Assembly (NCBI GenBank): GCA_943704425.1 | Contig: CALSCP010000883.1 | Location: 77,120-141,119, forward strand | Source: Ministeria vibrans ATCC 50519 | Lineage: Eukaryota > Protista > Filasterea | Length of the DNA stretch: 64,000 nucleotides | Reading direction: 5' to 3' | Shown here: positions 1-64,000 of the stretch, in pieces | Layout of the letters: each line of letters opens with the position of its first letter | Numbering within the stretch: the stretch's first letter is position 1 | Made by a program: the position numbers and the translations under genes | Notes under the pieces: generated by a model | Databases searched by the model: none | The model's input: only the letters and a program-made list of their open reading frames with translations | Told to the model about the DNA's origin: nothing

Positions 1-6
1 TCAAAA

Positions 7-3000
7 ATGACTATGAGTGACGTCCAAGTATTTGCACGTGGCTCGACCTTGCCCAACATTGCCACCGAGCTGTTCAAGACTGTCACGCAGAGCGGCAGTT
101 CGACAGCGACTGCCAGTGTCGCCATTGATGGCAGTCGCGACACGTATACAACGACGAGCAACAGTGATGGCGCGTGGTGGCAGGGAGACTTTGAGCAACT
201 CATTCTCGTGTCGCATGTACGTGTGTGGAATCGTGCCGATTCGCACGCAGCCCGCATGACAGGTATGCAGGTGGTGCTGTACGACGAGTCCGGCAGCGAA
301 ATTGTGCGCTCGGTGGCATTCAACGGGGTTCAACGTCATTATGACTACAATCCCATTGAGGCGGGTGTCTCGGAGGAAGACCGCCGTCGGGTGCGCTTCA
401 TTCGTGTCCAGTTGCCCACAGGCAATACCCTCTCGGTGGCCGAGATCGAGGTGCACGGTACACGCTCACGCACCACTCTGTGTCCCTCCGAAGACGATCC
501 GTACTATCCCAACTCCCTCACTTGTCTGTGGACCGAGGCGAACATTCCCGTGGCGAAGCGCTGTCGTGTTCACGAGGAGTGTCTTACGCAGTTCTGCAAT
601 CCCACCACGGGTAAGTGCGACTACTTCCCTTCGGCGCTGTTGCCGCAGCGGACCTGCTCGAAGATTGCGTCTCACAGTGAGCCAGACTATACACTGACGG
701 GTTGCTACTCGGACCAACACGACGCCCACACACGCCTAGGCCTGCTTCCATACGACGACGACACTATCGTGAGTTTACCCCGCTATGTGTACAACGCCAT
801 TCATACGCTCAACGGCTCGCTTGCACAGTCACTCACTGAACACGATCCTCTCTTGCCCTTGTCGGTGACCGCGGAAGACATGACCATCTACACATGTCGT
901 CACTTGTGTGTATGGCACGGCTACGAGTACAACGGCTTGAAGAAAGACTCGGGATGCTGGTGCCGAACGGTGGAGCGCAATGAAACCCTCTACGTTGCGT
1001 TTCCCACCTCACCCTACACCGCTCAAGAGTGTTTCTTGCACTGTTCTCGTGCGGGATATTCCGTTGCAGGTCTGCGTCCTGGTGGCGCATGCGGCTGTGC
1101 TCAGTCACTCGCTTCGCTCGCAACTGTCTCTTCAGGCGAATGCTCAGCTGTGTGCACTAGTGGCGATGCTTGTGGCGGTCCCAACGGCCGTGTGTCAGTG
1201 TACTCGCGAGCTCACTATGGCTATGTTGGATGTTATGCGGACAATGTTAACACCGGTGCAGTGGCACTGGTGGCGCTACAGACTCCGTCGCTTGCGGGCG
1301 GAGTGACGCCTCAAAAGTGCTTTGAGGCATGCACTGCGAGCTACAGCTATTTTGGACTGCGCGATGGCACCACTTGCGTGTGTGGCAACTCGCTCGGCGT
1401 CACCTCTCGCTCGTTGGACATTCACTGCAACCTGCCGTGCGTTGGAAACTCGTCAGTTGCCTGTGGTGGCGCGCTGGTGACGTCGCTGTATCGCACTGGC
1501 GACAGCTGGTCTGCGGTCAATGCCACATCACGAACTGTTAATTCTTTGTCTACGAGCGAGTGTGTCTCGAAGGCGCAATTGGACGCATGGGACAATGGAA
1601 CCACGGTGACGCAGGCGACGCTGGCCGACTGCCGCGACTTTTGCGCTGAATCTTCAGTGTACGCTGCGTGGGCACACACCTCGTTCAAGTGCCTGTGTCT
1701 CGACGACGCCTCAACGTACCTTCGTGATGGCACTGTGTCGTGCTCAAAACCCTTTGCTGTGTACCTGAGCGAGGCATCGAGTGCCGCCGCGCAGAGTACG
1801 TATGCCGTGTGTGACGCACTTCTTCCCATTGGCGACGAGGGAGCGCGTGACAGAGACAACACGACGCTGTTTCGTCGGCTGCACTCGAGCGGACCTTGTC
1901 GCTTGAGTGGCAATGCGCCCCTTGTTGCCGCGTGTTCAAGGGTGGCTGCCTGTGCAGACGCAACTCAGGGTCAGGAGTGCGCTGCGCTTGCTAGCAACGC
2001 CGCCGCGCGACTCCGTGGGTATGTCAAGGAGTGTCGCGTGGCCTCAGCCGGTGCGCCCGCCTGGATGAAGAACCGCTTTGACGAGTCACTCGTGTCCAAC
2101 GGTACGCTTCACCTAGGTGGCATGTCCCAAGACGGCACCATCGTGACTCCTTTGTCGGCGACATGGGATCGCAGTGAGCCCACGGGTGCGGGGCACGTTG
2201 AAGTAGACGAGGCACAAAACAGCGTTCTTCTCGCACGCATGTTGCGCACCATGGGCGATGCGTATGCGGAAGAACACGCCAACGAGGCACTGCCATACGC
2301 TGCCGACATTGGCAACACCGAACACTGCCACGGGGATCCCACCGAGTGTGCGGCCCTTTTCCCGGCTATTGTGCAGCTCTACGGGCGCTCAACATCGCTT
2401 GAGCTTGTGAGCGGTCGTCGTTTGCGTTTCCTGGCGCTCGCTTCGATCAACCGCAACCTGGTGGGCTTTCTCGAGCCCGAGAGTTTCGATCTCACCTTCA
2501 CGGCGTGTCTTGGCACAGCGCCACTTGTGTGCGACGTGGTCTCTGAGCGCTCTACGGATGCAGTGAGTGAGATTTTGTTTGACAACCTGGCGCTCGCGGA
2601 GGGTGTACGCTACTATGCGACGGTAAATGCGACCAATCGACTGGGTCTCACGAGCACCTCCTTTTCCGACGGCTTCTACTTTGATCCTACGGTGCCCGAA
2701 GGTGGTGCAGTGCGTGACATTGCACACATGCCCGAGGGCAGCGTCGACGGTGCGTCGCCTGTCGATGTGGACGCTGTTGTAGGCGCCACCAATGTGTCCG
2801 TGTGCTTTGAGGTGTTCCAGACGAGCGTCACAAGTCCGATGGAACTGTACGAGGTGGGGGTGGGCCTCTTTCCCGGCAAGGACGATGTGCTCAACTTTAC
2901 GACGGTTAGCGAAACACCCGAGCGTGACTACGTCGATGGCAATGGCACACGTTGGCTGTGTGTAGCACAGGACCTCTCTGAAAGCGGTTTGCTCAAGCAA

Positions 3001-6000
3001 GGGGTGCACTACTTTGTGACAGTTCGTGGACGCAACGCCGGGAAATTGTGGGCACAGGCGCTCTCAGATGGCTTTGTTGTTGACGGCACAGCACCCGTGG
3101 CGGCCACCGACGCGCTGCGAGTGGACGATTTTGACGTGACGCTGGGCTACCTCAACCAGGCGGTGTTGCAATTGTCGCTGTCGTGGTCTGCCTTTGAGGA
3201 GGACACCGACACGGAGATGACCCTGCATGTGTCGCTTGTGGACGAAACTGTCGCGCCGCCCCTGCCCATCGAGTGGCTTCTTCTGGGCGGTGTCGAGCGT
3301 GCCATGGGCCGTCACACCTTCTTCAACGTGTCACTCATTGTTGGTCATGCTTACCGTCTGCGCGTGCGTGCCACCAATCTTGCCAGTCTCTCAACTGTGC
3401 GCGCCACCTCTGCGCTTGTCTACGATCCCACTGCTCCCGCCGCCGGCATTGTGCGCATCTCGGCAGCCGTACCCGTGGCGCTCACACCGGTCAATGCCAG
3501 TGACGACTATGTGATTACAGGCGAAACGCTCTGCGTTGTCTTTGGCAACTTTAGCGACCCAGACGGCACACCCATGCTGAGCTACACGGCGAGCGTAAGC
3601 AACGACAGTCTCAGCGAGCACATTTTGTTCACTTCGGCGCCCATCGAGTCGACTGGCGCCCCCTTCTACCACGTTTGTCTTGCGCTCGCGCTCACGGACC
3701 GCAGCGACTACTACGTGCGTGTGGAAGGCACATCGGCAGCGGCGCTCACGTCGACTGCCGTCGCACCGTCCGTACGTGCTGTGCTGACAGGTCCCGAGGG
3801 CGGCGTCGTCTCGGACGGCCCCGAGGCGCCCTATGTTGACGAAGACTACATCAGTTGTATGGTGCAAGATCGAGTGTACGAGTCGCACTGGCATCAGTTT
3901 CATTCGGAAAGTGCAGGTGGCATTGATGGCTATCTCGTCAGTTTGTTTATCGATGGGGACACGACGAGTGTGCCGCTGGTGGAAGCGCAAGTGGGCGCGA
4001 GTGTGTCCAACTTTACGTTTGTCTTGCCGGCCGACGTGCAAAATGTCGCTGTGCACACGCGTGTGCGCGCATACAATCGTGCACGAGTATATTCGGACCT
4101 GATGAGCGACGGACTGCTGTGTGACACGACGGTGGTTGACACAAGTGCCATGACAGTACTGCCACTGTGCGAAGCCTCTCGTGTGCGTCTCACAGGCTTT
4201 GTTGTTGTCCGTACGCTGTTTACCTCCCCCGCTCAGGTGTACTTCATTTCGAACATTGGCGATATGTGTGTCTCGTGGAGCGGTGCTGAGGATCTCCAGT
4301 CGGGCGTGGCCAGCTATGAGGTGGCACTGTCGGCGCAGGAAGACGAGGACGACGCCGAGGTGTTCCGTTTTGCAGGTGATGCAACCGTCACGCGTTTTGG
4401 TGGCTTTGGTGGCGTCGCGAATCTGACGGAGCGCCATGGGCTCGATTTGCTGGTCCACTATGTTGTGGTGCGCGCTACAAACGGTGCCAATATGACGACG
4501 GAACATTCGTCGGGTGCCTTTGTGGTGGACAAGACTTCGGCGGTGATGGGTTCACTGAGCATCTCCAGCCTGGTTCACGTGGTGCCCGGCATTGGTGATG
4601 TGGCGCCGCGTGCTTTCTTGCCGAGCACCGACGAGTTGTGTGCGAGCTACATGGACGTGGCCGACCCCGAGAGTGGCGTGTATACCCTCGAGTATGGCGT
4701 GGTAGACGTACTGAATGGCTCATTGGTGCAAGAATACACCTCTCTGACAAGTGATGCCTCGGGAACCGTGTGTGTGTCGTCGCTTGGACTTGTACAGGGC
4801 CAGGCAGTTGCCATGCAGATGCGCGCCACCAACGGCGCTGGTCTCGTGTCGCTATTCCGATCGGACTCGGTTGTAGTGGACACGGTGGCGCCGACGGAGG
4901 GCACACTCGCGGTGCGCGACCTGAGCCCCGCTGGCTACTTTGTGGACACGCGCGATGTGGTGTGTGCCGTGTGGGACAATTTTGACGATGCAGTGAGCGG
5001 TCTCCAGAAGATGGAGGTGTCGCTGACAGATGTGGGCACGTCGACGTTGCTTGAGAGCACCGTGGGCTACAACAACGCGACGGCGGCGACGGCCGGTGCA
5101 GGTCTTGCGCTGGGATCGAGTGACGGAGTGTGCTTCAATCAAAGTGTGTTGGTGCAAGGACGTTCGTACCGCGTCACACTGGTGCTGACGGACTTTGTCG
5201 GACTTACGGCGAGTGCGACACGCGAGTTTCTTGTGGAGCGCACGGCACCCGTGATGACTACCAATTTCACGGTGCCATCGGGAATTGTGACGGGCACGGT
5301 GCAAGCGACGTGGGCCGTGGCCGACCCCGAGACGGGCATTGCAACGTGCGAATGGGGCTTTGGTACCCGGCCCAACATTATTGACTTGACAGCGCCGGCG
5401 CTGCTAGATGGAGCGGCGTGTCACACGGGTGACCTGGACACGAGTGTGATTGCGACAGGTATGAGTGCGTATGTGACGGTACACGTGACCAATGGCGCAG
5501 GCTTTCGCAGCACCTTCTCGTCGGCCGACTACCGCATGAATGCAGCGGTTGTGCGACGACGTCGTGAGACGACGAGTGACAGCAGCGGCGGCACCGACAC
5601 GATGCGCGTCATCAACACACCGCCCGTGGCGGGCGACGTCTACGACGGCGGGTCGCTGTCCGAACGTCGCTTTGACTACTCGTCGGACGCCACGCAGCTG
5701 CGCGTGTCGTGGGAGCGTTTCTTTGATCGCAACGTTGCGTTTGACATTGACGTTGCGATTGTGCAAAAGGGGACGCTCGAAGATCCGCGTCAGTACGACT
5801 TTAACACGGAGTTGGCTGAGGGCGCAGCGCTGTCGTCGTTTGGAACAGTTCTCATTGACTATGTCGCGGTGAATTCGTCGTTGCACAACACGTCGTTGAG
5901 TGCGGCGCTGCTCAGCGGCAGTCCGTCGTCGTTCCCGGAAGGAGTGCGTCTGAGTGCATGTGTGCGTGCGCGCAACATTGCCAATCTGGTGTCGCGCACT

Positions 6001-8745
6001 GTCTGTACCAATGGCGTGTTGTTGGACACGAGTGTGCCGACGGCGGGCACTGTGCTCGACGGTATGTTTGGCGTGGACCAGCGCATCCAGGGGAGCAGTA
6101 ATGGGCTTGCCGTGACCTTCCATGGCTTTTACGACGCGCAGTCGGCGCCGCTGACAGGCACTGCGGCGCCCGCAAGCGGTACATTGCCCGTGCCTGGCAC
6201 AGACCTCAGCAGCTGGGATGGTTCCTATGTGGCACCGGTGTTTCGTCATGGCCAGCCCATGACCTACGCGGTGGCGTTCTCGGAGATGAGCGGAGTGGAC
6301 GTGGACACGCTCGAATGGACCTCTGCGGGCACGCAGACTGTCTTTATGCTGACGGGTCTGACACTTGAACATGAGCACCTTTACTATGTGTATGTGTGTG
6401 CCTTCAACCCAATGCTGTTGCGCGTGTGTGCTCAAAGCGACGGTATTACGGTTCTCACTAACACAACAGATCTAGCGCTGTTCGACACAACTCCACCGCG
6501 AGCGTTCACTGTGGTTCGAGAGCCCACCGCTGCCGTCACGGCCAACGCTACCTTTTTAGCGGTACACTGGCCAGTGTGCGTCGACGACACGTCTGTATGC
6601 AGTCACTGTCTGGTTTACCACTTTGACAACACTACGGATGCGGTGGTGTCGGTCGACCGCGTGGTCTATCCTGGCGTGGACTTTGCCACGAACGCGCTTG
6701 CAATGGAATCGGGCCACGCCTACAGTGCGATTGTGTCGTGCTGCAATCAGGCGGACACCTGTCGAAATGTGTCCACTGCGCGCTTTACTGTGGATCTAAC
6801 ACCGCCACTGCTTGAGGTGGGACCGCTGGGCACGGACGTGGCGCTCTCGACCAATGCTAGTGAGGTGTTTGTGCAGCGTTTGGAGGGTGTGTCGCAGGGT
6901 ATTTCGGTGTTTGTGCGTACCCGTGATGTCGAAAGTACTGCAGCCACAGCGTCGTACCGTGTGTGGGTGAATGGAAGTTTGTCATCGACAGCCTGGACGC
7001 GTTTTGCCGTGGAGAAGTCGGTGCAAATTCAGATTGTGAGTGCCACGGATGCCGACACGATTGCGATTGAGTTGACCAGCACCAACTCGGTAGGTCTCGT
7101 GCGCACACGGACCGTCTCGCTTTCGATGGAACTGGCTACGTCGCGTCCGACACTCTCGCTGGTGTACCTGGGCGCGATGGCACAAACAGAGGCGACGCTT
7201 GTGTACACGCAGGCAAGCAGTGAGTCGCTGCAGCTGCGTGGCGCATTGGAGCCTTCGAGTGTGTCGTCACCTGTGAACATTCTCTATCGAGTGCACGCCT
7301 TTGAGTTTGCAGCGTTGACTGCTTCCGTCGACGGAAACGTCACGATTGCTGCATTGGATGCGGCGCGATCGATGGCGGCCGCGGACACGACCACGTCGTG
7401 GATGCGACTGGTGAATCGAAATGCGGCTGACGTGGTACTGAACATGACGGCGGTGGCGGATGGTCGTCTGGTGTATGCGGAGGCGGTCGCTGAGAACTTG
7501 GCGGGTGCACGGAGCGACGTGAGCGACAGTCTCGCGTTGCTGGTGGTGGACCACAGTGCGCCTGAGGTGCGTGTGTGGGACGGGCGCGTGTCGGGCGATG
7601 TGAGTGCCTTTGTGGAGGCAACGCCCGCCTGTTCGTGGTTTGTGACTGAGCCGCATGTGGCACTGGCGCAGGTGCGTGTGTGCATTCGCAACAATGTAAC
7701 ACACGAAGTGGCGTGTGCTACGCTTGATTCCACGACGCACACGCAAATCGAGCTGCGCGACGGCATGCATGCTTTTGCCGTGAGCGACGCCAACTTTGTC
7801 AACGGTACACGCTACTACTGTGCGGTGACGGTGACGAGCGAGGCTCAGTGGGTCAGCGAGACGGACGTCAGCGATGGTCAGGTAAAGTTCAATGCGGGTG
7901 CGATTGGCGTGTATGTGGATCGAGCACTGCCGCAACTATTTACCATTGCGATTCCGAGTGAGTCGCGCGAGAGCACGTCGCCCTGGGACCGCGTGCAGGT
8001 GCTGGTGCCACCAGCGGACTTTATTGGGGACAACACCAATGCGGTATGGATTGTGTTTAGCAGCGTGGCTGCGGGCATGCGGGTGTCGCTGGACGTGGTG
8101 GTGGAGCGTCGGAAGACGACGCTGAGCACGCACACTCCCGTGGTGTTGACCTTTTTGCCCGTGGAGAATGGTGCGACGGGCACGAGTGAAATGGCGGGCA
8201 GTCTGGCGGGGTCAGTAGAGCCGTCGAGTGCGGTGACATCGGCGAGTTCGGGGTGCGGAGGCACGCCGACGTACGGCACGGACGGCTCGGTGTCGGTGGA
8301 GGTGTGCACGAGTGCACAGGTGGGATTCCAGGAGGCCGCCGGTGGGTCCAACTTGTTTGCGATTGTGTTTGGCACAGTGTGGACACTGGCGGCGCTGGTG
8401 GCGTGTGTGATGCTGGGACGACTGTGGTGGATGCGACGACAGCTTGAGCAAGCGGACCCGGCGACTGGCAAGAGCTTTGGGGAACTGCGCTCTGAGCTGC
8501 AGCAGATGAGCACTATGCAGATGATTGAGAATGAGTGGCATGCGTCGCCCACCGCAGTACGCGACGCGTCTTTCATCGAGGACGTGCCCGAGTCGCTGGG
8601 TCTGCCGCCTCGCTGGCGCGGCAAAGTTGTCAAACCGATTGCGGATCTTATTAACCAGGGGGTCAAGGAGACGGGCCAGCGCGCTCCTCTCATTGACGTT
8701 GACCAGATTACCGACTCGTCGTCGGTGGACGTTCTTTTGGAGTGA
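7..8745 (+). CDS. Giant type I membrane/surface protein: F5/8C- or fucolectin-like domain, WSC domains, many FN3/Ig-like repeats, C-terminal TM; probably 5'-truncated by the window
   Basis: Uninterrupted 2912-aa ORF whose frame is open back to base 1 and which has no signal peptide at the listed Met. N-terminal WW..D....SHVRVWNR...LSVAEIEV (discoidin/fucolectin-like); WSC-type GYVGCY...TPQKCFEAC...YFGL..G..CVCGN...C..PC.GN....CGG; repeated Y..V.ATN.AGL...SDG..VD.T.P..G.V.D modules; hydrophobic FAIVFGTVWTLAALVACVML near the C-terminus. Confidence 0.85.
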   Translation: MTMSDVQVFARGSTLPNIATELFKTVTQSGSSTATASVAIDGSRDTYTTTSNSDGAWWQGDFEQLILVSHVRVWNRADSHAARMTGMQVVLYDESGSEIVRSVAFNGVQRHYDYNPIEAGVSEEDRRRVRFIRVQLPTGNTLSVAEIEVHGTRSRTTLCPSEDDPYYPNSLTCLWTEANIPVAKRCRVHEECLTQFCNPTTGKCDYFPSALLPQRTCSKIASHSEPDYTLTGCYSDQHDAHTRLGLLPYDDDTIVSLPRYVYNAIHTLNGSLAQSLTEHDPLLPLSVTAEDMTIYTCRHLCVWHGYEYNGLKKDSGCWCRTVERNETLYVAFPTSPYTAQECFLHCSRAGYSVAGLRPGGACGCAQSLASLATVSSGECSAVCTSGDACGGPNGRVSVYSRAHYGYVGCYADNVNTGAVALVALQTPSLAGGVTPQKCFEACTASYSYFGLRDGTTCVCGNSLGVTSRSLDIHCNLPCVGNSSVACGGALVTSLYRTGDSWSAVNATSRTVNSLSTSECVSKAQLDAWDNGTTVTQATLADCRDFCAESSVYAAWAHTSFKCLCLDDASTYLRDGTVSCSKPFAVYLSEASSAAAQSTYAVCDALLPIGDEGARDRDNTTLFRRLHSSGPCRLSGNAPLVAACSRVAACADATQGQECAALASNAAARLRGYVKECRVASAGAPAWMKNRFDESLVSNGTLHLGGMSQDGTIVTPLSATWDRSEPTGAGHVEVDEAQNSVLLARMLRTMGDAYAEEHANEALPYAADIGNTEHCHGDPTECAALFPAIVQLYGRSTSLELVSGRRLRFLALASINRNLVGFLEPESFDLTFTACLGTAPLVCDVVSERSTDAVSEILFDNLALAEGVRYYATVNATNRLGLTSTSFSDGFYFDPTVPEGGAVRDIAHMPEGSVDGASPVDVDAVVGATNVSVCFEVFQTSVTSPMELYEVGVGLFPGKDDVLNFTTVSETPERDYVDGNGTRWLCVAQDLSESGLLKQGVHYFVTVRGRNAGKLWAQALSDGFVVDGTAPVAATDALRVDDFDVTLGYLNQAVLQLSLSWSAFEEDTDTEMTLHVSLVDETVAPPLPIEWLLLGGVERAMGRHTFFNVSLIVGHAYRLRVRATNLASLSTVRATSALVYDPTAPAAGIVRISAAVPVALTPVNASDDYVITGETLCVVFGNFSDPDGTPMLSYTASVSNDSLSEHILFTSAPIESTGAPFYHVCLALALTDRSDYYVRVEGTSAAALTSTAVAPSVRAVLTGPEGGVVSDGPEAPYVDEDYISCMVQDRVYESHWHQFHSESAGGIDGYLVSLFIDGDTTSVPLVEAQVGASVSNFTFVLPADVQNVAVHTRVRAYNRARVYSDLMSDGLLCDTTVVDTSAMTVLPLCEASRVRLTGFVVVRTLFTSPAQVYFISNIGDMCVSWSGAEDLQSGVASYEVALSAQEDEDDAEVFRFAGDATVTRFGGFGGVANLTERHGLDLLVHYVVVRATNGANMTTEHSSGAFVVDKTSAVMGSLSISSLVHVVPGIGDVAPRAFLPSTDELCASYMDVADPESGVYTLEYGVVDVLNGSLVQEYTSLTSDASGTVCVSSLGLVQGQAVAMQMRATNGAGLVSLFRSDSVVVDTVAPTEGTLAVRDLSPAGYFVDTRDVVCAVWDNFDDAVSGLQKMEVSLTDVGTSTLLESTVGYNNATAATAGAGLALGSSDGVCFNQSVLVQGRSYRVTLVLTDFVGLTASATREFLVERTAPVMTTNFTVPSGIVTGTVQATWAVADPETGIATCEWGFGTRPNIIDLTAPALLDGAACHTGDLDTSVIATGMSAYVTVHVTNGAGFRSTFSSADYRMNAAVVRRRRETTSDSSGGTDTMRVINTPPVAGDVYDGGSLSERRFDYSSDATQLRVSWERFFDRNVAFDIDVAIVQKGTLEDPRQYDFNTELAEGAALSSFGTVLIDYVAVNSSLHNTSLSAALLSGSPSSFPEGVRLSACVRARNIANLVSRTVCTNGVLLDTSVPTAGTVLDGMFGVDQRIQGSSNGLAVTFHGFYDAQSAPLTGTAAPASGTLPVPGTDLSSWDGSYVAPVFRHGQPMTYAVAFSEMSGVDVDTLEWTSAGTQTVFMLTGLTLEHEHLYYVYVCAFNPMLLRVCAQSDGITVLTNTTDLALFDTTPPRAFTVVREPTAAVTANATFLAVHWPVCVDDTSVCSHCLVYHFDNTTDAVVSVDRVVYPGVDFATNALAMESGHAYSAIVSCCNQADTCRNVSTARFTVDLTPPLLEVGPLGTDVALSTNASEVFVQRLEGVSQGISVFVRTRDVESTAATASYRVWVNGSLSSTAWTRFAVEKSVQIQIVSATDADTIAIELTSTNSVGLVRTRTVSLSMELATSRPTLSLVYLGAMAQTEATLVYTQASSESLQLRGALEPSSVSSPVNILYRVHAFEFAALTASVDGNVTIAALDAARSMAAADTTTSWMRLVNRNAADVVLNMTAVADGRLVYAEAVAENLAGARSDVSDSLALLVVDHSAPEVRVWDGRVSGDVSAFVEATPACSWFVTEPHVALAQVRVCIRNNVTHEVACATLDSTTHTQIELRDGMHAFAVSDANFVNGTRYYCAVTVTSEAQWVSETDVSDGQVKFNAGAIGVYVDRALPQLFTIAIPSESRESTSPWDRVQVLVPPADFIGDNTNAVWIVFSSVAAGMRVSLDVVVERRKTTLSTHTPVVLTFLPVENGATGTSEMAGSLAGSVEPSSAVTSASSGCGGTPTYGTDGSVSVEVCTSAQVGFQEAAGGSNLFAIVFGTVWTLAALVACVMLGRLWWMRRQLEQADPATGKSFGELRSELQQMSTMQMIENEWHASPTAVRDASFIEDVPESLGLPPRWRGKVVKPIADLINQGVKETGQRAPLIDVDQITDSSSVDVLLE

Positions 8746-8818
8746 AATAGAGAGAAAGAGAGAGAGAGGGAGAGAGAACTTTTCATTACACTTTTTATTT
8801 TTCATAGTTGCTGATATT

Positions 8819-10207
<1,389 letters not shown>

Positions 10208-10437
10208 GCAGATTAATAATAATAATGAAATAAATTATAAATTAATCAGTCGGACTGTCAGAATTTAAGAAATTGAATGATTAGTACGCATCAATGAAAT
10301 ATGTTAGGCTCGACCTTGTGGTAAAATCATGACGCACTCGACAGTTTTTTTCATCTTTTACTATTCTTTGTTGTTGTATAACATCGTTTGTTTTTGTACT
10401 TACATCTATTTTTTCTTTGTACACAATAGTCTAAATA

Positions 10438-12086
10438 TTAGTCTTGGACGTAATAGACCTGTTGGAAGTGCGCGAGGTCAACGAGAACTTGAGCAGCGGT
10501 ATGGGCATGACGGCCCGCACGACAGAAGAGATAGACGGGCAGAGATGGACGCACGTCGGGTGCAAGAGACTCAATGCGACGCACAAACTGCGAGGGATCG
10601 GTGAAGGGCGCTACGTGCGCTGTGGGAAACAAATTACCGCTCTCGCCGTCGTGTTCCGATTGAGTACACACGTCAATGACCACGTGTCCTTGATCAGCAT
10701 TGATTAATGCTAACAGTGCCTCGGTCGTGATGCGATGCACATGTGCCACGTCCCTCTGGATGCCATCACTGCTGTCCAAAGCCACACTTCGATCGAAATA
10801 TCCCTGTTCCATCTTCCAGTTGTGCTCCGAGGACACTGCCATGCGAAAGGAAACCTTCATGAGTGCTGTACGTTTCTTGGGAATAAAGCAGTGGTGTTGA
10901 AAGCGCGCAAAGTCGACGGGTGCGTCTACGAGGACACACGAAGAGACGGTGCGGAAGGGTGCCTTGGGACCACCACACTGGATCTCCAGCGAACACACGT
11001 CCCTCCCTCGTGGCCATCCACCCCATTTAAGTCCTTCAAGACGCACCGACCGACCTTGACGCGACGCACGCACGATAGCCGCACTGTGTGGAATGTGAGC
11101 AGGACGAAAGTCGCGCGCGTACAGGGGTGTCGGGACAATCTGATGTGTACGCTTGGCAAACTCCGTCATTTGGCTGGACGCACGGGTAGAAAGAGCGCGT
11201 GCCTGAACGGTACGAACCCACTTGATGTGTGTACAGCCGTACCAGCCAGGCAGTACGAGGCGCACAGGCATTCCGTGGTCACGACTCAGCACTTGGCCAT
11301 TCATGTGTGTCGCGAGGAAAGCACCCGACTCAGCCACGTCCTCCTTGCTCAGGATCCAGCTGGCGCCTGTATGCGACAGAGCAAAGCCCTTGGGTGGATG
11401 TGACGCTTGTGAGTGTGAGTCGTCACCGGTGATTTCGACGAAAGGTGTGCTGATGGTCATGAGCTCGCCAAGTGGCACACCATGCCACTCAGCGACACTC
11501 ATGAGACCCTGATCAAAAGCACGTGAGTTACCCGCGCATTCCATTACTGTGCTACCACACTTTCGAGCATGCTGTTGGAGCCAGAGAGCGCTCATATTTC
11601 GCTCAAGATCGCCATCTACAAAGAAAAAAAAGGCATGAAAATCGCTGGCAGACAGCACTCGTTCAAGGTACTCTGAGTGAGAAATGACACGTTCCAACGC
11701 GACGCGTCAAAGTCCAGAATGCCGTCGGGAGCTTCACTTCGAATGTAGAAGTTGCTGAGGTCCGTCGGCAGGTGTGTGAGGAGCGGTGTGAGGTGCGAGA
11801 CGCGACGCGCGTCCAGTCCTGCAAAAACCTACACAGCCCCCGCACACACAAGTGAGCGCGCATTCGGCACGGGCGAGCCCGCAGAAACCTTCTTGCCGTG
11901 AGGATAGACAGCCTTATTGTGCCCGCGGATGGTGAGAAGGCTGTGCATTTCACTGGGGACGTGAGAGACAAGATCAACAGAGAGAAACATCGTGAACGCG
12001 CTGTAGGCGCACAGCGCAATAAAGACTCCGTAGAGAGCCGCCTGTGACACGTGACATCGTATTCGGTCGTGTCGATCGTGTCTCAT
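10438..12086 (-). CDS. Molybdopterin-dependent oxidoreductase (sulfite oxidase superfamily) fused to a C-terminal rhodanese domain, with an N-terminal TM; about 3 exons
   Basis: Spliced reading gives MRHD..(TM)..|VFAGLDARR..TDLSNFYIRS..|..MECAGN.R...GLMSVAEW.GVPL...MNG..LSRDHGMPVRLVLPGWYG...IKWV (Moco-binding Cys in MECAGN). C-terminal VIDV....EH......PTAH...VYLFCRAGRHAHTAAQVL....FQQVYYV is rhodanese-like. Confidence 0.8.
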
Positions 12087-12180
12087 GACAGCAACGGCCA
12101 ACGTGAAAATTTTGAAAAAAAAAATGAATTATTTTTGAAAATTATTCGACAATCAAAACTTTTTTTGTGCTTTGGCCTTT

Positions 12181-15100
12181 ATGCTTCGGTTTGTTCTGTT
12201 TGCTGTTCTGGCAGTGGTGCACTGCCAGGCTGCGTCAAAGCCAGGCATTGCGCTGTCTTTTAAGGAAGGTTCGATTGGTTCTCTCTTTCTCTCTCTTTCA
12301 CACACACTCTCTCTCTATCTCTCTTTCTCACTCACTGACACACACACACGCCTTCTCTCGATCGTATGCCCAGGTGAACGGGTCCAGATCCTTGCGAACA
12401 AGGTTGGGCCCTTTTTTAACCCGTCTGAAACATACGACTACTATGAGCTGCCCGTGTGCCGTCCAGCGACGATTGTGCGCATCACCGAGACGCTCGGTAA
12501 GCACTCGTCCCTACTGTGTACCAGCCCCACCCTTTCAACGCTCTCTCTCTCTCTCTTCCGTCGTCAAACGCCCAAAAAATCAAAATCGTTGCAAAGTTGA
12601 AAAAAAAAAAAAAAAAAAAAAAAGCGTGTCAGTAAATGCGACACTCTTTTTCGTGTCACTGCCCGTCGCGTGCAGGCACATCGATGCGGCTGCGTGTCCT
12701 TGGCTATCGTCGCATTGTGCTACTCCTCGGGGCGCCTCGACGCAGCAGGCGGCTCATGGCTGGTGTTTTGTGTAGGAGAAGTGTTGACGGGCGATCGTCT
12801 CTCGCATTCGCTCTTTGAGATCAACTTTCGCGAGGACTTTGAGTCGAAGCGACTGTGCCAGCTGCACCTGGAGGGAAAGTATACGGACCGGTTGCACGAG
12901 GCGATCGAGGACTATTACTACTTTGAGTTTGTGGTGGATGGACTGGAAGTGTTCAACTTCATTGGCGACCTGGAAGAGGTCAATCTGCCCTTTCACCACC
13001 ACCGCTTCTTTCTCTTCGTCCATTTTCACTTTGACTTTTTGTACAATCCGGACGGGCATATTATCGCGACCAACGTTACCATGGCGAGCAAACCACCGCA
13101 CGACATTTCGCGTCGCGACAACATCTACGACATTGACATTACCTACTCGGCACACTGGCGCCCCACCTCAGTTCCCGTCGGCAAGCGTCTCTCGGTCCAT
13201 GGCGACTCCTTTTTCCCCAAAGCAATGGAGATCCATTGGATGAACATTGTCAACTCGGTTCTATTGGTCGTTCTCCTCACAGGTACAAAAAACTGCACGA
13301 ACCTTTTATTTTGCGCTCACTGATTTGTTTTATTGTAGCTCTTGTTCTTTTGATTTTGTCTCGAGTGCTCTCGTCAGACATTATGCGTTACAGTCGGGAA
13401 GACGAAGAGTTGGACTCGGTTGATGATTATGGCTGGAAGCAAGTGCACGGCGATGTGTTTCGTACGATAGTGTGTGTGTGTTTGTGGTGTATTATTGGAC
13501 ATTGTTATTGTTGTATTTTCAGAGATGGAGAGTATATATATATGTATATATATATATATATGTGGTGTATTATTGCGTAACATTGTTATTTTGATTTCTA
13601 TGTGAATGTGTTGTGATGCGGTTTGTGTGTTTCTTTTTAGGCTTCCCTCCTTTGAAGAATCTCTTCTGTGCCATTGTGGGTGTTGGATTTCAGTTTGTCA
13701 TTCTTGTGTGCATTGTGCTACTCTTCTCGCTCTTTGGCTTCTTCTCCCCGCACAACCATGGTTCAATGCTCTCTGCACTCATCATCTTTTACGCAATGAG
13801 CTCAGGTGTGTACTGGTGTTGTGTACCATTTGTCACTCAACCCGCTCCTCCCACACACTTACTTTTTCAGGGTTTGCGGGTTTTGTCTCTGGACGTCTGT
13901 TCCGTCAAATGGGCGGCACCAACTGGGTGTACAATATCCTTCTGACTGCGTCACTTTTTGCGCTTCCCTTCTTTGGCGTCTGGTCCACCATTAACACTGT
14001 TGCGTGGTACTACAATGCCACGCAGGCACTCCCTTGGACCACTGTTCTTGTTGTTATGCTCATCTGGCTTTGTGGTGCGTAACACGAGTGCATGTTTCAC
14101 AGCAAGAATCATGTGTATGCGTCATATTTATTTGCATTGTATTGCAGTTGGATTCCCATTGACCATTTTGGGAGGTATTCTGGGCAAGAACAGCAAAGCA
14201 CAGTTTGATGCGCCCACTCGAACCAAAAATATTCCTCGGGAGATTCCCGTCGTGCCCTGGTAAAGAACATTTTTGAGGGAGAGAAAAAGAGTTGGTATGA
14301 GTGAGAGACTGAGAGATTGTATCTTACATTTTAGGTTTATGTCGTCTCCGATACAAATGCTTGTGGGAGGATTCCTTCCGTTCTCAGCCATCTCCGTTGA
14401 GCTGTACTATGTGTTTTCGTCGCTGTGGGGACGAGAGTCGTACACTTTGTTTGGCATTCTTCTTCTTGTCTTTGCCATTGTGTTGCTTGTGGCTGCCTGC
14501 ATTACCGTCACTCTCACGTACTTCCAGCTCAGCACTGAGGACTATCGTTGGTGGTACGGCTAATGATTTTGTGTGTGTGTGTGTGTGTATGTTTAAATGT
14601 GTACTTATTTCATCTCTTTTCGAATTTGTACTCTTCTATCTCTTCGTTTCATGTGTGATTTCAGGTGGCAAAGCATTCTCAATGCGGGTGCAACTGGTGC
14701 CTTTGTCTTTGCTTATGCGACTTTCTTCTTCCATTACCGCTCAAACATGTCTGGTGTGTTCCAGACTGTTCAGTTTTTTGGTATGCTTTACTTTTTTGAT
14801 TCTTTCTTTTGCATCTCACTCTACTCAAATTGACCTATGAGCTGCGACATTGTCTCAGCATCTCTTTCTCTCTTTTATCACAATGCTTTTCTATCACTTA
14901 ACAGGGTTCATATCACTTTGTTTTGTTTTATCACGTTACGTTCATCATTTTGTTCCCATCACTTGTTTCTCCTTATCTTTTTGTTTCTCACTCTCTGTCA
15001 CTTAATTCCTCTACATGACATTTTGATATCTGATTCACTTGATCTCTCCCATTCACTTTTTGTCTGTCACATGCTAACCCTCTCTCGCATACACCCTGTT

Positions 15101-15212
15101 AGGCTACACTTCCATCATTTGCTACGTCTTCTTCCTTATTCTCGGTTCCATTGGTTTTTTCTCGTCCCTCAGCTTTGTCAAGCATCTTTTTAAGCAACTC
15201 AAAACTGACTGA
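12181..15212 (+). CDS. TM9SF1: Transmembrane 9 superfamily (nonaspanin) member 1-like, multi-exon
   Basis: [80 protein letters not shown]-terminal KQLKTD (KxD motif); GT-AG introns. Confidence 0.93.
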
Positions 15213-15394
15213 GTTTCGGTGTGAGTTGTTCTCGCTCTTGTTTGGTGTTCCTCTCTCTGTCTATCACTATCACTTTGTTTCTTTCTCCCTCCCTCCCTCC
15301 TCTCTCTCTCTTTCTTTCTCTTTTTCTTAATGCAAATCCCAATGTACATCAAAAATTACCAAAAAAAAAAACACATTTCGTATAGTATAAAGTG

Positions 15395-16979
15395 TTACAG
15401 ACGATCAAAGGCTAACGCGATTTCGTCAACAAAGAGGCCGTGGCAGAAGAGGTACGATGAAACATGACCGCCGCTGAGTGGGGGAGAGCGGGCCGGGCAC
15501 CAATGGCGGATGAGGGCCGCCGAGGACGGGTGTGGGATATATGCGTCGTGGGGGGCATGGGGAAGGGATGTGGATGTGCACTATGAGTGAGTGTGTGACA
15601 ATTTGTGTGTGTGAGTAGGATGTGTGATGTATGACTGATAAAAAATAATAATTTAATATGTTATATGTGTGTGTCACAGAATGACAATTTGGGCATGTGT
15701 AATGTATGGTGTGTGTTTGTTTGCGTTAGATAGAATACTGTAACATATTTGACTTACGTTGCGTGGAGGACGCGTTGTCGTGAGGTTTGTGGCTTCGTCA
15801 AGGAGAATACGCATGGCATCTTCAATGTCGTATGCACCGTCTTGATGCTGTTGCTGCCTCTTGTGGTGTTGGGCGCGTGTAAGGAGTGCTGGTGGTGATA
15901 TAAAGGCAAAAGAGTCGAGAAGGTGCTGGAGGGGCGGTGAATAGTCGGATTGGAGGGCGCGCCAGTCGACGGCCGAGCGCATGACTCCACCGTCGACAAA
16001 GACATCGCGTGCCGTTGCAGCTGAGAGACACGGCACGCACACAAGTGGACGTTCCAGTGCTGAGCCCACAAGGGCTGCCATATGGCCACCCAGTGAGAAT
16101 CCTAGGACGAGAAAAATGCGCGTGTTGGCAAAATGCGTGTGTTGGCACGGTTTGTTTGTTTTAGCACCTTGCACCCCCAACTGATCCATGCCAAGTTGCC
16201 GCTCGGCCCAATTAAACAGCAACGCAGACTCAGCAATAACTCCGAGTCCCATGGTAAAGAGGTCGGAGAGGTAGTGCAGCGACGAGCGGAACTGCGTTTT
16301 CGGCTTGCGCAGTCCGTAAAACGGGTTCTCGAGAATGATAGAGGCAATGCCGCGCTTTGCAAGCGGTACGGCAAGCATCGAACGTCGTCGTGAGTAGTAG
16401 TGCTCGCCAGTGCCGCCGAGCAGAATGCAGAGTCGGCGAGCGGGGGAGGAAGAGCGGTGGACGGGCATGACCAGCTACGCAGAGACGAATCGACGAGTCA
16501 GATGGTTCTAGCACGCCTCTCAAAGCGCTCTAGCACGCGCGCGTGCGTGCGTGTGATGGGGCGTACTTCAAAGTGGGCTGTGTGGCTTTCAGAGGGGAGG
16601 ATTCCCGGCAGGAGGGCGACGAGAGGGCTTTCAAAGGAGCCTTGGTGGCGTGTGAACAGCGGCGTCGTGGCCTTGTGGTCCAGGCGCACCTCGGGGGGGA
16701 TGGCCGGGTTCAGCATTGCATGCCCGCTTGCGGAGAACGCCAGCTGTCTAGAGAGCGACGATCAGTATTCAGTCAGACGTTTTATTATAATTATCGTGTT
16801 CGTTTTTGAACTCACTTGAATTCAAGTAGACGTCGCAAATGACTCATTTGCCCCCATCCCTTGGTGAAAAAGCGTGTCTTCATCACATACTGGCGGAATA
16901 TGCGGTCGATGGCACTATGAATAACAACAAGTTAGGAATAAGCGAATTGACATCCCTCGTCTTACCTAACGTCATGCAT
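15395..16979 (-). CDS. ABHD18: Alpha/beta hydrolase ABHD18 (DUF2048)-like, multi-exon
   Basis: Spliced exons give MHDVS|AIDRIFR...FFTKGWG, GSFESPL, GGTGEHYY.RRR, LENPFYGLRKP..Q.RSSL, GFSLGGHMA (nucleophile elbow), DAYIP and GGHVSSYL. Confidence 0.9.
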
Positions 16980-17314
16980 TCTCGCCTCTCTCACAGCGAA
17001 CAGTCCGCAGAGTCACTCCCCAGTGGAACGCACCACCGAGGGAACCTTATCTCCTACGAGAGAAGTAAAATTGAAATGATTAATATTGAGATTTGACATT
17101 TGAGTGAGTCATTCTTATCATGAGTCTACGACAGAATTAAATGAGTTAAAATACGCTGAGTCATAATTACCAATGTACCATATCACATATTTGATGACGA
17201 TGAAAATATGAGTTGGCACTCAACCCTATTTTCAAATCACTTTCAAATTTCAATTCAACTTGTAAACTGTTTGCTAACTGTCAAGTGACACATTTTTTTT
17301 TGCCACTTCCCACG

Positions 17315-17724
17315 ATGCCGACAAAGCCAGGCACGACCCATCGCCACCCCAGTTGGAAAGCAGTGACGAAGCCGAGCGCCGAGAAGAGTGTCGCGCGGCG
17401 CCCACTGTCGCACAAAGAGATGATCGAGCGAGCGCACGATCGCCTCAGCGAACCAACCTCCGTCGTTGCGTATGCGCGTCCCCTCGTCATCCTCCTGCTC
17501 TTTTTTGCACTCCATCACATCTGGTGGACTATCCAGGCCAAGATCGTCCCCGACTTCACGCCCGGCCGCAAGCCTTTGCCTGTCCATCTCGTAAGACACA
17601 CACGAAAAAGAAACGAGAAAAAAAGCAAAAGTCGCAACTCACACTGACGTATTGCGCGTAGACCAACCTGTGTCCTCCCGGAATCGACTGCCAAGCAGAC
17701 GTCGTCACATCGCAGCTGCTCTAG
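17315..17724 (+). CDS. Small single-TM hypothetical protein, 2 exons
   Basis: MPTKPG... with hydrophobic PLVILLLFFALHHIWW; a GTAAGA...CGTAG intron (about 17591-17661) restores the frame to TAG at 17724. Confidence 0.6.
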
Positions 17725-19466
17725 CGCGCTGTAGACGAGCAGGGCGCCACAGATGCGCTGCTTCGCTTATTTTCTGCTTCTCTCTATATAAAACCCTTAT
17801 GTAACCGCCTGGAAAACCCACCAAGTCCCCCTGAGACACCCATCTGAATGAGCCTACTTGTGTGTGCTGTTGTTTTGTTCGCTACCTTAGAACGCGGTTG
17901 CGTAGAACGTCACAACGGCAGAAACGGCAGAAACCCGGCAGAAGCAGGTTGCCTCACCACCAACCACCGCAGTGCGGTACGGGGGCCGCCCGCGCGTGCC
18001 TGCGCTGGTGGAGTCGCTTTGAGAGTGCCGGAGTTGGGCTTGGTGAGGGCTGGGCGGCGCACTGCATCCTTTGCTTGGCTGTTCAGCCCCATTGTTATTC
18101 GCTTGCGTAATGGATCGCTTATTGTCTTTTCCCCGATGATTCAAAGAGAGAATGATCTGGCCACCCGCAGCGTCCATACAGCCATGCGTGTCGCCTGACT
18201 GCGCGTGTGTTGAGTTAGTTGATGGTGAGAATAGTCACGAGAATACAGGATGCGCAGCGAAGAATCGGCGGAGATATTAACAGAAGAGTCAACAATCTCT
18301 CCCTCTCTCCTTCTCTCGACATTCTACATGCCAGAGAAGCTGTGAAAGGACACAGATTTGAAGTTTAGCACAATAACCGCGTGTGTCTTGGTCTCAATAG
18401 AAAGTTCGGGCGCTGCTTTTAACCACGTTTTAACGATCGTTTATTTCTCTATTATTCTGCCGGACGGAAAAAACGCAAAAGAAAAAAAGAAAAAAAATGT
18501 CGCGACACCTTTACATCTTAGCAACGCGCACTAGCGCACTCCTTCCTAATCAGTCATGACACTTTCGCCAATCGCCATTCTCTGGAGTCTGGACGTATGT
18601 ACTGTGTAGCCGGTAGCAACAGGCAAACGTGACATGAGAAAATCAAATCATAAAGCCATTGTGATGTGCAAGACATTATATAATCCGATGAATGAGAGCA
18701 ACGATATCACTGACGGCTCGAGAGACGAGATCACGAGAAGTGACGAGAACAGTGACTAGCGACATGTACTCTAGTTCCTACTCTCGAAAAAGTTCACATG
18801 TGAGCTGAATTTTCATCTTCTTTTCATCACCCATTAATCTTATAAATCACCCGTCGAAGGCTGAGCATTGAATTATATTCTCTTATATTAGCAACACTTC
18901 AACACCCAGCAATCATCCAACAGTTTACCTTTTTGCAGTGGAGCAACGGTGTCTTGGTAGGTCATCAATTTTGGCCTTATTTGTCGGGCCTTGCACATTA
19001 CTAATTTGTTGTTATTTTCCCATCATTATACCAATATAGTTACTTTCACCACATAGTGACCACATACACAGGCCGGTGCCCCGCCATCCTACCAGCGTCG
19101 CTTCTCTTTCACTGCCCGCCATTGTATGACGTATATACGAAGCGTCTCAGAATCGGGCGTTGCTGTTTCGCAGGTGGGTGTTCTCGGGTGTGAGTCCGAA
19201 TTCCTCCAATATTCGTCGCACGCTTGCTGCGAGAGTGTGTCTGACTATCTGTATATCTATGGATGCTCCGTTTTCTTGTTGCTAGCATATGGCGGAAGCA
19301 TTGTATTACTCTTCATTGTACGATATTAATTTTCATCTCCCTTGAGTTAAGTAAACTGTGTAAAACGAATTCTTAAGTCTTGTGGTTTTGTTTGAGTGTT
19401 TCGAGTTATTTCGACAATTCGACTTTTCTTTTTCACTTTTTCTTTATATATTGCGTCTGTCGATCT

Positions 19467-19875
19467 ATGCTGCTTCCAGTACTCCTTGGCATACTGGCTG
19501 TGGCGTGGGGCGCAACCCCGCCCGGCACTGTGGACGTCTTTGTGATGGACTGCAACCAAAAGATTCACCTGGCGCCCTCTCTGATTGCGTCGACCGTCGA
19601 CCTCGCGCCTCTCATCCGCGCCTACTATGCGCAAAACTATCAGAGGACCGTCGACGCCATCCGCTGCCACTGTCCGGGCTTGTCGCAACCGCAAATCGAC
19701 GAATACTTTGCGCCCACCCTTTCCAACCTCCTGCGCGCCTGGCAGAACCCGCTGCACCAAGTACGACCCTAGCCCCTCCATCCCATGACTCGTGTCCTTC
19801 CCAGTAGCGCTCCGCCCTTTCCCCCTCGCTCCCCTCAAATTCGTTCACGAGAGGTCACTCACACACTCTGACTCG

Positions 19876-19931
<56 letters not shown>

Positions 19932-22900
19932 CGGATCTCGATGCCATTGTGAGCGCTCAGGGATGCACACCCTTCACCCACGACTACGCCAACTTCAACC
20001 AGACTGTCTTTGGCCTTTCTCCAACCACCCTGCCGTCGACATGCAACTACGCGACCTATCCAAGCGACGGCTGTCTCTTTTCCTACAAAGTACACTAAAA
20101 AGATGATACTCCATCTTTCTCATCCCTCTTTCTCTTTATCTCTCTTTCTCTTTATCTCTCTCTCTCTTTTTCTCACTTTAGCTTCCTAATCGATATGGCT
20201 TTGCCACCGTCAATGTGGCCATTCGTGAGTGTGGTACAGACCCCACAGCGGCGCCGTTTGTGTCGGTGACGTGCTTTGGACCCAACTGCGAGACGTTTTT
20301 TGAGCCATGTTTCAATTCAGATGACTGCAGCGGCACTGGAGCACTGGGACAACAGGGTGTGTGTATTCCTTTGGTCAACTTTGCGACGTGGGACCAGTGG
20401 AATCTTGAGACTCTCTCAGTGCCCCAGACACTCAGTGCCTATTTTGACATCCTTGGCGTGTACCCCGACAACTCGACGAGCGAGACCAACGCGCGCTGCT
20501 TCAACGTGCAAACGCCATACGCTGCGCCACTGACGGTGTCTGAGTCGCCGGTCACGGGCGATCTGACACTGCTCCAGCGGTCCATTGGTGAGATTGCCCT
20601 CGAGGCGGGCGCCTCCTTTGTCCGCCAAACCTATTACAATATTGCGGGCCAGGCATACTCGGGGCATGCCAACCTTCTTGCCTTCTGCGACATCATTCCC
20701 GTCGTTGACCGTCTCCTCGAGAATGGCTCCAAGCGAAACTACACCTACGCAACCACGCTGGCGGGCGTGCCCATCAATATGACGGTGGACAACCTCGCCT
20801 CAATCGCCTACCTCGACATCTTCTTTCCCCCCACCACGCCACCCCCCTTCACCATCCCCTTTATCAACTACTACTCCATTTTTACCGCCGCCAATGCGCT
20901 CCTCGCCCACCAAACCACGATTGCCTCGCAGGTTCTCGACCAATACGTGGCGCTCGTCTCCGCCAAGTTTGACATCATCGACGTTGCTCAGTCAATTGTC
21001 ACAAACTACCTTCCCCAGGCCATCCAGTACTGCAAAGCTCACTACCCCAACAGTTTTGACTGCGAGCGTCTTTCCGTTCTTGAACTCACGTCAGCAAAAC
21101 CCCAACGTCGACGATTCCATTCTAATTCTTCTCTTTGTTGTTGTTGTTGTTTTTCTTTTTTTTGTTTTTTTTTTTGTAACTCTCAGATTGTACTGTGAGC
21201 AACAGGTAGAACAAACCAATCTGACGTATTGCTACAGCCAGAATGTGTCGACACTGGCCAAGTGTGAGTGTGACTTGATGATGCGCGGAGTGGACTTTAT
21301 CTCCAACTCCGTGTGTGCCAGTGTCCTAAGCAACGACACGACCATTTCGCAGTGTCAGGCAGGCGCTCAGTCGCAGTACGTGGATTTGATTGACTCCACA
21401 GCCACACCAAGTGTGTGGCGTTGGTCTATCGATGCGTGTGTGGCGAGCGACTCTGTTGACCAGGTGCACTATGTGGGTCCTCATCCGGCGTGTGCTGCTC
21501 TGCACGAGCACGATCGTCTCGAGGCGTGTCGCTGCTCGTTTGCCTTTGCACTGATGCTGCAACACGCACCCATGGCGCCTGATGCGTCGCCTGCGCTTCG
21601 TTTTGATGGCATCGTTGAAAATGTGCCACCGGCATTTAATCAAACACTACGTGAAATGTGGCTTGGGGATTGTGTGCTGACAAACACGTCATTGTCGTGT
21701 CCGCACAACGCAATCCTTCCGTGGGACGGTGCTATGAGTATCGCGGGCGCGCCTGCGGGTGTGTTTAGTACAAGCCGCATGCAAGGCACGGCGTTTCCGC
21801 AGCCCTTCTTTGTATCGCCACCGTCGGCCGCCGACACCATTGCGACCACGGTCGACCAGGCAAGCATGACGCTGTTGAGTCTCGAATGCGATGGTACTGT
21901 GTCGTTGCTTCCAAGTACGCACTCTTCGATGAGTTTGGGTGCCGCCTTTGTCACGCGTGCCTTTGACGAGGTTGCTTCGGGCATGCTTGAGCCGCTCTTC
22001 AAGTGTCGCTACTCCGATCCCATCCAGTACAGCGCCTTTTCGTTTCAGGCCGAGTTTGATCCGTTCAGCCCCGCCTTCTGGCTCAACATGTTTACGGCGG
22101 CGCATCCCCCGGCACAAGTAGGTAACACGCCCTCGCCCACGCTCTTTGAGGGTCTCTCTCGTCTGTGGTATGGCCAGATGGATGGCTCGCCGCTGCGTGT
22201 CAACATGCCGTCTACGTGCAGTCTGTTGCACTGGCTTGTCAAGGGTGAGTGCGCCTTTGACTTTACGGCACTCCCGCAACTCTTGCCGGGTGTCGACGCA
22301 ACCCTCCAAGTTGTTCTGAAGACATGCTCGGCTTCGCCCATGGGCGTGCCTGCGATTGCACTCACTTGCAAGGGCACTTCATGCGAGTCCATCTTTGACC
22401 CAAAGCACTCTCTTCAGTTCTGCTCTTCTGCCCACCCGTGTGCCAACGCGCAAGCCACCTGCGAGCCCCTCCACAACCTTCTTGCCCAGTTTGCAGCAAG
22501 CCGTCCCGCACGCACGCGTGCCGATGGCGTGCCTCGTCGCAACCGTCCCGGCGCTGGCTTTACCGGTCCCGGCAGTTTCTTTTGGGGTGCGCTCCCGAAC
22601 GACACGTGCAGCAACATTGATCATGCAGTGCTCTCCATCATTCAGTTTGTGCAGCGCACCACTGGCCAACAGCCTCTCTTCACCACTGTCGACGCCACCA
22701 ACGGCTTCTGCAACAGTCTCAACCTTACCACGCTTGCTACGCAAGCTGCCTCCCTGCTCATTCCCAACTCAGCCAACAACACCCTCACCGTCATGGGTCT
22801 GTCATCGTACACCGCTCCTACTCCCAATCCCAACCCCAACCCTAACAACAACAACGGTGGCAGCTCAACCACCACCACCGTCGTTGTCGTTATCATGGTT

Positions 22901-23003
22901 ATCTTGGCGATTGTCGTCGTTGCTCTTGTTGCTCTCTGGATCCGCCGTCGTTCCCGTACCCCTCGCGTTCAGTTTCAAGATCTCGGAGAGAGCGTAAGAG
23001 AAA

Positions 23004-23048
<45 letters not shown>

Positions 23049-23172
23049 TATTACTATTATTATTATTAAATTTTTATCAATAATAATTTTCTAAATTGTT
23101 AATAATTACTTTTGTTTTGTTTTTGTGTGTTTTTTTTTGTTCTAGCTCTTGCACAATGATGAGGATATTTAA
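19467..23172 (+). CDS. Large Cys-rich type I membrane protein with an internally duplicated extracellular module, multi-exon
   Basis: Signal peptide MLLPVLLGILAVAWG; exons joined across GT-AG introns; PN/T-rich stalk, TM VVVVIMVILAIVVVALVALWI followed by RRRSR; last mini-exon LLHNDEDI*. Confidence 0.8.
19877..19927. repeat. (ATT)n microsatellite, intronic
   Basis: Perfect trinucleotide run. Confidence 0.95.
23005..23070. repeat. (AAT)n followed by (ATT)n microsatellite, intronic
   Basis: Trinucleotide runs in inverted arrangement. Confidence 0.9.
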
Positions 23173-23542
23173 ACATATTTTAAACTATTCTTATTTATTT
23201 TCTTAATGAACGAGTTATTATTATAAACTTTTCACTTCCATTTATTCATTATTTTTGTTGTGGTATGAATCTGTTCTCATAAAATAAAATATTTTTAATT
23301 GCTACCAAAGAGATATAATTTGGTTTTTCTCAAATGTGGGGTCGACGTCAGCTTGTAGAACGGCCGGCAAGAAAATTAATCATTATTCCTACAGTCAAGA
23401 ATTGAGAATTGTATTGTTTCACTTTTCACTTTTCAGTGATTTCTCTTTTATTTGTGTATTTTCTCTGTTGTCATATTGTCGTCTTTAGCCAGTGGGTATT
23501 ATTTTCACGAGCAATCGCATTCTTTGCACTTTCTCAATTGAA

Positions 23543-25979
23543 ATGGAGGTACACTTCGAGTGTCTTAATAATCATTGTGTCTTTTTCCTGACTCGTCAAT
23601 TTGGCGTTCCTTTGACTTCCCTCCCTCCTTCGACAGTCGCAAGAAGGTAAAGCATGTCAACACGAAAGGGATCCGCTGCGCAGTGGTGCTGAAGGATGTC
23701 CCCATTTGACAGGACCGCCTCCGATTGTGTCGAGCAAGCCAACGTTTGTGCCTAAGCCGCGCACGACCGTTGTCAAGGCTCCCCCACGCCCTGCGCCTTC
23801 GCGAGACACCGCCCGACCGACCAACGCAGCGGCCGCGCCGCCTGCACCGGCCGAGACGCCCAACGGGAGGCAGACGGCCGTTGCCGATTCTGCGCCCAAC
23901 GCCGCTCTCTCGAAAGCACCCTCGTCCGGGAGACCCCCGCCACCGCGCGCGCCAGCAGCTGCAGCCAAAGAAGCAACAGCAACATCCGAACAGACGGAAG
24001 CGACGGGAAGGGAGACATCGCTGTCGCAGGCGCCAGTCAAGAAGCCTCCTGTTGCCGGGCGACCGCCGCCGCCGCGAGCGCCCGTCAAGAAGGGTTCGCA
24101 CACAACAACAACAACGGAGTTGACGTGGTCGTGTTAACACAGGAGTTGTCTTTCCTTCTTTTCAGAGACGAGTGAGGGATCCGTGAATCAGACTGTATCA
24201 AATTCAGAGCCAGTGCAATTGCAAGCACCACCACGAAAGCACGCTGCGAAAAAGGACAAGGAAACGGTAAGCAGACGTAAAATAAAAAAGCGACTCATTT
24301 ATGTTTGTTTCATCTATAGACGACAGAACGCAACGTTAGTCGAGAGCTCTCGCCTCAATCTTCAACGACAACAGAGACACCCACAGCACCAATACCACCA
24401 GTAGCAACCGAATCCCCCAAACGCGGTGCCCCTCCTCCCCGACCCGCTCCCCCGGCACGACCACCACCCCCAACCCGCAAACCAGAAGGTGCAAAGAAGA
24501 AAAAAGAAAGAAAAAAAAAGCGAAGCATGGTTGCAATAACACCCATACATTGTCAATCACTCTTCCGTCCAATTTTAGCCAACCGGTCCACTGCGCTCCC
24601 CACCGCCTCTACTAGCACCACTGCCTCCACCACATCCACCACTACTACTCCTTCTTCGTCGACCACCAGTGTCGCTTCCTCGTCTACTCCGTCAAAGGCC
24701 GATCTTGTTGAGAGTTCTCTTGTGCGCACCAGAACAACTCCCGCTCCCACGTCAAACGTGGTCGGATCAAAGGTCCTTGAAAACGAGCGGAATTCAAATC
24801 AAAACTCAGTGATCCATCATGTTTACATCAGTTTCCTCTCTAATCGTCACTCCATTATGTTTGCACGCTACACTTTTTCTTCATGCAATCCCATCCACTC
24901 GATCACACACACGGCATATTCCCCACAGACACACTCACACCCTCCACCACCACCACAGGTCCATAACGCCATTGCCCCACGTCGTCTCGAGCGGCCCCCC
25001 GACAGCGTCTACGCCGCTGCTCATGCCGCTGCCATGGTTGCAGCAGGTAACGAAGAGCCCGATGAGTATGCTCTCAAGATGATGATCCCTCAGGAGAAGG
25101 GTCTCGATCCCTTTCGCGGTGGTTTCCCCGGTAACTATATGTATCTATTGTTTAATCTTTCAATCTTTGTTTTCGCCTTTCTTCCTTTTACACTCTGACT
25201 CTCACGACGTCTTTACGTTTTCAAATCTTTCTTTTTTTTCACACACTTTCGCTCATCAACCATCTCAACTAAACAATGTTTTTAATCTCCCAACCATAAA
25301 CACACGCACACACGAATTATATCTATACATATTTTTATACATACTAACAACTCCCCACCCTCAGCGGTTGACCTCATCACCGCCGTCAGCACGAGCGGCC
25401 ACCGTGTCCCCGATGGTATGACTGTCCGTCGCACCTCCTGTGTCGGTTACCTCTACAAATTGGGTGCCATGCGCAAGAACTGGAAGTACCGCTACTTTGA
25501 ATTGAACACCATGTCGACCAGTCCCGATCCCAACGATGCTCCGGGACTGCGCTACAGAGTCGATCATACGTCGACGGAACTCAAAGTATCGTTAATTGCA
25601 ATTGCACTTTTTACTTTTTGTGTTTTTTTTTTGTTTGTTTGAGAGTACTGTCTCTCTCTCTCTATCACTTTGTATCACTTTGTTTCTGTCTCTTCACTTT
25701 GCTTCTTTCTCCTTCCTCTCTCTCTCTCTTTGCTTTGTTTCTTTTTCCTTCTTCTCTTTCTCTCTCTCTGACACTTGCTTCGTCTCTTTCTTCCATGCTC
25801 CTTAGGGGTTTATCGCCTTGTCGACTGTCAAGAGCGTCGAGATTGCCAATTTGCCGTCCGACGGTTTCTACTACTTCGACATCAAAGCGGGCGATCGAAC
25901 TTATCAGATGCGCACTTACAACAAGCAATGCATTGCCGTGTGGGTGGCGCTTCTCAAGGCTTGCATTGGCAAGTATTAG
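23543..25979 (+). CDS. Proline-rich protein with a C-terminal PH domain, multi-exon
   Basis: PxxP/RPPPPR-rich exons, then SCVGYLYKLGAMRKNWKYRYFEL ... GFIALSTV ... FDIKAGDRTYQM ... WVALLK, a typical PH domain. The 5' micro-exons (ME|SQE|GPPP) are tentative. Confidence 0.8.
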
Positions 25980-26399
25980 CTGAACCTGTGAAACTTTACA
26001 CTTCTATACTCAAAAGAAACCAACACCCTTTTTTTCAACCCTCGAAAAACACTTTTGTCACGATAAAACCCAAACTTCTCGTTTTATAGTCAAACAAGTC
26101 ATTTTTTCGATAGAGTGAGTGCCACTCCTCCGTCAAAGGTGCGCGAGAAAATTCTGGCTTGATTGAGCGAGTTGATCAGTGATCACGAAAATGATCAGTG
26201 AATATATAACGCGCCGTTTCCCTTAACAAAAGAGACCACCTTTACACGTGCATTGCTCTGCTTCTGTGTTGGCCATTCGTTGCCCGGACCGTGCGGCAGA
26301 GGTCTTTCTGGGCGCATAAAGTGAGCGAAAAGGACTTACAAAACACAGATTTATTTCACAATTGGACCGAATGGCCCACACGAGACGGTCGCACGAGAC

Positions 26400-26529
26400 A
26401 GCAGGAGATTCAGGGTTAGTTGTGATCAACTGATCGCAGCCCATTACGAGTTGTCTTTTTCTGACGCGAACATCCCTGTTCGACCTTCTACGGTCGGATG
26501 GCCCAATTGGATAAGGCGCCTGCCTACGG
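26400..26529 (+). tRNA. tRNA-Arg(ACG): Circularly permuted tRNA-Arg(ACG) with two T-loop introns. Exon order in the mature tRNA: 26492-26529, 26400-26417, 26447-26450, 26473-26486
   Basis: Reassembled 74-nt sequence GGTCGGA TG GCCC AATTGGATA AGGC G CCTGC CT ACG G|A GCAGG AGATT CAGGG TT|CGAG|T CCCTG TTCGACC T. It has a 7-bp acceptor stem, a D arm with G18G19 and Arg identity A20, a 5-bp anticodon stem, a 5-bp T stem with TTCGAGT loop, and an A15:U48 Levitt pair. Confidence 0.9.
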
Positions 26530-26541
26530 TCACCAGTTTCG

Positions 26542-26561
26542 TTTTTTTTGTTTTTTTTTTC

Positions 26562-26601
<40 letters not shown>
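26542..26601 (+). terminator. Oligo(T) Pol III-type terminator after the permuted tRNA trailer
   Basis: T8 begins 13 nt after G37 and is followed by further long T runs. Confidence 0.65.
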
Positions 26602-26602
<1 letters not shown>

Positions 26603-26631
26603 ATCATTCGACTTAATTCTTTCACAAATTG

Positions 26632-26744
26632 TATAACTTCGGTTATCCTTTGAACTTTCACCTTACGAGGTGACCGTGTGACCGTCTCACGACTCACGCC
26701 TGGCCGGGCGAGTCTTATTCGTCTATCGCGAAAGCATTTTTTTT
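26632..26744 (+). ncRNA. Candidate structured small RNA of unknown family
   Basis: Consecutive hairpins ATAAC-TTCG-GTTAT, TCACCT-TACG-AGGTGA, GACTC..GAGTC and GC-GAAA-GC, ending in T8. No family motif recognised. Confidence 0.3.
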
Positions 26745-27410
26745 AGATTTCAAAGTTTTAATCTTTATGTTTTACCATTTTTTTTATTCAACTTACTCGT
26801 AAGATTGATGTGCGTTCCTCCACCTTTGCTTCTACCATCAGTCACCACTCAACACATCCCCTCCCCTTCCCTTACGTTCATTTTTCCTGATTTCTTTTCG
26901 TCCTTTTGATAATCATTCGACCGACTTCTCTCACTCCCTTCGCAGTCGTCTCGTCCGCTGAATCGCTCTCCCCAAGTCCCAACCAACACCCCCTATCTGT
27001 TCATTGCATCTCCAGCCCTTATCGGTCTATATAATCTGGTGTGAGACACAAGACGCACCCGCTAGTGCAGTGAGGACCGNNNNNNNNAAAACCCCCCTCC
27101 CGTCCACGTAACCCTAAAGAGCGTCCTCCTCGCGCCACGCACACTCCCCCCTGCTTCCCACGCGCACCCACCGCTCCCCGATGCCCTTTGTCGCCCTGCC
27201 CCACCGCGAAATTCCGCTCAAGTTCAACACATTTCTCTCTTATTGTGTCATCGTCAGGCCCACGTCCTCTCTCGCCGCCCCCACACGCTCTCACACGCTG
27301 TGACACATGCATTGCGTCTATCACCTCACCCCTTTGCTGTGTCCTCTCTTGTGCTCATTTGCTTTTGTTTTTTTTTTTTTCTTTTTCCTTCTTTGTGGTT
27401 TTTCTAGACA

Positions 27411-28661
27411 ATGCGTTTGTACCTTCTTATCGCTGTCATCGGAGTCGCTGTGAGCGCCGCATCCCTCGGAGGACACTCCAAACTTGGAGAGGATGTTCTC
27501 AAGAGCCAAGCGGTCCATGCCGCCGCCGAGTTCGCCGTGAGCCAACTCAATGGGCTCGGGCAGGTCTCGTCGAAGCGTCTGCTCTTCCTGCACGTCGATG
27601 CGGGCACGCAACAGCTGGTTTCCGGCATGAAGTACACCCTTACCTTGACCGTGGGCGAGTCGACAACGTGCGCACACTCGGACACAAGCAAGCCTGTCGA
27701 GGAGTGCTTCTCTGAGGAGTCGTCGCCTGTCAAGCGCCTCTCCGTCACCGTTCTCGTCCAAGCTTGGAAAACGGAGGAGCCAATGAAGCTTATCGCCAGC
27801 GCCATTCTCAGCGAGACGCCCGAAGGCGATGCCAAGCGTCACCACCATCACCCCCACCACGACAAGATGCACCACGACAAGATGCATCACGACAAGACGC
27901 ATCACGAGGAGCACAAGGAGCACATGGAACATCATGGGCACAAGGATCACCACAAGGAACACCATCCCTCAAAGCAGGTGGAACCGGTGCCATTGACGGC
28001 GTCCAAGCCCACCATGGCCGGTGCGGCAACTCCCGTTGACGACGTCACCGAGGCCGACGTGGCCTCGAGCATCCGTGTTGCCATTGACGCCGTAAACGCA
28101 CGCAGCAACTCCATGTACCGCCTGACGCTGTCGCGCGTCGTGTCGGCGACCAAGCAGGTCGTGGCCGGCCTCAAGTACACGTTCACCCTCGAGCTGGGCG
28201 AGTCAGCGTGCCGCAACGATCACAGTGCCAAGGAGGACGACGAGTGCCCCCTCACCGCCTCCATGGCGGTCACCACCTACACAGTTCAGGTGCTCTCGCA
28301 GCCCTGGAAGACACCCAAGTTCACCGTGGTCTCCGTCCTTGACGGCAACCATGCCGTCGCTCCTATGCCCGTCGTGGATCCCATTCCCCCTCCGGCGCCC
28401 GCCCAGTCCGACGACTACCTTGACCGTGCCGAGCACACCCTGCGCAACCTGCCCCTCTGGGCGTACCCTCTCATCGGCATCGCCGTTGGCTTCCTCATCG
28501 TCGTTCTCGTGGCCCTCGTGCGTCGCTGCTGCTGCCCCCCGAAGACCCGCATTGTTCGTCGCACCACCGTCGTTCAGTTGCCAGGTCAGTCGGACAAGAA
28601 GTCCTCGACTCACGCCACTTTCCGTCGTCTGCCCAGCGAGGCTGACTGTGTCAAAGTTTGA
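27411..28661 (+). CDS. Membrane-anchored double-cystatin protein with a His-rich linker
   Basis: Signal peptide; cystatin 1 (QQLVSG..Y.LTL.VGES.TC..QAW); His-rich segment with HHDKM repeats; cystatin 2 (KQVVAGLKY..TLELGES.C..QPW); TM YPLIGIAVGFLIVVLVALV followed by RRCCC. Confidence 0.88.
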   Translation: MRLYLLIAVIGVAVSAASLGGHSKLGEDVLKSQAVHAAAEFAVSQLNGLGQVSSKRLLFLHVDAGTQQLVSGMKYTLTLTVGESTTCAHSDTSKPVEECFSEESSPVKRLSVTVLVQAWKTEEPMKLIASAILSETPEGDAKRHHHHPHHDKMHHDKMHHDKTHHEEHKEHMEHHGHKDHHKEHHPSKQVEPVPLTASKPTMAGAATPVDDVTEADVASSIRVAIDAVNARSNSMYRLTLSRVVSATKQVVAGLKYTFTLELGESACRNDHSAKEDDECPLTASMAVTTYTVQVLSQPWKTPKFTVVSVLDGNHAVAPMPVVDPIPPPAPAQSDDYLDRAEHTLRNLPLWAYPLIGIAVGFLIVVLVALVRRCCCPPKTRIVRRTTVVQLPGQSDKKSSTHATFRRLPSEADCVKV

Positions 28662-28888
28662 TTGACAGCAGTAAAACAATAAACAAATAGTATTCATTTA
28701 AATCGACGAATCACTTCTTTGTTGATGATTATCAATAGTAAATAAATTTAATAATAATTAGAAGAATACAACCCATTTATTAATGATACAGTCACCACGC
28801 GAATAATAATTAATAAAGTAATAGTCTTGTTTTTCTTTTTTGCTCTGAATAATAACATAATTATAACTCCGCCTGCGCTTTTTTCCCG

Positions 28889-30085
28889 ATGCTTGCTGTA
28901 AGTTGTGGCCATTGGGCGTTACAGGACACGACTATCACCTATTTGGTGGGGCGCGTCGATGGGAAGGAACTTGTGGGACATCGCATTGTGGTGGAAGTGT
29001 GTGAGACCAATGGAGAATGGCGCGAGTGCGATGAGATTGCGCTGAGTACGAGCGACCCTTGCAGTGCAATTCAACGGTCACTGACGGGCCTGAAGAGGAG
29101 GACGCGCTATCTTGTGCGAGCAGCACTACAGGAGGAGGCAGACGGAAATCTCGGCGAGTACAGCGAAGCAGTCGAAGCACGCACAGCACAGGCTCGCGTG
29201 GCACGCAGGCCACTGGAGACGGACGACGAGTACGACCAGGCCCGTCGCCGCCACCAGGACTCCTATCTCGAGCGTTTCCTCGCGATGGTGGCCGAGTTGC
29301 GCGCCCAACCGGAAATTGTCGTGTGGCGCTTCCGCGTCTTTCCGCCGCTCGCCGACGACGCCATTGACGAGATCTGTCGCGAGTTTTACCCGTGCGGAAT
29401 CCACGAGAGCATTCGCTCCTTCTAGTACGCGATTAAAAGAGGTGGACGTCCGCACTGCTTGTTGGCTAACTCGGCAGGTTGTTGGTCGTCTCGTAGCAAG
29501 CAGACAAATGGTCTGCAGCTGCGCTGGATTCTGCGCAGCGATAATGCATTCGACCCGACCGTTCATGTCGAGGAGACGGCGGAGCAGGCCCCGAAGAGCG
29601 TCGACGAGGTGGACTGGGAGCCAGCGGACATTTACGTGGGCGAAGGGGCCGTGTCAATAGTTCCGCTGCGTGAAATTTTCTCCCGTGATTGGGGCTTTGG
29701 CTTTGACGTTGAGGAAGATCGCAAGTTTGGCGGAAAGACCTTTGTGGAAAGCGACTTTCTAGAGTCGCTGCGCTGCTTTGATGGTTTCTACTATTATCAT
29801 TCGCCAGTGTTTGTGTGTGCCACACAAGAAGCGGATCCGCCCTGCATCAAGGGCGACGACCATGGCGCCGACTTCTCCGCTGACATGGTCTTTGACTTTC
29901 ACTCCTATCTCGAGTATGTCCTTGCCTCGTATGCGCTTTGTGGGCGCACCTATTATGCTGTCGGTTGGTTTTCAGGCATGAACGGCACTCGTGTGTGCAC
30001 TTCGCGCGAGTACTGGGCAAAGCGGCCGTATGATCTGCGGGAGATTGTTGACACGAAGGGAAGTGTGGTACCACAATATGAATAG
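28889..30085 (+). CDS. Hypothetical protein with an FN3-like N-terminus and an SMI1/KNR4(SUKH)-like domain; 2 exons
   Basis: SLTGLKRRTRYLVRA...G.YSE is FN3-like. A GTACGC...CGTAG intron joins FPPL....IDEI.......IHESIRSF|YKQTNGLQLRW, resembling the SMI1/KNR4 P..L..FY...NG signature. Confidence 0.6.
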
Positions 30086-31779
30086 TGTTCTTTGATCTTT
30101 TTTATCAATCATTTTTGTTGTAACTTTCTTAAACGCCTATATTTAAAGTCCGTGAACATGTTTGAAGCGAATTAAGTCGCACACTTGTCACTTTTTACGT
30201 AGTCTTATCGTGTCTGCGGGTGACAAAGAGACACTTAATCACGTCCATACGACGGTTGTTGCCCACACCCTCCAACACACTCTTTGTCGTGAACGCCACT
30301 CGGCACGACGAGGGTGTTGCTGATGAACACTCGGAGAAAATTGATCGTATCTGCCGGTTGACGTTCTCAATAAACAGCAGCGTCGCGCCCCGACCCGAGG
30401 GGAACACGTGACGGCACACGGTCAACCCCCAACTCGACAGGAAGAGGCGTGGAACAACCAGGCGGACGCACTGACCAAACGGGCTGGCACAGCTCCGCTG
30501 GAGCCGGGCATGTTTCCCATTGGCGCGATGATTGTGTCGAGTCGACTGATGATGTACCCGCGATGATGGCGAACGTAAGATATAGTGTACAACATACAAA
30601 ATACAATTATTACAGGGTACATTTAGCATGGGGCGTAAGATTACAAGCTTGTTCGCTGTCCAGGAGCGGTGGGTCGACGAAGAAACGAAAAAACGTTTCT
30701 CCGACGAAAATCTTGAACGGACGTATTCGATGAGAAGTAGACGCGTAGGAGGAACGGCTCCCTGATCGAGGCCCGCAAGTTGTGCCACCGTAGTGTGTGT
30801 GTGTGTGTTGGACAATGCGCGGAGGTGTGGTCTGCGCGCGGCGGTGTGGGCGCGCAGAGGAGAGGAAAGGATTACGTAAGGGGCGGGTCGAGCAAACACA
30901 GTGAAATGTGTTTCATCATCTCATCATCAGACGAGGCTGTAGGTTGTGGTGGCGTCACCGGTACGAGGTTTATCGTCGTGGTCGTCGTCGTTGTCGACAG
31001 CGAGCCGGCCGGTGATGGTCGAGGAGGCGGAGAGCGAGGGGAAAACTGAAATATGCCTGGAAATCATTCCACACTTGTAAATGCGCAGTCCGTAGGCCTC
31101 CAAGGCCACCGCCAACCCTAATCTTATTCTCATCGTCTTGTTAAGCTCGAAAGGGAGGTCAACCAGAGGAGGAGAAGTTTTGCAGAGAAGAAATTAGTGT
31201 GACGAGAACTAATCATCAACTCGAAAGATCAAGATCAGAAGTGAACAGGCAGTGCGGAACCGAAGCAAGCGATGGCGTTATTGGCGATTGGCAAATGGTC
31301 TTCTTTTAAACACGTTGATGTGAAATGATGTCTGGGTTGACCGTGGAGTCACGCTTGGCTTGTCATTGTATAATCTGATGTTACATAATGAAATTTTACA
31401 GTGTGAAAGCACAAAAAACTCTGAAAAATAATAATGGTTATTACTAAAGTAGCCATGTAAGTTAAGAATTAACATTAAATTAATATTATTTTGGTTATTT
31501 ATTGCAAAGGCGCACAATAAAATCATCAGAGAATGGTCCAGAACAAAAAAGTGATGTGGAGATTTGAATGATCACAATCAAACAGATTAACTGGTGAATA
31601 AGTGCGGGCTAAGTGCCCTACGACCTATGTAGGCCTACCTAAATCCCAATGCCTTACTCAGTCATATCTGATATCGGTCCTAGGCCAATGCCCAAGAGTG
31701 AATGAATTCGTTTTATAGTTACAAATAATAATCAGCTATTGACTATTCATTGATCATTCATTCATATTTTCTATTCACT

Positions 31780-32537
31780 ATGAGCGACTCCTCCCGCCCG
31801 ATGAAAGAAATCGTGACGGACTTTGCCCGTCGCAACCCTGTACGACCAAGGCAGCCCCTGCACCGCACCCCGTCTCAACATTAACACTATCAATTAACAC
31901 TGTGCCTTGTGTCGTCCGTTTGTCGCAGCAATACACGCTGCGCTTTGTGCTGCACACTCTCACGCTGCTGTGCGTGCCCCTGTTCCTGCTGACGGGCTCG
32001 CGCGCGCTGTACGTGGCCGCCATCGGCATGTCGACGGCTGCGTATCTGACGCAGCTGCTGAGCAAGCACGGGCGGCCGCAGCTCAGCATGGACTACTGGA
32101 CACGCATGCAGCTCGACGACAACTTCTTCTGGTTCCAGACGGGCATGCTCTTCCTCCTCATCACCCCCGCCTTCGCCTACACCACCCTCTTCATTGTCTT
32201 CACGCCCTTCCACGTCGCCGCCGGCCTCAAGAGCATCCTGAAGACTGACCAGATGGCGTCCCTTCAAGCACGTCTGCTGGTCTACCACCAGGCGACCGTC
32301 ATGGCTGCCGCCCGCATCACCCTCTTCTTGCCCGTCTTCATGCTCCTCAACGAGTCTATCCTCGTCACGGCTGCCTTTGTCGCTTCGCTGCGAATCCACT
32401 ACATTCGCGACCAGGCCTTCAACAGTCAGGTGAACCTCCTGCTCGCCTACCTCCGGCCCTACATTGGCCGCTTCCTGCCTGCCGCAGCCCCGCCCACACC
32501 ACCCGATTCGCATCACGCACACTCTCACAGCGAGTGA
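31780..32537 (+). CDS. TMEM33/Pom33-like multi-pass ER/nuclear-envelope membrane protein; 2 exons
   Basis: MSDSSRP...RRNP|QYTLRF...; AAYLTQLLSKHGRPQLSMDYW..MQLDDNFFW and ASLRIHY segments resemble the TMEM33 family; several hydrophobic helices. Confidence 0.6.
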
Positions 32538-33082
32538 AGAGAGTCCCCTCCCATGCGTAGCAAGCGGAGTATGATTGTACAAAGTAAATGAGAGATGACT
32601 CATGCAGCTCCATCAAATTGAACATTCGTTTCACCAAACACTTGCGCTATCGCCTGTTTTGTGAGCTTGTGGCCCGATACAAGTTGTAACACACAATCTT
32701 TTGCAGCTTGCAAGGCGTCGAAGAGCTGTCCTTGCATGGTCACCGTGTGCGTGTGTGTTCATTGCGTGTTTACCGTGTGTTCACTGTGTGTTCACTGTGT
32801 CGCTCTTAATGTAGTCTGACGTGTTGAAAGAAGCAAAGAAACATTTGAGAAACATTTGAGCAACATCACTCATACGAGTGACGATTGGAAAGTGATGAGT
32901 CGACGAGAAAGAGTGACAAGTAACAACTGACAAGTGAGATGTGAGACTGAGTCTGACTGACTACAAGTCATGAGCGCAACTGTAACAAGTGTGACCATCT
33001 CTGTTTATGTGTCTCTTGGCAATGAAAACATGAGGTGATATTATATCAAAATAAATCTACAAGACGTCTTTACGTCTGTACA

Positions 33083-33710
33083 CTACCATAGTCTTTTGTC
33101 AGACTCGGACGAGGGCTCTTGATCGGCAGCAGTGGCCGGCACTGCGCGTGCACCTTGCAATAGCACGTCGGCTGCTGGCCCTGGCCCCGGACTCTCTCTC
33201 GGCCGATTCACATTGTCAACATGATCCGTCCACTTGTGAGGTGTCTCTCGTGCTGTCCAAATGAACTCAATGGGATCCTCTTCGATCTTCTTCTGCGCCT
33301 CACGTCTCTTTTCCCAAAAGGCCTGCATTCCACAGACAAAGAAGAAGAAGCAGAAGCAGTGAGAAAGAGATAGAGAGAGAGAGAGAGAGAGGAGGAAGGA
33401 GAAAGAACAAATAGAGAAACGTGTTCGACAATCGGTCAAAGGTCACCTCACGATCCTCTGCGGTGTACATGCGCGTCTGGAAGCAGGCTGTCATGTCATC
33501 CGACTCCCGATCGCACATTTCAGGGTAGCCGTAGATGTAGAAATCCCGAATCTTGGCAGGAAGAGCTGAAAGGGAAAAAGTCGCATTGGCGGTGGTTTGA
33601 GGGCTCTGGGGACACTTACAGATGCATTCAAACCACAGGCGCATGGTCGTGGTGCACTTGGGGACAACGCTCTCCTCGTCGTCGAGCGGATTCTTCCCGA
33701 AGAAGTTCAT
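33083..33710 (-). CDS. EMI1/C22orf39 (DUF3128)-like small Cys protein; 3 exons
   Basis: C....(WFEC)....FYIYG....C......TAC...|....IWTARETP pattern. Confidence 0.7.
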
Positions 33711-33934
33711 TATGATTAGAAATTAATGAGTAATGACATTGTTTTTGTGATATTATAGGATTAGTCAACTTTTCGTTCTTACGAATAACGAATAGTATCA
33801 CTTCGATAAATGTGCTGCTCTTTGTTTTGTATAGTTGTATTGGTCTTGTTTTGACATTGAGCACAGCTCTCGATTCTCTATTTATTTTTTTCTACTTCAA
33901 TAAATTCGCAAAATATAACTCAAAATATGTTTGT

Positions 33935-35634
33935 TTACTGACCCAACGGATTGTACACCCAGGGATAGTTTGGGGGACACGACTGGCACGTTCCCATGTA
34001 CACCTCCTCATTGGACGCACTTTCACTGACAGTATAGTGACATGAATTCGGCTGAGCACAGACGGCGGGAGGGGCAGCACCAGCACATTGCCAGGGAGGG
34101 AAGGAGGAGATTGCAGAGAGGGGAGTGGGTGATTGCATCCACGCGAGCACTTGCGACTGCGACACAATGTAGACGGATGGGTCCGACTGAAGCAGAGTGG
34201 TCAGGAAAGAGCGCAGTGTTGGCATATGTGTCGGGTCAGTCAGAAACCTAATGGAAAAGATGGTCACGAATCCATGAGTTGAGAGGGATAGCACATGATC
34301 AGTACAAGATGTATGTACAAACAATTGCCCTACCAAGCAGAATGCATATAAAGCCCAAAGGGTGCATGATTATCATCGTGCAAATGATAATTATAGTTCA
34401 GCAAGTCAAGCAGTGCCGTCTGGTTGAATCCAACACACGCATCAAGCATTGAACACGCCACAGAGCCATCTCGGTGCATCAGATTAATCATAGGTAGTTC
34501 CCATAGACCCTTGTAAGCTTTCCTATATTGGTACACATGATTAATATAATATCGAATCACCGAATGTGAGAGTGAGAGACAAAATCAGAGTCAGAGACAG
34601 AGACAGAGTCAGAGACAGAGACAGAGACAGAGTTTTTGGTGTTGATACTTTGGACATTGGCCAATGTTGCACTCTTGAGGAGAAGGGAAATCAAGAGTGT
34701 AGGGGAAAACTATTGCAGCAAAAAAACTATTTAGTAACACGCCAATCACACTTTAATTTTTGTATCAATACTCGGCGGATTGGAGTATTTTGAGGTTGTC
34801 CATGAATTGTCATAGGAAAAATTGGACGCATGAAGTGACGCAAACTGCTGCTCTGACATCTCCAGAAAAGGTTGACGATAGCCAATGATTGACTCTACAT
34901 CCACATTGCCAAAGTGGCTGAGAATGGTGCGTTGACCTGCCAGTTCAGCATTGTCGCGTGAGACATTGAATGTTTCCCAGTCGGACTCTGCGAGAGGGGG
35001 AAAACCGCATTTTGGGGGAGAATCGGAGTATGAATGGTCAATCAAAAGTGACGACAAAGCATGAGCTTTTACTTTATTTATATCTCTCATACCTGGTGTG
35101 GCGTGTGTGATAGAATGGTCTGCAATCTCGTGGCGCATGTGACGAAGGTCTTGCACAAGATTGTAGTCAGTGTATTTGTGCGAGACAAAAAATGTGGCCG
35201 AAACGGGGCAGCCATTGGGATTCTTCAGGCCGTCAAACAGTTGCATGTATTCATCGTGGTTCTACCGAGTGAAAAAAAATTTGTCGTTGAAAAACAATTT
35301 AGAAAAGTGAGTGACAAGTGCAAAAGTGTCAATACAAAAATGAGACGAAACATATTCAACACACAAACAAACAAACCTGTTGGTTCACATCGTCGTCAAA
35401 GGTAAGCGTCACCATGCGAGGAATAGCACTGGCTGCCATCGGTCCCGCTGAGCCAAAGCAGCGGCAATCAGGTAAAACACAATTTTTGGACGAACATATT
35501 TCGTCCAAAACCTAACACGAGAAAAAAGCACGTTAAGACGCCTCAATGGCCTCTAATCTCTTCCTATGTCTTACAGGAAGAGCGTGTGCTGTCAAACACA
35601 ACGAAGCAACGAGAAACACCAAAAAAGTTCGCAT
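33935..35634 (-). CDS. Secreted polysaccharide (chitin) deacetylase-like protein, CE4 family, multi-exon
   Basis: Signal peptide; C..PDCRC, MVTLTFDD, NPNGCPVSATFFVSHKYTDY, HEIADHSITH, GYRQPFL, FPYTLD, GLWELPM, APFGLYMH..W and C-terminal C..CPPNYPWVYNPLG. Confidence 0.9.
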
Positions 35635-35787
35635 AGAATGAAACTGAAGTGAAGTGAATCTGTCACTCTGACTGAAGTCATTGATCTAATCTAATCTCAA
35701 GTTTAAGAAAAATTGAAAATTAGCACTTTTTGACTTTTGCCGAAGGCCCTTTGAGGAGGGTGTGTTTTTTTTATCAAGCTTTGGACA

Positions 35788-38264
35788 ATGCCGACGCGTT
35801 CACGGGTGCTGCGCGTCGCCATCGTCGCGACGTGCATCAAACTGCTGTTACTGCCGACTGATCTGTACCGCAGCACAGACTTTGAGGTGCACCGCAATTG
35901 GCTGGCCATCACGCATTCGTTGCCATTGCGCGAATGGTATGTTGAGGTAGGCGCTGTGTGTGAGCGAATGAGCGAGTTTTTTTTTTTTTCCATCATAATA
36001 ATAATAATATTTCCAGGACACTTCACAGTGGACTCTCGACTATCCGCCGCTCTTTGCGTGGTTCGAGTGGCTGCTGAGTCAGCTTGCCGTCTTGTGCGAC
36101 CCTCGGATGGTCGAGGTGGATGCGCTGGAGTACGCGTCGACGGCAACAGTGGTGTTCCAGCGCCTGTCCGTTGTGCTGGCGGATGTGCTTCTCGTTGGCG
36201 CTCTTGTGTCGTACTGCCGCTCGTTTGCGCGCAACGAACGACGCCCCATCCGCACCATTGTCACTGCCGCGCTCACCCTCTGCTCCTTTGGTCTCGTTGT
36301 CGTCGATCACATTCACTTCCAAGTCAGTCGACGCACTCTGGAAGGATCACATTACATTACATTAGTCATACTCATTGTTGCTCTTTGTATAGTACAACGG
36401 ATTTCTCTTTGGCCTTTTAGTGGCCAGCATTGCCGCCTTCCGCCACCGCCAGTACCTTGCAGGCGCGCTCCTCTTTGCCCTTCTGCTCAACTTCAAACAC
36501 ATCTTTCTCTATGTTGCTCCCGCTTACTTCATTTTTCTCCTTCGCGCCTACTGTTTTCACGTCGAGTCTGCAACCGCTCAAGGGTAAACCCCTACAATCA
36601 TGCCATCGTATCTAATTCGTTTTTTTCTCGAAAAAAAAATAGGAGAAATGCTCTGAGTTCTTTTTCGCTTTCGCGCTTTCTCTCACTCGCGGGAATTGTC
36701 GCTAGTGTGTTTCTGGTCACGTGGATTCCCTTTATCTATCTTGGACAAATTCCTCAAGTGAGTCACAACGAGAAGATTTGATAAGTGTAGCCCTAATCCT
36801 AATAATGACAAGTGCATCCCGAATGACAAAATGTAACCCTAACTCCAATGGCACACTCTCTCTTCCTTCCTTTGCGAATTAGGTCTTGTCCCGTCTCTTC
36901 CCATTCAAGCGTGGTCTTGTTCATTCCTATTGGGCTCCCAACTTTTGGGCTTTGTACAATGTCGCTGACAAATTGCTCGCAAAAGGTAAACAAAAGTAAA
37001 AAAAAGTGAACAATTGTCTCATTCCATTAAAAATACACTTACAATATTTTCTCTTGTATAGCTTTTTCAGTGTCTATTGGAACGGGAGTCCTTACGGGTG
37101 GACTAGTGGGTGACGTTGCAGTGTCACATGCTGTACTCCCCACAGTCAAACCCATTGCGACCTTTGTCTTGTCCTTTGTCACTATGATTGTAAGTATTTT
37201 TAAGTGTGTGTGTGTGTGTTTGTGTATATACATTGAGTCATTGAGGCACACTTCCTTTCTTTCTTTTAATGATCGAAAATTGAATGCAACTATTGCGCAC
37301 TCACAAACTCCAAACTCTACTCACAATCACCTCTCTCTTCTTCAAACTTATACTTAGGTTCCATTAATCCGCCTGTGGAAACGACCCAATGTTGCACACT
37401 TTGAACGGACAGTGGTTCTCTGTGCATTCAGTGCGTTTCTCTTTGGATGGCATGTTCATGAAAAGGCTGTTCTCCTCATGCTTATTCCATTAGGGTAATA
37501 ACAATCACAAGAAATCACTCGATTCATTTTAAACTTTTGTTTGTGTCTTGGGGTTTAGTCTTCTATCCACTGAATCTGCCAGTATGGCTCGCGTGTTTAC
37601 AATTCTGTCCATTTCCGGTTCTTACAGCCTTTTTCCTCTTCTCTTCAGACCACAAGGTAGCATGATACACGCACCACAAAGATAGCACAAAGACACGAAC
37701 AGCACACATTTTCACATTTTCACATTTTCACCCACTCACAAACATACATAATTATCATATTTTGTCTCACTCACGCGCATTTTAGAAACACTCACCAAAG
37801 TGACCCTTCTGGGAATGTACACTCTGATGCAATGGTTCTTCCTGCATTTTCTCTTTCACGATGCATCTTCTTCTTTTGGCATTGCCCACCAATCTGCGTC
37901 ACTCAAAGCCAAAGCGAACAGCCCAAATAGCGCCTTCTCCGCTTCTGACCGGGACCCTTCTTCTGCCTTCTCTTCATCGTCTTCAAATGTCATTGCATCT
38001 ACTCTCATGTATGGTCCTCCGTCACCACTTACTGCCACGTCTTTTCCCCGTCAACTTGGTGGTCTCCCAATCGCACACGACCCACTGTGTCTTTCGCTCC
38101 TGGAACGTTTGTACCTCATTGGATTTCTCCCCCTCTTTGTCTCGACTGATTTGATCGCGCCACTTCTCTTGCCCCATTTGCCCTTTTTGCCTCTCATGTG
38201 CACTTCCGTCTATTGTGCATTGGGTGTTATGTGGTCGTGGTGGTGTCTCCTTGTTGTAAGATAA
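35788..38264 (+). CDS. ALG8: Dol-P-Glc:Glc1Man9GlcNAc2-PP-Dol alpha-1,3-glucosyltransferase, multi-exon
   Basis: [25 protein letters not shown]|..[22 protein letters not shown]|[26 protein letters not shown]...[32 protein letters not shown]. Confidence 0.96.
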
Positions 38265-38407
38265 AAGCAATAATATTATTAAATTTTTAAATATGCCCAA
38301 TACTTACAAAAAATATTAGTCGACCTTTTGATTATAATAATAATAATAATAAAAATAATAATAATAATTAATTTATTATTATAATAAATTTATTATTATA
38401 ATTATTT

Positions 38408-39378
38408 TTATATTATTTTGTGTGTCTCAAGTCGCATTCGCGCAATCTCCGCTCGCAATCGCTCTATTTCTCGATCGCGTGTCTGCTTCATCAACTCATG
38501 CGCTCGTCGTGTCTGACCAATGCCCAGCTCCAGAATTTTCTGCTCTGCTCGGCGTTCTTCAGCTATGAATGCACCATATCAGTAACAGAAAAAAAAAAAA
38601 AAAAAAAAAAAAATGGGAGGGACCAGTGACCCTGACATGTCGCACGAGTATGCCTGATACTGCCGCATTTTTTCTCGTGTGGCGTACTTGCGTGACGCAA
38701 CTTTGCAATGTTTGAGCAAATCTCTGAATTTTGCTCCGTATGACTGCGCACTGTTGCCTGCAACACTTCCAATCGCCCTTGGAGTGCATTGCGAGCAGAC
38801 TCGCTGTCGCGAATCTGACGATTCTTGTCTGCTATCTCCTTTCGCAAGACGGCCGTCTCAAGCTACGCCAAAATCGTCCGTTCTCTTTCTCTTTCTCTCT
38901 CTCTCTCTCTCTCCTTTCCACACTACCGTTCGCGCTCGCAACTTTTCCGTTGTCTTCGAGTACAACTCTTCTACCCGCTCCAAGTCGAGCCGCAGCGACA
39001 TCAGCGTTGCCTCCATTTTGCGAGTTTCTTCTTCATGCTGCAAACCCCAAACCTCAAATTTTGTGTCGCAATCTCTCCCTCTCTCTCTCTTTTGCTCCCC
39101 ACCGTCTGGCCACAGGTTGCCATCCGAGTATTTGTCTCCTTCACTTGAATCTCCATTGATTGCATCTCCTTGAGCTGCACCGCATAATATCAAACCGGAG
39201 CGCGTTTCAAACACGTCCACGACAATTCAAAACATACCATTGCCTCTTCACGCGCTTGACTTTCAGCGAACGCTTCATTCAACGACTCCTTTGTCTCCTC
39301 TAGAATCGTTCGCTTTGACTTGAGTTCTTGGATCACCGTCAGCATTCGATCGGCGATTCGATTCGCATCGACCGGCAT
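38408..39378 (-). CDS. Coiled-coil hypothetical protein, multi-exon
   Basis: Several minus-strand E/K/R/L-rich heptad-like exons separated by GT-AG introns; no family recognised. Confidence 0.6.
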
Positions 39379-39563
39379 CGAAAAAGAAAAGAAATAGTGT
39401 TGGCAATGAATAATGGTTAATGAATGATTAATGAGTTATTCGAAGAAAAAAAATCGCTTCGTAAAATTATTATAATAATGCGTCTTTTTTTTTGTAAATT
39501 GAACAAAATTCGACAAATATCTTCAAAGAGAGAATAGATCATCTTATAAAAATATATTTTTGT

Positions 39564-42500
39564 CTACATCTTCTTGATCGCATCGATGATCCACGAATCA
39601 TCTCGCTTGCGCAGCGTGGGTGCCGGCGGCATCTCCTTCTGCCGCTCATGCAACGCCACGCGCGCCATCATCTGCGTCAACGACTCGCCCTCACGCGCAC
39701 TCGCTGCTTCCTCCTCGCTGCTATGCGGTGGCCACACGCGATTCACCACGCGAGGACTCTCTCCAAGGAGCACATACAGTGCCTCTTGAAGATCCTCCGC
39801 CAATGCAAACAGTCCAAACACTAGTACAAGAATATACAAAAATGATCAACCAACCCCCACTCATTTGAAGAACACATCACTTACTGCAAAGAGACTCACA
39901 GAGCTCACGAACACTCTCACGACTCGAATCAGCATGTACGAGAATGTCCGAAATGGCGTGCATCAGGGCCTCCTCCTCAAACAGCCCACCGCGACGCAGC
40001 GACCGCTTCTTCATAAGCAGCTTCTTCCGGTTTCGCGACGACTTGGACGAGAGCACACTCGAGAGTGAGGTGGATCGTCGACTCGCCGTCGACCCCAACA
40101 CACTGCTTCCCGTCTCACTAAACAAATCAGCATCATCACCCGCTCCCTCTTCTGCTCCACCCGCCTCGCCCACTCCTCCCCCTCCTCCCAGCGCTTCACG
40201 TCGCTTCTCCTCACGCACTTCGAATAGCCGGGTGACATGCTGACGCAACTGCGTCGTGTTCTCACGTAGCACTTCCAAACGGTGTTCGGCCTCCGCTTGT
40301 GCCAGCGGACGTCCGTCCGTCTCCATCACATCCCACCGTCGTGCGGTACCAGCGACACGTGTCGCCTCACGCCACATGTTGCACTTGAACAGCGACAACA
40401 GTGCCTGCTCAACGTCGTCCGCGTGCTCACGGTACACCACTGCCGCCTCTGCAAAGCGTCCCGCCTCAAACAACTCACGTGCCACTGCGGGTCCCAACTG
40501 CTCGCGCACCGCTGCCGTAGTCAACCCCGAGTCCTTGTGCGTCGCCAGCGCAAACAGACGCTGCCACTGAAGCGCCGCCTGATAGGACGCAATCGCCTCG
40601 GAAATCGCACCACACCGCTCGTACAGTAGCGCTGCGTCGGCCTGGTCACCGCGCTCCTCGGTTGCCTGTGCATACGCAAGCAACACAGCATGATGCAATG
40701 TGGGATGTGCGGTCGCCGAGACAAGACGCAACGCCTGACGATGCAGCGAGTGCTGTCGCGCAAACCCAAGGAGTTTTTTTGTCTGCACTCCTTCGTCGTC
40801 GTCGCTGCTGCCCTTGGCCAGCTCGACAAGATGCACCAGCGCCCGTTCGTGTCGTCCCAAATGACAGTCAATCGCAAAGCGTCGCTCCATCTCGGGCAGC
40901 GCCTGAAGTTCCTGTAAGAAAGGAATGTACTCGCGCGGGTCCTTTTTACTGCGCTCCGCCACCATCAGCACCAGCTCAAAGTCATACAGACCCAGCGCAT
41001 AGTCAAACAACTTGTCGACGGGCACCAGAAAGCACGCGTGGCCCAGCATCGAGTCGGCGCCCGTCAAGTCACCACCGAGACGATGGTCGCGAATCATGTT
41101 GAGCACCGTCTCCAGCTCGGGGGTGCTCTTTCGTGCCAACGACGTGATCACCACCAGACGCAGTCGCTCGCGATCAGCCTCGCTGCACGCTCCACATGCC
41201 ACACGCACCGCATCACACACACGATCCGTCTTACCCTCAGCCGCGGCAGGAGCAGCAGAGACACCACCGGTCACTGACTCAAGAGCGTAGCCGGGATACG
41301 TCGTGACCGTGACATCTTCGTCACGTAGTGCAGCCAAGAGTAGCAACAAGTGATGGTGCTGTTCAATTTCAACATTCTCCTGTGCGCGCAAAAACTGCTC
41401 GAGCACATTGCCAACGTGTGCAAAGAAGCGCGCGGGGCTGCGATCAATGCACAGGTTCATGTCGATGCGATGGAGTCGCATGTCCTCGAGCGCACCAATG
41501 TAGTCACCCGCGTCAAGCAAATCACAGATGCGCTCGAGCACGAGCACACGCGGATGGACCACTTCGAGGTTGCCGCGTGGCATCTGCAGGACCACTCGTG
41601 TGTCGGCTGTCACCGACACGACAATGCGCGAGCCACGCTCGATGTTACGCTCAAAGGGAGGTGCACTCGACGTGGTGGTGCGGTGCGACCAAGGAAGTGC
41701 GTGCAGGACGTGTGCCGACGTGGTGTACAGCAAGTGTGACGAGTGCGCCGACATGGAGGTACACGCTCGACTGATCTCGCGCTCATCGTAGCACAAGTGC
41801 CCATGGGCGCTTAGTGTCACCACAGCAAGGGGCAGCTCGGGCGGTGTGGGAGCCACAGCAAGGTAGAGGGGCGGATAGGCAAGCTCAAACAACGTTGTGA
41901 TAGTACCCTGGCGCAAATCCACACTGACTACACTGCTGCTCGTGGCCAGACCCACGACAAGGGTGTGGGCACCGTGAGAGCACGCGGAAATGGCTCGCTG
42001 AGGCAGCGCCACTGTTGTTGGTGGCTCCTTCGCAGCGGACGAGATGGGCACAACGCAAATGCGGTCGTGCGTGGTGTCGTCGTCGTCTCTGCAAATGTAC
42101 GCAAGCGCTCCAGCGCTGGTCCAGCAAAGGAGACGTGCCGACGCATCGAGGCCGCTTGCAAGTGTGTGGACGTTGCCGTCGGGTGAAAAGTGCACCAGCT
42201 CGCCCGAGACAAGCAGAGCGGCAACGCCTGTGTCAGCGAGTGCACAAGGCACACTTGAGGAATCGGCAAAGGCAACGCAACGACAGGGCGATGCAAAAGG
42301 GAGTTCTTCGGCACACAGAGGTGGAGGAATGCACGCTTGACGGAAATGGGACAGTTTCACTGTGGCGCCGTCAATGACAGCGACCGTCGAGGCACTCGCT
42401 TCCTTGGCCCAACCATGACTCGCGTCCACAGCCCATGCATAGTGAAAGGTGTGCATTACTTCATGGCCATCGCCACGTGCCGACGGGTCTGCGCCCACCG

Positions 42501-43658
42501 TGTACAGCACACCAGCGTTCTCGTCGTCCCAGTGCCACCACAACGGATGCTGCGCTACACTACCAAGACCCAATGACAACTGCTGCCTCAAGTGCCACTG
42601 GTAATTGCTGGCGCTCCAGAGCTGCACTACGTCGTTGCCCAGAGCAACGGCAAGCACGGACGAGTCGCAATTCCACGCGAGTTCTGTCACACGCTGTGCC
42701 TCGTCGACCGGCTGCCGCAGCGTGAACTCGCCGTGACGCAGTCCGTTGCGTTCGTAAAACACAATATCGTGTCGATGAGGACGACGCTGTGACGATGCAA
42801 TGAGACCGCCGTCGGGACGCCATGCGAGGGCACCCTCGACACCCGCCACATGCTCCATCGTAGAGTGCAGTGTACCGTCGCGGGTCCACACGCGCAACTG
42901 ACGACCTTGGTCGGTCGACACCAGTTGACTCGTGACAAAGTAGGCACCGTCACCACGCCAGGCCACACGCGAACGACCATCGTCAAGTTCGCTGGTATTC
43001 GCTTCGCCTGGTCGTGTGGCAGGCGCGTGGGCAGCCGCCTTGCCCGCCGAGCCATGAAACTGCGTCTGCTTGCTTCCCCAGCCCACGGTGACGGGTGCCG
43101 CGGCGCCAAAGCCTTCCTGCGCCAGCGACTGCTCCACCAACAGATCGTACTCTTTGGTCATGACCATGAGCGTGTTGGCGCCCGTCAGCAGCACAAACAG
43201 CTCCTGATCGGCGCTCCAACTCATCGCGACAATGCCAGTCTCCACAGCCCCAACCGACTCTGTCAGCGCTGCGCTGTACTCGATGAGTTCGCCGTTGTCC
43301 AGCGCCACGCACAGCGTGTCCGTCTCGGCAAGGAACTGTACGCCAACGACCGACACGACACGTCCATCGGAACGTGTCGTGTCAAAGACTGAAGTCTGAA
43401 AGTTACCAAAAAAAAAAAAAAAAAAAAAAAAATCAAAGCATGAGAAATCAAATTGGACTGAGTATCAGCTCACTGTACCTCTGTTGCGGTCGACTGATCG
43501 CCAACAACAACAGCTGACTCTGTGGTGCACACATAGAAGGCGGGTGGGACGTCTGCGTCGCTGGTGTACGGCGAGCGAGGCACAACAACAACGTTGTCGG
43601 CGCCTGGAGGGACATCGAATGCCCGCGACCGCGCCAGAGATAGTCTCAGGTTGCGCAT
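39564..43658 (-). CDS. ELP1: Elongator complex subunit 1 (IKAP/IKI3); 3 exons
   Basis: MRNL start; VGWGSKQTQFHGS.GK.AA, WRGDG.YFV, FYERNGLRHGEF, ERGSRIV, VLQMPRGNLEV.HPR.LVL, ALGLYDFELVLMVAE.S.KDPREY.PFL and basic C-terminal SSRNRKK. Confidence 0.97.
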
Positions 43659-43758
43659 GTAGTAGTACGAGCGTGTCGAACGAAGAGAAAAAATGATCAA
43701 AATTCAATTATTTACAGTTCCAACTAATCTTATCTACTTTCTTTCGTGTACAATTCGC

Positions 43759-44700
43759 ATGCTCGGTTCAATCCTGGTGGTGTCCGGCAGCTGCGCCGCA
43801 TTCTGCTGGCTTGTGAAGCAGTCTCAATTTCAACGGCTGCAGCAAATGCGATCGGCTGAAGTGTTGCGTGCACCGACTTCTTCCGACTCTGACTATGCGG
43901 TCATTTCGGGCTGTGTCGTCCCGCTAGAGACACCCGACACTTTGAATGGCCATGAGGTGGTCACGGCTCGACACAAGGTGTTCGAACACGCCTCGGTGTA
44001 TTCGCAGTCGCGCCGGCGCTGGGAGGACCAGCGCAACGAGATTTCGCGCAACGACGCTCGCATTCCGTACGCCGTCCAAGAACGCGACTCGGGGCATCAA
44101 TACCGCGTCACCGAGGCGAGTCGAGCTGAAGAACCCTCTCTTGATGTGATCCACGCCGAAATTGAGCCCTCGTCGGCGCTGGCGCACGTTGCAGGCGCCG
44201 TGACGGGCCACCAGACCAAATTCCTCGAGCGCGTCACGGAAATCCTTCCTGTCGGGTGCATGCTCACGGTAGCGGGTGCAATACGCGATGGCAACACCAT
44301 AGGACCGTCGGCCGTGGGCCCTTACATCATTTCACGCGAAACATGGCCGGCTCTGCTGGCGGCACAGCACGGCACAGTCGAGGGTTGGTCGACCGCCGTC
44401 TCCCTCTTCACGCTCACCACTCTTCTTCTCGCCGCACTCTACATCTACCGCAAACGACGCCCCTCGCCCCCAAGCAGACCCCCTCACAGATCTCCCTCAT
44501 CATTCCCACCCGACATTCCCATCACGGCCAACGATGACGCCTCGCACACCTGCTCCGTCTGCATGGAACATCGCATTGCCGTCCTCTTCAGTCCCTGTGG
44601 CCATGTCTGCTGCTGCGCCTCGTGTGCCCACCGTTGTTCCCTTTGTCCCATCTGTCGTGCGCCCGTTGAGTCTCTTCAACGAGCCTTTCTTGCCTCATAA
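43759..44700 (+). CDS. MUL1: MUL1/SP1-like E3 ubiquitin ligase (TM-GIDE-TM-RING)
   Basis: N-terminal TM; YAVISG.V; E.ILPVG..LT..G; PYIIS; second TM; C3HC4 RING CSVC.......F.PCGHVCCC..C...C..CPICR. Confidence 0.8.
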   Translation: MLGSILVVSGSCAAFCWLVKQSQFQRLQQMRSAEVLRAPTSSDSDYAVISGCVVPLETPDTLNGHEVVTARHKVFEHASVYSQSRRRWEDQRNEISRNDARIPYAVQERDSGHQYRVTEASRAEEPSLDVIHAEIEPSSALAHVAGAVTGHQTKFLERVTEILPVGCMLTVAGAIRDGNTIGPSAVGPYIISRETWPALLAAQHGTVEGWSTAVSLFTLTTLLLAALYIYRKRRPSPPSRPPHRSPSSFPPDIPITANDDASHTCSVCMEHRIAVLFSPCGHVCCCASCAHRCSLCPICRAPVESLQRAFLAS

Positions 44701-44737
44701 TGTAACTTTTGTGTGTGTTTATAATAGCAATAAGTTC

Positions 44738-46269
<1,532 letters not shown>

Positions 46270-46612
46270 TCTGTCGAGTGTGGCCTAGATTAATAATTTA
46301 ATATGAAGTTTGGTCTGTTTGGAGTGTAGTTTGATTGGAGTTTGATTACAAGTGATAAATGAGTCAGATCACTGAGATCGGGCTTAAAAGTGTTACGACT
46401 TTAGACTCACTCAAGTCTTCATATGACTTAGGACTTACTCACCGACTTAGGAGTGATGGGTCAATAAGGTCATGTGTTATGAGTGACTTACGACCCTATG
46501 TCTACGTAATTTAAAATTTTAAATTTGATCTTTCACACTTTTCACCCACTACGATAAACACTCGACTCAAGAAAACTCATCCCCGATCGAATTTGATTCA
46601 GAGCGTCCTGAG

Positions 46613-64000
<17,388 letters not shown>

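Follow-up and report, generated by a model that had tools for sequence, protein, structure and literature searches.

A very probable circularly permuted tRNA-Arg(ACG) gene, with two predicted nested T-loop introns, in a probably non-photosynthetic eukaryote

The window, by which we mean the whole 64,000-nt stretch of DNA that was analysed, very probably contains a circularly permuted tRNA-Arg(ACG) gene. The two halves stand in the reversed order of a type II permutation: the 3' half (26400-26486) comes first, then a spacer, and then the 5' half (26492-26529). From the sequence, we think it quite likely that this is a functional nuclear gene for a cytosolic tRNA-Arg(ACG), that it is permuted between positions 37 and 38, and that its T loop is split further by two nested introns.

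Layout of the locus

The window lies on contig C883 of the assembly, and the same tRNA is also encoded, in the same permuted order, by an intron-less paralog on contig C491. The parts of the locus, in positions of the window, are as follows.

26350-26365, plus strand: upstream TATA-like/CAC box TTTATTTCACAATTGG, a probable pol III promoter element; its CAC is 43 nt 5' of A38
26381-26399, plus strand: leader, predicted to be removed by the 3' cut before A38; 26381-26389 pairs with the trailer
26400-26417, plus strand: exon a of the 3' half, A38 to U55, identical to the paralog
26418-26446, plus strand: predicted intron 1 of 29 nt, separating U55 from C56, with a relaxed BHB (bulge-helix-bulge); missing in the paralog
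26447-26450, plus strand: exon b of the 3' half, a 4-nt micro-exon, C56-G59, which restores the T loop once both introns are out
26451-26472, plus strand: predicted intron 2 of 22 nt, separating G59 from U60, with a strict hBHBh' after excision of intron 1
26473-26486, plus strand: exon c of the 3' half, identical to the paralog
26487-26491, plus strand: spacer TCTAC, 5 nt, the loop that closes the acceptor stem; 5/5 the same in the paralog
26492-26529, plus strand: 5' half, G1 to G37; 38/38 the same in the paralog
26530-26541, plus strand: trailer TCACCAGTTTCG, 12 nt, predicted to be removed by the 5' cut after G37; pairs with the leader
26542-26602, plus strand: T runs, namely T8 (26542-26549), T10, and then more than 40 T, a probable pol III terminator

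Exon a carries the 3' strand of the anticodon stem, the variable loop, the 5' strand of the T stem, U54, and U55. Exon c carries U60, the 3' strands of the T stem and of the acceptor stem, and the discriminator U73. In the 5' half are the 5' strand of the acceptor stem, the D arm, the 5' strand of the anticodon stem, and C32 U33 A34 C35 G36 G37. The strands of the acceptor stem (7 bp, across the spacer) and of the anticodon stem pair between the two halves.

Much of this layout had been put forward in a first-pass annotation of the window. Its 5' half, its 12-nt trailer followed by a T run, its 3' half from A38 (26400) to U73 (26486), and its 5-nt spacer all proved to be placed to the nucleotide, and the acceptor and anticodon stems do pair across the halves as it had proposed. 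What it overlooked was the T arm, which it had written as a plain ellipsis: the T stem encloses 58 nt (26416-26473) instead of the normal 7-nt T loop, and those 58 nt hide the two introns. This bears on how the gene is seen by standard tools. The annotation had expected tRNA finders to miss the raw locus, and they do: ARAGORN gives no call, whether run on the locus or on the whole window, and the Rfam tRNA model gives no match, either at the gathering threshold or at E <= 10. It had also expected the reassembled 74-mer to score as Arg. This is true of the 74-mer that is joined after both introns are excised, which ARAGORN calls as tRNA-Arg(ACG), but plain joining of the halves, with the introns kept, gives a 125-mer that ARAGORN rejects.

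The T-loop introns, the 37/38 junction, and signals for transcription

We enumerated BHB motifs in the 3' half blindly, and the cuts after 26417 and before 26447 came up ahead of our noticing their effect on the T loop. Excision of these 29 nt joins U55 to CGAGU. If 26451-26472 are excised as well, the T loop becomes TTCGAGT, and the 3' half is then identical to that of the paralog at 36/36 positions. The cut sites that are predicted from the two BHB motifs are exactly the sites that are needed. Both segments have bulge-helix-bulge geometry (strict for intron 2, relaxed for intron 1), and their removal regains the conserved T loop. A two-step solution of this kind occurs once in the real insert and never in 20,000 shuffles of the insert.

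The two motifs differ in quality. The BHB of intron 1 has h of 5 bp, H of 3/4 with a G.A mismatch, two 3-nt bulges, and h' of 9-10 bp, and it can form whether or not intron 2 has been excised. Its register lies outside the MFE fold of the full precursor (-31.4 versus -53.1 kcal/mol). The hBHBh' of intron 2 is strict: h is the 5-bp T stem, H is UUCG/CGAA with 4/4 pairs, there are two 3-nt bulges, and h' has 4 bp with a 7-nt loop. As long as intron 1 is present, h is 0, because the central helix needs U54-U55 to be beside C56-G57, so the motif of intron 2 appears only once intron 1 is lost. These folds suggest that intron 1 would be spliced before intron 2. When the precursor lacking intron 1 is folded without constraints, its MFE structure is the permuted cloverleaf with the leader-trailer helix and exactly the BHB of intron 2: the anticodon stem forms across the halves, the acceptor stem is closed by the spacer, the D stem is present, and the T stem carries the intron-2 motif.

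At the permutation junction itself, the leader and the trailer resemble the two ends of an opened intron. The leaders of both loci end in AGAC, and, as the first-pass annotation had proposed, G(-3) and A(-4) of the leader can pair with C32 and U33, while leader 26381-26389 and trailer 26532-26541 form a helix that is present in the MFE folds. The leader-trailer duplex has a dG of -9.5 kcal/mol (z = -2.9 relative to shuffled leaders), and the corresponding duplex of the paralog has -7.7 kcal/mol. The trailer of the paralog is TTACCTGCTTC; its pairing is kept by a double change, from U:A here to C:G there, and the ACC:GGU block is conserved. Altogether, bases 32 and 33 at the junction pair with -3 and -4, the bulges are of 3 nt, the outer helix has 9 bp, and the central helix has just 2/4 pairs, which makes the junction a relaxed motif, as in ordinary eukaryotic 37/38 introns, and not a strict BHB.

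The signals for transcription lie outside the two halves. The word CACA?WTT is found upstream of 5/7 permuted genes (P about 3e-6) and 12/21 conventional tRNA genes of this genome (P about 8e-12), given a background of 4.3% per 45 nt. In the genes that bear the box, a TATA-like element is followed by CAC(A)WTT about 28-43 nt 5' of the first coding base. The box at 26350-26365 strongly resembles the one 5' of a conventional Trp gene in the same genome, and it is probably a promoter element. (Two more matches to the promoter box in the window, at 48095 and 48238, were considered as pol III genes and rejected, as they sit in a CT-rich repeat.) A pol III system driven by an upstream box would account for the transcription of genes whose A and B boxes are inverted, an argument that has been made for Cyanidioschyzon merolae. 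With a promoter-like element upstream, a T stretch downstream, and nothing between the halves, the locus has the arrangement of a single transcription unit. The box and the T run enclose a predicted transcript that has the two strands of the leader-trailer helix at its ends. Runs of four or more T are absent from the spacer and from the exons. There is one T5 run inside intron 2, which could weaken the reading as a single unit.

The paralog and the other permuted genes of the genome

When we searched the 29.7-Mb assembly for the 38-nt 5' half, allowing up to 3 mismatches, there were just two matches: the C883 locus and C491. The two copies are identical at 74/74 tRNA positions and at 5/5 positions of the spacer. 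In contrast to the exons, the 200-nt upstream flanks of the two copies cannot be aligned (118 matches, as compared to 114 for shuffled sequence). The spacer UCUAC, the 32:-3 pair, and the leader-trailer helix are common to both copies, as are an upstream box of the tRNA type and a T run. The identity of exons and spacer next to randomised flanks, along with the retained helix, suggests that the layout is real and under selection. In principle, gene conversion could also hold the exons identical without selection on the C883 copy.

The paralog raises the question of whether the copy in the window is alive. It could be that the C491 gene supplies all of the tRNA and that the C883 copy is dispensable. 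More specifically, the permuted family might be real and the C883 copy a dead duplicate of C491, whose T loop (the B box) was broken by inserted DNA and which is not processed. This would fit with an intron-less paralog that encodes the identical tRNA and with the imperfect and thermodynamically disfavoured BHB of intron 1. It would also fit with the RNA-type runs, which gave poly(A)-type contigs: these show GT..AG splicing in neighbouring genes and leave 26167-26757, and hence the whole locus, without cover. Nevertheless, we consider a dead copy to be unlikely. The extra DNA is made up of two segments, both bounded by a BHB at exactly the positions that restore the T loop, which none of the 20,000 shuffles reproduced. 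Nor are there substitutions in the 74 exon positions and the 5-nt spacer, even though divergence has randomised the flanking sequence. The copy also retains its upstream box and terminator, its 32:-3 pair, and its leader-trailer helix with the compensatory change, and T-arm introns with BHB-like motifs are also present in other tRNA genes of this genome. In short, with zero differences in 74 exon positions, intact stems, and the box and T run still in place, the gene does not look like a pseudogene, and we prefer to view it as a functional gene.

Another concern is that the source assembly is a draft with 2860 contigs and gaps, and the T tract downstream of the locus breaks short-read contigs. 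Chance resemblance, or an artefact that joined pieces of a conventional tRNA gene, could in theory yield such a layout, and the first-pass annotation had named mis-assembly as a risk. We find this very improbable. A DNA contig from run X2 spans 25779-26502 with zero differences and runs through the leader, both introns, and the spacer into the beginning of the 5' half (X2 may be the window's own source sample). An independent metagenome study of algal cultures from 2024 (X6) has a contig that spans 25906-26479 and includes both introns, so the DNA contigs of both runs agree with the locus. The same layout recurs at a second locus with different flanks. Also, among the candidates that we scored, no conventional copy was found from which the fragments could have come. 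More broadly, the stretch is found in runs of about ten studies, including seawater metagenomes. (One joint in X2, which skips 55 nt and has CGAG between its two sides, is not spliced RNA: X2 is a DNA run, and the joint is due to the C491 paralog being aligned onto the C883 locus.)

Permutation is not confined to Arg-ACG. We looked for a T-box-to-D-box pattern, filtered the matches for acceptor complementarity, and applied a covariance model in the permuted layout. On its own, the pattern was not enriched (83 matches versus 114 in a reversed control), and it became useful only after the filter for acceptor complementarity. A brute-force approach, in which halves were joined at every boundary and given to ARAGORN in a mode that permits introns, was far too permissive, and we replaced it with an explicit parse of the stems. 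We verified eight permuted tRNA genes, including the one in the window; seven are permuted at 37/38 and one in the D stem.

C883 (the locus in the window): Arg-ACG, junction 37/38, two T-loop introns
C491:39632-39710, minus strand: Arg-ACG, junction 37/38, without introns; same order of parts, spacer TCTAC, normal T loop, T run
C335: Arg-CCG, junction 37/38, 29-nt T-stem intron with H 3/4, h' 8, h 0
C437: Lys-UUU, junction 37/38, 44-nt T-stem intron with H 4/4, h' 6, h 0
C2280: Gly-UCC, junction 37/38
C2647: Gly-CCC, junction 37/38
C1897: Cys-GCA, junction 37/38
C2431: Arg-UCG, permuted in the D stem (about 24/25), plus a canonical 12-nt intron

In Arg-CCG and Lys-UUU, BHB-like motifs lie precisely where the T-stem introns must be cut for the stems to be restored; a strict BHB filter (h >= 2) had missed both introns. 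Across the eight genes, spacers are 5-15 nt long, and the 5' part is followed by a run of 4-15 T in 8/8. The 32:-3 pair is present in 7/7 of the genes with a junction at 37/38, as C:G in six and as U:A in one, which is covariation. The main claim of the first-pass annotation, a circularly permuted Arg(ACG) gene, is borne out by the intron-less paralog with its 74/74 identical exon positions, the box and terminator, the six further permuted genes, and the splicing enzymes that we describe below.

These other genes also bear on whether the locus might be a tRNA-derived element with some other role, such as a pol III transcript that gives rise to tRNA-half-like or structured small RNAs, or a tRNA-derived repeat. 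It does contain a long structured insert, it is followed by an unusually long T tract, and its mature product is a reconstruction from the sequence. On the other hand, with only two copies in the genome it does not belong to a repeat family, all of the tRNA positions are intact and can be reassembled, and the layout is shared with seven other permuted genes, including some for different amino acids. So another role seems distinctly improbable to us, if a little less so than an artefact, and we return to the reading of the locus as a tRNA gene.

The rebuilt tRNA body folds as a canonical cloverleaf after intron removal and is strongly similar to conventional Arg(ACG) genes of environmental eukaryotes; it reads as a typical cytosolic tRNA-Arg(ACG). 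No contiguous copy of its anticodon stem-loop was found in the genome. We also built a covariance model, for which 12 distinct Arg(ACG) genes of the conventional kind were taken from environmental eukaryotes, and among the candidates scored in the genome, this model found no conventional Arg(ACG) of eukaryotic type. Its best matches, at 51-63 bits, were to Arg-CCU, Lys, Cys, and an Arg-GCG that lies in a dense array, and it saw both permuted loci as half matches only. Because the whole-genome searches scored only a part of the candidates (63/508, 150/912, and 150/11425), these absences are not proven; similarly, our tally of at least 63 matches to RF00005 in the genome is a lower bound and not a census. 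The first-pass annotation had asked whether an intact Arg(ACG) gene exists elsewhere. Among the scored candidates there is none of eukaryotic type, but ARAGORN does report one atypical conventional Arg(ACG) on contig C585. ARAGORN draws its D stem with 3 bp and its anticodon stem with 6 bp, its alignment to the product of the gene in the window is only partial, and it sits in a dense array of 9 non-canonical tRNA genes within 1.4 kb. Among the candidates scored, then, the only eukaryote-type tRNA-Arg(ACG) genes that we found in this organism are permuted. We also scanned metagenomes with a 21-nt core and found about 119-120 loci, all of them conventional genes; the scan for a permuted Arg layout returned nothing, and hence no relatives with this layout.

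The host, the processing of the transcript, and known systems

What kind of organism is this? The best matches of ELP1 are to early fungi, animals, and Capsaspora, at 34-36% identity. The window contains a gene for an axonemal dynein heavy chain. No genes for photosystem reaction centres were found in the assembly. We looked for a DHFR-TS fusion as well, and it is absent: DHFR and TS lie on separate contigs, and the N-terminal extension of TS is just a short one. Stechmann and Cavalier-Smith are said to have described, in 2002, unfused DHFR and TS as the state of opisthokonts and Amoebozoa. The host is probably a marine, non-photosynthetic, flagellated eukaryote on the animal/fungus side. The first-pass annotation had suggested a relative of animals and not an alga, and the ELP1 matches, the dynein, the lack of photosystem genes, and the unfused DHFR and TS support this, if indirectly.

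The genome encodes both a splicing endonuclease and a ligase. There are two genes with tRNA_int_endo domains (PF01974; 60.8 and 54 bits; Sen2/Sen34-type), a homologue of Sen54 (PF12928, 38.9 bits), and RtcB (PF01139, 179.8 bits). The endonuclease leaves ends with a 2',3'-cyclic phosphate and a 5'-OH, which RtcB-type enzymes can ligate directly, including into circles.

We infer transcription, each step of cleavage and ligation, the circular intermediate, and the order of the steps as follows. Pol III would start about 20 nt 5' of A38, guided by the TATA-like/CAC box, and would end in the T run. The transcript would contain, in this order, the leader, the 3' half in three exons, the spacer UCUAC, the 5' half, and the trailer. 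The acceptor, D, and anticodon stems would form across the halves, so that the body would be like that of an ordinary pre-tRNA. The Sen2/Sen34-type subunits and Sen54 would then cut intron 1 at its relaxed BHB, and the RtcB-type ligase would join U55 to C56. This joining would create the hBHBh' of intron 2, which would be cut in turn, followed by ligation of G59 to U60. The leader and trailer, as the ends of an opened 37/38 intron, would be removed by cuts after G37 and before A38, and ligation of these ends would give a 79-nt circle. Finally, RNase P and a 3' endonuclease would remove the spacer, CCA would be added, and A34 would presumably be deaminated to inosine.

The closest precedent that we know of is in C. 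merolae, whose tRNA-Gly(CCC) is permuted at 37/38 and has an intron at 55/56 that is excised first, after which joining of the termini gives a circle (PMC3728597, PMC3978253). The gene in the window has the same type II junction at 37/38 and an ectopic BHB intron at the same site, 55/56 (Soma 2007; Soma 2013). Other likenesses are the TATA-like element upstream, the T stretch downstream, the lack of signals between the halves, the homologues of Sen2, Sen34, and Sen54, and the presence of permutation points outside the anticodon loop. There are also differences. The gene on C883 adds a second T-loop intron, at 59/60, and a 4-nt micro-exon, and its second BHB is nested on the first intron, whereas the motifs of C. 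merolae and Thermofilum pendens are described as independent. C. merolae is a red alga, while the genes of our non-photosynthetic marine host are opisthokont-like. Moreover, expression and the circular intermediate have been shown in C. merolae, whereas the gene described here is known from DNA.

Permuted genes are also known from Ostreococcus, Micromonas, and the nucleomorph of Bigelowiella natans. According to the summary of Maruyama 2010 in PMC3978253, they are mostly of type II at 37/38 with AT-rich upstream regions, as here, and the intervening sequences of B. natans are 5 bp, the same as the spacer on C883 (PMC3978253). These are green-algal lineages, and in the review's account of them, only one gene has an intron (at 27/28) (PMC3978253). 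In contrast, this genome has ectopic T-arm introns in at least three permuted genes and one permutation in the D stem. Among the disrupted tRNA genes of archaea, which include the permuted genes of T. pendens (Chan 2011, PMC3218864), strict hBHBh' motifs are found, and 59/60 is a favoured break point. Also, Crenarchaeota have nested multi-intron tRNAs in which, as on C883, the last BHB needs the prior excision of an earlier intron in order to form. However, the T. pendens junction is at 59/60 and CCA is encoded, while here the junction is at 37/38 and CCA is not encoded. The disrupted genes of archaea have archaeal promoters and homo- or hetero-oligomeric EndA, as opposed to a eukaryotic host and a T run of the pol III type. 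With ordinary eukaryotic 37/38 introns, the gene shares the cuts after 37 and before 38, the pair between 32 and the third-from-last base, and the 3-nt bulge at the 3' site, but its "intron" is open, with leader and trailer as its ends, the order of the gene is reversed, and ligation would give a circle.

So the kind of gene is known, the lineage is new, and the arrangement of the T loop is unusual. A 2014 review lists 34 permuted tRNA genes, all of them from unicellular algae or T. pendens (PMC3978253), and according to a review from August 2026, eukaryotic permuted tRNA genes are still confined to algae (PMC13578239). Our search of the literature for papers linking permuted tRNAs to choanoflagellates, Capsaspora, apusomonads, or Thecamonas found none. 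On balance we favour, with less confidence than we have in the gene itself, a broader proposal: that a system of BHB-mediated disrupted tRNAs like that of C. merolae, with permutation at 37/38 and in the D stem, ectopic and nested T-arm introns, and a 4-nt micro-exon, operates in a non-photosynthetic, flagellum-bearing marine eukaryote whose genes are most similar to those of fungi and animals, and that this is the first such case outside of algae and archaea.

One consequence is practical. Since ARAGORN and the Rfam tRNA model miss the gene on C883, the tRNA sets of protists that were annotated with these tools may be badly incomplete. Under such annotation, the isoacceptor that reads CGU, CGC, and CGA would seem to be missing from this organism.

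The other consequences concern the origin of permuted genes. To our knowledge, since 2007 the eukaryotic cases have come solely from one red alga, a few very small green algae, and a nucleomorph of green-algal origin. Views on how they arose, for instance by being retained in "early" algae or in connection with endosymbiosis, have been shaped by this distribution, and a second, unrelated lineage with the whole set of features would break the link to algae. A heterotroph would also allow tests of how Sen enzymes cut BHB motifs outside of the anticodon loop, of how pol III deals with inverted A and B boxes, and of ordered nested splicing. If our proposal is correct, then either BHB splicing anywhere in a pre-tRNA is an old and widely kept ability of the eukaryotic Sen enzymes, or the scrambling of tRNA genes arose at least three times independently.

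Surroundings of the probable permuted tRNA-Arg(ACG) gene

The probable permuted tRNA-Arg(ACG) gene (window 26381-26549) sits in an intergenic gap of roughly 1 kb between two genes whose poly(A) sites lie near window positions 26038 and 28710. These neighbouring genes (window 24092-25364 and 29424-29497) contain short spliceosomal introns of the GT..AG type, 53, 72, 72, 186, and 234 nt long, as RNA contigs confirm. One DNA contig from sequencing run X2 matches the window on either side of 27029-27079 and, within those 50 nt, carries roughly 19 substitutions plus several small deletions. It may come from a divergent allele, or this intergenic or 5'-UTR sequence may exist in a second copy.

Three other features of the window are:
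7-8745, + strand: uninterrupted ORF (2912 aa) encoding WSC and F5/8 type C (discoidin) domains
28728-28924 (core about 28757-28803): AT-rich sequence located at the 3' end of a cystatin-domain gene
48040-48330: CT-rich minisatellite with the repeated unit TATCACTTTGTGTCTTTCTCT

The product of the ORF is probably a very large carbohydrate-binding protein, either secreted or at the surface. The AT-rich sequence appears to be a short repeat that is highly dispersed: its word depth in the DNA runs is 13,450, versus about 37 in its surroundings, and it has many different flanks in both DNA and RNA contigs. The minisatellite, which runs into an assembly gap (N from 48331), accounts for the overlapping mechanical ORFs at 47864-49373.

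D-stem permutation in a tRNA-Arg(UCG) gene

Another permuted gene lies on contig C2431 of the same organism's assembly (G000):
G000:C2431:223936-224077 (L006), minus strand: permuted tRNA-Arg(UCG) gene

Its permutation point is in the D stem, at about 24/25 (a CG dinucleotide leaves the exact point ambiguous), and it additionally has a canonical 12-nt intron at 37/38. Within its 8-nt spacer lies a T5 run, an odd feature in a pol III unit.

Dense tRNA arrays and a tRNA-rich contig

Elsewhere in the assembly, tRNA genes are packed into arrays:
G000:C585:~35680-37080 (= L176:7521-8919; also L148): dense tRNA array, at least 9 genes over 1.4 kb
G000:C2083:~6860-8070 (= L024:1018-2224): compact tRNA array
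G000:C2083:38115-38540: compact tRNA array

The C585 array, which is non-canonical for a eukaryotic nucleus, includes Pro-AGG, Pro-UGG, two Leu-CAA, Lys-UUU, an atypical Arg-ACG, Cys-GCA, Arg-UCU, and Ser-GGA, separated by T-rich spacers. Both Leu-CAA genes are only 74 nt long and have no long variable arm. This array may be of viral, foreign, or native origin. The C2083 arrays hold Val-GAC, two Val-UAC, Arg-UCG, Arg-GCG, Pro-UGG, and two Ala-UGC; one tRNA call there has an anticodon of 4 nt. Because neighbouring genes in these arrays are so close, the permuted-layout covariance model (3' half ahead of 5' half) matches across gene boundaries.

Contig C1523, of about 55 kb, carries 24 of the 63 best tRNA-model matches in the whole assembly. 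It may be an organelle genome or a foreign element; if it is an organelle genome, then it is probably mitochondrial, as the assembly lacks photosystem genes.

An element upstream of conventional tRNA genes

Across the genome, conventional tRNA genes share an element of the form (T)ATAGCACA(T)TTGG, which lies upstream of them at a distance of about 30-55 nt (for example, in L152, L158, L161, L163, L168, and L169). This shared sequence suggests that tRNA transcription in Ministeria vibrans is driven by an upstream promoter.

Follow-up and report, generated by a model that had tools for sequence, protein, structure and literature searches.

In the window, by which we mean the whole 64,000-nucleotide stretch of DNA analysed here, the two strands of the T stem of a tRNA-Arg(ACG) gene are separated by 58 nt where the 7 nt of a T-loop would be expected. 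The locus raises the question of what this additional sequence represents, whether it is removed from the transcript and, if so, in which order its parts would leave. Read from the sequence, we consider it reasonably likely that the locus is a working nuclear tRNA-Arg(ACG) gene that is permuted, with a T-loop that is split by two introns of the endonuclease type and restored by their ordered removal.

Layout of the permuted gene and its interrupted T-loop

The stretch from 26400 to 26529 on the forward strand is a circularly permuted tRNA-Arg(ACG) gene in which the back half comes first. The 3' half (26400-26486) is followed on the same strand by the linker TCTAC, the 5' half (26492-26529) and a T-run that starts at 26542 (Table 1). 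Exons and linker together amount to 79 bases. The initial annotation had recognised the inserts within the T-loop, which are indeed present, and mentioned neither the circular permutation nor the 1-nt slide of intron 2 described below.

Removal of both inserts and exchange of the two halves, performed in silico on the window sequence, yields a product that ARAGORN recognises as a clean 74-nt tRNA-Arg(acg) with the T-loop TTCGAGT. At the locus itself, neither ARAGORN nor Rfam (at the gathering threshold and with E-values up to 10) calls a tRNA; a gene of this arrangement is invisible to both, and their silence is therefore no evidence against it. The proposal that excision leaves the loop TTCGAGT and a micro-exon of sequence CGAG agrees with the ARAGORN call, as well as with the same loop in an intron-less paralog elsewhere in the genome. 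A single intron, or one intron nested in another, was rejected as a parse, as no combination of a prefix and a suffix of the 58-nt interval yields a canonical T-loop. Rather, the single occurrence of CGAG within the interval makes the tandem parse into 29 and 22 nt unique. The boundaries of intron 2 can slide by 1 nt (59/60 or 60/61) with the same product, and the geometry of the bulge-helix-bulge (BHB) motif fits 59/60 only.

Table 1. Positions of the elements of the permuted tRNA-Arg(ACG) gene in the window, and of processing factors and further permuted tRNA genes in the host genome
Feature	Location	Strand	Description
Possible upstream Pol III promoter element TTTCACAATTGG	26354..26365 (-46 to -35)	+	Weak match to the ATAGCACAtTTtGG motif
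Leader of the permuted pre-tRNA	26380..26399	+	Last bases ...GAC before A38; G(-3) can pair with C32, compare the eukaryotic anticodon-intron pair
Exon a, tRNA positions 38-55	26400..26417	+	A38, anticodon stem 3' strand GCAGG, variable region AGATT, T stem 5' strand CAGGG, T54 T55; matches the paralog exactly
Intron 1, 29 nt, position 55/56	26418..26446	+	9-bp hairpin and 3' strand of the central helix; missing in the paralog
Micro-exon CGAG, 4 nt, positions 56-59	26447..26450	+	Sole CGAG between the T-stem strands
Intron 2, 22 nt, position 59/60	26451..26472	+	T5 tract (26456-26460) in the hairpin loop
Exon c	26473..26486	+	T60, T stem 3' strand CCCTG, acceptor 3' strand TTCGACC, discriminator T73
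Linker TCTAC between the 3' and 5' acceptor strands	26487..26491	+	Identical in the paralog; RNase P and tRNase Z would remove it
5' half, positions 1-37	26492..26529	+	Acceptor GGTCGGA, D arm, anticodon stem 5' strand CCTGC, loop CTACGG; from ARAGORN on the in-silico product
Trailer TCACCAGTTTCG, then long T-run terminator	26530..26602	+	T8 G T10 ... T30+; from the sequence
Catalytic Sen subunits (PF01974)	C1244, C1078		Two profile matches
Sen54-like (PF12928)	C1258		One profile match
Sen15-like (PF09631)	C1907		One profile match
RtcB (PF01139)	C2497		One profile match
Arg(TCT)			Permuted; 28-nt intron at 59/60 with T6 tract
Lys(TTT)			Permuted; 44-nt intron at 51/52 with T6 tract
Arg(CCG)			Permuted; 29-nt intron at 50/51 with T6 tract
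Lys(CTT), two copies (L029/L030)	G000:C277 ~5100-5230 and ~23460-23590		Permuted in the T-loop at 59/60; upstream ATAGCAC motif, T10+ terminator

Two BHB motifs and an intron-less copy

The coordinates, helices and bulges first described for the two introns are present in the sequence to the base. A BHB consists of 3-nt bulges on opposite strands with a 4-bp helix between them, each bulge being cut after its second base (marked here by an arrow), with flanking helices of at least 2 bp. The motif of intron 1 (BHB1) has a 5-bp outer helix GATTC/GAGTT that includes G·U pairs (26407-11 and 26448-52), a central helix AGGG/CCAT with three of the four pairs and one G·A mismatch, bulges TT↓A and TA↓C, and a 9-bp inner helix GTTGTGATC/GATCGCAGC. 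With intron 1 removed, the motif of intron 2 (BHB2) uses the T stem CAGGG/CCCTG as an outer helix of 5 bp, followed by a central helix TTCG/CGAA with all four pairs, bulges AG↓T and CA↓T, and a 4-bp inner helix TGTC/GACG. The handedness of the motifs is that of the canonical 37/38 motif: the 5' bulge sits where the central helix gives way to the inner one, and the 3' bulge where it gives way to the outer one. Geometrically, 59/60 is to the T arm what 37/38 is to the anticodon arm.

Loose BHB criteria (three central pairs and flanking helices of 2 bp) match many places in any sequence, and the folds could in principle be coincidental, with a dead gene having received its inserts at random or as a small mobile element. 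We regard this as barely credible, since the two high-quality motifs lie at the only two pairs of junctions that restore the loop of the paralog, for which the joint chance is ~1e-10 or less, and since both handedness and cut positions are correct. The background rate of comparable motifs within the 64-kb window is ~1e-6 to 4e-5 per position pair. Two good motifs at the sole loop-restoring junctions are thus not a product of chance. No similar introns were found elsewhere in the genome.

The genome that was searched comprises 29.7 Mb in 2860 contigs and contains a second copy of the same permuted gene (G000:C491, locus L002), which has no inserts and bears the T-loop TTCGAGT. The two copies agree at every one of the 79 exon and linker bases. 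Their leaders and trailers, however, have diverged, and farther out than ~60 nt the flanks share 49% identity, which corresponds to the shuffled baseline. Gene conversion should have made both copies alike in having or lacking the introns. Identical exons within unrelated flanks are most simply explained by purifying selection on both copies, and this argues that the inserts are removed. Together with the unique parse and the correct handedness and cut positions, the intron-less paralog with its identical exons favours the proposal that the inserts are BHB-type tRNA introns at 55/56 and 59/60. Both are very probably real introns, for which excision is predicted.

The intron-less paralog also makes the window copy dispensable, and the latter might be a redundant copy, inactive or decaying, that gives rise to little or no mature tRNA while the paralog supplies the tRNA. 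In that case the inserts would be former introns, or sequences that still fold as such. The broken B box, premature termination at the T5 tract of intron 2 and the mismatched BHB1 (G·A) would be possible causes, and pieces of the leader, trailer and 5' half of the gene surround the locus as decayed fragments and as inverted repeats. However, a decaying copy would not be expected to retain 79 exon and linker bases with zero differences from the paralog while its leader and trailer diverged amid unrelated flanks, nor to keep both BHBs intact together with a long terminator. Moreover, permuted tRNA genes that are apparently single-copy carry T6 within their introns, and terminators in this genome are at least T8. 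We therefore consider decay quite improbable and retain the reading of a working gene.

A further tRNA-Arg(ACG) gene, different in sequence, non-permuted and with A37, is located within a tRNA array on contig C585, which also has eukaryotic genes. The tRNA-Arg(ACG) of E. coli likewise has A37. Given this non-permuted copy, the view that Arg(ACG) is encoded by permuted genes alone was withdrawn. Metagenomes yielded no match to a pattern that covers acceptor hairpin and linker, and seven matches to a pattern of the 5' half, all of them in ordinary eukaryotic, non-permuted tRNA-Arg(ACG) genes that share the D and anticodon arms; the T-loop TTCGAGT is present in five of these seven.

The surroundings of the gene contain several repeats. 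Upstream of the 3' half (26368-26399), CGAATGGCCCA ... ACGGTC repeats both the start (CGGATGGCCCA) and the end (ACGGTC) of the 5' half plus the trailer; these repeats fit an origin by tandem duplication of an intron-containing gene, in which case TCGCACGAGAC would be the ancestral 37/38 intron. Some 90 nt past the terminator, the region 26617-26688 contains a second copy of the promoter-like sequence TTCTTTCACAA, as well as a direct repeat, TTACGAG(T/G)TG, of the sequence that spans the junction between intron 1 and the micro-exon. The promoter-like copy is followed by inverted repeats of the pre-tRNA leader (26382-26395 and 26675-26688, 93%) and of the end of the 5' half with the trailer (26526-34 and 26669-77, 100%). 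The C491 paralog has no counterpart of the repeats at 26617-26688, which speaks against a trans-acting guide RNA arising from the downstream inverted repeat of leader and trailer. Further along the window, the segment 48001-50000 has a GC content of 0.285, strong GC and AT skew and overlapping long ORFs on both strands (47864-49373), and is probably a low-complexity repeat just upstream of a dynein heavy chain exon.

Transcription and the order of splicing

The B box is destroyed in the permuted gene. Approximately half of the dispersed nuclear tRNA genes, permuted ones included (L011-L028, L029/L030, L037, L039 and L047), carry the ATAGCACAtTTtGG motif (variants TATACCAyTTT and TATCACtTT) 25-65 nt upstream, which is probably an upstream Pol III promoter element. 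The related sequence TTTCACAATTGG that precedes the window gene could explain its transcription despite the loss of the B box. In the dispersed nuclear tRNA genes L011-L028, the first terminating T-run ranges from T8 to T34 with a median of 9, which suggests that Pol III in this genome needs long terminators. With terminators of at least T8 and T6 tracts in other introns, the T5 of intron 2 need not stop transcription and is probably read through; it could terminate some transcripts. We note that T4 is present inside mature tRNA sequences of L011-L028. The T-arm introns observed in permuted Arg and Lys genes (L031 on C437, L039 on C1993 and L045 on C335, as well as 26456-26460 of the window) all contain a tract of T5-T6, mostly within or close to the hairpin loop, for which a common origin, La binding or attenuation are possible explanations.

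The two BHBs depend differently on the state of the precursor. At the sites of intron 2, the unspliced transcript can form three of the four central pairs (TACG/CGAA), where an internal A·A mismatch leaves two stacked pairs beside the bulge, together with a 4-bp inner helix and no outer helix. Local folding of this form gives the inner hairpin of intron 2 alone, at -2.3 kcal/mol. When intron 1 is removed, the exact BHB2 becomes the minimum-energy fold at -11.2 to -11.9 kcal/mol, with its four central pairs and the 5-bp outer helix both appearing in silico upon loss of intron 1. These local folds agree with the initial annotation, in that the canonical BHB2 appears only in the model that lacks intron 1 and has its neighbouring exons joined. 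In the central helix of BHB2, T54-T55-C56-G57 pairs with CGAA, and T55 and C56 are separated by 29 nt prior to excision. BHB2 thus requires the ligated junction, such that the 4-nt exon would never be released as a free fragment. Since BHB1 and BHB2 share the micro-exon, three bases of which are taken by BHB1, as well as the 5' strand of the T stem, the two motifs are mutually exclusive.

The formation of BHB1 is equal with or without intron 2. The BHB1 conformer has an energy of -11.3 kcal/mol compared with a local minimum of -13.8 kcal/mol, a register-shifted pairing being better by 2.5 kcal/mol; with more context, the outer and inner helices are part of the local minimum-energy fold and the centre is ambiguous. 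In folds of the whole precursor neither BHB is dominant and a helix between the leader and intron 2 competes. We judged whole-precursor folding uninformative, because the cloverleaf of the mature tRNA is itself not its computed minimum.

Transcription reaches BHB1 before BHB2, and BHB1 greatly exceeds the unspliced form of BHB2 in stability; in Cyanidioschyzon merolae, the BHB of lowest energy is processed first (PMC3728597). On these grounds and from the structural dependence of BHB2, a fixed order, with intron 1 leaving before intron 2, appears likely. The order may be less than strict, as other introns in this genome appear to use relaxed motifs. In the permuted Lys(TTT) and Arg(CCG) genes, the T-stem introns show relaxed HBh'-like motifs with 3-4 of the four central pairs and no outer helix, to which the unspliced intron 2 is similar. 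The enzyme of this organism probably accepts such motifs and may therefore also act on the weak unspliced form. Both inserts could then be spliced with no obligatory order, the cuts at intron 2 being made in the unspliced transcript by an endonuclease that recognises relaxed motifs, either on TACG/CGAA with the 4-bp inner helix or on a three-way junction with a closed T stem. Indeed, the local minimum-energy fold of the unspliced T region has the T stem closed and both intron hairpins formed, and many relaxed motifs are used in C. merolae (PMC3728597). We nevertheless consider splicing in free order unlikely: only two stacked pairs remain beside the bulge owing to the A·A mismatch, the energy is -2.3 kcal/mol in the unspliced form versus -11.9 kcal/mol with intron 1 gone, and simultaneous cutting of both introns would set free the 4-nt exon. 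Even with relaxed motifs, BHB1 arises earlier during transcription, is far more stable and would still be first under the lowest-energy-first rule.

Judged as a strict BHB, the 37/38 termini are poor: two of the four central pairs form, the outer helix has 5 bp and an inner helix is missing. A C32:G(-3) pair and the 3-nt bulge AC↓A are, however, present here and kept in the paralog, which resembles the relaxed eukaryotic 37/38 motif. As this ordinary motif needs the folded body, the termini are probably processed last, as in C. merolae.

The pathway that we propose with ordered removal would begin with Pol III starting at the upstream element, passing the T5 of intron 2 and stopping at the long T-run at 26542. 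Pairing of the variable region and the 5' strand of the T stem with the micro-exon and the 3' portion of intron 1 would create BHB1, whereupon TSEN would cut between 26417 and 26418 and between 26446 and 26447, and RtcB would join T55 to C56. With T54-T55-C56-G57 now contiguous, the T stem could form and TTCG could pair with the CGAA of intron 2, thereby generating a textbook BHB with a geometry like that of a 37/38 intron. Cuts between 26450 and 26451 and between 26472 and 26473, followed by ligation, would produce the T-loop TTCGAGT. Once the mature domain has folded, the leader and trailer would be cut off at 37/38 and the ends joined into a circle, which RNase P and tRNase Z would open at the linker before the addition of CCA.

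The genes for the endonuclease and the ligase are all present, namely Sen2, Sen34, Sen54, Sen15 and RtcB, as a check on the TSEN and RtcB complement revealed. The interpretation originally attached to the introns holds insofar as TSEN and ligase genes are encoded and the canonical BHB2 depends on the loss of intron 1. Its further element, a TSEN whose special property is to act independently of the ruler in the mature domain, is unneeded: ordinary four-subunit TSEN cuts isolated BHBs in vitro (PMC10485636), so that no special enzyme need be invoked.

Scrambled tRNA genes of the host and their precedents

A survey of other tRNA genes for BHB introns, recommended at the outset and carried out by pattern searches with the D arm, uncovered further permuted Arg and Lys genes with introns or permutation junctions in the T arm (Table 1). 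The two Lys(CTT) genes run in the order T stem 3' strand, acceptor 3' strand, linker and then positions 1-59. Another locus, L047 (G000:C2431 ~223800-224100, minus strand), looks like a permuted tRNA gene, with an ATAGCAC motif, T arm, acceptor, the linker TTTTTTAAA, the 5' half and T7; it may have a further intron at ~43/44 and, possibly, the anticodon CCA. An earlier statement that most nuclear tRNAs are disrupted, which was based on an Rfam tally, was withdrawn, as the tally scores best candidates only and had missed ordinary Asp and Leu genes.

Dense tRNA arrays are located at L010 (G000:C585 35835-36763), L043 (C2083) and L009 (C2093), with (TTG)n spacers and short T-runs only. They include G34 anticodons (C2083), the Arg(ACG) with A37 (C585) and T arms that are near-identical across isoacceptors. 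Contig C585 also has an intron-split protein kinase and a DUF2452 gene, which places the arrays in eukaryotic DNA; they are possibly viral, or a second class of nuclear tRNA genes.

The genome bears eukaryotic marks, including axonemal dynein, ELP1, homologs of Sen54 and Sen15, and a mitochondrial contig. The latter is C1523 (L040-L042), which has 56 kb, 24% GC, many tRNA genes and a tRNA with the anticodon UCA (UGA read as Trp), and is the mitochondrial genome. A search of the genome for the light-harvesting protein family found none, and the best 120 relatives of ELP1 that carry an organism name are all from fungi, animals or Capsaspora, at 29-40% identity, with no algal sequence among them. 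Judged by its sequences, the host looks like a non-photosynthetic flagellate with opisthokont-like proteins.

The nearest precedent of the window gene is the tRNA-Gly(CCC) of C. merolae, which is permuted at 37/38 and whose T-loop is interrupted by a BHB intron at 55/56 (Soma et al. 2013, PMC3728597; Soma 2014, PMC3978253). Both genes are nuclear, with the 3' half upstream, the permutation junction at 37/38 and an intron at 55/56. In C. merolae, BHBs in the T-loop are processed before the 37/38 termini and the BHB of lowest energy is processed first (PMC3728597); removal of the T-loop intron before the termini was shown by RT-PCR for its tRNA-Gly(CCC) and is predicted for the window gene. In contrast to tRNA-Gly(CCC), however, the loop of the window gene contains a further intron 4 nt beyond the first, and the BHBs of the gene overlap such that the second depends on the first, whereas the BHBs of C. 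merolae fold independently and are 'not nested' according to the authors (PMC3728597, PMC3978253). Moreover, a Sen15 homolog is present in this genome and none in C. merolae, and the host here is apparently non-photosynthetic, with opisthokont-like proteins. A further known case has several BHB introns within one nuclear pre-tRNA that leave in a preferred order according to the stability of the BHBs, as predicted for the window gene; there, the introns reside in separate arms and fold independently, and the order is kinetic rather than structural.

Nested introns have been described for multi-intron pre-tRNAs of Thermoproteales where, according to the work cited in the C. merolae papers, the BHB of the last intron forms only after the other introns leave (Sugahara 2007/2008 and Tocchini-Valentini 2009, cited in PMC3728597 and PMC3978253). 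As they are summarised there, these archaeal genes resemble the window gene in the dependence of the last BHB and in non-canonical intron positions that include the T arm, but are cut by a symmetric (αβ)2 EndA, whereas the window genome is eukaryotic with a four-subunit Sen2/34/54/15. Given a eukaryotic host that lacks the setting of the symmetric archaeal EndA, the window gene would work like the nested archaeal family without being a member of it. Junctions at 59/60 of the T-loop are found in the permuted tRNA-iMet and tRNA-Tyr of Thermofilum pendens and in T-loop-permuted tRNAs of C. merolae (Chan et al. 2011, PMC3218864), which makes 59/60 a known and recurrent BHB site. As in those genes, the T stem serves as the outer helix, a position also used by intron 2, the Arg(TCT) intron and the Lys(CTT) junction; in T. 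pendens and C. merolae, however, 59/60 is a permutation junction and not an intron nested behind another. In the literature surveyed, reports of permuted tRNA genes come from algae, nucleomorphs and one archaeon only (PMC3978253, PMC13578239).

What appears to be new, as far as the sequence can indicate, is the presence of two introns in one T-loop, the 4-nt exon, the structural dependency in a eukaryote and the lineage itself; in the sources as cited above, dependent BHBs were reported previously in archaea only. It is possible, and we put it forward tentatively, that this is the first eukaryotic pre-tRNA with a splicing order fixed by structure, with BHB introns 4 nt apart in a 7-nt T-loop and a micro-exon that would never be lost.

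Eukaryotic tRNA introns outside 37/38 are very rare, and the endonuclease normally measures from the folded tRNA body. The T arm is part of this body and would remain unformed until both introns are gone, so that the enzyme must act on a local BHB alone, twice in sequence, before it turns to the ruler mode at 37/38. T-loop introns therefore bear on how the eukaryotic endonuclease recognises its substrates. The structurally enforced order and the 4-nt exon lead to the clear prediction that one splicing intermediate exists and the other does not, and the precursor would offer a natural substrate for the handover between TSEN and RtcB between rounds of splicing. The window gene and the scrambled Arg and Lys tRNA genes also illustrate that standard tRNA finders miss such genes completely. 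If the proposed reading is true, it would place nested tRNA splicing of the archaeal style, as well as permuted tRNA genes, outside algae, in an organism with a complete four-subunit TSEN.
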